Positions 1 through 64,000 of a DNA stretch of 64,000 nt are shown here, piece after piece; positions within the stretch are counted from its first letter, which is position 1, and each line of letters starts with the position of its first letter. The notes under the pieces are model-generated. The model was given only the letters and a program-made list of their open reading frames with translations. It had not been told where the DNA came from and searched no databases. Both the position numbers and the translations under genes were made by a program. The DNA is from Selaginella moellendorffii (Eukaryota; Plantae; Lycopodiophyta), in contig NW_003314280.1 in the NCBI RefSeq assembly GCF_000143415.4, forward strand, positions 1,550,894-1,614,893. Reading direction: 5' to 3'.

Positions 1-380
1 GGGATGATCAGTCTGATTGTAAGGATCGAGCATCATGCACTTCATCCAACATTGTGGTACCGAGATAACCTGAAAAAGATTATTTTTTTCAGCTCCGCTG
101 ACTCAAACCAAAGCGGAAAAAGAGAAAGACAAACCTTTCGGAGGTCCAACCACACAGGATCCAGCGGGTTGAAATCGAGGGGCGAGAAGGGACAATCCAG
201 CAGCGACCAGGACCTGAGCCTTGTGGAGGCAAAGCCGGGAATTATCACCCCCGAAAACTTTTGATCTCCGGAACGCCACAGCTTTGGATCAACACCTGCT
301 GCTGATGCCGATTCCAACCCTAGACCAAGCAGCAGGATGATGCACCACCAAACTTGAGAAAGCGACTTGCTCTTGTTCAT
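1..380 (-). CDS. PSAT1: Phospholipid:sterol acyltransferase (LCAT/PSAT family), 5' part; gene runs off the window start
   Basis: Signal peptide then SGVIIPGFASTRLRSWSLLDCPFSPLDFNPLDPVWLD. GT-AG intron 134..70. Next exon reads VISVPQCWMKCMMLDPYNQTDHP, matching the plant PSAT N-terminus. Confidence 0.85.
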
Positions 381-1204
381 CTCCGAGCTGCTGTAGCTTC
401 ACCATAGATCGCAGTGCGTTAGCAGTGCGAAGTTGAAGAAATGGAAAGCCGCCCCAGCGCGTACGTTAAATAGACTCACGAGATGGTCAAAGCTTCTCGA
501 CGGCCAGTGCTGCTGCTGCTGCTCCTTCTGCCAAGCTGCTGCTGAAACTTCTATCATGACATACACTAAAGGATAAGCAAGACAGGGTCAAATCCGAGGA
601 AGCTTACCGCGTTGCGTTATTCTTTCTCTGCACTCTACCACAAGCTCACTGGTTAGATAAAATAATAGCAATAGCACCATTTATGCTGTTGTCTCAGCTC
701 CTAGACCATGATCCTCAAAGGTTTGAAACCCAACTTCCTTTCCCGATCCTGCTGATGCAGAGCTCTGTTCGAGATCGCAGCTGTCAGTGCTCAAATGGAA
801 GCATTCCTGAAAGCCCCTGAAATATATTAAAAAATCCAGTGAGCTGAAATCGAGGGGCGAGAAGGGACAATACCAGGATCTCGTGCAGCCATTCATCAAT
901 CCCTGAATGCCAGAGATCTGTTCATTCTAGGACCTTGCAAAAAGGAGAGTAGTAAAAACGTTTTGAGGGACAACGCAGAAGAAGCTATAGTCGAATCTTC
1001 CCGACGGCTGAACCTTCCCACGACCAAAACACGGAAAGATTGGCAAAAACAGTCAAAATGAATCAAGCAGAAGCTCACTGTTTGCCAAGTCATTCTTCCC
1101 GTGTTTAATTTTGGCGGAACTTGTTGAAGTGACACCTGACAGAAATCCTCATTAGAAGAAACTGCAAACTTTCCTCACATAATGCTCACTGTTTTGCATC
1201 CCCG

Positions 1205-2872
1205 CTACTTATTTAATGGGGGTGAGCTGTGTTGCTGCCTCAGCTCCTGGATCATGATCTTGGCGTCGTCGGTGTTGCTTTCCTTGCTGAGTGCCTCGAA
1301 GACAACGTTGAAGGTGACGAGGTTTGGCTTGAATCCCTTCTCCAGCATCTCTCGCAGCAGCTGAAATCCCAGCTTCCCTTTCCCAAGCTTGCAAATCGTG
1401 CTGATAAGAGCTACGTACGAGATCGCATCCACCAGTCCCTCCTTTCTCATCTCAACGAGATACGCATGGGCATCTTGCATCCGTCCAGCTTTCAGGCACG
1501 CGTCGGTGATGCTAGTGTAAGTCCGGCCGTTGGGAAAGATACCCCTTGCCTTCATCTCCGCGAAGAGCTTGTTGGCTTCCTCAACTTTCCCGGCCTTGCA
1601 AAACCCGTCGACGACGGAGTTGTAAGTCACAACGTCCGGAATGCAGCCCCTGGTTGGCATCTCCACGAACAAATCCATCGCCTTGTCCATCATCCCGGCC
1701 TTGGCGAAGCGATTGATGAGCATGTTGTACGTGACGAGGTCGAAAGCGCAGCCGTTCTCGTGCATGAGATCCAGCACCTTCTGCGCCTGCTCGTCCATCT
1801 TCACCCGGAGCAGCGCGTCGATCACCACGGTGTAAGTCACGGACGTCGGGGTGTGGCCCTTGTCAACCATCTCCTCAAACAGCCGGAAGGCTCTCTCCAC
1901 CCGGAACCTCCCGTTGCCTTTGCGGCATAGCCCATGGATGAGCGTGTTGTACGTGACGATATCCGTCGGACAGTCCCTGGCCTGCATCATCTCCACCAGG
2001 CCCTGCGCGTCCTCGAGCCTCCCGACTTTGCACAGCGCGTTGATGAGGATGTTGTACGTGTAGATGTCGGGAGCGCACGAAGTCGTCGCCATGGAGTGGA
2101 GCAAGTCGAGCGCCTCCTTCTCCTTCCCATGCTTGCACAGATGCGTGAGAATGATGTTGTAGAGCTTCGCGTTGGCTGGAACTTCCGCATTCTTCATGTG
2201 TTCCAGGAGTGCCAGAGCCTGCCTCGTCTCGCCATCCTCGCAGTAGCCGCGGACGATGGTCGAGTACGTGAAAGCATTCGCCTGGAACGAGCTCGGCTTG
2301 CTCTCGGCGATGAGCATCTGGTGCGCGCGCTTGTACTGCCGCTTGTTCACCAAGAACTCGAGAAGCCGGTTAAAGGCAAATGCCGTGTGCGTGTAGCCAT
2401 GGCGGCCGTGGCACCACTCGAAGAACTGGATCGTCGCCTCCACGTCCCTGGCGTGGTTGAGCACGTCCACCACAATGTCCGTGCTGAGCTTGCCGCAGTA
2501 CTCGCGGAGCTTGTGCTCGCGCACCTCCTCCATCTCTGTCTCGAGGATCTCCAGGAGCTCCTGTGCCTCGGCCGAGATCGCTAGTCGCCTAAACCTCGCC
2601 ACTGCCGGAGACGCAATCGGCTTGTCCGCGATCCCTGGCTTGAAGGAGAGCTCCTCCAGCTTGATCTTTCCTGTTCCTCGATCGCCGCTGCTGCGCCCTG
2701 GCACTGGATTATGATCGATTCCCGCCATGGGATTCTCGCTGCTTGATTGAGCCGCATTCCCATCGTCGATTCGCTGCCGCAAGGCCGCGCTGGAATCGAT
2801 CGTCCGGGAAAAGGAACAACTCACCGATTGGCACAGCGCGATGCCGGCTCGTCGCCTCACAGCAGCTTCCAT
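1205..2872 (-). CDS. P-class pentatricopeptide repeat protein, intronless, with probable organellar transit peptide
   Basis: 555-aa ORF with ~10 tandem 35-aa repeats (PDIYTYNILINALCKVGR, PDVVTYNSVVDGFCKAGK). Confidence 0.95.
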   Translation of the reverse strand: MEAAVRRRAGIALCQSVSCSFSRTIDSSAALRQRIDDGNAAQSSSENPMAGIDHNPVPGRSSGDRGTGKIKLEELSFKPGIADKPIASPAVARFRRLAISAEAQELLEILETEMEEVREHKLREYCGKLSTDIVVDVLNHARDVEATIQFFEWCHGRHGYTHTAFAFNRLLEFLVNKRQYKRAHQMLIAESKPSSFQANAFTYSTIVRGYCEDGETRQALALLEHMKNAEVPANAKLYNIILTHLCKHGKEKEALDLLHSMATTSCAPDIYTYNILINALCKVGRLEDAQGLVEMMQARDCPTDIVTYNTLIHGLCRKGNGRFRVERAFRLFEEMVDKGHTPTSVTYTVVIDALLRVKMDEQAQKVLDLMHENGCAFDLVTYNMLINRFAKAGMMDKAMDLFVEMPTRGCIPDVVTYNSVVDGFCKAGKVEEANKLFAEMKARGIFPNGRTYTSITDACLKAGRMQDAHAYLVEMRKEGLVDAISYVALISTICKLGKGKLGFQLLREMLEKGFKPNLVTFNVVFEALSKESNTDDAKIMIQELRQQHSSPPLNK

Positions 2873-2919
2873 GGATCACTCGTACAGATAAACCCTAAAT
2901 TTCGATTGAGCCTACGTAG

Positions 2920-4290
2920 TTACAAACACAATCGAGGGAATTTCCTCTTCTTGGCGGTGGCGGAGGGAGGCGGCGGTGGCGATGGCGGCGGTGGCGGCGT
3001 TTGTGGTGGTGGCGGCGTCGGCGGTGGCGGGGAATGAAACACCTCGAGCGCCGACGAGCAGCTCGACTGCGGCGCATTTGCCCCGAGTGCCGCGATCATC
3101 CCAGACGGCAGCGCCGCTGCTGGCAAGGCCGGGAAGGGGGGATCAAAACGATCGTAGAATCGCAGAGGCGGCTGGTTCTTGATGCGCTCCATCTCGAATT
3201 GATACACCAAGTTCCCGCGCCTTCCCGGGCCGTAGAGCATCCGCTTGACGAGATAGAGGCCGTCGTAGCTGTAGAGCGTCTTGAATCGCCCAAACTCGGC
3301 GCCCAGGTAGCCCCGGATCAAGCGCACCGCCAGCTTGTTCTTCATCGAGTTCTCCAGCGCCACATTCCCGCCCTCGAGCTTCTGGTCCTCGGTGTTTCCT
3401 TTCTTGAATCCTCCCTGGCCCGAGTAGATCACCCTCTCGCCCGCGTCGCAATTGTCGCCATAGACGCTGCTACGCTTGAGCACAACCGCGATGGCCACGG
3501 GGACACCCGGCTCCCAGTCCATGGTGTCGATCCCCGCCACGGGCAAGCTATGGATGCCCATGATCTGCATCTCCGCGCGGCACGAGAACGTATCGCCCAC
3601 CTCCACGCCCGGGATGCTGCCGATCTGGCGCTTCCTGTGGTGAAGGAAGTCTTCCCTCTTCTGGAACTGGGCGGCTACCGCGAGATCGGTCCGGCTCTTC
3701 TTTCGACGCCGGACGCCATGGGCGTCGCTGGGATCGCGGCCATCGCCACCATCGCCACTGCCCAGCAGCAATGTAGGCTGTTCCTGGAGTGCGTCGTGCG
3801 CCGCTACTGCTTCGTGGAACCTGTGGAAACGATCGAGTGATGGAGGATGGAAAGAAGTGGTTGCTCGCTCTTACCGCGCCTTCTGCTGCAAGAACTTGAT
3901 TCTCATGGGATCGGGCTCCATGGGCTCGGACTTGACGATCGCCATGGTGATCGATGGCGATGACGCGCAAGAGAGCGCCGTTGCGGTTGCCTCGCCAAGG
4001 TCAGTCGCGGGGGAAAGCTCCGCATCGCCATGGCCGAGAGAAGAAGAAGAAGCCATCTCGCATGGAGGAATTTCTTGCTCCACTGCGCAAGAAGACGAAA
4101 CCTCGGGCTGGACCTCTGCCGCCATCGCAGGGGATGAAATCTCTAGTGGTGAAACCTCTGCTGCTATGGTGGCCGGAGTCAAGGTGAGAGGTGGAATCCA
4201 TACCGGATCATGGATCCCGAGCGAAGCCAAGAGATCAGTGCAGCTCGTTGCCAACCTCCTCAGCTCGGCGTCATCGCGAAGCTCCCACAT
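2920..4290 (-). CDS. SRA/YDG-domain protein without SET or RING domain, Pro-rich C-tail
   Basis: IGSIPGVEVGDTF..RAEM...GIH...AGID, YSGQGG, DQKLEGGNVAL, YSYDGLY. In-frame intron 3874..3821 joins ORFs 3871-4386 and 2920-3771. Start codon uncertain (first ATG at 4290). Confidence 0.85.
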
Positions 4291-4387
4291 TCTCTCGTAC
4301 TGTTCTTGCGTACTGCAATACTGCCAAGTAAAAATGTATTTATTAGCGGAGGGTCTCAAGATTCTCTCTCGTTTTAAAGAAAACAAA

Positions 4388-7300
4388 TTACACTGCGAGA
4401 TTTAACACTTGGACGCCTCTTCCCGCTACAGTAATGCGATACGAGCTCCTGCCAAGAGAGAAACGAGCGAAAGTGGTTAGAACCAGCTAATGATTGATCC
4501 AGTTTTTCGAGCTCACTCGCTTGATCGATGAGCATCGATCGACTCGGTCTCAGGAACGTCGATGATGCAGCTACACGAGTGTGTCAATCGATTGTCTTGG
4601 GCGATTTGCCAGCACCTCACTCGTTGATCAAGGCCAGTGCTGAAAATCCACTCGGAATCGCTCCACACCCCTGTAGCGTCAAGCCAAAAAAGAAAAAAAC
4701 AATGTACCGAGGATTTTCAAAAAGAGAAAAGAGTCCTTGCCTTTCACTGCGGAGCTGTGCGCATTGGCAACGTTTTGACGGCTGAGGACACGGATAGTAC
4801 TCCCAGCGCCTATCAGCACGCAAAACCAGTAGCCAGTGTGTGTGAGAAGTAAAACACAAAAGGATAAGAGTACCTTCTTGCATGGACAGCACGGAGGAGT
4901 GAAGAGACTGATCATCTCCACCACTCACGATCGACAATGTGGAAGACGAGGTGGCGCACACGTATAGAGAATTGACGCCGGATTGGTGACAGCAACTTAG
5001 CACGAGTACGGGACTTAGTACTGCTGCGTCTTGGGAGAGATCAGGCGAGGACTGCGGATCTTTGAGGATTTGCTGCTGCGAGGGATGGCGCTGATGATTC
5101 AAGCGTCGGCGGGCTTTACCACCCTGGCTTCCTCTCCCGGAGAGAGGCCGCAAGCCTTGGGCTTTTTCTCTCTCACCAACGGTGAAGCTAGCGACTGAAT
5201 TTGTAAGATCCCAGACGGCAATACTTCCGTCTGTGCAGCCACTGAATACGAAAAATCTGTTCGCCAGTGTTCCTGACCATGAGCATTGATAAGAACAGCT
5301 AATGGCATGTGAAAGAAAGACGAATTACCTTGCGAGAAGCAAGGGAGGACTGCGTGATGCAGGGTCAAAACTGGACATTTGTGATGCTGGAGAACTGCGA
5401 TACGAGACCTGGAACTTGTCTGAAGTGAAAAACATGCAGGGAAGTCATATAGAAGGAAACGTACCACGTTTTGCTGGATGAGTCGAACGCCTTGACAGTA
5501 AGGATGGCATTCGACATGGCAGCCACCACAAAATAAACTGGAACGCCATCCGACTCAACAGCAAAAACTGTCAGTGCCATATACCGCAAGTCATCCTTGT
5601 TTACGCCGCTTTTCTTGCTGAAAGTCGAGTGAGTACTGAGCCATCGTGCCGATATTTGTTCTGGCTTGTCGAAGAGTTCCCAACACGTCAAAACTTCCTT
5701 TGCACCAGCAGAGAACAGAACTGCATGCTGCATGTCGTCGATCCCGCTCGCTTCAGTCTTGCTATTGTACACACGGGTCGACAAAGCTAGTGCACGAACC
5801 GCAGAGCCACCAACGTGTTCTTCCAATGATGCGAACACTGTTAAGTCCTCCTGAGCATACCTGTACGGCATGGAGCTTGGTTAACAAGTATATGGATGAT
5901 GTCTATAGCATTTACCTTGAAATCTGAACTCTTCCATCTTCGGAACCAGAGAAGAGCCAGTCCGTGTCAGGAAAAAATAAAATCGAGTGGACCTCTCTCC
6001 CATGCGATTGTTTTTGCAGCGCTTGCAGGGGATGCCCTTTACTCGAATCATCACTATCGTCCCAATTGCGGCAAATACATATGGTTTGTTCCTGAAAAGT
6101 TATGTGAGTTCCGAAGTAGTGAAGTATATAAGCTTGACCTTCACAAAAGCAAAACAAAATTGAGTCTCCGGAAGTTCTCCAACAAAAGATGAATGTGGTC
6201 GCTTCCATCCACCGCAAGATATTCTTTTCAACTGCCAGTTATCTATTAGATGATAAGATAGAAAGACGTTATTTTACCTCGACCTCGTTGGTGATATCCC
6301 ATAACACAAAGTCTGCCGCTGAAAATCCTAGACCAATCCTTCGTTTTGATCCAGATAGGCATAGAACTGATTCCAAGACCGTTATTGCAGCAATCTTCTC
6401 GACTCGGTGGCAGGAAAGTACCGACGATAGCTGACCACGTTGGTAGAATACTTCGCAAACACATCCATCTCTTCCTGTCTGTACACACAGCGCAAAGTTT
6501 CACTGCCTATTCTAAATATGTATATAGCCTTACTGATATTGTCTTGGTTCCTTCGTTTGAGAACTCGGATATTGACACATTAGCAACGGCAGATATGCCG
6601 TGCGCACCTCTGAATGAATCGAGCTCCTCAACAACAGCGGGATCTTCCATCTCGAATAAGACTGAATCAAAATGAAAGAATAGTAAGCTTCCTTTTTGAT
6701 CGCCACATACGAGCACCTGTTTTAAGTGTCAGTAAATAATAGAAGCCTCAAATTGCAGAACTTGCCTGCTTTTCTAAGGACGCGTCCATGCATACAATTC
6801 GACTTGACAAGGAGGACTTGAAGTATGCCAAATGCCGCGGTCCCTCGCTAGTTTCGCCATTCATAGCCCAGCAACGAACTCCTCCTTTCGGATCTGTTGT
6901 AAAAACGAATCTAGATGCATAGCATGATCAATGTCACACATTAGGATATGCTTACCGTGAACCAAGAGATTTACACCAGAAAGCTCCCAAGAGCTGTCTT
7001 TCTGCTTCAGCTATCCATGTTGATTGCCAGGCTATCTGCCCCTCGGAAGTGATCCTTAAGACCGTCGCCCGACCCTGGCCGCCACCACAGGCAACTAAAA
7101 CCTCTTTACTGGGACATCCTTCAGGAGTTACGAGCTGTTCTTTGAAAATATCCAAGCAAACAAGAGGACTTCTTTCAGGTGTCTGTAGTATCGAGACCTG
7201 TTTCACGTCCCCAGATGGCAAGAGACTGGCGCGTTGTAGCAATCCCTGATTTGTTGCTATGAACAGGGACGACGGTCCTTCAAAACATAAACACCGGACA

Positions 7301-8777
7301 TATTCGCTCCTACTGCGGAAAAGTGTGAGGTCACGTACAGGAGAAAAAAAAGGTAACTTTACCTGTCTAAAAAACCATCATTCTTGCCAGTGTCTATCCG
7401 GTACATTACCATCTCTTTAGCAGTCGTAGGAATTAGAGCTCTTTCCGACAGAGAATACAGCTTAATGGAAGAATCAGCTCCTGCAGTTACTAGCATAGAC
7501 AGCTGACGATCAAATATGCAACGCCATATCCCACGACCTCTGCATTGTTCACGATCAAAAGCTGATCACAGACAAACGAGAGCATACTTACGTGTGCCCC
7601 TTCAGCGTCCTCAAAAGCTCCCCACTCAAAGACCAGACTCCGCATGTACAGTCCTCACTTGCTGTTATGAACATCTATATAAACCCAAGGAAACAACATA
7701 AGATAAAAGAAAGAGCTTTTGTACAGATCGCAAGCACTGCAAACCTTTGCATCTATATGGAGATCCCAAACACGAGCAGTATGGCCGAATAAAACAATGA
7801 CAGCTTTTGTCTGAAGATTCCATATTCGAGCACTGCTTAGAGGATCAGCTAAATTCAGCTTGAAATGCAAGAAAGAATATTAAATCAAACCTTCTGTCAT
7901 CTGATACCGAACCGAGGAAGCATCCATCTGTCGACCAAGTGATACGATAAATAGAACCCTCGTGTCCGCACAGTCTATGGACGATCTTGGCTTCACAGGT
8001 GCTCCCCTTGCCTCCTAACGCCCAAACAAGAACCTGACGGCAATTCAGGATTATATAAAACCGATCCAAGTACGTAAGATATCCATACCTCATTGTAGAT
8101 TGTCCCAGCAGCGACTTGCAAACTCTGAATGGAATCACCACAAAGCCTCATAGAATACAATAAGCACCTTTCTATTTAGCAATGCAATCAAAGTTCACAA
8201 AGCTTGAGAGAATATACAAACTTACCAGGACAGTGGAAGTTGGAGACTATCTTCTTGGCGGAAGTGTCCCAAAGACACACGGTATTGTCACTTAAACCGA
8301 TTGCTAGAACCACATTATGGCCATCATCCTGAAAGAAAAAAAGAAAAAAATACAAAAAATGAGAAAAATGCTTCTACTGCCTTGCTTACCTTTGTGAAGA
8401 TTTGGACATCGAGAATCCACTTGGAAAACCTCGGAACGAATTGCCAGGGCTCCAGACCCTCGGAGCTCAATCGAAAGAGCTTCGCCTTTCCTTCTCCGTG
8501 AACAGCAACGATCGCCGGAGGCAATGCGCTCGACTCCACCGCGGCAGCAACGATTCCATGGACGCGGATTCCATCAAAGACGTGCACAGACGGGAAATAT
8601 CGCGCTCCCATCTCGAGATTGTAGCAATCCAGCTGCGCTCCGGTGCCTGGCAGGCAATGCTGAGACCGCAAAGAATCCACAATGCGAGCGCTTACCCGCA
8701 AGAACAGCCCTGGACGGAAGCGCCGCGAAGCACAGCGCTGTGACATCGCCGATGTATGGGCCCTTCTCGAGCGCCAT
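4388..8777 (-). CDS. WDR6: WD40-repeat protein WDR6/Trm734-like (tRNA 2'-O-methylation cofactor), multi-exon
   Basis: N-terminus MALEKGPYIGDVTALCF; GHEGSIYRITWS...SVSDDR; GHTARVWD; HGREVHS..F...SGSEDG; SGGDDQ; last exons WIFSTGLDQRVRCW and YRITVAGRGVQVLNLAV* (TAA 4390-4388). Confidence 0.88.
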
Positions 8778-8846
8778 TGGCAATAAAACCTCCCACCAGA
8801 CAATATTTCTAGGGTTCTAGAAAGTGAAGTTTTAGGGCATTTGACG
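8778..8846. promoter_or_regulatory. Candidate bidirectional promoter region between WDR6 and PAG1
   Basis: Only 69 bp separate the two divergent ATGs; telo-box-like TAGGGTT at ~8810. Confidence 0.5.
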
Positions 8847-10185
8847 ATGAGCAGCATTGGCACTGGGGTAAGCGTCTTGGATTTGGATCCAGTCCTCTCT
8901 CTTATTTCGTCTCTCCAGTATGATCTATCGGTGACGACCTTCTCGCCGGATGGCCGAGTGTTCCAGACCGAGTATGCGAGCAAGGCGGTCGACAATAGCG
9001 GGTAAGTTTGTTGCTGCTCTAGTCATTTTCTTAGTGGATTTGTGATCTAGGACCGCTATCGGAGTTACTTGCAAGGACGGGGTAGTATTGGTATGTGCTC
9101 CTTGGGAAAAAATGCATTAGTACAGCGATTTTATTTTATTTTTCTTGCAGGGAATAGAGAAGCTAACTCCATCTAAGATGCTCGTCGAGGGATCGAACAA
9201 GAGAATACATCATGTTCACGAGCACGCTGGAATGGTGCGATCATTTTTCTACTTCTTTTGGTTTACTTACGTTTCCTTTCGTTAGGCGGTGGCCGGGCTT
9301 GCAGCCGATGGACGCCAGGTCGTTGCTCGTGCTAGAGCGGAGGCAAAGAACTACCTGAGGTGATTGAATTGCTATCTTAGATGGATTATACTCTAGCATT
9401 TGCGAAAACTCTTTTCTTTCAGTTTCTATGGCGAAGAGATTCCCACGAGTCATCTCTGCGAGCGAGTTGCGAGCTACGTACACTTGTGTACACTTTATTG
9501 GTGGCTGAGGTACTTCAAATTCTTCCTTTATCCGTTCTTTGCGGCTTCATCGACATGCTTACTGTGCAGGCCGTTCGGCACTGGAGTAATACTTGGCGGG
9601 TACGACAGAGATGGGCCGCAACTTTACATGATTGAACCTTCCGGTGTTTCGTATGTAAGTGTGCTGGTTTTAGCGAGGATCAAGCACTGATTTTCCCCAT
9701 GCAGCGCTATTTCGGTGCAGCGATTGGCAAGGGGCGGCAAGCTGCGAAAACGTAAGAAAGATTTCTCAAACAAGCACCGTGACTGTCGATCTAACTTTGC
9801 TTGTTGCATCTCACAGTGAGATCGAGAAGCTAAAGCTGTCCGAGATGACTTGCAAAGAGGCTGTTTTCGCCGTTGCCAAGATGTAAGTTTTTTGGTTTCC
9901 TCCCTGTTGGATGGATTCTTTGAACTTCCTTCCACCTGTGAAAACTAAACAGCATCTACGGAGTTCACGACGAAGCCAAGGACAAAGCCTTTGAACTGGA
10001 AATGAGCTGGATTTGCGACGAGTCGAACAAGGAGCACCAAAAGGTCTTGCCATCGCACTCTCGCTACGTACTAGTCCCTCGTATTTTCTAATGCTTGTTT
10101 TGCTTTCCAGGTGCCTGCAAACCTCCTAGAAGAGGCCAAAGCCGCTGCCAAAGCCGCACAAGAGGAAGATATGGATGCCGATTAA
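8847..10185 (+). CDS. PAG1: 20S proteasome subunit alpha-7 (alpha type-3), multi-exon
   Basis: MSSIGTG|[28 protein letters not shown] ... [25 protein letters not shown] ... [10 protein letters not shown] ... EEDMDAD*. Confidence 0.96.
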
Positions 10186-10751
10186 TATATCCCAGACTGA
10201 CCAGTAGTAGCGACTGGAATCTCGATCACAGTGAGTAAAACGTTTGTTGCCATTCAATCCCATCCAATTCAGCCAGGACAACAGACCTTTTTGCATTAAG
10301 AAAATACTCGGTTCTCCCAGTACGGCCTGGAGAAACAATCACATTCTTTCGTACTTTGTGAGTGCTGAGAAAGTGGAAGCGCTCCAGTCGTACGTGTCGC
10401 AAGACGCCTGCTAGCATTCGTGTGTCGACACTCGCAAGGAATATAAACATGGTGTTCCGTACACAGTATGGGGCCCAGGGTATGCGTACGGCATGGCAGC
10501 GATCGCCCGGATTTGTAAGCTTGCGTTGCATGGGTTCCTTTAGTTTTTAGGTAGGAGGGTTTTGTGCGCCCCTGGCTCGAAATATTCTCGTCATTCCATC
10601 GGAGTGATCGATCGAGATCGAGAGAGTGAGTGATCGATCGAGATCGATCGAGCGAGGGAGCGCGATCCTACTGTCGCGATCGATCAGGCGGCAGCGCTTT
10701 CTATTTGATTGCCGCCCATTGCCGCGCGTGAGAAGGCGATCGAGAAGGGGG

Positions 10752-10968
10752 ATGGACAATGTGCCCTTGCTCCAGGGATTCCAGGAGCGGCGCGAATGCT
10801 GTGGCCGATTCGGGAGCTGCAAGGTCGACAGCGGCGGCAATGGCGATCGCGATGTCGATCTGGAGCGGCAGCAGCACACGGTGATTTGCAAGCTTTCCAG
10901 GTTCCAATACTACGATATGCTCACGGAGGAGGCATTCGAGGACTCATCGTCGCCTCATCAAAATCACG
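10752..10968 (+). CDS. Candidate alternative first coding exon (1a) of the downstream MTP gene
   Basis: MDNVPLL...KLSRFQYYDMLTEEAFEDSSSPHQNHG resembles the first exons of both MTP paralogs. It ends in a phase-1 donor G|GTATGC compatible with exon 2 at 11801. Confidence 0.6.
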
Positions 10969-11008
10969 GTATGCCTTCCACTCCCTTTTCTTTCTATTTG
11001 CTTGTGTG

Positions 11009-11129
11009 GATGTTAGTTTCCTTTGATCGATCGATGTTAGTTTCCTTGCTGGATTGTATAGAGTTCCCTTTGATCGATCGATGTTAGTTTCCTTGCTGGA
11101 TTGTATGGAGTTCCCTTTGATCGATCGAT
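11009..11129. repeat. Short tandem duplication, ~47-bp unit x ~2.5
   Basis: GATCGATCGATGTTAGTTTCCTTGCTGGATTGTATRGAGTTCCCTTT repeated. Confidence 0.85.
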
Positions 11130-11501
11130 ACCTCGGCATTGGAAATGCCGAGAAGTCAATTCCTTTGCAGATGTGTGTTTGGGATTCGTGCAGCGATCTC
11201 TATTCTTTCTTTCTTTTTTCTTGTGGTTTCTATTTTTTTGCTTGCATGGTGTTTGATACTGGCAAAGATGGTGGTGGTCCTATACGACAGCTTGGACAGC
11301 TGATTGAGGCCAGGACTGTGTGTGTAGTCGAGGCTTTACCCACCCGTTGACATTAGAGCTTGGAAGATTCATATTACTTTGAGAGGAAGGTTTAAGAAAA
11401 GGAAAAGGAGAGGACTCAGATCCAACGGCGAGAACCCTGATACGTGGGTGACTTAGAGTCGTTTATCGGTATTTGCTACAGTCGTAGCTTGTTTGCGAGA
11501 G

Positions 11502-13085
11502 ATGGAAGAGCAAGAGGTGGTGCTCGCGACGCCTCTGATGAAAAATGAGAGTGGGGAAGGACCGAGCAGAACATACAGTGGCGAGGGGTTCTCGGCTCTC
11601 AGGCAGCTTTCTGGAAAGCGGCAATTCAAGGTGGTCAGGTCCTTTCAGGAAGGGGCTTTTGACGCGAGCATCGGCCATGGAGGTTTTTTTTTTCTTTGCC
11701 TGTTTTTTGAATGCTTCGTCGATCGCTCTGTTTGTGTGTTCTGACTGGTTTTGTTTTGTTTCTTCGGTTTCTGATTTTTTCTTGTTTGTTTTATTGGCAG
11801 GAATCCGTGAGTATAACAAGAAGCAGCGCGAAGCGCTTGCTATGTTTGAAGAGGTTGATGCGCTGAGTCATCTGGGACAAGGACTGAGAGACGATGGTAA
11901 ATCGAGTGCTGATCGGGAAGCTCTGGCTGTTAACTGCTCCAATCTGTGGAACGTCATACTTCTTGCTTTGAAGGTTTGCTTCTTTTAAAGGTTCAAGCAT
12001 TTCAGTTCCTGCGTTTTTCTTCCAGGTATATGCAACAGTAGCAAGTGGTTCTCTGGCAATCGCGGCCTCGACACTAGATTCTCTCCTTGACTTGTTGGCT
12101 GGCGGCATTCTTTGGTTCACCCAATGGACAATGAAAAGGACGGACATTTACAACTATCCCATCGGGAAGCTGAGAGTTCAACCAGTTGGCATTGTGGTTT
12201 TCGCGGCTGTTATGGCAACTCTTGGTAAGTTTTTCTGTCGTTGTGAACTGGCATTAAAAAGGTAATGCAATGCAGGCCTCCAGGTGCTTATAGAAGGCGT
12301 GAGACAGCTTCTCGACGGGAAGCCCAAAACTCACCTAGATATGTCACAGTCGATATGGATGATAGCGATCATGGGAACAGCCATCGTCGTCAAGCTGGGA
12401 CTCTTTCTGTACTGCCGGAGCTTCAAGGACGAGATAATTCTCGCGTATGCAATGGTAACAAGTTCTTTTTGCGCTGGTTTTCTCGGTACTTACGAGAATT
12501 CACCTCAACAGGATCACCAGTTCGACGTGATCACGAACGTGGTTGGCTTAGCGGCAGCTCTACTTGCTGATCGCTTCTACTGGTGGCTGGATCCCATTGG
12601 TGCTGTAGCTCTGGCGATCTACACCATTGTCAATTGGTCCAAGACGGTTTTCGAGAATGCAGGTAATTGCTCTCCTATGCTACTTCACAAAGGTTCATTG
12701 TCTTAGTTCATTCACAGTGTCGTTGATCGGAAAGTCGGCACCACCGGAAGTCCTCCAGAAGCTGACTTACATGGCTTTCAATCACCACCGTGACATCCAA
12801 CACATTGACACGGTCCGCGCTTACACATTTGGAGCTCTCTTCTTCGTTGAGGTTGGTCTCTCCTTTCCTAGCGAAGATTATCTCGTCTCAAGATATCGTC
12901 TCCTTTCACAGGTTGATATCCAACTTCCAGAGACGATGCCACTGAAAGAAGCTCACGACATTGGCCAATCTCTGCAAGACAAGATCGAAGCTCTCGCAGA
13001 AGTAGAGCGTGCTTTCGTCCACCTCGATTTCGAGTGCACGCACAAACCAGAGCACCAAAAGAGCCACTTCATCACAGACGTGTAA
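11502..13085 (+). CDS. Metal tolerance protein (Mn-CDF, MTP8-11 group), copy A
   Basis: [91 protein letters not shown]. Confidence 0.93.
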
Positions 13086-13206
13086 AATAGACAGAGGCGG
13101 TTCGGAGAAAGGAATCGAACCTGGAACCCCCTTGCGCTAGAGAATAAAGTTTAATTATCCTGTTTCTAGGGTTAGGGCTCCTTGCGAGCAGAGGAAATTC
13201 TGGAGG

Positions 13207-16145
13207 ATGGGACGGAAGTCCGAGGCCAGATCGGCCGTGGCGGTGAAGGTATGGGAGATTGTGAGCTTAGAGCGAGCGGTGTGAGGAGCGATGAAGAATT
13301 CGGCAGATTCTGAGGTCCCCCAGTCGCCGCGCTTGAGCTGATCGAGCAAGGAATTCGTTGTGAAGTGATCTTCGTTTTCGGTTTGTAGGAAGGGAATGCG
13401 GCACCCGGAGACGAAGATTACGAGCTGCTCTACTCCAAGGATTATGTTGCGATCCATCCGAGCTGGAACGAGAGAATCAATGGCCAGCTGCGGCTCATCA
13501 AGCAGGGATTCTCGGTTTTCATGGTAAATGTATCATAGAAATCGTGATCCGGGGGTCTAAGCTCTTCTCTCTCTTTTTTTTTCATGCTTAGTCGTGGATG
13601 CCTTCCAGCGATCCAGGAAGGAAACAACGAGGGCCGAGTTTTGAGAGAGGTAAGCCAGTGACTTCTCATACGATGCTCCTTTAAGTTGACTTTTCTCCCA
13701 GATAGAAGTCTGTACACTATCCGGGCTGTTGCTCTGGAAGAGATGAAGTCTATAAGACGGCACACGCCTCCTTTCGGCTGGCAGTACATCATCGTTGTTT
13801 TAAACAGTGGTATGTTACTTCTTCTTCCCTTAGATCTCTGTTGTGACTCATTTACGATGGCTGCAGGACTGGCTTTTCCGCCCCTGTACTTTCACAATGG
13901 CGGTGTCCGTGAGTTTCTGGGAACTTTGCGGGAGTATTCGCAGCTTGGGAGGTTTGTAGACCTGTGTCTCCTTTCTACTGCGCACTCAAGTTGTTTGTGC
14001 AGGGCTGGTGACGATCCAAATGTGTATCTTGTGAATGACATCCAAGATCCATTGCAGGTTTGCCGTGCTGGTTTTCTTTACTATAATCGTTGATTATGTC
14101 TCCTGCAGAAAAGTCTTTCGTCATTGGAACTCGCAGATGTTCCTCGGGCGTCACTCATGCCAATATCCAGAGCCACGAAAACTGAGATTATGGAGGACAA
14201 GCCACAACGCTCAGAAGATGATTCGACTAGCAATGACAATGTTCAACGACCTCCCAGGCATAGAGATCCGAACTTCTCTCTTCAAGTTCTGGAAAAGTTT
14301 TCAATGGTTACAAAGTTCGCCCGTGACACTACCACCCAGCTCATGAATGGTCTAGAAACCTTAAACGTGGAAAACGCGAAGCGACCTAGCACGCTGACGA
14401 TGGAAGCTGTGCCGGAGAGGATAGTTTCTTTTCAAGAAGCAGCAGCAACCTCAGAGGTTAGTTTCACTACATTCCACCTTCATCCTCTATGTGTGGTGCT
14501 TCAAGTTTTTAATAGCTGCTTAAGCATATAGTGTTAACTTTCTGCAGCAAGGTGAGAATGGAGAAGCATCCACTAACGTGGGCAGCTTTGAGCTTGTGGA
14601 TGGCACTCAGGTACTCGACTTTAACTCTAAATGGTTTTCTAGAAATCCGTCCCTGTCCTGTGTAAAAGTGCCTTGTATTCTTCGGTTTCCTAACTTAGTC
14701 AATGCATGCAGGAGGATGAGCTGCCAGATATTATGGCGGCAAGAGAACCACCCTTGGGTAAATCGGAGGTATGTTTTATAATGTCATTCTTTTCATCCTG
14801 TATTCACTAGCTATGTTCCAGTGGAATTCTTTTCTGGATGGCGAAGGGCGTGTTACTAATCCAAACGAGTTGAAGAAGAGAATCTTTCGAGGAGGAGTAG
14901 AACCGTCTATGCGACCTTTGGTAGATATTGATTCCGCATTAGTTTCTCCAGTCATTTGTTTTATTTCTTTTTGCAGGTTTGGAAGTTCTTGCTTGAGTTC
15001 TTCTCTTTTGATTCAACGTCTAAAGAGAGAGATGCTCTGTTAGTGAAGAGAAGAGAAGAATACCGCGTTTTGAAGGCACAATGGCAGGTACCAAACGTTC
15101 TTTTTTGTTGGTCCTTTTTTCATAGACTTCTCTCTGGTTTCTTAGAGTGTCTCAATTGAGCAGGCAAAGCGGTTCAGCAAGTTCCGAGAACGCAAGAGTC
15201 GCATTGAGAAGGATGTGGTATGTCAATACGATTGGCGTGCAATGTAACCATCTTCTGTTACTCCTTGTATAGGTACGAACTGATCGAGCAACAGAATTCT
15301 ATGGTGGAGACGACAATCCCAACGTCGACATGCTCCGAGATATTCTAATCACCTATTCTTTTTACAACTTTGATCTGGGCTACTGTCAGGTATGCAAGCA
15401 CGTAGCACGAGCTGTTAAATAACCCACTGTTTTCTTACAGGGGATGAGCGATCTGCTATCACCAATTCTTTTTGTAATGCGAGACGAAGAGGAAGCATTC
15501 TGGAGCTTTGCATCTCTCATGGAACGACTGGGTCCGAATTTCCACCGTGATCAAAATGGCATGCACTCTCAGCTTCTGGCTCTTTCGAAGGTACTCGCAT
15601 CCTCTCCTCCCGGGGTTTTAATTTAGTTGTATGTGCAGTTGGTGCAGCTTCTAGATCCCCCACTGCAAGAATACTTCGGCCAAGTGGAGTGCTTGAACTA
15701 CTTTTTCTGCTTCCGCTGGATACTGATACAATTCAAAAGGTGAGCTTATCGTTTTTCCCGTCTGCTCCAGCGTAACGTTTTCTTGTCCAGGGAGTTCGTG
15801 TATGACGACGTCCTGGCGCTGTGGGAGGTGCTTTGGACGAGACACATGTCAGAGCACTTCCACCTCTACATCTGCGTCGCGCTGCTCAAGCGACACCGCA
15901 GGAAGATCATGGACGAGCACATGGTATTCGATACGCTGCTCAAGTTCATCAACGAGCTGAGCGGCCACATCAACCTGGTGTCAACGCTGCACGGCGCGGA
16001 AACGCTGTGCAGACTGGCTGGCGATGCCGGTGCCGCGTGCATACCTCCAGGAACGCCCCCGGCTCTGTCTCGCGACCCTGGTGCCGCGTGCATCATACCT
16101 CCAGGAACGCCCCCGGCTTTACTAGTAGCCCCCGCTCAGTCGTAA
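13207..16145 (+). CDS. Rab GTPase-activating protein, TBC1D15/17 (Gyp7)-like, multi-exon
   Basis: N-terminal YSKDYVAIHP...ERINGQLRL; PPLYFHNGGVREF; IEKDVVRTDR; GYCQGMSDLLSP; FCFRWILIQFKREF. Confidence 0.93.
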
Positions 16146-16265
16146 GTAGCTCGCTCGGCTCGGCTCGGCTCGACGAGAGATAGATTGCGAGGGAGAAGGG
16201 GTATGTAAATACATCGTCCGTCTTATACATGCGTTTTCCTTGTTTTTGTTTCAGCACAGATGTTT

Positions 16266-17383
16266 CTAAACAAGATCGTTGCATCCAGATTTGTCCCCGT
16301 AGCTCCTGGTATCGGTGGGACACTGGCAAGTGAAGCGAAAGAGAGAGGAAGAGTTTTTTTGCGAGAAAGCTTTGGAGCAACTTACCGTGAATTGCAGCGA
16401 TGGTGGACACTTTCGGACGACGTCGTAGCAGAGATCGAAGCAGGGGTTGACGACGTAATCCGGCGACGTTCCTCCGTATCCCCAGATGAGGTCGGCCTTC
16501 ATGCCGGCTTTGGGATTGGTGGTGGCGTTCTTCCTGGGTATGCTGAAGTGAAAGGGGTAAGGTATGCATTTGGGGAACTGGATCGCACACATCTGGATCA
16601 AGGAAAAAACGAATGTGAAGAACACAAGGCTTTCGTTTCCGTTTTTTTTTCCTTTCTTTCTTTACCCAGGTTGTGTATGCCGCGATGCAATCGTTGCAGG
16701 TCCATAGAGTGACGTCGCGGCAGTTCCCCAAAGAGAGAAGATCCTGCCATAGTTTTTCTCGTCTTTCTTTCATCGGCAATGTGAGAGTTCCGTGTTTGTT
16801 ACCTTGAGACGATCGACTTGGCACTTTGCGTAGTTGTCCTCCTTTTTGCCGACGGCCAAGCCGCCCAGTCCAGCGCCAATCTCATTCCTGGTCTGGTAGG
16901 TAATTCCCAGTGGCGAAATCACATCTAAGAGAAGAACAAGGAGGTGGTAAACGTTTTCTATGGCCACCATTCTCCAAAGACGAGAGAGTTACCCACTGTA
17001 GCAAAACCACGTCGGGTCCGTCGCCACGTTGGTCGTCTGGCAGCTCCAATAAGCAGTGTCACAGCTCTCCTGAATCAATCACGAATGAATCAATCCGCCA
17101 GGGAGGGATCCAATCCAACCCAGGTCCAGAGAAAAGAATCCAATCCACCTGCGTGTAGTCGTAAATGTAGTCCCCATTGCTATCTGTGACGGGCATAGCG
17201 GTGCACGGCGACGTCGGACCAGTGCCGCAATCCGGCGAGAGGATCACCTGCGCAAGCTGCGCCTTGGCTAGCCCAAGAAGCGCTGTGTGTAGATAGAATG
17301 GTATAGATTAGAATCGAGGAGAACCGACAGATTCTCTTACTCGAGAGCCCAGCCAGCAAAATCCATGCCGCAGTAGCCTCCAT
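16266..17383 (-). CDS. Secreted Cys-rich Mid1/FAM155(NALF)-like protein, 7 exons, 237 aa
   Basis: Exons 17383-17341, 17282-17149, 17069-16997, 16924-16803, 16743-16666, 16592-16386, 16322-16266 join by GT-AG into an open frame. Signal peptide, then TCNDCIAAYTTWMCAIQFPKC...NPCFDLCYDVVRKCPPSLQFTCP....YG...GCN, the Mid1 cysteine pattern. Confidence 0.8.
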
Positions 17384-17598
17384 TGTCCGCGAGGAAGAAG
17401 AAGGGGGAAACTTTTGAAAGATCAAAGGGCGGTTGACCTAATAAAATTAACGGGTGGATCCTCTGCTACGTGTCCATCTATTTCTATGCCACGTGCCTTC
17501 CATATCCGCCGTTTATGGAAAAAAAGAAGGGATTTTACATTGACAAAATCTTGCCTGTCTCGCTGGCCGGCTTGTTTTTTTTTCTTTTACTCTCTGTT

Positions 17599-20500
17599 TC
17601 ACTGCGGCACATCGTTGCCAAATCTTTGAGCGAGAAATGCGTCTAAATCTTTGCCTGCGTTGCCTTGTGCTGGGTCGATTGGATCCGATGGGAGCCCCCG
17701 GATGCAAGCTAGAATGTGGCTCACGTCGCGGTATAGCCTGGAAATAAAAAGACCATCAATCCAAGAGACGATCCAAACACTATAATACCACCTTCGGTCT
17801 CCTTGAGGAGTCGATACTTCCAGGCTCGAGAACGTTTCCGTGAGTTGGGTGTGGAATATCAACACCACCCGGCTGAAAGAGAGACATCGAAGGTTAGATA
17901 GAACAGCCAAAGAGAAAAACGAAAGAGGATGGATACGTAACGAGAAAATGGAGCGAAGGTCGTCCTCGAGCAGTAGCGGCGACAGCACCCTGTGCAAGAC
18001 TCCCACCTCCTTAGTGAGAGTCCGAGCAAACTGGCTGGGCTGTGCGTCTGCGTCGTCGGGAGCGGCTTTGTTCCATCCTTCCACGACCTGTGGTAGAATT
18101 CTTAGATGTACCTGGAGCCTCTCTTTCATGATTTGTACGAGCTTTGTGTGGATCTCTTCCCTGTGGACTTTATAATCCTGCGATAACAAAAAGAGTACTC
18201 GTGTTAGGAGATGAGGAGGAGCCGAGCTCTACCTGAGCAATCCGATCCAGCTCGTTTAGCAACAAGGCCTTTCTCGGGTCCGGAATAAACACAGACAGTA
18301 CTTTCTTCATCTCTACACAGAGAAAAACTTAGCGAGAGATTGACAACAGACATTGTTGGTACGAACCAGGAATGAGCACGTGGAAGAAAGTGATCGTCTG
18401 GCTCGCCAGTGCCAAATGCTTGGCAGTGATGGATTTCAACCCCGAAACCTGCGTAAAAGAACTTGTCAACCTTGCTTCAATCGATCACGTAAACTACCTG
18501 AAGAGCGCCAGCTCCTAGTACTAGTTGGCAAGCGCGAGAATTAAAGACCTTCAAAATTTCGGCAACACGATGAACCACCTCCGCTGCTAAGGCCGGCAGG
18601 GCGTTGCTCAACTCCACATACTCGGCAATCATTTTCAGAAGAATCAAGCCACTGCAGTTCGAACAGAAAATTAGCTCGCGTCTACCACATCTTTCCACGT
18701 ACCTGTTTACCGTATGGTAGCCTATTTGCCCGATTCGAATTGTCTTTATAGACTTTTCCCGGAGCTTCTTATCCACGGTAGTCACTGTGCTGGAGTCCGT
18801 CTCCAACTTCTCATCATGTGGCGCAATACTGCCTCCATTTTCAACTGGTTGACACTCGCCATTAGCCTCAGAATGACTCTCGGCTTCCCCATTCTCAAGC
18901 GAATCGTCAAAAATAAAAACTTTGTCGACGATTTCTTGAAACTCGTCAGGAATATCAACTGCAACCCATGTTTCTTGATCTAACACCGCGGTGATCTTGG
19001 TTATCTGGAACACATTATAGTGAGACATTTACATTTGTGGAAGTAGCTTACCCGAAGTATGTGCTGAGAATCAACAAAGGACTTGGACTGAGACTGCAGG
19101 GTGCCACGAATGCTGTATCCCAACCGACCTCCCACCTGAGAAAGGCAAGTTCGCAAGAACTTTACATGCTTCTTCAAAGTTTACCTTTTCAGTAGCAGCG
19201 ATGAATTCCTGTGTCACGTCGTGAATGCTTACAAACTCTTGTAACCGTAGCTTTGGATGAACAGGTGCCCGAACACCAAGTAGCTTGACCCAGCGACCAT
19301 GGGCAGCATCGCATGCAGCCCACAGTGCTTCGGTGTTTTCGCGCAACACATCCGCCCTTGAAAGCAAAGGTTAGAGGCCAGGCAGATTTCTCAATAAAAA
19401 AAGTACCTGAACTGCTTAGATATACTTGAAAGTTGAACCCCTCTTCCTCTTAAATTAAGAGGATCGCTATCTGTAACAATTTGCGCCAAGGATCCTTGCG
19501 GTTCTACTTCTTCTGCAGCTTCAGCAGCGGCGACAGCAGCGGCGACGGCAGCGGCACCAGAAGCAAATGCTGCGGCAACAGCTTCGGCGGCAGACGTTCC
19601 TTGTAGGCCGCTTACAATTTGCTCCACTAATTGTCGAATTTTGGCAGCTCTCACCAAGCGCGTCTGTGACGCCCATGTTAGACAAACGGAAGGCTTAGAA
19701 CTCCTCCAACCTGAATGATTTTGAATACTGCGACAAGGAGTTGTACGAAGGCATCCGGAGAAAGACTTCGCAATTTTGCAGCAAGGTTTAGTCCGGAAAC
19801 TGCCACAAGAAATTAACTGGAACATCAGATGATGCATGAAGGTTATTTACGTACCATCTATTTCGGTTTGCTTCTCTGTTGCAGGAGAATCACCAGAAGA
19901 CCGATTCAAAAGAATTGGAAGGCATTCAGCTACTACGGTTTTGATTGCAGACTTGACATCTGTGGTTAATGTGTCCTTGTAAACCTTCAAAACGGCGGGT
20001 AGCTTTGACTGCCATCGCACGTAAATCAAACATGAGCTTTTGCCATTAGAAACGATAGAACCTACTGTTCTCAATAGGCCGATTACAAATGGTACAAGCA
20101 GCTCGCGAAGGTTGGTTTCCTCCTCTTCGTTGACTTGCACCTGAGAAAATCGGTAAGTAATTTGACAGACTTCATATCAACAACTCACCTCTACAGACAT
20201 GCTGTAAAGCTTGTCTTTCATGTTAAGAGATGAGATAATCACTGAAGAGTTGAGATCTTTGGAGTTATGTATGGCAATTCTTACAAAATCAGCTGCTAGC
20301 ATGCTGCCAAAGGAGAAGGTGCGAACGTCAACATCATAACTAACCCTTCAAGACCTTACTTGTTTACAGAATCCGTCGATGCTGCCAGTTGATCTCCCAG
20401 ATGCCGGAAGCAATGCATTCCAGCAAGCTCATCGCCTTCCTACACCAAAGAAGTAAAGTCAATCGAAAGTGCTCGATAACCCTGCAGCACATACTCACAA

Positions 20501-21464
20501 GCAATTGTTGCAGCTCGTCTATGACATCCAAGGCACCGCCACAATCTGCAGTAGCAACAAGCTGCTCAATAAGAAAACAAGATTAGACTTGCATTGTCGT
20601 CAACGTCTAAAGGCAAAAGGAGGGAGAGATCCTTACAATTCGTAGCGCAGAGACCGCTTGGTTGACGTAAGTCATGAGCTTCAGCTTGTCGTGCAGCGCT
20701 AGAACATTCTCCCTTTGCCGGCTGAGTGTGTGAACTTGGGTGGCAGAGCCCACGAGATCGTTCTCCAGCAAACGCACGGTCGATTTGAGCTCTTTCATCT
20801 GCTGGCAGGCTTCCAGCATCCTCTCATTGAGATCCTCGAGCTGCTTCTGGGCCTCGAAGAACGACTCGGACCTGGCAGAGATCTCCTTGACAAGATGAAC
20901 TTCCACCACGTCCAGGTACTGCGTCAGCCTCTCCTGGAGCATTATATTCTGTGGGATGGTCGAGAAGGGACAGGCCGCCTGGAACGTCGATCCCCTCTCC
21001 AGCGCAAAGTCTTCGTCGAAGAACATGTTTGGGATCTCTCGAAGGCAAGCCGCGAGCCCTTCTCCTCCTTTAAGTCCCATTTCCCCGCTGGAAGAAGAAG
21101 AAGTGCTCGGCCCATCCTCCTCGAGAAAGAAATGCTCCTGGACGTCCACGAAGCGGCTGTATGGCTCCGAGATGGATTCCACGTACGCACGGAAATCTGC
21201 CTCTGGGAGGAGGGATTTCGATGCCGGGGGAGCCGCGGCGTCGATGGAAGAGGAAGGATCGGCCGAGAAGATCCAGCTGCTCCACGACGAATCCGAGCCG
21301 GAGTGGTGTGGATTGTTGAGAATGGAGGCGAGGCTCTGGCCGGCGCTGTAAGTGCTGGGATCAAACTCGGGAGTGAGCCTGCTCGAGAATCTCCCATGCG
21401 TGGAAAAGCTCTTGTTGCGCCTGCTGCCACTGCCGCCAAGAGATTTCGGCCGTGGCGACTCCAT
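17599..21464 (-). CDS. VPS54: GARP complex subunit VPS54, multi-exon
   Basis: QSLASILNNP; LQERLTQYLDVVEVHLVKEISARSESFF; LDQETWVAVDIPDEFQ; FNSRACQLVLGAGA; DYKVHREEIHTKLVQIMKERL. Confidence 0.94.
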
Positions 21465-21711
21465 CCTTGGCGGATTCCTAGCACGAATCCCTCGATCTCG
21501 ACCTTGCGGAGGCCGGCGCCTCCATAATATCCTCTAGCTCGGGCATCCAGCCAGAGATCCGCGAATGCGTCGCGGGATCCCGAGCTCCGGTGGAAATTTC
21601 GAAAATACGTACTCAATCCAGCGCGGGCGAGTGGTAGATCTGCGAGCGCTCCTCCCCCCTCCTTCCCAGGAACCCTAAAACTTTGAAAGCAAACACTCTT
21701 TTTGTTATTTA

Positions 21712-23375
21712 CTATCTATCCACTATGATAAGTCCTCTTTGGTGTTGCGACCTTTGCCTGAAGTCGTGTTCTAGCTGCACGAACGCTCTCTCCACCTCCG
21801 GGAGAGCTTCGAATTTTTGCTGGAGCGTCTGGCCAATCTCGTGAGCGTCACGCAGTGGCATGCTTTCGGGCAATTCGATCCCAACCTGGAAGGAAGAATG
21901 AATCGGTGGAAACACTGAAAAATCAATTTTTTTTACCTCCACGAAGTACAAGGCACCAAATGTGTATGCTCGGACGGTGTCAATGTGCTTGATGTCTCTG
22001 TGATGATTGAAAGTTATGTAGGTGAGCTTCTGCTGGATCTCCGGAGGAGCAGCCTTCCCAATCAGCGAAACTGGATTCAATCACGAGCAAAGAAAAACAA
22101 AGATAAGATCTAAGCTTCGGTCTTTCAACTGTGAAAAAAAACACTTACCAGCGTTTTCGATCACAGTTTCGGACCAGTTTACGATCGTGTACACCGCCAA
22201 AATGATCGCGCCGACTGGATCGAGCCACCAGTAGAACTTGTCAGCCAGAACAGCAGCAATCAATCCTACCAAATTGGTGACAACATCAAAGTAGTGATCC
22301 TGCAACGCTCCATTTCAAAAACAAAAACAACGATAGACGAAAAGTGGATTGATCACCTTTAGGCTAGAGCCGATTACTAGAGTTTTCTTTTGTGGCCTAC
22401 CATTGCATAAGCTCGTATGATCTCGTTGTCAAAGGCTCTGCAGTAAAAGAAGAGTGCAAGCTTGACAAGCGTTGCTGTCCCCATTATGACAAGAAGCCAC
22501 ACCCACTGGCTCTGACTAAGTTGGTTCTCCTCGCTCTTTTCAAACAACTGTTTCACTCCCTCGAGGAAAATCTGTAGACCTGTAAGCTCTGTAAATCATC
22601 TCGCATGGAAAAAAAAAAACTCCAGCCAGAACGTACCTACAGTAGCCATGACCGCGGCAAAGATTATGATCCCCACCGGTTGAACTCGCAGCTTCCCGAT
22701 CGGATAGTTGTAAACATCCGTGCTTTGCATCGACCATTGTGTGAACCATAGGATCAAACCGGCGACGAGATCCAAGAGTGAGTCGAGAGTTGATGCTGCG
22801 ATAGCCAGGGACTGCGTCTGGATGGTCGCGTATAGCTGTAAACAAGGAAACGTTTTTGTTTTCCTCTAAGAAGTACAAAGAGAAATCATACCTTCATGAT
22901 CAGCAAGATCACGTTGGAGATGTTTGAGATGTTGATCGCAAAGCTCTCGTTGCTATGAAGAGTGCCATCGATGCTTTCAGCGCTCTTGGTCGATTTGGAG
23001 ACGTGGAGAAGAGAATCGACCTCCTCAAACATTTCCAGCGCTTCTCTTTGCCTCTTGTTATACTCCCGCACACCTGGTAGAATGAGGAACAGTTTTAGCT
23101 ACCTCCAAGAAAAGAAGAAAAAAAAACCATTGCGCGATACCTTCCGAAATGGGGGCCTCCGTGTCGAGGAATGCGCCCTCCTGGAGCATCTTGTGGCACT
23201 TGAACTGCCATTTCCCCGAAATCCTCCGCAGCATCGACATGCTCTCGCGTCGCCGATGCCGCTGCTGCCGCTGCTGCTGCTGCTGCCCAGCGCTTTCATC
23301 CACAATCACGCCGCTAGAGCGCCGCCTCGACGGCTGATCCATGCCCGATTCCGGGAGCAGCGGCGCATTGAGCAT
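21712..23375 (-). CDS. Metal tolerance protein (Mn-CDF), copy B
   Basis: Same exon structure and motifs as copy A ([38 protein letters not shown]), opposite orientation. Confidence 0.92.
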
Positions 23376-23461
23376 TCTATATTTCACTCCAAGAACCCTA
23401 AAACATAACTACATTTCTTTCCCAGGGCCAAGAACTCTACTAGGAGCCCTAGGAATTCGTC

Positions 23462-24314
23462 ATGAGCGGCGCTTCTAGCTCTTGCCCGCCCTCCGATCGC
23501 TCCGGCAATCAAATGTGGGCGCTACAAGTGAATGGGGTAAGCCGCTGCCAGTCTCTCGCATCAATCCGACCAAAATATTTCTTCTAGGAAATCCCTCGCG
23601 CCCCATCTACGCCTGGCCGGGAGCAACTCAAATCATCGCAGGAGAAGCTGGATGACATAATCAAGAGCAGCACTAGCAGCAGCGGCAAGAATCTCCGGTG
23701 CGTGATTATTTTTTCTTCTTCTTCTTCGTTCACTCTATCAAGTTCGTTTCTATCAGGCCAGAGAATGGTAACTGTCTTTCTTTCTCTCCTTCACTACATT
23801 GAAAGTGGTTTTTCTGCGCTAGAACGCCAAGAAATCCCTGAGGTCGACCTTGATGATGATACTACTCCTGAGGCAAGCTCTTCCCTTCTTTCATTCTCGT
23901 TCTAAATTTTTTAGAAGGCACACAGACAAATATCCAGCCGAATTCCAGGCTTCCAACAATCGAGGAACTAAATTCGAGTTTGCCATACAAGCTTCCATTC
24001 TTTCAGGTACGGATTTCGCTTTCCATGTCTTGGTTTTTTTAATACTTTTGCTATAGAACTCCGAGGTCGATCTGAGGCCACTTCTAAAGAATCTTTTGCC
24101 AGTGTGGGAGGTCAGCCGTCTTAGAACACAAGGAGAAAAAGTCTGACAGTTCGTTACTCCAGGTTGACGAAGATGATACTCTCTGGGATCGTGATTCTCT
24201 ACTTGCAGAGGTTTCTTTTCTTGTTCTACGAAGATTGCCCTCACCAAAGTTTTACAGATTCAACTCAAATTCAATGAAGAACGTAGGAAACAACGTAGTG
24301 AGAACTCGCATTGA
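23462..24314 (+). CDS. IFT43: Intraflagellar transport protein 43 (IFT-A subunit), 8 exons, ~161 aa
   Basis: Exons 23462-23536, 23588-23697, 23757-23767, 23823-23872 (GC donor), 23926-24006, 24057-24110, 24163-24210, 24258-24314. Product ...EIPEVDLDDD...RLPTIEELNSSL...SEVDLRPLLKNLLPVWEVDEDDTLWDRDSLLAEI, matching the IFT43 C-terminal motif (IDLKLLTKVLAP..EV.EDD..WD.D.L..E). Confidence 0.78.
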
Positions 24315-24369
24315 TAAAGGTGTGTTTTATTTTATATTTCTCTCGAGAAACCATGTTGCAAATAATTAA

Positions 24370-25400
24370 TTGTATGCCTGTGGATTCTTGTTGAGTGAAA
24401 AGCTCTGAGAACTGAAAGGCCAACTTTTCCGCCATGTCCAACTCCTCGCCATCTGGCACAGCCCAGTCAAACGCATGGAGCAAGCTTTCGAGCACGAACT
24501 GGACCGTGGTAGTCCCAAGCAGAATCTCCTCCGTCCCGATCCAAAACGGCAGCACTCGGAAGCTCTGGCCTTTCACATCGATGCCCGGCTGCCGAAGAAA
24601 CCGCTCGGGATCGAACTTGAGAGGCTCGTCCCACCACCTTATGGCATAGATGTTGACGAGCGCTCGAGTTCCTGCTGGTATCACGTATCCCTCCAGCTCG
24701 CAAGCTTGGATGGATTGGTGAGGAATGCTCATGGGCCCTGGGGGATGGAGGCGCAATGTTTCCTTGACGATGGCTTGGATGAAAGTCAGCTTTAGAAGAT
24801 CAGTCTCGTCCAGGCCGGGTTTTCTCTTTCAGCTCCTCCTGAGCTCGACGCATCAGTACTGGATTTCTTACGAGCTCGTCTACAACCCACTCCACCGTGA
24901 TAGCGGTCCCAGCAGCGATCATATCCTACGAAGTTACGAGCATGTCAATCAAGGATTCCCAGATACGGGAAGAAGTCAGCCAGAGTGATACTTCCAGACA
25001 CCGTGAGCGCCTGGAGCTCCTTCAAGAGCATGGACATCTCGGTCTTCCGGACTTGCTGGAACATCGAGACGCGCTTGGCAGTGAGGAGCTCCAGTCGCAC
25101 ATCCAGTGGTGGCCCAGATCATCCCACCTCCTCCATACCCAAAGTTCTCGCTGGCAATCGTCCTGAGCCTGGAAGAGAAGACGTGATCTAGCTTCTTGAG
25201 GAGCTCCATGGCGGCCTCTGGCGGTGCATGAGGCCGCCATGTCTCTGGGAGAGCTTTTGCAAGGATTGGTTGGGGGAGCTTGCCGAGGAGATGGAGATGG
25301 CTGAGGATGGAAGTCCCGGAGGAGATGGTGGCGATTTGCTACCTCGGTTACCACTGACAAGCTTAAGGAAGATGAGAACGCAAAAACAATCCAAAGGAAC
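24370..25400 (-). pseudogene. Cytochrome P450 (CYP71 clan) pseudogene, decayed paralog of 30844-32360
   Basis: PPSPPGLP, LRLHPPGP, FDPERF present but with frameshifts and large deletions; heme-binding Cys region disrupted. Confidence 0.88.
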
Positions 25401-26203
25401 TCCTTCCAGGCACGATGGAAGTATGAACTTCGACTTTTATGTGCAGTGGACTAAGCAAGTCAAATACAAAGCCTATCCATTAGTCGCTGATGTCTACGTG
25501 ATAGAATTCTATAAAGATGGATTTAATCCAATGTCTTATCCTTCTTTTGTCAGGTTTTCAATTCTATTTTTCTCTGCTTAAAACTAATATAAATTTAAAA
25601 ATCGGGATGAAGTTGAGTTTTAACTTACTAGTTGAGCTCAAGACAATAAGCAAGCAAATGATGAAAAAATATAAACTCTATAGTTAACCTTTCAAGTTAT
25701 TTGCAGTTTTTGTGATCTCTAAATGGTTTACAAAAACTACTCGCTTTCAAAGTCTCGTCGTGAAACAGCCACAAAGCTACAAGAGTTACACACACACGTT
25801 TTGTTTAGAACCGGTCTACCACAGCAGAGGAAAAGAGGCCCTCAAACCAACTCATACTGGATCTATATCAACTTTTTCAAAGTGTCCACTGTTTACTGTG
25901 GAGATTTTCGGTTGATAGAGGCAGATATTCTTCCCGGTTTATAAGTCTCCAAACTTTAGATTGCTGCCTTTCACGACTTTTCTCCTTTTGAGCTCTTTCA
26001 CTCAAAACCCACTACTTCACGCCAACGGGTGACATGACATATTGTTGGCTCTGCATGGGTCTAAGAATGTATGAGAAACAATTAAAAATTATCTCTCGGT
26101 GCCATTTCTGCGAATAAATAACAGCGAGCAGAGGCCACAGGTTCACACCAATTAGTTCCTTCTTGAGACTTCACGACATAGAGTGTTCTGAAGTTCTATA
26201 GCA

Positions 26204-26858
26204 ATGGCTTTCATCAAAATTGTCACGGTGGCAATTTTTTGTGTGCTTGGCTATTATTGGAGTTTTGGGTGATGAGGATCCTCTCCAGGATTTCTGCGTG
26301 GAGGATCCAAACTCCAATATTTTCATTAACGGAGTCCCTTGCAAAGATCCCACCACAGTCACTGCCGATGACTTCAACTCCACCATCCTTCGCCGGGGTC
26401 CAGTCACGAACAACACACTGCGAATCCAAGTCGACTTGATCGATATTACAATGTTTCCTGGCCTCAACACACAGGGACTCTCCATTGCTCGCCTGGCATT
26501 TGGTCCATTTGGCGTGAATCCTCCACACAACCATCCTCGAGCGTCCGAGGTCATCTAACTCCTCTAGGGACGCCTCTACGTTGGATTTGTGTCAACTTCC
26601 AACCAATTGTTTGCAAAGGTTTTGCATCCCGGTGATCTGTTCATCTTTCCCAGGGGTCTCGTTCACTTCCAGCGAAACCTGGATAACTTGGACACAGTTG
26701 CGGTGGCTGCGCTTGGAAGCCAAAACCCGGGAAGAACAGACATGGCTAGAGCGTTGTTCCAGACCACAACAAACATCATGAACGAAGCTCTTGAGCCAGC
26801 TTTGCAGGTTGACGAAAATGAGATTGATAACTTACGTCGTGGAGTGAACCGCACTTGA
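26204..26858 (+). pseudogene. Germin-like protein pseudogene
   Basis: DEDPLQDFCV, FPGLNTQG, GVNPPHNHPRASE, GLVHFQ. In-frame TAA (26556) and TAG (26565), and a frameshift in the signal-peptide T-run. Confidence 0.9.
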
Positions 26859-26912
26859 TTCAAAGAGTCAAACTAATAAATGTTTTGCAAAAGTTTCAAT
26901 TAACAAGGAAAT

Positions 26913-26967
26913 CCGATCTTAGTTCAATTGGCAGAGCGGAGGACTGTAGTGGTGCTCAGAAGTCCTT
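26913..26967 (+). pseudogene. Truncated tRNA-Tyr(GTA) pseudogene (5' half with intron)
   Basis: CCGATCTTAGTTCAATTGGCAGAGCGGAGGACTGTAGTGG...GTCCTT matches the plant tRNA-Tyr 5' half; T-arm/B-box and 3' acceptor stem absent. Confidence 0.75.
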
Positions 26968-28067
26968 TCGATTGTTCATTGTTTAAGTTTAGGGCCATGG
27001 ATTCCCTCTCGTAGTTTTTCTTCCTCATGCTCATTCTTTCTCCAAGAATTTTGCCGTGCATGAAACCTGTTTATCCCTATGTTATGGCAGATTTTACAAT
27101 TTTATAGCCAAATGGAAAAGAGGTGATTTATATATCTAATGAGAAATTTTTTTATATCTGAAAAAGAACATATAAATCTACGTGCCACAAGCTTACCTTT
27201 CGATTGACATTGCATTGTCCACCATGAAGCTATCCACTATAAGACAGTTTGTTAGAAAAAACTCATTTGAAAAGCCAATTGAACAACTTCTATTAAAAAA
27301 TTCTATGATTCTACCTCGGTTTATATCTTTGAGTTTTTTTTTTTTTTCTGACCAACATAATATCATAATGTTATATAAACTTTGTTTCTGGCTTAGAACT
27401 CCTCACGACTCGCCCAACATAGTCACAGTGCCCGAGGTGGGCCAAGGAGTGTGGTCACGAAGAAGGACTTTTGAGTGTTCCGGATGCTGCTTTGGAGAAG
27501 ATCAGCCAGCGAGGAGGGGCCAGCTGGGATCCAGCGGACGAAAGGACCGAGACGAAAGAGAGGCTGGGAAGTGGAATGAAACCATCTCTCCAGCTCCAGT
27601 CCAAGTCTAGCACCACATTCCGAAACCTTAAGCTTATAGTTGAATAATCAAAATCTTTGTAACACAACGCATGAAGACAATCTCACTGCTAGAAGATAGG
27701 CATTAGCAAACACGTTAGGCACTAAAAGCAAGCATGTCCAGATGCATTGGGCACATATTAGATGGAAGATAAGATGGATGTTCTTAACTCAGTCCTATGT
27801 TAAGTTGGCTGTTATTTCCCGTAAATAGTGTGGTAATCAGTATACGAAAGCTTAAAAGAATTTTCTGTGTCTACGGACAGCGCTGCTTCTTTGAAGCCGT
27901 TGAATCCAAGTGTTCGATTGTAAAGTCTTTTGTGTAGGCAACGAAGTTCGACTTCAAATCTCTACAGCTAGAATAAGAGTAATGTACGGACAATTCCCCT
28001 GTATAAATACGCATACCAAAGCCTTCCCTCCCAAGCATCTCTGCATCGATCAATCACTAACACCTCA

Positions 28068-28733
28068 ATGGCTAAGCTTTCCCAAGTTTTTGTTGCTCTT
28101 ATTGCAGTTTTTGCAATTGCCAATGTTATAGTCGTGCGGGGTGATGAAGATCCCCTCCAAGACGTCTGCGTTGAGGATCCCAACTCCAGAGTCTTCATCA
28201 ATGGAGTTCCTTGCAAGGATCCCAGCACCGTGACCGCCGACGATTTCACCTCCACCATCCTCCGGGAGCCTGCAAACACCACCAACACTCTCAACATCAT
28301 GGTCCAGCTGATCGATATCACAATGTTCCCAGGCCTCAACACGCAAGGACTCTCCATTGCCCGCCTCTCATTCGGTCCATTCGGAGTGAATCCTCCCCAC
28401 GTCCATCCCCGATCATCCGAGGTCATATATTGCCTCCAGGGACGCATCTACGCTGGGTTTGTGACGACTTCCAACAGGCTGTTCGAGAAGGTTTTGTATC
28501 CCGGGGACTTGTTTGTCTTTCCTCGAGGGCTTGTCCACTTCCAGCGGAACCTTGACCCGGTCAGCGCTCTGGCGATCGCCACTCTTGGGAGTCAAAACCC
28601 TGGTCGCACGGATGTGGCCAGGGCTCTTTTCCAAACTCCAGAATCTGATAATCTGAACGAAGTGATCGAAGCAGCTCTCCAAGTTGACGAGAAAGTGATT
28701 GAAACCCTTCGCGCTGGAGTGAGCCAGACTTGA
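28068..28733 (+). CDS. Germin-like protein (cupin), intronless
   Basis: Signal peptide, DEDPLQDVCV, germin boxes GVNPPHVHPRSSE and FPRGLVHFQRN; TATAAAT at ~28002. Confidence 0.95.
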   Translation: MAKLSQVFVALIAVFAIANVIVVRGDEDPLQDVCVEDPNSRVFINGVPCKDPSTVTADDFTSTILREPANTTNTLNIMVQLIDITMFPGLNTQGLSIARLSFGPFGVNPPHVHPRSSEVIYCLQGRIYAGFVTTSNRLFEKVLYPGDLFVFPRGLVHFQRNLDPVSALAIATLGSQNPGRTDVARALFQTPESDNLNEVIEAALQVDEKVIETLRAGVSQT

Positions 28734-28949
28734 GAAAGAGTTCTATACTTAATTGTTAAAGGTAAGAAAGAATGTTCTGAAGAAATATAAATTTATTAAA
28801 TTAAAAAATCCTTAAAGGATATGGAGTGGAATCAATATTTTAAACTTAAAACTCTACAAACAGAGGCTTCCGCATTTCTCCAGCCGCGTGCGTCGTCGCG
28901 TGGATCACGTCGTCCTCCAGTCGCGAGAGAATCGCAGGCGCGGGAATCG

Positions 28950-30060
28950 CAGGTCGCGGGAAGCAAAATCCGCCATGGTACGCACGCGATCCAGCGCAGC
29001 TTCGCAGGGAGCGGCAAGCGCGCGTCACACGCAACGCAGCCAGGTGGAGCTGATTTCGCGATCCAAGCGCGCGAGCGATGTTGCACGGGCGCTGGATTTC
29101 GCCAAGAGGGCTGACGTGATCGACGACAGGAATCTCCGGGATTAATCGCGACCGATGCTGGAATCGTTCTCGTGGAGTGTGCATTTTCCCAGAGCGGGGA
29201 TTTTGTTTAGGCATTGCAAGCGGTGGTGGAAGGGATCAAGCCCAGCAGCTTCACGCTCTGCGCAATCGTGGAGGCTTGTGGGCGCCACTGCGATCATCCG
29301 AGTGATCCACGAATCCGTGGAGCTGGGACAGTTTTCAGTGAAGGAATGCTGCTGGGATGGATTGATTCCGGCGTATGGGAAATCGGCAGTGTGGAAGACG
29401 CCAGGAAAACTTTTGAGGGAATGGACGCCATAGCTACGTGTGCTCAAGCTGGCGACTCTATGAAAATCCTTTGCAAGCTCTGGAAGGAGTTTATCCGAAC
29501 AGGGAAACTTTCCTCCAGACCTTTTGCTCGTTCCGAGGCCGGATAGAGTTCCTGGAGCTTGGAGGAACATTTACAGACAGTGGGAGCTCGGTCTCAAAGG
29601 AATGAAAATCAGCTGCGCAGTGATCAAGATGTTCTCAAAGTGTGTTGCGCGGATTCGTCGTGCTCCACAGCCATGATCGTCGAGTACGTCGCGCATGGCG
29701 TCAACGAGCCGCGATTTTCAAGCGATTGCTCGGCGAAAATCGGTGCAAAGAAGGAGACTAGCTTTTGCTGCTGCGACCAATGCTTGCACAGCCATGGGAG
29801 ATTTCTCGCAAGGAAGAAAGATCTGGAGAACTGGAGACCGAGCTCCCACTGTCTGTAAATGTTCCCCCGAGTTCCAGGAACTCTATCCAGCCTCGGACGC
29901 GATGTATGGGAAATGTGGAGATCTGGTCACCCTTAAAACAAATTAAGGAATATTAACCATTTAAAACTAGCGCTCGGCACCTTTGGTATCCAGCCCCTTT
30001 TCGACTACATATTCGGCCGCTGCCTATACTCGCAGGGAAAAGAGAAATGAGAAAACCAAA
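28950..30060 (+). pseudogene. Fragmented PLS-type PPR pseudogene
   Basis: Fragments in shifting frames: GIKPSSFTLCAIVEAC, AYGKS..VEDARKTFEGM, AATNACTAMGDFSQGRKI, MYGKCGDL. Confidence 0.65.
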
Positions 30061-30232
30061 GAGATCCATGTACCTTGCGCTGCTTGCTTGACAAAATTCT
30101 GAGCTCGTATGCAGATAAAAGCTCGCTCAAAGGTTGAGAGAGTGATACACGAAAAAAACAGTTTAGATCAATAAACATAGATGGTGGGGAATCTTTTTCT
30201 TACTTTAGATGCGACTTGCAGTAAGAGCCTCC

Positions 30233-30820
30233 ATTTCACTCCAAGAACCCTAAAACAGAACTAGATTAACTCTCGCGCCATTACGGCAACTAAATGTGGG
30301 GATGGACTAGCAGGAGCGGCAAGAATCTCCGGTGTGTGGTGTTTTTCATTCACTCTATTAAGTTTGTTTCTGTCCGGACAGAGAATCTTTGTCTCCTTCA
30401 CTGCATCGAAGGGGCTCCGTTAGAACGCCAAAAATTCCCTGATGATGAGGCAAGCTCTTCCTTTCTTTCATTGTCGTCCTAAACTTTTTAGAGCACACAC
30501 AGACAAATATCCAGCTTCCAACACTGGAGGAACTGACCTTAAGTTTGCCATACAAGCTTCCATTCTTTCAGGTATGGAGTTCGCTTTCTATGTCTTGTTT
30601 TTCTTAAACTTTTGCTGTAGAATTCCTGAAGTGCGAGGTCAGCCATCTTACGAACAAGGAAAAGGAAAATGTCTGTCCGCTTGTTATTCCAGGTCGCCGA
30701 AGGATCGCGAATCTCGATTCTCTACTTGCACAGGTTTCTTTTCTCGCGCTACGATGATTGTCCTCACCAAATCTTTGCAGATTCAACTCAAATTCAATGA
30801 AGACCGTGAGAACTTGCAAT
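30233..30820 (+). pseudogene. IFT43 pseudogene (duplicate of 23381-24300)
   Basis: Co-linear with the IFT43 gene (e.g. TTTGCCATACAAGCTTCCATTCTTTCAGGTA), but exons 1, 2, 4, 6 and 7 carry deletions. Confidence 0.75.
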
Positions 30821-30843
30821 AAAAGTGTGTTTTATCTTGACAA

Positions 30844-32360
30844 TCAAATGTATGCCTGTGGGTTCAAGCGTGTGGACGGCACCAGCCTGAGTGGAGAAGC
30901 TCTGGGAACAGTAAGACCAAACTTCTCCGTCATGTCAACTCTTTGCCATCCGGCGCAGCCCAGTCAAACGCATGAAGCAAGCTTCCGAGCACGAACTGGA
31001 CGGTGGTAGTCCCCAGGAGCATCCCCGGGCAGCTCCTCCTTCCCGATCCAAACGGCAGCAATTCGAAGCTTTGGCCTCTTACATCGATGTCCGGCTGCCG
31101 AAGAAACCGCTCGGGATCAAACTTGAGAGGCTCGTCCCACCACCTCGGGTCCCTCGCTATGGCATAGACATTGACGAGCGCGTGAGTTCCTGCCGGAATC
31201 ACGTAACCCTCCAGCTCGCAAGCTTGGATGGATTGATGGGGAATGCTCAGGGGCCCTGGAGGGTGGAGGCGCAGTGTTTCCTTGACGATGGCTTGGAGGA
31301 AAGTCAGCTTTGGAAGATCAGTCTCGTCCAGGGCCCGGTTCTCTCCGACAACCTCTTTGAGTTCCTCCTGAACTTGAAGCATCATTGCTGGATTGTTTAC
31401 GAGCTCGGCTAGAGCCCACTCCTCCGTGACAGCAGCAGTGTCGGTCCCAGCAGCGATCATATCCTACGAAGTTACGTCAATGACGGGAAGAACACGGAAC
31501 AGTTTCCATACCAGGCAGAGAGATTTGATGGAAGTATCGCTGAGATCTTTTGTGGCCAACATCATGTCCAGGAAATCTCTGTTGGTTCCTGGCTGCTGGC
31601 GGTGCTCGACGATCTGCTTGGCCAGATACTCGTCGAGCTGCTTGTGGATCGCGCAGATCTTCCTGGCTTGGCCGTCCATCCATCCCAGATATGGGAAGAA
31701 GTCGGCCAGAGTGTTACTTCCAGCCACCGTGAACGCCTCCGTAATCAAGTCTTTGAACCTTACCGCGAGTTCCCTCTCAGCGGAGCTCCCAGAGGAGTAG
31801 CTCCGGTTCATCACCATCCTCGTCATGAAGTTGAAAGTGAGATCCAGGAGCTTGGACGTGAGCTCCACGGAACTCGTCTGGGAACTTTGGATCTCCTTCA
31901 AGAGCATCGACATCTCGGCTTTCCGGACTTGCTGGAACATCTCGACTCGCTTGGCAGTGAGGAGCTCCACAGTGCACAGCTTACGGACGCTCCTCCAATG
32001 ATTGCCATAAGCGGCCCAGACCATCCCAGCTCCTCCATACCCGAAGTTCTCGCCGGCAATCGTCCTGGGCCTGGAAGAAAAGACATGATCTTGCGTCTTG
32101 AGGAGCTCCCTGGCGGCCTCGGCGGTGGAAGCAACGAGCGTGTTGTGGACGCCGAGCTTGAGAAGCATGAGGCCGCCATGCCTCTGGGAGAGCTTCTGCA
32201 AGGACTGGTGGGGGAGCTTACCGAGGAGATGGAGATGGCCGAGGATTGGAAGTCCCGGAGGAGATGGTGGCGATTTGCTAACGCTGCCTCGGTTGCCACT
32301 GACAAGCTTAAGGAATACGAGAGCAATGAAAGACGCAAAACCAATCCAGAGGAACTCCAT
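30844..32360 (-). CDS. Cytochrome P450 (CYP71 clan), 2 exons, with a 1-bp frameshift near the C-terminus
   Basis: PPSPPGLPILGHLHLL, AAGTDT, KETLRLHPP, FDPERF, PFGSGRRSCPG; intron 31511..31464. Frame breaks at GKEL(D) ~30935; the natural end ...PQAYI* is at 30844. Confidence 0.88.
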
Positions 32361-34224
32361 TGATTTCGTTGAGGAACGCGCCGGAGACGTAGATGTATCT
32401 TCTAGCTTGGACTTTTATGTGTGGAATTAGCCGTTTGTGTCTGTTGCATTGCAATATGATGACAATCGTGGTGTATGCAACGCAAAATAAAAAACCTATC
32501 CAGTCTAACACGTAACAGTCGCTGGAGACTTCACAGTTATGGCATGTTAGAAATTCAAGTCCAGCTTTAATGTTCAAAGTCCAAGGGCTGGAGGATTTAC
32601 CTTTAGCATCTTAGGACCTCAGAGTGGCCTGGGTGGGGAGATGGAAGAACGTGAGGGTGGGAGTGGAGGGAGTGAGAAGACCCCATTACAAACTTGCAAA
32701 CTTGTTTGCACAGTCTCATGCTTCTTGTTGAAACTGCCAAAACAGAATGTAAATAGATAGATAGATTTTCTGTGAAACCAGAGCAAACAAAAACTTTTCA
32801 CGTTTACTCAATTAAGGAATAGCTGTAAGTTGGATAACAACACCCCAAAATCATAATTTTGCTAAACTCGCAATCTGGTCCTTGTGGATTGCTCCTAGGA
32901 GGCAATTGTCACCAAGGATTGGCATGCTTTCTGACGCTACTGGAGCTCTTCGTGGAGTTTGTGAAGCTGGCATAGCTCATCTATTGGCGGGTCTCCTGGA
33001 GGATTTGTTGGAGATTATAAAGAATGTAAAATCAAAATATTATGTCCATGTTAGAGGGCGACCAAAGGAGTGGGCATTAAACTCCTGACATCTGTGAACA
33101 ATGTGTGTGCTTGCTATAATCACAAACTCATGAACAAGTTTTGCATAGCTTATCTGATCTAGATTGGAATAAGATTGAGCTCTTTGTTGGCTCCAAACTG
33201 TAAGTTCTCGTTGTTTGTCCTTGTTCTTTTGTTGCTAGATTCAAAGTCACGCACACAAGTATTTCTTGAAGGTCCAGGAGAACACGTACCACCTGTGATC
33301 GCTTGCCAAGAATCACGTGATGCTGCTCCTACCCATCGAGGCAAATCGTGACGGATTTGGACCCTTAAAAAAGAAAATTTTCTTTCTTAATAATTTGGGT
33401 AGCAATTTCTATCCAAAGGCCTAAGGTCATCGAGTTTTCATTGAGTCCTTCCACTCAAAGCAGTGAGGCTTTTAGTTGCCCAAGAAACTGATACACTGCT
33501 GTGATTGAAATTGGTGTCAGTGTTCAAGGAGGTACTGCAAAACGAAGAAGAGGCTATACTGTTGATATCCACACTCCCAAGCTGGTATAATATTTCTGGT
33601 AGCATGATTTTTCTCTGGTCTTTGGAGGGAAATCCAAACTACTTGAAGCTAAATAACTAATTAATTTCCTTTTATGTTAAAGTTGAATTTGAAACTTTAC
33701 AAATGCTTTTAATTAGAATTTTTAATGTTTTGTCATTTTAGTAACAATATTTATTACTATAAAAAATTAGAAAGTTTTCTAAAAAGTTTTAAAACAGTTT
33801 TAGATGGTAGTGGATATACCTAGAATATTCTTGGATATTCTAGGATATTCTACCATCTAATGGTTGTTATTTATTTAGATTAATCTTGTATTTATAATTT
33901 ATAAACATATTTATAATTTATGAACTTTCTTAAACCCTTTCTAGTATATTATTTTTTATTTTATTATCTAATGGTTGATATGCAATAAGATTAATTTTGT
34001 GTTTATAAATTATAAACATGCTTATAATTATAAACTTTATTTGATCAATTAGATTAATAAGTAATACTAAAACTACCATTAAGAAAACCAAGCATTGCTA
34101 CATGCAACATGTAGCAATTTATTTTTACTATCTCCAGCCAATTAATAATTATTGAAGGTTCAAAAATATATTACATCAATTAAAGTTTTTATAAAATATT
34201 ATTATTAAGAAAGATAAAATTTGA

Positions 34225-36070
34225 TGATATGAGGTCCAAGTATATAGCTATGATGCTGTATACTAATATTAAAATAGTGAAATTTTGATAGCCATCAAAT
34301 TGGTTTCAATCCGGAGCACTCACTCTTGTATATAAACTAAGGTTTTTGGGTTAATTGATATTCACATTTATGCATTCATATTGGTGGACGTAAGAGGCAA
34401 TTTTGAATGCTCTTGAGGAGTGTTAAGATTTAAGATTTTGATTTAAATATAACTTTTGCATTGTTTAGATCTCCTTTTTTCTTATTGCTTTTCTTAACTT
34501 CTTTTTTTTTACTCTTTCCTTTTCATTTATCTTCATGGCAGAGTAGTAGCCTTCTCCTCATTTAACTTTAGAGCAATAATTAGTGCAATTGCTTAATACT
34601 ATGTAGTTGTAGTTGAACAATCAGACTTAATTGATAGCAACATTCATGGTGTGTGGTACAAGCTTTTGTTGCTAATCCTCGTTTTCGGCCGAAGTTCTTC
34701 TATGGAAGGATGATATATACTATTGGTTTGATCACATCATGATGATTGCCATATATCATTCATGAGATGATGCTTAATGTTTGAGTGAGTTTCCAACGTG
34801 TTTTCAAGGGACGGCATTGTAGTGGTACAATGGTTTGACTACAGCCACTTGTGAGGATTAGATATTATCCTAGATGTCTTGAAACATATATTCGGACATG
34901 CTGATAATTGTGATAATGTTTTCTAACAATTGTAGTATTTTTGTCAAGGGCCATTTGAGTCAGTGATGCAATTTAGCATTCATTTTCAAAGCCTTTTGCT
35001 TCGTGAAAAGCCAAATATGTCAAAGTGGATCAAGCTAGAAATATTCTAGCTAGCACTTTGTCAAGATTTGGTAGGAATTGTGCATGCACTTGCTCTAGCC
35101 ACTCTTGATGATGCTCTTTGCTTGGCACAACATTATAAAATGTCATCTTTTCCACTAGTTGCATGTTCTTTAGCTCCATTTCTTATGGGAGATAGTCTTG
35201 TTCTAATGGAAGTTGATGCTACTACTACTCAAGTTTAAGGATTAGAACAAAAATATGGTCATGGCTATGATGTCTACTGTTGGGTATGTGATAAAGTTGG
35301 TCACACTTATCAGTGTTATCAGTGTTTTCCAGATTGGCAACCTCTATTTCCTAGATAAAGACCTTGGTGTCAACGTCTTGTTAGTGTTACTCCAGTGGAA
35401 GGTTTGGACATCAAGATACATTTGGGAAATGAGGAGTCATACAAATAACAAAGGGACTTTGTGCAAATAAGTCAGTAACCCCTCCATTTTTCTTTCAGGA
35501 GTATCATCAAAGGGTTTATTTGACATCAATTCATTTAATGTTTATTTTCCAAATTCATTTTTATAATAAAAAGTCTCTTATTATTCTCTTTGTGTTGGTT
35601 AATATAGACTCAAGTTTATCCTTTATTGCTCGACCTATTATGATATGTGGTTTATCTAAGGGGCTCTTTGCTCAGTGGAAAGGACCATATCATGTGTTGT
35701 GGCAACTTGGATTGCAAGTTTATGAAGTTCGGCATAACATTTAATAAACCAATCCTTCATAAATTATACATGTGCAACGGCTAAAGCACTTTATACAAAG
35801 GTATTAAGAATAATTGACACCACTTATAGATCCACCAATGCCTTCTTTTGATATTCTTTTGAATCCCGACCTATCTATAAAAGAACTTTAATGGTCTTTC
35901 ATCATTCTAAGAGGAGGGGATGATATGGGTTTAAGTGTACAACTACAATACTATATATTAATATTACTATAATGAGATTTTGGTAGCTATCGGATTGGTT
36001 TTAATTTAGACCATTTGCTTTTGTATATAAGCTAGGGTTTTTGGGCTAATTGATATGCATATTTTTTATA
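34225..36070 (+). mobile_element. Degenerate small non-autonomous LTR retroelement (Ty3/Gypsy-derived)
   Basis: Diverged ~150-bp direct repeats starting TGATATG at 34225 and 35921; PPT AAGAGGAGGGGA before the 3' copy; integrase GPY-like remnant QWKGPYHVL at ~35675. Confidence 0.65.
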
Positions 36071-36849
36071 TTCTCTTTCTATATTCCATGCACTTATAAT
36101 AATTTATTTATTAAATAAATAAATTATTTGATTTTTTTATAACCTCTATAGAAATGTAATATACACATTTAAACATAACATCTAAATAAAGTATAAAGTA
36201 TCTCTTCAAAGTGATAATCAATAAATAATTATTTGATTGTTTTGATGTATTATAAGAAGAGAATTTGTAAAAATGAGCATTATTGTTATGCTAGTACAAA
36301 TTCAATTGGAAAAGATGACTTCATCTAAAAAATGGTTTTAATTATATTTAGTAATGTTATTATTGTTTTTAAAGAATCAATAAATTTTTTATTGTGGGAC
36401 AATGCAAATACTTTTTAAAATGTATAAAATAGTAAGATAAGTACTTTTTTAACCATTATATAAATAAAAATTTTAAATTAATTAATTAAATAAATCAGAA
36501 TATTGAAAAAAATATTTGAAAAAAGTTTTAATTTCTCCAGAAATATATATAATTTCCAATAATTATATTAAATTCACCTCTTTATGGTGTATATTTAGTC
36601 ATTCTCTTTGCAAAATTATAAGCATTTTAATTCATATTAAGCATTTTCCTTTTTGTATAATAAGAAAAAAATTAAACACATCATAATAAGATTACAATCA
36701 AGTAACTTCTATAAAATTTATAATGAAGTTATTTTATGAATCCTTAATAATGAATACTTACTTTTTCTGTCTTATTTAAGGGAAATAAATTCATATTTCT
36801 TTATGCTACAATATTGAAAAGTGTGAATATAAAACTATTCACATTAAAT

Positions 36850-37200
36850 TATCTCTAAAGCCTAGTTTATATAAAAAATAAATTGAAACTAATTTTAAGG
36901 CTTATTACATTAATAATAGTGTCATTGTATATCAAAATTTCATATCATCCACTCCTCTTAGAAGGATAGAAGGTAATTAATAAGCTAGGATCTAAAGGAC
37001 GCATTAAAAGATCCATAAATGGTGCAATACATTTCTTATCCTTTTATATAAAGCCTTTTTGTTGTTATATATCTATATTTTTTAAAAGATTAATTTGTTG
37101 AACATTATACTAAAATTTATAAACTTGTGCCATAACACTTAATATGGTTCTTTTTATTGAGCAAGAAGCCCTTTAAACAAACTATATACTATAAGATTGG
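36850..37200 (-). mobile_element. Inverted second remnant of the same LTR family (3' end plus LTR)
   Basis: Reverse-complement similarity to 35660-36050 (e.g. TCATATCATCCACTCCTCTTAGAA vs TTCTAAGAGGAGGGGATGATATG). Confidence 0.55.
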
Positions 37201-37539
37201 GAAAATAAATTAATACTAAATCATTCATTTTCTGCTTTATAGGTGGACAATGATGACAATTGTCCTAAACATGATTGTGGGTATTGAAAGTTACCTATTA
37301 GTGAATCATTTTGGATATTTTTCTTTTACTATTAAAATGGTATTAAAGCTTTAAACTATTATTAGAATGCAAGTGACTAAATTTTTTACTCTACTTTAAT
37401 TACTTAGCTATACTTTTAACCGCTTGAAAGAATCTCATAACCTCCATATATCTTCATCCCAACTTAGGGTACTTACTAATACCCCAAAGTTAGCCTTCCC
37501 ACTACCTTACCTTAAGGAGTGAAGTGATAGAAGTATGGA

Positions 37540-38330
37540 GCAATTTAGAACTATCTTAGAGCATTTAACAACCTAATTCTTGGACTAATAGGTAAAATAG
37601 AGTTAAATAGAGTTTATCATTATTTTAACATACTGATGGTATAATACAAGGATATGGATATTCCATTAGTTAGCATGGTGTGGAGCTTAGGCTTAAATCC
37701 AAGTTGAATGCAAAACAAAGATAGGCATGTAAACAAAAGTTAAATTATGTCTTAAGTTGGTTAACCATATCTAATCTACCCACTATCTCTATTATACATT
37801 TAGAACCCCCCACAGCCCCCTTTTGAGAAATGCACTCTTTGGGTTTTCACCCCAGTCTTAGAAGTTAGTCTTTAGGATAATCACAAAAACTTATTAAATA
37901 TAGAATAGTGTTAGATTGCGAATTTGGATATAGGAATAATACCATTGTGTTCAAAACAATCTCTACATTCCATTAATATGTCTAGCTTGCAAATATAGAT
38001 ACTTTTTATGAATAGTTAATAGAATCAAACAGAATCAATACATAGGGGATGATAGTGATGGTGTTTGGCAAACATAGTGAACTATCATTTGGTGATATTG
38101 AGGAATTAATTTCAATATATAAGGGTTTTTTACAAGCTAATGCAAGACAGAGCAAAAGAGAATTAAAAGCTATGTTGAGTACGCTCAGCAAAAAATACAT
38201 AAGAGTTCCTACCTTATGTTTATCTGACTAGGTGTAGATGCAAAGCCCAATTTACTAATACTTGAATAAGAGGGATTGAAAAGGGAACTAACAATACCAA
38301 TCTCTTGCTATTGTGGTAATAAAAGAAGAA
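37540..38330. repeat. Retroelement terminal-region relic, related in reverse complement to 52260-52650 and 54500-55110
   Basis: Shared blocks, e.g. CTTTGGGTTTTCACCCC and AATATAGAATAGTGTTAGATTGCGAATTTGGA vs 54920-55020. Confidence 0.6.
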
Positions 38331-39914
38331 TATTTGAAAGGATTTGCTAACAAACAACTTTCAATATCCATAATTTCATTCACAACACTCTTTCCCCCCC
38401 TTTAGGGAATATTAACATCCTTATCAATGTATATTCTAATCTAGACCATTACCAAAGAAACAACTCTAGAAAAAGTTTATGGTGTTCACACTTTGTGAAA
38501 AATCCACTAACTTAAATGAGTTAGGGGGTAACCTCTTTGTTTAACATAAATGCACTATAACTCAGACACTTTTCAGCCATCACCGACAAAGAAATGACCA
38601 ATAGAGTCAACCATCCTTACCGCTCTAGGTATCATCTAACTTACAAAAGATGATATGCTTATGTCTACAGATGATATAAAGAGAGAAGTTAGAGGCCCCA
38701 AACCTCATAAATAAGCAAACCAAACCTATCAATAAGGTTTAGATAGATTTATTTAGAGTTGTTTACATAGTCACACTATTTAGTAGAATAAAGAACATCT
38801 AGAGAGACACAAGTTATGTGAGTAGTCAACAATAGTTATTCTATTACTAAAAATTTCACTATACACACGAAGTGTTGAAGTCAGTTTGCCTTTATTGACC
38901 CAAACCTAAAGGTCAATAGATGGACACTATCAAAGTCATAAACAAAGAAATATGAAAGACAACAAATTATTAGTGAAGAAAGTTTACATTAAAACACAAA
39001 AGTATTCCAAGTAAGCTATTATTTGATAAACCAATATAGTAGAGGAACTGCTAAGATTACAAGAGTTTAAAATCATAAAATTAACCATCTAACAAAATTC
39101 AATAACAAAAAACTTAATGATAAAGTTTAACTACCAAAGATTGCAGATAGCATGCTAAAAACTTATGAGAGGCACCTCAAAGAACATAAAATATCATCGA
39201 CTAGCAACAAAATGCTTACAAATATATTTTTTAAAGGAAATAACATTCAAATCTATTAGAACCAATTGTAACAACAATCAATAAAATATAATAAATGTTA
39301 GAAGGGCAAATAAATACTTGTTCATATCAACAGTTGTGCTAGCTAATCTAAATAAATTCTAATCAACAATATTAAGGAATCAGAGTTGTTTAAGAAAGAG
39401 TCGACAACATCTTACCAATATCTTAAATCTAACAGACCAATCCAAAATAAACCACAAAGAATATGTGATAATAAGCTCTATTTCGTTAAAGTGGGAATTG
39501 TCATTATCCCACTTGTAAAATAAGGTTTCCAAACCTTTATATAGTATATAAATATAACAAAATTCAATTGCATTGAGGCACATGCCATTTTATTTTAAAC
39601 AAGGAAATGTCTACTCAATCACTTCTCCTCCCCCTGCCACTGCTTCATCTCTCTCTTCTCCTTGTCATCGTCGTCCAATTTCTTTCCATCCTTTTAATAT
39701 TGGCTCAGTTGCTCCGAGTCTAGGTGGAGCCCAAGTCCCCATTCAATCTTTACTTTCCCCTTATTAATAAAACAACTTCGTAGACTTCCAATAACATGCT
39801 ATAACACTTCTAGTATAATGCAAATCCTCTCAAAGAATTGTCTTTTAATATTAATACAATGGCATGGAACCCCATGCCATAATAAGTTACATTTTTAAAT
39901 AAATACATGCCATC

Positions 39915-42900
39915 TCAGACTGTTATTTTTTGCCTCCAACGCCTATACAATAATCTTGGAATTTCATCACTCTCCACACTATCAGGATTTAAACCCAATA
40001 GTAATGCCATCTCTTCTCTAATACGTCCACGCTCATGTTCAGTGGTCGAAGAACCCATCCGGTTGAGCAGATTATGGAGATGCAGATAGTGCTTGGCTAG
40101 ACAATATACATGCCATAAATGATGACTGCTGTCTGTCCGATCAAATGGCTTCTGATATACCGTTCCATCTGCCATTTGGTTGATTTCTGCAGCCACCTCC
40201 TGGACTGGCCGGTTCTTTATCACCATCGCTCCAAGCCGTTTTGCAAGGTCCCCCAGAACATACGGTTTCTTCTCCCTAGTTTCCATACTGCAAGAGATGG
40301 GGTGCACTGCATATGTGTGCGTGTTCGCTGCTGTTTTAATCGGCGAGTCATCGATGATGAGGATTTCACTTGAGCTAGCAGTCCGGTTCATCACTACAGC
40401 CTCTGGCTTGACGAAGATGGGCTTGCTACCCCTCACATGGACCATAGTCAAGCAATCCTCCTGCGTTAGGAGAAAGTCAAATGGTAATATTACTCGCGTC
40501 TGATCGTACATCATCTGTAGCAATGTTAATGCATTGTGGTGCATCATAGATGTCCAAACTCCCAATTGCAAATTGAACCCGGCCCTCTGTTTTAAGTGTC
40601 GCATGGTCATTATTAGATCCCGCAGTTTCTCCCGTGTGATTAATGTGAATCTGTCTCTTTTGACCAACTTGCGACCGCAGGCTTTGGAGGGTGCAATGAC
40701 ATTCGAGGACGAGCCACGCTCATGGGAGAAAAGGACACCGTTTAGATCAAAAACGATACAGTACCTTCGCCATGACTCTGAAATGAAATGCATCAGCATA
40801 AAAAATGGTACAAGTCAATTTTACCATCTACAATATTAGCGAATGTTGCTCCCGATGGTCGTTGAGAGGGTTTTGGTCGAGGAAACGTGAAGGGCGGAAA
40901 TACTCTCCTCTACAATATGGGGTCAATCACATCCGATGGTGTGTGGGCACATGCCATTTCAGCTGTAGACTCTGGTACAACTGGCTCAACAGTGGCATGG
41001 GGTGGTTCCGATGGCGTGTGATCACACGCCATTTCAGCTGGTGCCTCCGTTGGCAAAGTGGACATGACCGAACAGGCAGCAGGGGCGGTGTAGGGAGGTT
41101 CCAACGGCGCGTAGTCAGACGATTGGGCACACGTTGAGTCCGTTGGAAATGAGGATACGACCGGCTCGGCGGCTGGGGCGGCCTCATGTGGGTCCAATGG
41201 CGCCTGGTCACTGTCAGTTGGATACGTGGACAAGATTGACTCAGTGGTATGGGCAGCATCAAGTGGAGCGTGGTCAGCTTGCTTGGCGTTGATATGGATA
41301 GTAGCCTCCACCAGCTCTGATGACTCTTGCAGCCAAGTAGAGTCCACTGGCGGATCCATATGCATGTCCAAATATCTCCCTTCGATTGAGATGGTATCCT
41401 CCCGTGCTACTAAAAACAAACTCATTAGCACATTGAATCGACTATACTGTATTTACCATCAACTGCTATTGAGGAACTAGGACCGATATCACTTGGGCGC
41501 ACTGCTGATTCTGAAGGATTGGACATACGTTTCGACCCTTGCTTGGCACTATCCTTCCTCGACACTAAAGGCTAGAGTTTGTAAATTCAACTGAATAATC
41601 TTTACTTACCATTTGCTCTGCGACCTACATGGACAATGTTTGAAATGGTAAAAGGTTAGGAATGGATGTACTATTATTTACCTGATGGTTTGTCTTGTAT
41701 GACCTTCCTCCGCTGCTCTTTGGCCACCTCAGGCTGGCCATCGTCGTCATCATCGTCATCGTCGTTATTGTGATCGTCACCATTGTGAGGACCATCCAAG
41801 TCCTCTTCGTCCTCCTCTTCTTTGTCCTCCTCTTCATCCTTCTGCTCTTCCTGCTCATTATCTTTCTCTGGCTCCTCATCCCCCTCCTGCATTTCTTCCA
41901 TAGGCTGCTCAGGCTGGATGGCTTGTTCTTCCAGGACCATCTTGGGAAAATCATCAGGCCGAGTCTCCATCTCAAAATACAAGACATCCATAGCCTGTTT
42001 TAGTGCGTGACCTAGGACCGTATCCTCACCCGACTGTCTTAACATGGTTTCTGCACGTTCTTGCACCCTTCGAAGACGACGAGATGAGAAAAACGTGGCC
42101 CTGACTTGAAAAGCATCCCTCATCCATTGTACCTCTCCATTGAGATTGGGGAAGGGGAGTCCGTTATAGGAATCTGAGTCATGAGGTGGTGACTGCCTGC
42201 TTTCACTCAGCCCTTGATCTGCAATGAATGGCATGAGCACACACGCCATAACTGCGAGGCATTACCTATCATCTTTTCGTTGCCCTTCTTCTTTTTCGAA
42301 TCAAACGCCTCTGATCTCGACGACTGTCCAACGTGCTTTCGCTTTTTATGACCACTGTCAGTTTGAGCTTGGCTGGTGCTTGCCTGTTTTGCCTTTGAAG
42401 AAGTTTCTCTTGCAAGGAATGGCATGAGACCACACGCCATTGCAAATATAATTTGTACCTCCTTTTTTCCTATTGCTTGTCTGTTTGTCCTTCTTCGATG
42501 CGCCACCAGTGCGCTTTTCAGTCCTCGTGTCTGAATATTCACAACGATCTATAATCAAAATGGCGTGAGGCCTCACGTGACCTTACCTTGTGCAGGTTGT
42601 GAGCTCGGCCCAACATGGGTATCTTCAACAGTAGCTGTTAACGCCGTTTCAGCATCTGGGGGTGGCCACGCTCCTGCATACAGAGCTTGTGAGATAACAT
42701 TTAAACTTAAAGTGTGTACTCACCAAGTTCGCAGAGAAGATACTGTTTTTCTTTGGCAACTGTAATTATATGCTCCATTGAAGTCACCTCTTCAATGGAG
42801 TTTGTCACCGCAACACATGGGACACCCTTGAGTAGTGCGGCTCGAAAGAATAGTCCGCCGCAGTTGTACTCGACAACGCATTTGCCCTTGGAGTCGGAAG

Positions 42901-45199
42901 CAGGTGACCCACCCGCTATTGCGTTGAAGACCCAGCTGAGCATTTCCCATGCTGCACCTGGAGCTTTCTTTGGATTCGAAAGCTCCATAGCCGTCTTCAG
43001 TTCCTCAGGCACGGGTAAATTGACCTCCCTCAGATCAATTCGATTGGCTTTGTCGAACGAAGCTGGGAAGTCACTCCAGTCCCACTCTGCTGCAGGACCA
43101 ATAACAAGGGCGAGTGTGAAGATGCGGACATTCGTCGGTATCTTCTTCTTAGCCATTATTCCATGGATCTCCCGCATCTCCTTGCCTTTCAACCGAGCCT
43201 TCACCTCGTTCAAGGCCTTCCAGAACTTGTGATAGGATTCGGAGTCGTAGATCATATAGTGGACTGAAGATTCCACCTCCGCAAGTCCCACCATTAAGTC
43301 AATGATGGAGCTGACTTCGTCTGCATGAGTGATCTCCTCGTTTGTGAAGTCCATCACACAAAAGATGTTCTTGACCTGCTCATCTCCGCGGGAAACGATG
43401 CTCCTCCACCTTTGATCCTCATCCGAATTCAAGTATACCCGGTAAGGTTCTCGATAGGCCTCTGCTGCGGGGTCGAGCTGTTTCTGAAGCCGACGGTCGA
43501 CATCAATCTTAATGAAATTTGGATACTGATCCAACTTCTCAGCTTTACTTTTCGTGGCATCCCGCAGCAGATCGATGAACTTGGGGGCCCCCTTCACGTA
43601 CTCGTCGATGTCTTCATTTGACAACTCCAGCGCTTCCATCATCTCTTGCGTGGTGTCGATGCTCACCCTCTCCACGGCCACTTGCTCGAAGATCCAATCC
43701 TTCAATAGCGCACGAGCTCTCAGAGTCGTGCACAAGTCCTCGTATGTCACAATATGGCCGGGAGTCATTTTGGTCTTGTTGAAGACTACCTCACCACGTA
43801 GAAGAGCATTAGCCACTGTCAGAAGGTCGTCGTCGTCTAGAGACCGCGAGAAACGCAAGGCGTTGAGCTTCAAATCATTGGGCTTCCGGTCGTCCTCCAC
43901 ACCCATTGAGTTTGGCAACTCCCCGTCATGGTACCTCCTCAGCACATCTACCCATTTGTCAAAAACAACTTTTGTCGCGAGTAGAATGTTATGGATGCTG
44001 AGTGTGTCATTGACCCCCAGTGTTTTCAAGAGAAGACTCGAGAATTCCTGCAATGGAAATGGCGTGAGGCCACATGCTATGCCACATGCAACGAGGCTTA
44101 CCTGCCAGGCGCTAGTTGCTAGTGCACGTCCTTGTCCTGGTTTTTGTGGCTTCTTCAGTTGAACCCAGAGCTTCCGTGTTCGTGCCAATGTCTCGTGCAG
44201 ACCCGATTTGTAGCACGTTTCTTGCTTGACATTCTGCGCGTGGGAGATGTATATGATAGATCGGAGGGGCGAGTTGCCTTTTATCAGGCGGACAACTCTT
44301 GTCTTGAAGACTTTCTTCACCTCCTCGCCCACCATAATATCCACAACTATCTCTTGCATCGCCAAGCTAGAATGCTGCCCGGAGACGGCATAGAACCGGA
44401 TGTTCTGATCGTCCAACACCTTCCTATTGATCAAGTCTGGAAACCTCGTCTCGCCCTTCATTGTTCGGTAGTAGGGGATCACGTCTGCGATGTCGGGTGT
44501 TACTGGACTTGCCAGCATGTTCTGCTTCAGTTTCTCCACCCACTCATCAGATACTAGCCTGTGGTTGTATTTGCTTTGGATGTCGATACGGCTCACGTCG
44601 ATTGTATATACTTTGTTGGAATAGTAACAAGTACTATTATCTGCGACGATTTTTGCTGCCTCTTCTTGCTCTTTCTGCTCTTTGCGGCTCTTCTTTTTGG
44701 TGGGTGTAGTGTTCGAACCCGAGGCAATGGCATCACTGAGTAGCTTCTTTTTTGGAGCAGGAGAGTCTGACGTCGGCTTGAGCTTGACCACCCTTTTCTG
44801 CTTCGAGGTAGTTTCCAGATCGACCCCCTTCCCCTTTGCTTCGCGAACTGGAGTCACTCTCAACGGCTCAATGTTGGAATATAGTTTTTGAACATCGCCG
44901 TAGGTGAGGTCCGTGGATTCCATGTGATCTTCATAGACCCGCTGCGTCTTTGAAATTGTGGGCCTCCTGGACAACCTCTCCCTAGCTCCCTCTAGGAATT
45001 CCTCATAGCTGCTGCCCCCCTCCGGGAAGCCGCTAGGATGTGCAAGGTGGATCTTGAGGGCAGACGCTGTCTCTACCACAAGTGCCAGTCCATATTCTTG
45101 CATGGAACTGCATGGAGTGTCTGTCACTTGGATGAGGATCCCCATGCATTCTTTTCTCCCACCATCTGTGTTGTACAGCCTCAGATCCTCGCCTTCCAT
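39915..45199 (-). CDS. Transposon-borne multidomain gene: ParB-like + degenerate DNA-MTase-like + acidic linker + FCP1-like HAD phosphatase; one premature stop
   Basis: 10 exons (45199-44102, 44047-42724, 42673-42587, 42530-42459, 42406-42266, 42218-41682, 41624-41610, 41564-41457, 41406-40825, 40777-39915) give ~1,608 codons with a single TAG at 40912-40910. Motifs: FYAVSGQHSSLAM...HAQN; VVEYNCGG..FRAALLKG..CVAV; IVFDLNGVL...ILIIDDSPIK. Confidence 0.7.
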
Positions 45200-46738
45200 C
45201 TCGAAAGTCTAACTGGTGAGCTCCTCCCCCTTCTCTGCATCCACATTGACAGTGGCTGGAAGAAGAATGCAATTCCTCGCCTGTTCAGAAATGCACAACA
45301 ATTAGAGCTGACAGATGAAAAGCTAGTAGCTGGAAATAACGTGAGGCCACACGCCATTCACCACTGCATCAGATGTCTTGAGGCTGCATCCTAAGATGGC
45401 GTGAGGCTACACGCCATCTGTAACCGGACTGCACTCGAGAGCCCAATCGGTGCATGCCAATGTTGCTACTGAATGGCATGTGGCCTCATGCCATTTTCTA
45501 CTTGGCCTAAAAGACTTACCATTTGAAGCCGAATGGAGGCGTGACAACCGGACTCGCTGGCGAATGTGCACTGTGTGTGCAGCGGATCGTAGCAGCAAGG
45601 CTACTCTACCACTTACAGTTGGAGAGTGGCGCTGAAATCTCCCGGGACGCCAAGTGGGCTGCGTGTGGGTGGCGGAGTGGGCGGCGGAGTTGGCGGCGAA
45701 GTTACAAACTGGGTGTGTCTTGAAGTGGACGCCGATGCACACGAGCACGATGCGAGCGTGAGTGTGATGCAAGCGCGAGTGGACGCCGATGCACACGAGA
45801 AACCTGTAGAGAAGTGGGAGCGCGATGCGAGCGCGAGTACGAAGCAAAATGCAAAACCTAACCTCACACGCGCGAAATGTCACGACGGTTGGTAATCCCG
45901 CCACGTCATCATTTCTCGGACTTGGGCGCCACCATTAATTTCTGGATCGGCGCGCGCATGCGTGAAATCCAAAAGAAATCCGCAACGTCATCATTCCTCG
46001 GACTGCATGCACGCGAAATCCAAAAGAAAGATCATGATTGGGATATCATTTAATACCCTCGCTATATTTATACCATGCATGATTGGATATTCCAAAGCAT
46101 CTTGTATTTCCAAAAATGCCAGATGTTCAGCTAAATAAATTGTCAGAGGATTTGATGTGACGTTCAAGCATGTGGGCTCATGCAATTTTGATCCCAAAAA
46201 ATGCACCAAAAAATGCTCGGCGTCATCTGGCGTTATCTCTTGAATGGCGTGGGGCCACATGCCATTTTCAGGAGCACATAGGAGTATATTCCTAGAATAT
46301 TCTGACACGCGCGAGATTGTTTTGAGTTTCCTGGAGATCCAACCGTTAGATCGCAACTAGATTTTACAGAATGGTATATAATGTCCTTCTTGATGACCCT
46401 GCAAAGAAGCATCTCAATCGGACACCACATGAGACCACACGAGCCTTACAATGTTTCAGGGGCATTTGCCATAGATCCGACCGTTATTTTGCTCCAAGAT
46501 TCTACAGTTTGGTGTGCATTGACCTTTCCATCGACACTGCAAAGGGACATCACAATCAGATGCGGGATCACAAGAAACCAACTTCACTAACTTTGGTTTC
46601 ACCAAGATCTACGTAAGGAGTTATGAAATGAAAGGACCCTCTCTATTGAAATGTGTTTATGGTCCTAGGGGCATTGTGACATATCAAAGGATTTTGCATC
46701 AAGTTCTGTATTTGCATGTTTATCAAGCTACTGAATTG

Positions 46739-46770
46739 CTAAACCCTAAACCCTAAACCCTAACCCTAAA
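46739..46770 (+). repeat. Interstitial plant telomere repeat (CCCTAAA) x ~4
   Basis: CTAAACCCTAAACCCTAAACCCTAACCCTAAA. Confidence 0.85.
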
Positions 46771-48056
46771 CATGTGGCAAATGCTGCGTGAAGAAAGATG
46801 CCCTTTCTGGGCAAATGTTGTAAGAGGCAGATTCCGAGCAGATGTATCTCAGGCCAGCGAAGGGGACAAACGAAAGCTAGCTATAAACATGACGGGATGC
46901 AAATAGATTACTAGGCTGGTCCTGCGAAAATCAAAAACCATAATTGAAAACATTGAAAATGCAAAAAGAAAGGTTTATAATATTTTTGAATTTTAAGCAA
47001 CCAAATGAATGTAAGTAGGGCATGTGTTTGTAAGTTTAAAAATGCCTCAACCACTTAAATTCCCAAGTAAATAAAGCTATTTCTATTTTTGGTACAGGTA
47101 AACTTTATAGTGTGTGGGCTCATGCAATTTTGAACCCAAAAATGCACCAAAAAATGCTCGACTAGCATTATTCTTTGAATGGCGTGTGGCCTTATATTGC
47201 CATAAATGGATGTACACACACAGCATAATTATTCCTTTACATGGCGAATAATCTTGGCGCGGATCGCTGACATGGCATGGCAAAGTTCGAATCACTGACA
47301 TGGCACAGCTGGATCGAGGCAAGGACATGATGTGACAAAGTTCAACCTCCGACAGCAAAGTCTAGAAGCTACTCAGTTTGAAATTTGTCAGAGGAATCAT
47401 AAGATCTGGTTTGTCAGAGGATTTGATGTGACGTTCAAGCGTGTGTTATTTTTGAATTCTCGAACTCATTCCTAGGTCTATCATTTTTGTGCGCCGTGTT
47501 CTTGGTTCCGCTGAGCGCAGTGAGCGCTGCTTGTGTAAGCGGCGTTGTGAGCTGTGGTTTATGCGTCTACAAGCGGTTGCGGCATTGCGAGCGCCATTGC
47601 GAGCGGCAGTTTATGCGAGTGGCAGTTTGTGCGAGCGGCGCTACGAGCAGTTGCGGTGTTGCGAGCGGCGCTACGAGTAGTTGCGGTGTTGCGAGCGGCA
47701 CTGTCTTTGGTGTGGCTACCGCTTCCTCTTGATATTCGGCACTTGTGCTTCCTAGTATGTTCACCATGGAATGGTTTAAGACCACATTTAGAAATGGCAT
47801 GAGGCCACATGCCATCTTGGGCCCTTGCAATTTCATGGCTAGTGTATTGTCATGTATGTTTTTACTTGCCTGCAGCTGTGTGTATATCAAGATGGCATGA
47901 GGCCTCATGCCAATTTTATGAATGCGAAATTTCACGTGGGTGTCAATAGCATGTTTGAATAATGGCATGTGGCCTCATGCTATTTGGTATGTTATGATTT
48001 AGGCCATTCTCCAATCATTTTTTGTATGGTCTTAACTTCTTTTCTGCACTTTCAGA

Positions 48057-51000
48057 ATGGCCTTCAGGGTTGGGGAAAAGGTTTACATTTTGAATGGTGG
48101 GAAGAGAGTTGCAAAAGGGACCCTTGTGTCTATGGATCGGAACTTTGTTATACACTATCAAAGGCTTGGGGAAGGCAATGCTGCTGTATCAGTAGAGACT
48201 GTCTTCGATGGGAATGTGGTCGCTATTGAACGAGGAGAAATGGTCGTCGGGGTAAATGTTGTTGTTGCCTTGAAAAAATCTGCAGAAGAAAGCAGATGTT
48301 GGGGACAGCGCAAGTGCGACGCATGTTCCCTCCGTGGATCTTAAGAACCGTGCTACATGGATTCAGGCAAAGGTGTTTCTAAACAACCCCGAGGGGGAGG
48401 TGGTAGCTGAGGGTTTAGCCACAGTTGTCGATCCAAGAGATGCGGTTGCTAATCAAGAATTGGGCTGGGATGATATTGGAGTTGCGATTTTAGAGGTTGT
48501 TGACACAGAAGAAAACAATCTGACTATTGGAAGCATTGTGCGGTGGAAATTGAGGCATTTAGTGTTTGAGAATGTGAAGGATTCACAATCAAACACCACT
48601 ACAACTGATGACAGAACATCTCTTCATGGGAAAAGAAAGTACACCTTCCTACAGCGCAGCCAAAGGGATCTGAGCAACGAACCGTAAAGGCAGAAAATGG
48701 CGATGGAGGTTCGAATGGTCTCGACAGTTGCTTGTTGCAAGAGGAGGTGCTGTCAACATGCTGATTGGGATGCTATTGAAGAGGAGAGAGCAAGATACAA
48801 GACATTGTCCTGGAAGGTAGCTCGCAATTTTGTGTATGAGGCATTACGGTCATCTGTTGATGCTTCAGAACATCAGGTGGGGGGCATGGTCTTCCAGAGG
48901 GGTTTGGTCTGCATGAAGGCATGGAGAATCATTTATGGAGTCCCTCGAAGCACATTCTATAGAATCAAAACTGAGTTTGAGGAACAAAGGGTTCAACAGG
49001 CAGTCCATGGGAACGACGGTACGCACAAAACCAGGGGTCATGTTGTATATGGAGAGGCAATCTTCAAGAGGTTTGTCGAGACATGTAGCGAGCAGCAACC
49101 ACATAAAACCCGCCTCTTGGAAGATGGAACATGAGACACCCAACGAGTTCTCCCTTCCATGTATACCAAGGGGGCCATATTGGAAGATGTGAATCGGGAA
49201 CTCCAGAGTAATGGCTACAGGAAGCTGAGCCAATCTAGATTTAGTAAATTGTGGAGCAACAGGTTCAGGGATGTGAGTATAGGAAAGTACTCCAGCTTTT
49301 CAAAGTGTGACGAGTGCACTGCTATCAAAATGGCTTTGTCGAAGAATTCTTGCAGCGCTCAAGAGCGAGAGACGTTGGTTAGAAGGCGGCTCGACCACAA
49401 CATCGAGCAGAGAAGCTGCAGGACTACATATTATCATAACAGGATTCTCTCCATGGAGAGACCTGACTCTTACCTCTGCATCATCCACGACAAAATGGAC
49501 CAGAAAAAGACGTGCTTACCTCGACTCAATCCTGCCCCCAAGGCAATCTCTTCATCCATGCAGCTGCCTGTGTCTCTGTTTGGCATAATCGCTCATGGGC
49601 ATGGTGCCCAGAACTATGGGAACTTCTTTGTACCTCTATGGGGTGGCGGGGGTGCAAACATGATGATTGCGTCCCTAGCAAAACACTTAAGGTCTTTGCA
49701 AAGTGCGCAGACTGAGCTGAACGGCCAACCCTTGCATAAAGCCCTTGTCGATCGAACCCCATACAGGGTTCAGCTGGAGGAGGAGCAAAGGCTTGTAGTA
49801 TCGCGTGGGGCCCCATGCCATCCCAGTGAATATGTTGGCCGTCAGATTGTAGGGTTATCACGTGAGGCCTCATGCCATTCCGACGAGGCTGGTCGCCCGG
49901 TGAATGCACAGCCTCATCCAAACGAAGCAGAATCTCAAGGAAGTTCTTGCGGCCGATGTGGCCTTCCACCCCATCTTCTGCTCCAAACAGACAATGCTGG
50001 CAGTGAGAACAAAAACATGTACGTCTTCGCGTACTTGGCGATGCTTGTTGCCAAAGGCATATTTGAAACGGTTACACTTGGCTTTCTCATGGTTGGGCAC
50101 ACTCATGAAGACGTCGATGCCATGTTCAGTCACCTGGCAGAGTCCCTCCGGCGATCCAATGTCCTCACCCTCCCACAACTCTACGATGAATTCCAAAATT
50201 GCATCAAAGGCACTGTTGAAGCTGCACTTGTGACAGAGGTTCCAGACTTTAAGGGGTTTGTAAGAGGCTACATCAGGGACGGATACGAAACGCTGATTGG
50301 CCACTCCAAGCCTCTTCAGTTTCATTTCAGCATGCGTGACGGTGCTCCAGTGATGAGGTACAAGATGAGAGAATGGGACACAGTGTGGCTGCCAGTGGAT
50401 GGCATTGAACTCTTCAAGAGAGATCCCATAACTAGGGAACCTATGATTCCTCAGGGTTTCCCACGGCCGATGCACCTGGATGGACTCAAAGACCAGGAAA
50501 GTATAGTGGCCGGGATTAGACAGCATATTGCCTTCTGGAAGAGGGGGTTGGTGTTTGGTGGAGAATCCTATTTTAAGAGGTGCAAGCCTTTGCTCGAATA
50601 CTGGGAGAAGATTATATCTGCTATCCAAAATGGGCCGGTTGTATATGAAGAATTGGAAGAGTCCTTTTGGCCAGAACCCAGAGCACTAGATAGTAGCGGA
50701 ACAATGTCCTCTGGAAATGCAGTGACAGATAATGATGTTGAGGATCACTATTGTGGGCCGAGGAACAAGAAGCCGGATTCAGCATTCAATCCAGTACAGG
50801 TCTGCAAAGGAATGGTCGTGCTTGTCAGACCCAGTAATAAAAAACAAATGATATGGGTGGGGCGCTGCATCACTGATGCAGAGGAGGACGCAGAAACTAA
50901 CTCCTTCAATGTAACTGTGGAGTGGTTCAAGCCAAGTTCCGGATATACGAAGGATTGCCTAGAAAAGAGATGGGTGCTGAATCCAAGGGATCCCAGCATG

Positions 51001-51199
51001 AGCATATCGGTGGATAATGTTGTGCATGGTTGGATGCGGAAGCAGAGTGCCACCATCACCTTGCCAGACCATGCAAGAGATGCAGCAAGAGCATTCATAA
51101 CCCGGGTTCAAGGTGAGATTCATTAATATTCCTTTACTAAGTTTCTAATGTATTTTATTTCAAGGTGAACAATCCGAATCTAAATCAGAGGAGGCGTGA
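48057..51199 (+). pseudogene. Sola/DUF7869-like DDE transposase, disrupted (1 frameshift, 2 nonsense codons)
   Basis: CDEC..H Zn motif, LCIIHDKMDQKKT, LQTDNAGSENKN, FLMVGHTHEDVDAMFS. ORFs 48334, 48697 and 49159 share one frame, split by TAA 48685 and TGA 49132; frameshift near 48275; short last exon ends TGA 51199. Confidence 0.85.
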
Positions 51200-53379
51200 T
51201 GGCATGTGGCCCTTTGCACTAGTATATCTTAATACCGGTCTGAGAAATAGAATGGCATGTGCTCTCAGGCCTTTTACTAAATCATCTTTGAAAGAAATGC
51301 AAGCCTCTATGTCGTAAAAAAAAGGTACTAGAGAAATTCCTTAATAATATGAATGTTATTTAGTTTCATGAAAATACACTAAGGGTCAAATGAGTTAAAT
51401 GACTTCTCCAGACTAGCAATGCCTCTTGCTACACCTTCACAATTAGATTCGTTAGAAAAAGATAACATTGAATAATATCTAAATGTTCTCACCATTAAGT
51501 TATATGTTTGGCTAATAGGAATGACATTCATCTTGGAAAGCTCACCACACGCTCAATGAACAAACAAATAGTGTGTGCGCGCATGCCATCGCTCTTCTTT
51601 AGCTTCAGATTCGGCTTGTTCACCTTGACAATGAGATTTATTATACAACCAGATGGACTCAGTCTGGACACAAAGTCACCGCGCTAGTCACCATGCCCCA
51701 GATATGTCTAGCCTCTGGACAAAAAACATATAATTTCACGTCATTTTCAAATACTTGAAAATTTGTACCTAGTCCCATTTTACTGAATAAATCCCACTTT
51801 AACGAAATAGAGCTTTAATGCAGAAAACCAAAACCCATCAAAAAGAACAACTGACCATCATAAAATATCATCAATCATCCTATCAATAAAGAGATGCATA
51901 GTTATCATTGAATAAATAATTCACCATCTGAAAGAATGGCAAATTTTTCAATATCAATAAGTAAAGCATTTGATAAAGATAATCAATTATCCTAGGTGAT
52001 AGTCAATCATCACCAATAATCACTAGATGTAAACACTAATTTCAATATGAAAGTTAATGAGTTAAAATGCATTTTTTAACAAATCTTAATAAATGGAATA
52101 ATGAATATAAATCAAAAGTTCAAAGAAGTCTATAACCAAGTCTCACTTAACAATGATTATGAGTTTATAATGAATTAACTTTAATGCTAAAGAAGAAATC
52201 ATAGTACAACTCACAATATCCTTCACAATTGTCACAAATATAACTATGGGTATTAAAAATTATGTATCAGTAAGTCCTTTCATATATTCTTTCCTTACTA
52301 CTACGATGGCAGGAAGTTGATATTGCTAAACCTTTTATCAATCCTTCTTGTGCTAGTGGATTTAACTGGTGATTTCAAGTGTAATTATACAAGATAAGGA
52401 TAAAGACAGAATTCCAAATGTATATTAGGGATAATGGGTAAGTCAGGCATAGCTAACCAACCTAAGGCATAATTTAGCTTTCATTTGTGTGTCTATCTTT
52501 GTGTTGTATTCAACTTGGGATTAAGCCCAAGTTCCATACTATGGTGGAATACTTATATCCTTGCATTAGACCACTATTATGTTAAAATAGTGCCAAAATC
52601 TGTTTGGCTCTGTTTTGTATGTTAGTTCTAGCATTGGGATATTAGATACTTTAGGACTGTTTAAATGTTATTCTGTGCTCCTGTCCCTTTGCTCCTTGGG
52701 TTGAACGGTCAGAAGTCTCCTCATGCTTCAATTCCTTTGTTCCTTGGTTGCAAATTGAGGAGTTTGGCTCCGTTCTTGCATTCAGTGTCCCAACGCCTTG
52801 AAACTTGAGTTCTGCTCCACTGTCCTTAGACACATGGCATGTGACATGTGGCATATAGAGGGGGTTTAGATTCTACTTCATAGTTATTTTATGGTAAATC
52901 ACTATAGAATAAAAGGTGAAAACCATATGCATTATAACACAACCATAAGTTAAACTTGATAATACAAAGGTAATGAAGAGTATTTTTGTATCAATCCAAA
53001 AGTCAAACACAACAAACTTATACTCAATAAATGACTACCAAACCAATCCTTTATAAATCCATTGTTTATAGCAAGACGTAACTCACTTTATAACAAACAC
53101 AATAAAAATCATCAATAATCAATATAATTGTAAGTGACTAAATTTTCCATTCTACTTTAGCCACTTAACCACACCTTAACCACTTGAAGGAGTCTCACTC
53201 ATAACCTCTATAAGTTTTATTCCCAACTTGGGGGCATACTAGCCTCATGAATGACATCTATGCCACTTAGCCTTTACACTTAGCCCAAGTTCTCCATATG
53301 TTTAATCCCTTTACAAACATTTAAAGATTCCACTAACATATCAACCCATTACACTAAAAGTTGTCCATTCACCTTTGTT

Positions 53380-54453
53380 TTATTGGCCACTCATAGCATA
53401 ACCCAAAAACTAAGCTATCCATCCATGAGTGGTCATCCTTTGACCACACCTTAACACCTTTAGGATGCTTAGAACATAAGGGACACCCTTCCCTAATATC
53501 CCTCTATTGGTCCGTACTAAGTCCTACTTCGTCCACGACAATGCTCGCCAACACTACCAATTGAGTTAAAGCCCGAAGGTTTGACCACTAAGTCCCATTG
53601 ACCTCTAGGACTTCCTCACTATGTGACCATGCCCTTGGTCACTACACAAGAAGACTGCTCCTTTTCCTTTCTATAGTCCGGGACTTTGAAACAACATTTT
53701 GAAACACTATGGCTTTAACGCAAATCTCATGGGTATTCTCCCCACTTTCTACCTTTGGGTGTCCTATCCATATGACTAAAGCGGGGTTTTAATGAGCTAT
53801 GCCAAGTATTTAAGTAGGTAGTGCCACCCACACTTGGATTGGGAGCATCAACCATTTGATCTCCTAGAGAAGTTAAAGCAGGCTTTTAAACACTTACCAA
53901 GTTACCCCATTTGTCCGTCCATATTCTCTCTAGCCTTGGACTCATCAGTGGTTATATTTATGTTGTCTTTGTTTGTTGCTTCCATGACGCTAACAATATT
54001 TTATTATAAAGTAAATCTAATATATAATAGTGTTTAGGGCCATCAGAAACCTTAAATCAATAGCCAATAAGGAACTAAAATGAATTTGGATAATGCTAAA
54101 ATCTTTATGAATATATTAAAAGGTGTTAAAATTATTGTAAATGTGCTAAAGGGAAACATTATTAGTAATGCCACAAAAAAATTCAAGTGAGTGAACATAT
54201 TAATGTATAAAATAATTTTTGTGAAGAAAATGTCCATCCAGACTTAAAAATTTCACCAAAATTGTTATATGATTGCATATATGTGGGTATAACCTTCCTT
54301 GGTCACACTAACTTTTCCTGGACAAACTAGTTTCACAAGAGTCCTCCTTCTATCCATTTGGAGCTCACCAAACCCCCCAAGGTTTGGGAGACAATCACTT
54401 TGGGCTTTCACCCTTGAACTCAGACTCACACTTAGACTTGGACTCAGATTCGA
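53380..54453 (-). mobile_element. Older Gypsy-family 5'/leader relic
   Basis: Reverse-complement similarity to 63480-64000 and to 59640-60100. Confidence 0.6.
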
Positions 54454-57400
54454 TGTCACGAATGTGACTTCGGGTATCGAAAGTTACCTGTTGACTAGTC
54501 CTTATGGACACTCCTTCGTTACTACCACAACAGCAGGAAGTCGGTATTGCTGGACCCTTTATTAGTCCCTTTTGTGCTAGTGGAGTTAATTGAGCATTTT
54601 AAGTGTACTTAGACCAGATGAGCATAAGGACGGAATTTCTATGTGTTATTAGCTAAGCATACTTAGCCTGGTAAGAAGTTCCCTTCTCGTTATGTCTTGC
54701 ACTGGCTAGTGACAAGAATCCTCACGTATTGAGATTAATCCCTCAATATCGCTGGATGATAGCTTACTGTGTCTGCCAAACGCTTTTGCTATCATGCCCT
54801 TTGTGTTAGTCTCATTCCAGTCCCAAATGCTATTTATAGAAAGTGTCCAAATTTGCTCATTTGGCATATCTACGGAATGTAAAAATTGTTCTGAACACAA
54901 TAGTGTTCATCCCATGTCTAAATTCACAATCTAGCGTCATTCCATATTTAGTAAGTTTTGAGCTTGTCTTAGAGACTAACTCCTAATACTAAGGGAGGCT
55001 TGGGGTGAAAGCCCAAAGCGTGTGTTCCTCAAGGGGGGGGGGCTATTCCAAATGTATAATAGAGGTATAGGTAGGTTGGGCATGGCCGACTAACCTGAGG
55101 CATAATTTAGCTCCACACATCCCCGCGGGGAGTTAGGCGTAGTGCCCTATGCCTGGTCGACCTAGCTAACCCATGCTAATTAGCTTACCTTTGGTGCGCC
55201 TCCGGGTCCCAACATATGCTATTGCTCAACTTCACAAATTGATATTTTAATTGAACTTTGCATAAGTACATAGAGTTTTGCTTTGCAGAAATTCCTCCAC
55301 TAGATCTCCCGTGTTCGCTAGGTTCTCCTTCGGTTCCTATGTTGCTTCGCAGTGTGGAAATCTTTTCCACTTCACATGGAACTCTCTCACCTCGTGTTCT
55401 TGTCGCTTGCTCTTGCGTGCATTGAGGATGGCCTCGACTTTGTATTCCTCTTCCCCTTGGATAACCTCAGATAAAAGTCTTACTTGGTCCTTGCAAAGTG
55501 GATCCTCAAAGTATGGCTTGAGTAAGTTCATGTGGAACACTGGGTGCATCTTCCCCATCTCTCGAGGAAGTTGGAGATGGTAAGCCACTTTACCGATTCG
55601 TGTCTCAATCTCGTAAGGCCCTGTGAACCTGCTTAAGGAAGTCAAGATCAATTCATTTACAAAAATACATGCATTTTTACCTTTGGGTCAACTTTCAGCT
55701 GATCCCACTTGGTAGCCTGAGGTTCTTGGTGTTCAGCCACACCTTCTCCCCAGCTTGGAACTCTACATCCCGGCACTTTTGGTTTGCGTACTTGGTTTGC
55801 CTTTGTTGAGCCCATTCCAAGGAATCCCTCACTAGATTCCAAATATTGAGTCTTTCTGCCGTGAATGCCTCCACTGCGGGTAGCTCTCCATGATACTCGG
55901 ACACGCCGAGTTCCACAGGACTTTCAATAACTCGCCCATTGATGACTTCCCATGGACTCACCCTGATACTCAAATGTGGTGAGTTGTTATAACACATTTC
56001 CGCAAGTCCCAAATGACTTACCCAATCGGTCTGGTCTCCCGAGACATAGCATCGCAAATAATCCTCCAGCTGCCTATTCACCCTTTCCGTTTGTCCGTCT
56101 GTCAAGAAGTGTTAGTGCCATCAAACTTGACTTAATACCCAAAACCTGCCTGTGGGTGATAGGTTGTGCTGAATTTCAATTTGGTGCGATACTGTTCCAG
56201 GAGAGTCCTCTAGAACCTACTAGTAAAGATCTTATCTCGATCTGAGATGATCTCTTCCGGCCTTCCCCGCACTCGAACCACTTGTTCGAAGAACAGCTTC
56301 GCCACACCTTCCGCATCCACTTCCGTTGTGGTGGGTATGAAATGTGCCATTTTTGAAAATCAGTCCACCACCACGAATATCGCATCAAACCCCTCGCTTG
56401 GGGGGAGTCCCGTGATGAAGTCCATCGTAAGACATTTCCACGGACGATCTGGAATTGGGATGCTTTGCAACAAGCCCCCACTAGCCTTAGTCATGGCTTT
56501 GACCTGCTGACATGTTGGATATGTCTTTACATAGTCTTGGACGTCCTTAGCCATATCTGGCCAATAGTACTTCTGCTTGAGTAAGCCCATCATCTTGGGC
56601 ACTCCGCCGTGTCCCGCAAGAGGTCCATCATGACACTCTTCTAAAGCTACCTTCCTTAGTTCCCCTTTTGGAACATACACCCTCGTTTGCCTTTAATAGA
56701 TGAGTCCGTTGTGTTCTGCATAGCCCGTTTTCTCTTCCGTTGGCAGCTCACCTCTCTAGTGAGCTTCCCATGCCTCTAGATTCCTCAACAACACTTCTTG
56801 GGCTAGACCATCATTCTCATATGCTGTCCGCACATCATCCCAAAAGATTGCTGTCACGCTGAATATCGCCAACCTTAAGCTCGCTTTTCGACTTAGCGCA
56901 TCCGCCACGATGTTGCTCTTCCCAGGCTTGTACAAAATCTCGCAATCAAACTCGGCCAAGGCATTGGCCCACCAACCCTGTTTCCCTCTCAAGTCGGGCT
57001 GTGACAAGAAGTGTTTCGTTACCATATTGTACGTGTAAACCTTGAAGTGTCTCCCAAGGTAGTGTCGCCACTCCTTGAGTGCCTTGACCACTGCAAACAA
57101 TTCCTTCTCGTAGGCAAGCCACTTCCGTTGAGCCTTGTCCAACTTCTTCAAGAAGAACGCTACTGGATGGTTGTCTTGCTTCAAAACTGCGCCCAACGCA
57201 AAGTCTGAAGCATCTGTTTCTACCTCAAAGTCCTTACCAAAGTCTGGTAATGCCAACACGGGAGCCTTCCTCAACTTCCCTTTGAGGTGGACGAATGCCA
57301 CTTCGCATTCCGCTGTCCATATCATCTTCCCTTTTCCTATTTGGTCCGTTAAGGGCACTCTCGAATAGTGTCTGATAAACTTTCGGTAGTAGTTGCATAG

Positions 57401-60400
57401 CCCCAAGAACGCCCTCAACTTATGCACATTCGATGGTTGCTCCCATTCCTGGATCGCTTGGACTACAAAGATATGGTTCATCAATGCCGAAAACGTTGCC
57501 AGTGCATTGCACAGCCCAAAGGGCATCACCAAAAACTCAAAGCTCCCATACCTGGTTCGACAGGTTGTTTTCTCGACATCTTCCTCTGCTACCCTGATCT
57601 GGTAGTATCCTGACCTGAGGTCAATCCTCGAGAAGTATTTTACCTTTCCCAACCTATCGAATAGGTTCTCAATTCTTGGCAAAGGGTACTTGTTCTTCTT
57701 TGTATATTTGTTGAGCAACCGGTAGTCTATGCATATGTGCATAGATCCATCTTTCTTTTTCACAAATAACACCGACACCCCATATGGCGACTTGCTTAAC
57801 CTGACATACCTTTTGTCCACCAACTCCTCTAGTTGGCACTTGAGCTCCTTGAATTCTTTTTCGTTCAACCGATAGGGGGAAGGAACCACCACCTCAGCAC
57901 CCTCGACCAGCTCAATCTTATGTTCTATCGGTCGTGCGGGGGGCAGCCCCGCTGGTAGCTCCTCCGGCATGGTATCCTGGAATTGGTCCAACACCCGTTG
58001 GATCATTAAAGGTACTTCTTCTGTTCTTGTCTTTTTATCACTCTTCACCGAGAGTAAGCACAAAAATGCTACTTTAGTTCCTTTAGTGAGTTGTCCTCTC
58101 GTGGACACTAGGTTTAAGCAGGAATCTTTGGCCTTGCTTTGCCCTACCTTTAGATCCTGGGCCTCCACCCTAGATCTTCTTCCTTGGGCATTCACCAGTA
58201 CCACAAGGTTTTGTACCTTGTCCATGTAGGGGTACCACAAACCGATTGAACCAATCCATTTCGAAGATCACGTCAAATCCCGCCATGTCTAACACAGGGA
58301 AATCCATGTCCACTTTCCATGTCCCTACTTCGACTCTCGCTTATCGAAGTACCTCATCGGTGCTTTGGCTACCTTGAACAAACTCTATAGTCCTTGGTTC
58401 ACCTAGCCGCTACACTGTTAGTCCAGCTTGCCAGATTATGTTTGCAGCCACAAAATTATCCGAAGCACCCGTGTCAATAAGGATCTTAACAAAGCTACCT
58501 TTGAGCTTTCCTCGGAGGGGTAGTAGATGTCTCGAACGACTCTCTACCAAAGTTGCTCGTGTAATGAGTAACTTTGAGTTAGGGACTGGATCACATACCT
58601 CAGTTTAGATTTCACCCGACTTGATGGCCATATTGGCTCTGGCCTTCTTCGGGTAGGGACATTCCCTCGAAAAGTGTCCCGCTTCACCATAGTTGTAGTA
58701 TATGTTATTTCCCACGTTGCTATACGACTTGACCTTCTTATCCGTGGGTTTGTCTCTTTTCGCTTGACTCCCCCACGTACTCGCTTGCTGGCCACCTTCC
58801 GGAACCCCGAGGACTCATTCTTAGAGAAACTCTTCTTGAATTTCCCTCGGCTATATGCTCCCCTTGGTTTGGCCCCTTTGCTAAATATGGACCCTGACCT
58901 TGTCGTGTTCCCCTTTTGCAGGTTATCGTTGAAATACACCTTGATGGCCGCATCCAACACTACCTTGTAGTTGGTCGGGTTTCACTGCATCACCTCACCG
59001 CGAGCCTAGGTTTGCAAACCTGATATGAAGGCATGGAACGCATCCATATCCCTCATGTCCGTGACAAGTATCCTCTTTGCCATAAACCCATTCATATACT
59101 CCTAAATGGTTCTGGTCTTCTTCAGCCTACTCAGCTCGTCTCTTAGATGCAGAGTAGCATTCGGAGGAACGTAAGTCGCATGGATCCTCGCCTTCATCAT
59201 TTCCCAAGTGGCCACCGGTCCTTCGTTGGCCTCTGTTGCTCTCCACCAAGACTTGGCATTATCTGCCAAGTATGGTTTTGGGACCTTTTCCGAGCTTGGT
59301 AATCGCAACGCTCGGAAGTAGTCCTCCATATCGTAAAACCAATCCTCCACCACCTTATAGTTGTTCACTCTCTTAAAGACCGGTGGGGGCTTTGGTTTGT
59401 ACTTGGGAACTGCCTGAGGGACTGATTCCACTTCGGTCTGTTCGACCTTGTCTGGTTTTACCCTTGGTTTTACCCCACGGATTCCCAAATCTCTCCCAAT
59501 CCCCCTCCTCGGGTTAGACTAGACTTAAGGTTCGACTACACTCCCCGCAAGCACAAGCAGCCAAGCATACTAAGCCTCCAGGTTCCTAACACCCCCTGGT
59601 ACAATAAGACTTGATCATGGGACCCTCTAAATCCCAAGCCTTGGGTGCAACACTTGCTTCGGGACATCGGGGTGAAACACCGTGGCCTAATGGCCCGGTA
59701 TGGGTACCTCTACCCCCCCACTTCCATCCCGAAGGGAAGGCCCAAGCCCCTAGGAAGGGCGAGGACCAATGAGCCACAAGGTACTCAAGTGGGGCACCAC
59801 TCCACATGAGCTGAGAGCATTGCAGTCGGTTTCCCTATCGGGAGTGGGAGCTGCTCTTGAGCACTTCCCTGGGTGGCCCCTCCGGCACCACCCAAGCCCA
59901 TGCTCACTCCCACCCAAGGCCCCTCAGCCCTAGTCTTAACCTCAAGTCAGTTTGGAAGCACCACTAGAGAGTTCCTTCAAGACTGATTCTTGGACCTCGC
60001 TATCCCTACTATACTTTTGGAACCTCCTGCAGCCCCCCCCCCCCTGGGAGGTGCACGCTTTGGGCTTTCACCCCTTGACCTGTATTAGTATTTGGACTTA
60101 GTCTCAAACTCGATCTCGAACTCGATCTCGAAACCCGACTTTGGACTCGGTCTCGGACTCGATCTCAGACTCGATCTCGGACCCGATCTCTGACTCGACT
60201 TCGGACTTGACCTTGGACTCGGTCTCGGACCTGATTCGGATCTCGGACTCTGTCTCGAACTCGGTCTCGAACTCGGTCTCCGATTCGGCCTCGGGCTCAA
60301 TCCCGAACTCTATCTCGAACTCGATCTTAGAGTTGGTCTTGGACTCGATCTTCGACTCGGTCCCATCCGATGAACTCTTTGTCATTTTGGTCATGCTTTC

Positions 60401-60445
60401 GGGGATCCTTTAACCTACGACATCTCGGGGAGTCGGTTCCTTACA
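54454..60445 (-). mobile_element. Ty3/Gypsy chromovirus-type retroelement, defective
   Basis: Gag (59490-58550), protease ILIDTGASDNF, RT ([26 protein letters not shown]), RNase H ([13 protein letters not shown]), integrase (H-H-C, MDFITGLP, TDGQTERVN, GPY), chromodomain (EEYKVEAIL...VKWK). Many stops and frameshifts. Ends approximate. Confidence 0.92.
60095..60365. repeat. Degenerate hexamer array (GACTCG/ATCTCG) in the retroelement leader
   Basis: Runs of CTCGAT/CTCGGA/CTCGAA. Confidence 0.85.
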
Positions 60446-60639
60446 GACTATAGGGATTAGTCTATTGGTTCAAGTAGTCATTGCCGTGCTCTCTCATAAC
60501 TTTTCTTGGATTGGACTTAAGGGCGAAAGCAAGCTTGAGGTTTAGTCAAAATATAAGACCGAAAAGAAAGTCATTAGGGACGAAGGATCAAACACATAAA
60601 TCATTTTCTCTTCTTAGAGAGATGATTTGCAACGAGATA

Positions 60640-62300
60640 TGACTCATTGCTCGTGTTCGCATTATGCATTCAAGAGTTCCTACCTTGATGTATGTTGGAA
60701 GTGATGGTCTTACAAGTGGTGAATTATGGGATGGATAGTGGTGAAATGCTAAACCATTTTGTCTAGGCTCGCTATTGGAAGGCTTGGGTTGCAATGCTCA
60801 ATTCTTTTCCAGGGAATCTTGCTATTGCTCCTTGAGTAGCTTGGTGTTGGATTAGTTTTGAGTTTGGTCAGATAGAGAGTGGCATGAGTTTGTCCATGTT
60901 GTGAATAAAAGTTAGTGGTGTTAGGTGTTAAAGTTTCTATCGATGGGGTGTGGCATTTATGTTGCATTTTGTCAAATTGACTGGACACTTGATACTCACG
61001 TAAACCTTTGTAGTAATGACATGGGCATTGCTCGTGGTGTTACTCAATTGATGATTAAGTCGTTGTGATACTTATATCATATCCATGTGAAAATGAGCAA
61101 TATGTTTACAAAGTTGTTTGGTTAAACGATGATCAACCCTAAAGTGGTTGATAGGGAAGCTAGTCTACTTATACAAAGTAACATTGTAGTAACTTTGAAT
61201 GGATTTTCAATAGTGATCCATTATTCTAAGCTTATGTTAGTACCTTGTTTCCTTGAGTTTGCCCATTAAGGTGTTGGAAAGGGTTATAGCATTCACTTGC
61301 TATGGCTTGTTGGTTTATCTGTTAGCACTTGGAGTAAATTGTTGGATGGAGAAGGTGTGTAGTTGAAGCATTGACATTGCTAGCACTTGTGTTAGTGGAA
61401 GTGGCATTGTTATTTTGAGTGATAAGGAATTTTCCTTAGACCTTGATTTTCCATGTTATTTTTCTTGTTAGTGCTTTAACTTCACATTGGATCTTAAAGT
61501 TGGTTGAAGAAGAGTGTTAGTGCAATGTGGATATACGAAGGTGTGGTCTTCATGATCAAGCTTTAGATGTTCATTTTGCATTTTACAGATGTCAGTGTTA
61601 GATGTCGAATATATGGGCAAAGATGTTCGATATTTAAGCATACTATTGGGTCATGAGAGAATCTATGTGAAGTTGTTGGTAGGAGGAAGTTGGTTGAGTC
61701 TTGAAAGTTTGCATTCCTAGACAGAGAGTTATTCTTTCTCTAGGATGGAAAATTTTCCACAAATTTTTTTAGGCTTTTCCAATGGTTGATTTGTTGATCA
61801 CTTTGCTCAAAAACCATTTCGTTTTTGTAAGCCAATACAAACTAATAAAGGGGTTGAAGTTGACTTTAGTTAACTTAAACCTTAGTAAGTAATTTGTATG
61901 TTGCAACCCGAAAAAGATGTTGACTTTGGAACTAAGGCAATTGAGTTGGATAAAGTCTAAAGTTGGTGTAAAAAAGTGGCCGTTGCACTTTTGTAGAAAG
62001 GTGGCCCTTGTGCCTGTCTTCTATAGTGTTCTACTTGGTGGTAGGTTGCAGCTTGCATTTTGTTAAGACTTTATGAGAGTAGTGAGCTTTCACTAATCCT
62101 GATATAGTCTTAGTGGCCCTACACCTTGGCTGAGGATGGTGATATCCAACTTAATTGTTTAAAGTTGAGATGTTGGTACCCGTACTATAGCTTTGTATAT
62201 GAGGAGGTTGTGTACCAATATGAATCCATCTTGTGGTTTTCACTTTAGTTTCAGCCAAATGTTGATTATGCATAGTTAGCCTCGTCAAGGCATGCTCAGA
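60640..62300 (-). mobile_element. Highly degenerate Helitron-like Rep remnant
   Basis: Ordered fragments on the minus strand resemble the Helitron N-terminal region (GPPFYK, NPFISLY, VYP.H..LL, YYKGLREY); no intact ORF. Confidence 0.4.
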
Positions 62301-62844
62301 GCTATTGGCTAAATGCATTAGTGAGCTTATTTCGGTTAAGTTGGATTCAAGTGGTCATTTAGTTCGTGCTTGTCCATGAACCTAAATCTCATATATGAGG
62401 TATTACATTATTGTTGGACAAATATATGACTTGATGGCATGAGTTTAGTGTTTGGGTCTTATGAAGGCAAGTTGAAGGAGTGATTGTCGGTTGCTTGGCA
62501 ACTAATGATTGCTTGTAGACTTTGTCAAAGACTGTTTAACACTTGCTTCACTCAATGATGATTTAGCAGTGATGGGCTTGCTTTACTGGATGGTGTTACA
62601 GAGGATCATGTTGTTAGAGTTACATGGTTTTTTCCATATTGGCATATCGATTCCACCTCTGTCGATATCATTTTTGGTTGTGTTTACTACATAGTAATGG
62701 ATTTCATTGAATCTTGGATGTAGTGATTCACTCCTTGAGGAAGTATTATCTATAACTGAGTATTGTTGAAGAACTGGTCTCAGATACTGACTTAAGTAAC
62801 TTCGACCTTGGTTAGTTTGGTTGCTAAAGAGTTTTGAGTGGTGA

Positions 62845-64000
62845 TGTGAGACACAAAATCCCTAAGCCTCAAAGTGGAGCTAGAAAGGGTGCCACATGGT
62901 AGTGGCCAAAGCGAAAGCCAAACAAGCGTAATGCGTTTGGACTAAAAGCTTCGACTTGGAAGGTCGAGAGCGGGAGTGGAACTCCCAACAAAGGGCTCGA
63001 GGAACAAGCGCGAAGCGAGCAATAAACAAGGTTCCAAAAAGGGACCCAAAAAGGACCAACACATGACACGTGGAAGTGTCCGAGATGGAGTCCGAGACGG
63101 ACCCTAGTTGGAGTCCGAGATGGACCTGAAGTGGAGTCCGAAGTGGAGTCCGAAGTGGAGTCCGAGATGGAGTCTGATATGGAGTCCGAGATGGACCCGA
63201 AGTGGAGTCCGAGATGGAGTCCGAGGTGGACCGAGACTGAGTCCGAGATGGACCCGAGATGGAGTCTGAGATGGATCGAGATGGAGTTCGAGATGGAGTC
63301 CGAGATGGACCGAGACGGAGTCCGAGATGGAGTCTGAGATGGAGTCCGAGAAGGACCCGAGATGGAGTCCGAGGTCGAGACCGAGACCGAGACCGGGACC
63401 GAGACCGGGGCCGAGATCGAGACCGAGGCCAAGGCGAGACCGAGCCCGAGCCCGAGTCCGAGTCCGAGTCCGAGTCCGAGCCTGAGTCTGAGTCTGAGAG
63501 GGTGAAAGCCCAAAGCGTTCGTCTCCCAGACCCTGGGGGGTTTGGTGAGCTCCAAAAGTATAGTAAGGGGGAGGACTGCAGTAGAGCCAGTTTGGCCAGG
63601 AAATGTCAGTTTGGCCCAGGAAGGCCAGGCCCAGTGTTGGGTGATGAGCTGACCACTGGAAAGTCCAAGACTAGAGTGAACATGGACCGACAAGCGGGGT
63701 AGCTTGGTGAAGTGTTCAAGAGCCGGCTCTAGTTCCCCCGGGAGATCAACTGGCCGATGCTCCCAGTCTAAGTGTGGGTGGCACTACCTACTTGGATACC
63801 AAGTGTGGCTCAACGGAACCTCGCTCTAAGCCCATGGCTAGAGCACCTAAAGGCAAAAGGCGGGGAGAGTACCCAGGTGGCTCGCATAAGGCCACGGTGT
63901 TCCGAAATGTTGTCCCAAAAGCCCAGACTGTGGAAAGGAAGAGGAGCAGTCCTCTGGGGTAGTGACCAAGGACACAGTCGTGTGGTGAGGAAGTCCTAGA
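62845..64000 (+). mobile_element. 5' end/leader of another copy of the Gypsy family, runs off the window
   Basis: Starts TGTGAG; 6/12-bp array GGAGTCCGAGAT at 63075-63500; GGGTGAAAGCCCAAAGCG at 63500; leader similar to the reverse complement of 59640-60075. Confidence 0.7.

What the first reader, a model, noticed from the sequence alone, without database searches (positions are those of the whole stretch)
16266..17383. A Mid1/FAM155(NALF)-like calcium-channel auxiliary subunit in a land plant
Seen: an intact 7-exon, 237-aa gene hidden from the ORF track, with a signal peptide and the pattern C..C..AY..W.CA..FP.C...PC..LC..VV..CP....F.CP....Y.....CN. No C-terminal TM or GPI-like tail is evident. 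Known: this Cys-rich domain defines fungal Mid1 (partner of Cch1) and animal FAM155/NLF-1 (partner of NALCN). Angiosperms lack these four-domain channels, and plant MCA proteins complement mid1 without being homologous. Inference: either a retained ancestral subunit of a four-domain channel (perhaps in motile sperm) or an old horizontal acquisition from fungi.
Basis: partly seen in the sequence, partly recalled or inferred. Interest (0 to 1): 0.78.

Follow-up and report, generated by a model that had tools for sequence, protein, structure and literature searches.

The report
Mid1/FAM155-type channel helper gene in spikemoss
This spikemoss (Selaginella moellendorffii) gene is intact and under purifying selection, and it encodes a small secreted cysteine-rich protein of the Mid1/FAM155 family, the outer helper of Cch1/NALCN-type channels in fungi and animals, which the latest published survey did not report in plants.

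Summary
A 7-exon minus-strand gene (17383..16266, all introns GT..AG, 58-79 nt) encodes 237 aa. It differs at one residue (E2G) from the public Selaginella moellendorffii protein EFJ26939.1/D8RLL1.

The family call holds too:
- Pfam Mid1 (PF12929) scores 59.9 bits against a cutoff of 28.6; exon 6 alone passes.
- BLASTP against cryptophyte Mid1-like genes gives 71 bits and 38% identity over 120 aa, with ten invariant cysteines.
- A profile of these sequences hits only FAM155A chains in the PDB, weakly.

The protein has a signal peptide, 16 Cys, one N-glycosylation site, and no transmembrane or GPI-like tail.

The two haplotypes differ by 7 synonymous and 1 nonsynonymous change (pN/pS 0.04), and every indel lies in an intron.

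Published supplementary data place several Selaginella, Marchantia and Physcomitrium four-domain channels beside the NALCN/Cch1 group. The three angiosperm proteomes I checked there contributed none. A candidate partner therefore exists in this genome.

Not shown here: binding, sperm expression, the gene's range among plants, and transcript proof of introns 3-6. Structure prediction failed.

RefSeq already names the gene "stretch-activated cation channel MID1", but only as truncated isoforms. The scan noted what appears to be the same gene on the other haplotype scaffold (s1-408274, s1-374919). I rate it a new member of a known kind.

The parts
16266..17383 (-). Whole coding gene, ATG to TAG: 7 exons, 237 aa (Selaginella moellendorffii; allele of SELMODRAFT_412474 / D8RLL1)
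17341..17383 (-). Exon 1 (43 nt): start codon and most of the signal peptide
   Evidence: Removal of intron 1 is supported by the 8-nt loose end TCGAGAGC of X1 contig record 4.
17149..17282 (-). Exon 2 (134 nt): end of the signal peptide (likely cleavage after AKA, residue 21; inferred) and the first two Cys
   Evidence: The joint 17068->17148 in an X1 contig confirms intron 2.
16997..17069 (-). Exon 3 (73 nt), ending at the GT donor 16996-16995. An alternative GT at 16992-16991 would break the frame.
   Evidence: No read crosses this junction. The frame is supported.
16803..16924 (-). Exon 4 (122 nt)
   Evidence: Both haplotype differences here are synonymous in the modelled frame.
16666..16743 (-). 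Exon 5 (78 nt): start of the conserved block WTCNDCIAAYTTW
16386..16592 (-). Exon 6 (207 nt, 69 aa): core of the Mid1 domain, MCAIQFPKC ... CFDLCYDVVRKCPPSLQFT, with the NAT sequon at residue 172
16266..16322 (-). Exon 7 (57 nt): CPTDTRSYGDKSGCNDLV plus TAG; hydrophilic end, no anchor
16299..16707 (-). Genomic span (with introns 5 and 6) coding residues 137-227, the stretch matched to Pfam Mid1 PF12929 positions 312-416 of 433
16146..16801 (+). Not part of the gene but overlapping it: the long 3' UTR of the convergent RabGAP-TBC gene. It is antisense to exons 5-7, has its own intron at 16200-16287, and has a poly(A) end near 16801.

Best explanation
This is a real, selectively maintained Selaginella moellendorffii gene for a secreted, disulfide-rich protein of about 216 residues after signal-peptide removal. 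It belongs to the Mid1/FAM155 (NALF) family.

The most likely mechanism is by analogy with fungal Mid1-Cch1 and animal FAM155A-NALCN. The three-helix cysteine-rich core would be residues about 111-128, 137-155 and 200-211. It would dock on the extracellular loops of one of the plant's own four-domain cation channels, which lie in the NALCN/Cch1-containing clade. There it would help the channel fold, traffic or gate, probably in a rare cell type such as the motile sperm.

Shown: gene structure, family membership, purifying selection, low-level spliced transcription, and presence of candidate partner channels in the same genome (from published data).

Inferred: secretion, binding to the channel, the cell type, and vertical inheritance.
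For: - Pfam Mid1: 59.9 bits, E 3.2e-16, cutoff 28.6 for P0020. Exon 6 alone, by window reference, scores 29.3 bits.
- BLASTP to cryptophyte Mid1-like ORFs: 71 and 68 bits, 38% and 34% identity over about 120 aa.
- Alignment A2 has invariant Cys at 82, 132, 140, 143, 152, 159, 201, 205, 212 and 220, and an identical CYDVVRKCP. All ten A2 members hit Pfam Mid1.
- The same motifs are present in yeast Mid1p, Rhizopus and other family members printed in Senatore 2025 Data S10.
- Profile A2 against the PDB returns only FAM155A chains. The pieces are collinear, but E is only 0.28-1.9.
- The ESM Atlas's nearest structural and feature neighbours are fungal Mid1, FAM155A and an oomycete 'FZ domain' cluster.
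- Haplotypes: 7 synonymous and 1 nonsynonymous change, pN/pS 0.042, P = 2e-4. All 24 indel columns lie in introns. Introns diverge by 3.7% and exons by 1.1%.
- Spliced transcript piece: intron 2 by a joint and intron 1 by a loose end.
- Neighbours are ordinary plant genes: Vps54, RabGAP-TBC, PPR.
- Partner channels: Senatore 2025 Data S8/S20 list 14 S. moellendorffii four-domain channel entries. These fall into at least three gene groups in one land-plant clade, next to the cryptist clade and the NALCN/Cch1 group. Arabidopsis, Populus and Amborella contribute none.
Against: - No binding test was possible.
- Both AlphaFold2 models were poor (pLDDT 41 and 36), so the fold was not confirmed by a model of my own.
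- There is no membrane anchor, unlike FAM155A and the cryptist proteins with hydrophobic C-termini.
- The Tyr-Ser motif that Senatore 2025 describe in the alpha1-alpha2 linker is not evident in LSLGNCRDVTLW.
- Two stranded RNA-seq runs have no reads at all over 16741-17481, so expression is rare and its tissue is unknown.
- No plant relatives outside this species were retrieved.
- The authors of the oomycete PpMID1 study report no Cch1 homologue in oomycetes, so they raise the possibility of a channel-independent role (PMC5395580).
Confidence: 0.55

Rival explanations
1. It is a true Mid1-family protein that works without a four-domain channel. It would be a soluble apoplastic or cell-wall cysteine-rich domain protein, for example a ligand or lipid binder or a wall-integrity factor.
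For: - It has no transmembrane or GPI anchor.
- The authors of the 228-aa oomycete PpMID1 study found no Cch1 homologue in oomycetes, and silencing it had developmental effects.
- The family is Frizzled-like, and such domains bind varied ligands. The Atlas neighbours include Frizzled-type receptors.
Against: - Wherever the family has been tested in fungi and animals, it works with Cch1/NALCN.
- The genome keeps clade-A four-domain channels.
- The helix and cysteine core that contacts NALCN is the conserved part.
Confidence: 0.25
2. The gene came into the lycophyte lineage by horizontal transfer from a fungus or another microbe, or it is assembly contamination, rather than by descent.
For: - No other plant homologue was retrieved here.
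- The alpha3 block is about as similar to Rhizopus Mid1 as to the cryptist proteins, by eye.
Against: - It is present on both haplotype scaffolds with the same plant neighbours.
- It has six short host-type introns and GC3 of 0.71.
- It lacks the long fungal N-terminal region; only Pfam positions 312-416 match.
- The family is widespread in eukaryotes: cryptists, an apusomonad and oomycetes.
- My searches were weak for distant kin, so absence means little.
Confidence: 0.07
3. It is a silent relic or an over-predicted gene model. The transcription seen over its 3' half belongs to the neighbour's antisense 3' UTR.
For: - Reads over 16000-16740 have the neighbour's strand, and the contig is unspliced with a poly(A) end at 16801.
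- There are no reads over 16741-17481 in two RNA runs.
- The RefSeq isoforms are truncated.
Against: - The frame is intact in both haplotypes with pN/pS 0.04.
- A spliced contig joins exons 1-2-3.
- All splice sites are canonical.
Confidence: 0.05

Closest known systems
Cryptist FAM155/Mid1 homologues (Guillardia theta XP_005841825.1, Geminigera, Cryptomonas; Senatore et al. 2025, PMC12412391) and their metagenomic kin L002-L022
   Same: Small size (about 200-230 aa), an N-terminal signal peptide, and the same Cys framework. The CYDVVRKCP stretch is identical. Identity is 34-38% over about 120 aa. Both match Pfam Mid1.
   Different: The cryptist proteins carry four extra Cys, and many have a hydrophobic C-terminal tail. 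The Selaginella protein ends right after CNDLV and has a longer loop between the alpha2 and alpha3 blocks, plus a different N-terminal half.
Oomycete PpMID1 (Phytophthora parasitica, 228 aa; PMC5395580)
   Same: A signal peptide plus a C-terminal Mid1 domain only, much smaller than fungal Mid1. An oomycete cluster is the nearest Atlas neighbour by features.
   Different: The oomycete protein's function was shown by silencing (sporangium and zoospore formation).
Fungal Mid1 (S. cerevisiae Mid1p, S. pombe Yam8), partner of Cch1
   Same: The C-terminal cysteine-rich core. Motifs C..C..AY..W.C, C...CY..V..CP..(L/F).F.CP and CN are shared.
   Different: Fungal proteins are about 300-650 aa, and most carry a long N-terminal region (Pfam positions 1-311) that is absent here.
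Animal FAM155A/NALF1 (PDB 6XIW, 7CM3, 7SX3, 7WJI), partner of NALCN
   Same: The only PDB hits of the plant-plus-cryptist profile. The alignment is collinear over the alpha1-alpha2 region and the C..C......CP block. It is also a structural neighbour in the Atlas.
   Different: The sequence similarity is very weak (E 0.28). FAM155A is named a transmembrane protein in those PDB entries. Most NALCN-contact residues are not conserved outside vertebrates.
Plant MCA1/MCA2 (MID1-complementing activity)
   Same: They complement yeast mid1 functionally (established knowledge; PMC11663713 abstract).
   Different: They are not homologous to Mid1 (established knowledge). P0020 matches only Pfam Mid1.

Membership tests
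Mid1/FAM155 (Pfam PF12929) | Significant match to the family profile above the curated cutoff | tested here: met
   59.9 bits against a cutoff of 28.6, E 3.2e-16, residues 137-227. Exon 6 alone by window reference scores 29.3 bits.
Mid1/FAM155 (Pfam PF12929) | Conserved cysteine framework of the C-terminal domain (reported essential in yeast Mid1, as cited in PMC5395580) | tested here: met
   Ten Cys are invariant against nine cryptist homologues. The same motifs are seen in the yeast, Rhizopus, Neurospora and other sequences of Data S10 and in FAM155A.
Mid1/FAM155 (Pfam PF12929) | Three-helix (alpha1-alpha3) disulfide-stapled fold, as in FAM155A structures | tested here: inconclusive
   Helices are predicted at 111-128, 137-155 and 200-211, but the models have pLDDT 41 and 36, and Foldseek on them is meaningless. 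The Atlas's own model (pLDDT 0.55) has Mid1 and FAM155A clusters as nearest folds, with TM 0.50 and 0.43.
Mid1/FAM155 (Pfam PF12929) | Extracellular location (signal peptide, N-glycosylation) | tested here: met
   The N-terminal hydrophobic segment is the only one, there is an AKA motif at residues 19-21, and there is one NAT sequon at residue 172. No dedicated predictor was available, so location is inferred from sequence.
Mid1/FAM155 (Pfam PF12929) | Physical and functional partnership with a Cch1/NALCN-type four-domain channel | not testable with these tools
   Only co-occurrence is shown: S. moellendorffii four-domain channels sit next to the NALCN/Cch1 group in the tree of Senatore 2025.
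Mid1/FAM155 (Pfam PF12929) | Rescue of the yeast mid1 mutant | not testable with these tools
   Bench experiment.
Frizzled cysteine-rich domain (PF01392) and folate-receptor-type domains | Match to those profiles better than to Mid1 | tested here: not met
   No Pfam family other than Mid1 appears at E up to 10. There is only a weak language-model lead to an Fz cluster for exon 6 (score 0.79).
Plant MCA (MID1-complementing activity) | The domains that define MCA, such as PLAC8 (PMC8049495 abstract) | tested here: not met
   No such Pfam hit.

The most novel reading that the evidence does not exclude
Land plants that still make swimming sperm keep an ancestral two-part channel: a NALCN/Cch1-clade four-domain pore plus its Mid1/FAM155 outer subunit. 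The pair would have been inherited from the early eukaryote and lost together in seed plants without motile sperm. It would control calcium entry in sperm motility or chemotaxis. [quoted passage not shown]
Probability: 0.3. Interest if true: 0.8.

Novelty: new member of a known kind. Interest (0 to 1): 0.6.

Why it matters
Reviews state that land plants lack four-domain Cav/Nav/NALCN-type channels (PMC6259924, PMC5824947). The 2025 survey of the NALCN/Cch1 channelosome found FAM155/Mid1 only in animals, fungi and cryptists, with one apusomonad homologue known from earlier work. That survey's proteome set included Selaginella.

This gene shows that the outer subunit family is also present in a vascular plant, in a genome that also has channels of the NALCN/Cch1-containing clade.

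That makes a long-standing question testable: how calcium enters plant sperm, and what was lost with motile sperm. The test has two defined genes. It also flags that the RefSeq models of this gene are truncated, which may explain why the survey missed it.

Tried and rejected
1. Big phmmer search with exon 6 (69 aa) against 1.84 billion representatives. It found only the gene's own cluster. The other 18 hits are repeat proteins: the three I read were two WG-type repeat proteins and one tandem-repeat protein. In hindsight the exon was too short a query. Because it used the session's single job, no profile search for plant relatives was possible.
2. Three word-index searches with P0020 (whole protein, residues 60-237, residues 130-237). 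They returned only RefSeq isoform X1. This index misses even the cryptist proteins that share CYDVVRKCP, so a blank means nothing.
3. Metagenome pattern scan for C-Y-[DE]-V-V-R-K-C-P. It gave 21 loci, all cryptophyte-type and none plant-like.
4. phmmer of exon 6 and of P0020 against the PDB: nothing relevant.
5. AlphaFold2 on the single sequence and on alignment A2: pLDDT 41 and 36.
6. NCBIfam: no hit; it is a prokaryote-oriented library.
7. Complex prediction was not used. The partner channel is too long and was not held as a session sequence.
8. The share of about 0.5 of words in 'RNA?' runs is not evidence of expression. About half of the queried stretch is covered by the neighbour's antisense 3' UTR.
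9. Literature searches for the accession numbers and for plant Mid1 found no paper on this gene.

Full report
**Observation**

The finding lies on the minus strand. Reading it by hand and translating each exon by reference gives seven exons:
- 17383-17341
- 17282-17149
- 17069-16997
- 16924-16803
- 16743-16666
- 16592-16386
- 16322-16266

The six introns are 58-79 nt, all GT..AG. The exons sum to 714 nt, that is 237 codons and a TAG.

I never sent the joined window model to a search tool. Exons went by reference. For full-length work I used the public protein P0020, which listing of cluster members returned. A local script that joined the exons only counted differences, and the window model differs from P0020 at residue 2 alone (E against G).

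**Identity of the source**

The big phmmer search with exon 6 found only the gene's own cluster.
- Its representative is XP_024533159.1, named 'stretch-activated cation channel MID1 isoform X2' of Selaginella moellendorffii.
- The other cluster member is EFJ26939.1 / SELMODRAFT_412474 / UniProt D8RLL1, 237 aa.

So the organism is a lycophyte, and the gene is already in public databases.

The look-up of encoding contigs placed P0020 on GL377583.1. There the gene spans 1094 nt between Vps54 and a RabGAP-TBC gene. The window has the same neighbours. The window copy is 1118 nt and 98% identical, so it is the other haplotype of this two-haplotype assembly.

Two earlier notes of this scan (s1-408274, s1-374919) describe a 1094-letter Mid1-like gene on 'another piece'. 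By its length, that appears to be this allele.

**Family**
- P0020 matches Pfam Mid1 (PF12929) at 59.9 bits, E 3.2e-16, cutoff 28.6. Residues 137-227 match profile positions 312-416 of 433, and no other family appears up to E 10. Exon 6 alone passes the cutoff.
These are C..C..AY..W.C, then C...CY..V..CP..(L/F).F.CP, then CN. The cryptist members share an identical CYDVVRKCP with Selaginella.
- A metagenome scan for that peptide pattern gave 21 loci, all cryptophyte-type Mid1-like genes.
- BLASTP of P0020 against two of them gives 71 and 68 bits, 38% and 34% identity over about 120 residues.
- Alignment A2 has ten invariant cysteines, and all ten members hit Pfam Mid1.
- A profile of A2 against all PDB sequences returns only four sequences, all FAM155A (7WJI, 6XIW, 7CM3, 7CU3). 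They align collinearly, but only at E 0.28-1.9.
- The ESM Atlas holds P0020. It lists fungal Mid1, FAM155A and an oomycete 'FZ domain' cluster as nearest by structure and features.

My own fold test failed. Both AlphaFold2 runs were poor (pLDDT 41 and 36), and Foldseek on such a model is meaningless.

**Protein features**
- 16 cysteines
- one NAT sequon at residue 172
- a single hydrophobic segment at the N-terminus, with AKA at residues 19-21 (signal peptide; cleavage site inferred)
- a hydrophilic C-terminus, so no transmembrane or GPI-like tail

This architecture is a signal peptide plus about 200 residues, without the long fungal N-terminal region. It is that of the cryptist homologues and of the 228-aa oomycete PpMID1 (PMC5395580). 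It is not that of fungal Mid1 or animal FAM155A.

**Selection and the 16996 donor**

Between the two haplotypes the exons carry 8 substitutions: 7 synonymous and 1 nonsynonymous (E2G, in the signal peptide). That gives pN/pS 0.042, with binomial P = 2e-4 under neutrality. All 24 indel columns lie in introns. Intron divergence is 3.7% against 1.1% in exons.

Two of the synonymous changes are in exon 4, whose frame depends on the 16996 donor. With the alternative GT at 16992 the frame hits a stop after 14 codons (read). This supports the modelled splice but does not prove it.

**Transcripts**
- One contig of run X1 (169 nt, depth 3.2) joins 17068 to 17148. That is CT..AC on the plus strand, so GT..AG on the minus strand, and it equals intron 2.
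- The same contig ends with eight letters of exon 1, so introns 1 and 2 are spliced.
- Nothing crosses introns 3-6. Low-depth unspliced pieces also exist.
- Two stranded RNA-seq runs have no reads over 16741-17481.
- The reads over 16000-16740 have the strand of the convergent RabGAP-TBC gene. A contig runs unspliced from 16058 to a poly(A) end at 16801.
- That is therefore the neighbour's long 3' UTR, antisense to exons 5-7. It explains most of the 'share of words'.

The RefSeq isoforms (123 and 144 aa) start at an ATG inside intron 4 (16773-16771), and one of them retains intron 6. Their extent equals the antisense-covered stretch, so I take them for artefacts of unstranded evidence.

Because EukProt carries those RefSeq models, this may be why Senatore et al. 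missed the plant protein. Their set included the Selaginella proteome, yet they reported FAM155/Mid1 homologues only in animals, fungi and cryptists, with one apusomonad homologue known from earlier work.

**Partner**

Reviews say embryophytes lack four-domain channels (PMC6259924; PMC5824947). The supplementary data of Senatore 2025 show otherwise.
- Data S8 and the tree file S20 hold 14 S. moellendorffii entries. They fall into at least three gene groups, each seen as near-identical pairs or isoforms.
- They also hold three Marchantia entries and one Physcomitrium entry.
- These form one land-plant clade next to a cryptist clade and the NALCN/Cch1 group. In the nexus file this corresponds, as I read it, to the authors' 'clade A'.
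- Arabidopsis, Populus and Amborella proteomes were searched there and contributed none.

Earlier notes of this scan on other pieces of the genome report the same channels. I verified their existence only through the paper's files.

**Mechanism**

By analogy with Mid1-Cch1 and FAM155A-NALCN, the protein most likely caps the extracellular face of one of these channels and supports its biogenesis or gating. Low and patchy expression fits a rare cell type, but sperm expression was not tested.

The rivals, set out in their own section, are:
- a channel-independent secreted cysteine-rich domain protein
- horizontal origin
- a silent relic

**Novelty**

The family, its fold and its role are known. 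The gene is annotated, and RefSeq's automatic name already says MID1. What is not in the literature I could search is any recognition that a land plant has a true Mid1/FAM155 homologue beside NALCN/Cch1-clade channels. I therefore rate it a new member of a known kind, of moderate to good interest.

Noticed in passing
window 16146-16801 (+): The convergent RabGAP-TBC gene (stop at 16143-16145) has a long 3' UTR that runs antisense through exons 5-7 of the Mid1-like gene. It has its own GT..AG intron at 16200-16287 and a poly(A) end near 16801. Coverage falls stepwise, which suggests several poly(A) sites.
   Followed up: partly
window 16266-16801 (-), ATG at 16773-16771: RefSeq isoforms X1 and X2 (144 and 123 aa) start inside intron 4, and X1 retains the in-frame 63-nt intron 6. 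Both lack the signal peptide and the N-terminal half. Their extent matches the antisense-UTR coverage, so they look like artefacts of unstranded RNA evidence.
   Followed up: partly
L009:1646-1717 (also L015, L019, L021): In some cryptophyte Mid1-like genes an intron splits the Arg codon just before the conserved 'CP'. That is one nucleotide away from the position of Selaginella intron 6 (phase 0 after T219). It may be coincidence or an old shared intron.
   Followed up: no
window 16000-16160 and 17558-17641: About half of the RNA reads in runs X23 and X24 carry the other haplotype's letters at several sites. Both alleles of the neighbouring genes are therefore expressed in one plant.
   Followed up: no
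window 17384-17600: Only about 200 nt separate the 3' end of the Vps54 gene (coding end near 17599, reads down to about 17480) from the Mid1-like start codon. The promoter region is therefore very short.
   Followed up: no
window 34000-40000: AT-rich stretch (GC 0.25-0.32 against about 0.48 elsewhere), next to the transposon region that other notes of the scan describe.
   Followed up: no
P0020 residues 52-70: The N-terminal half holds a second, weaker copy of the motif (ESCDTAYWSC, compare CNDCIAAYTTWMC). BLASTP aligns it to the cryptist alpha2 block at E 1.4, so it may be a degenerate internal duplication.
   Followed up: no
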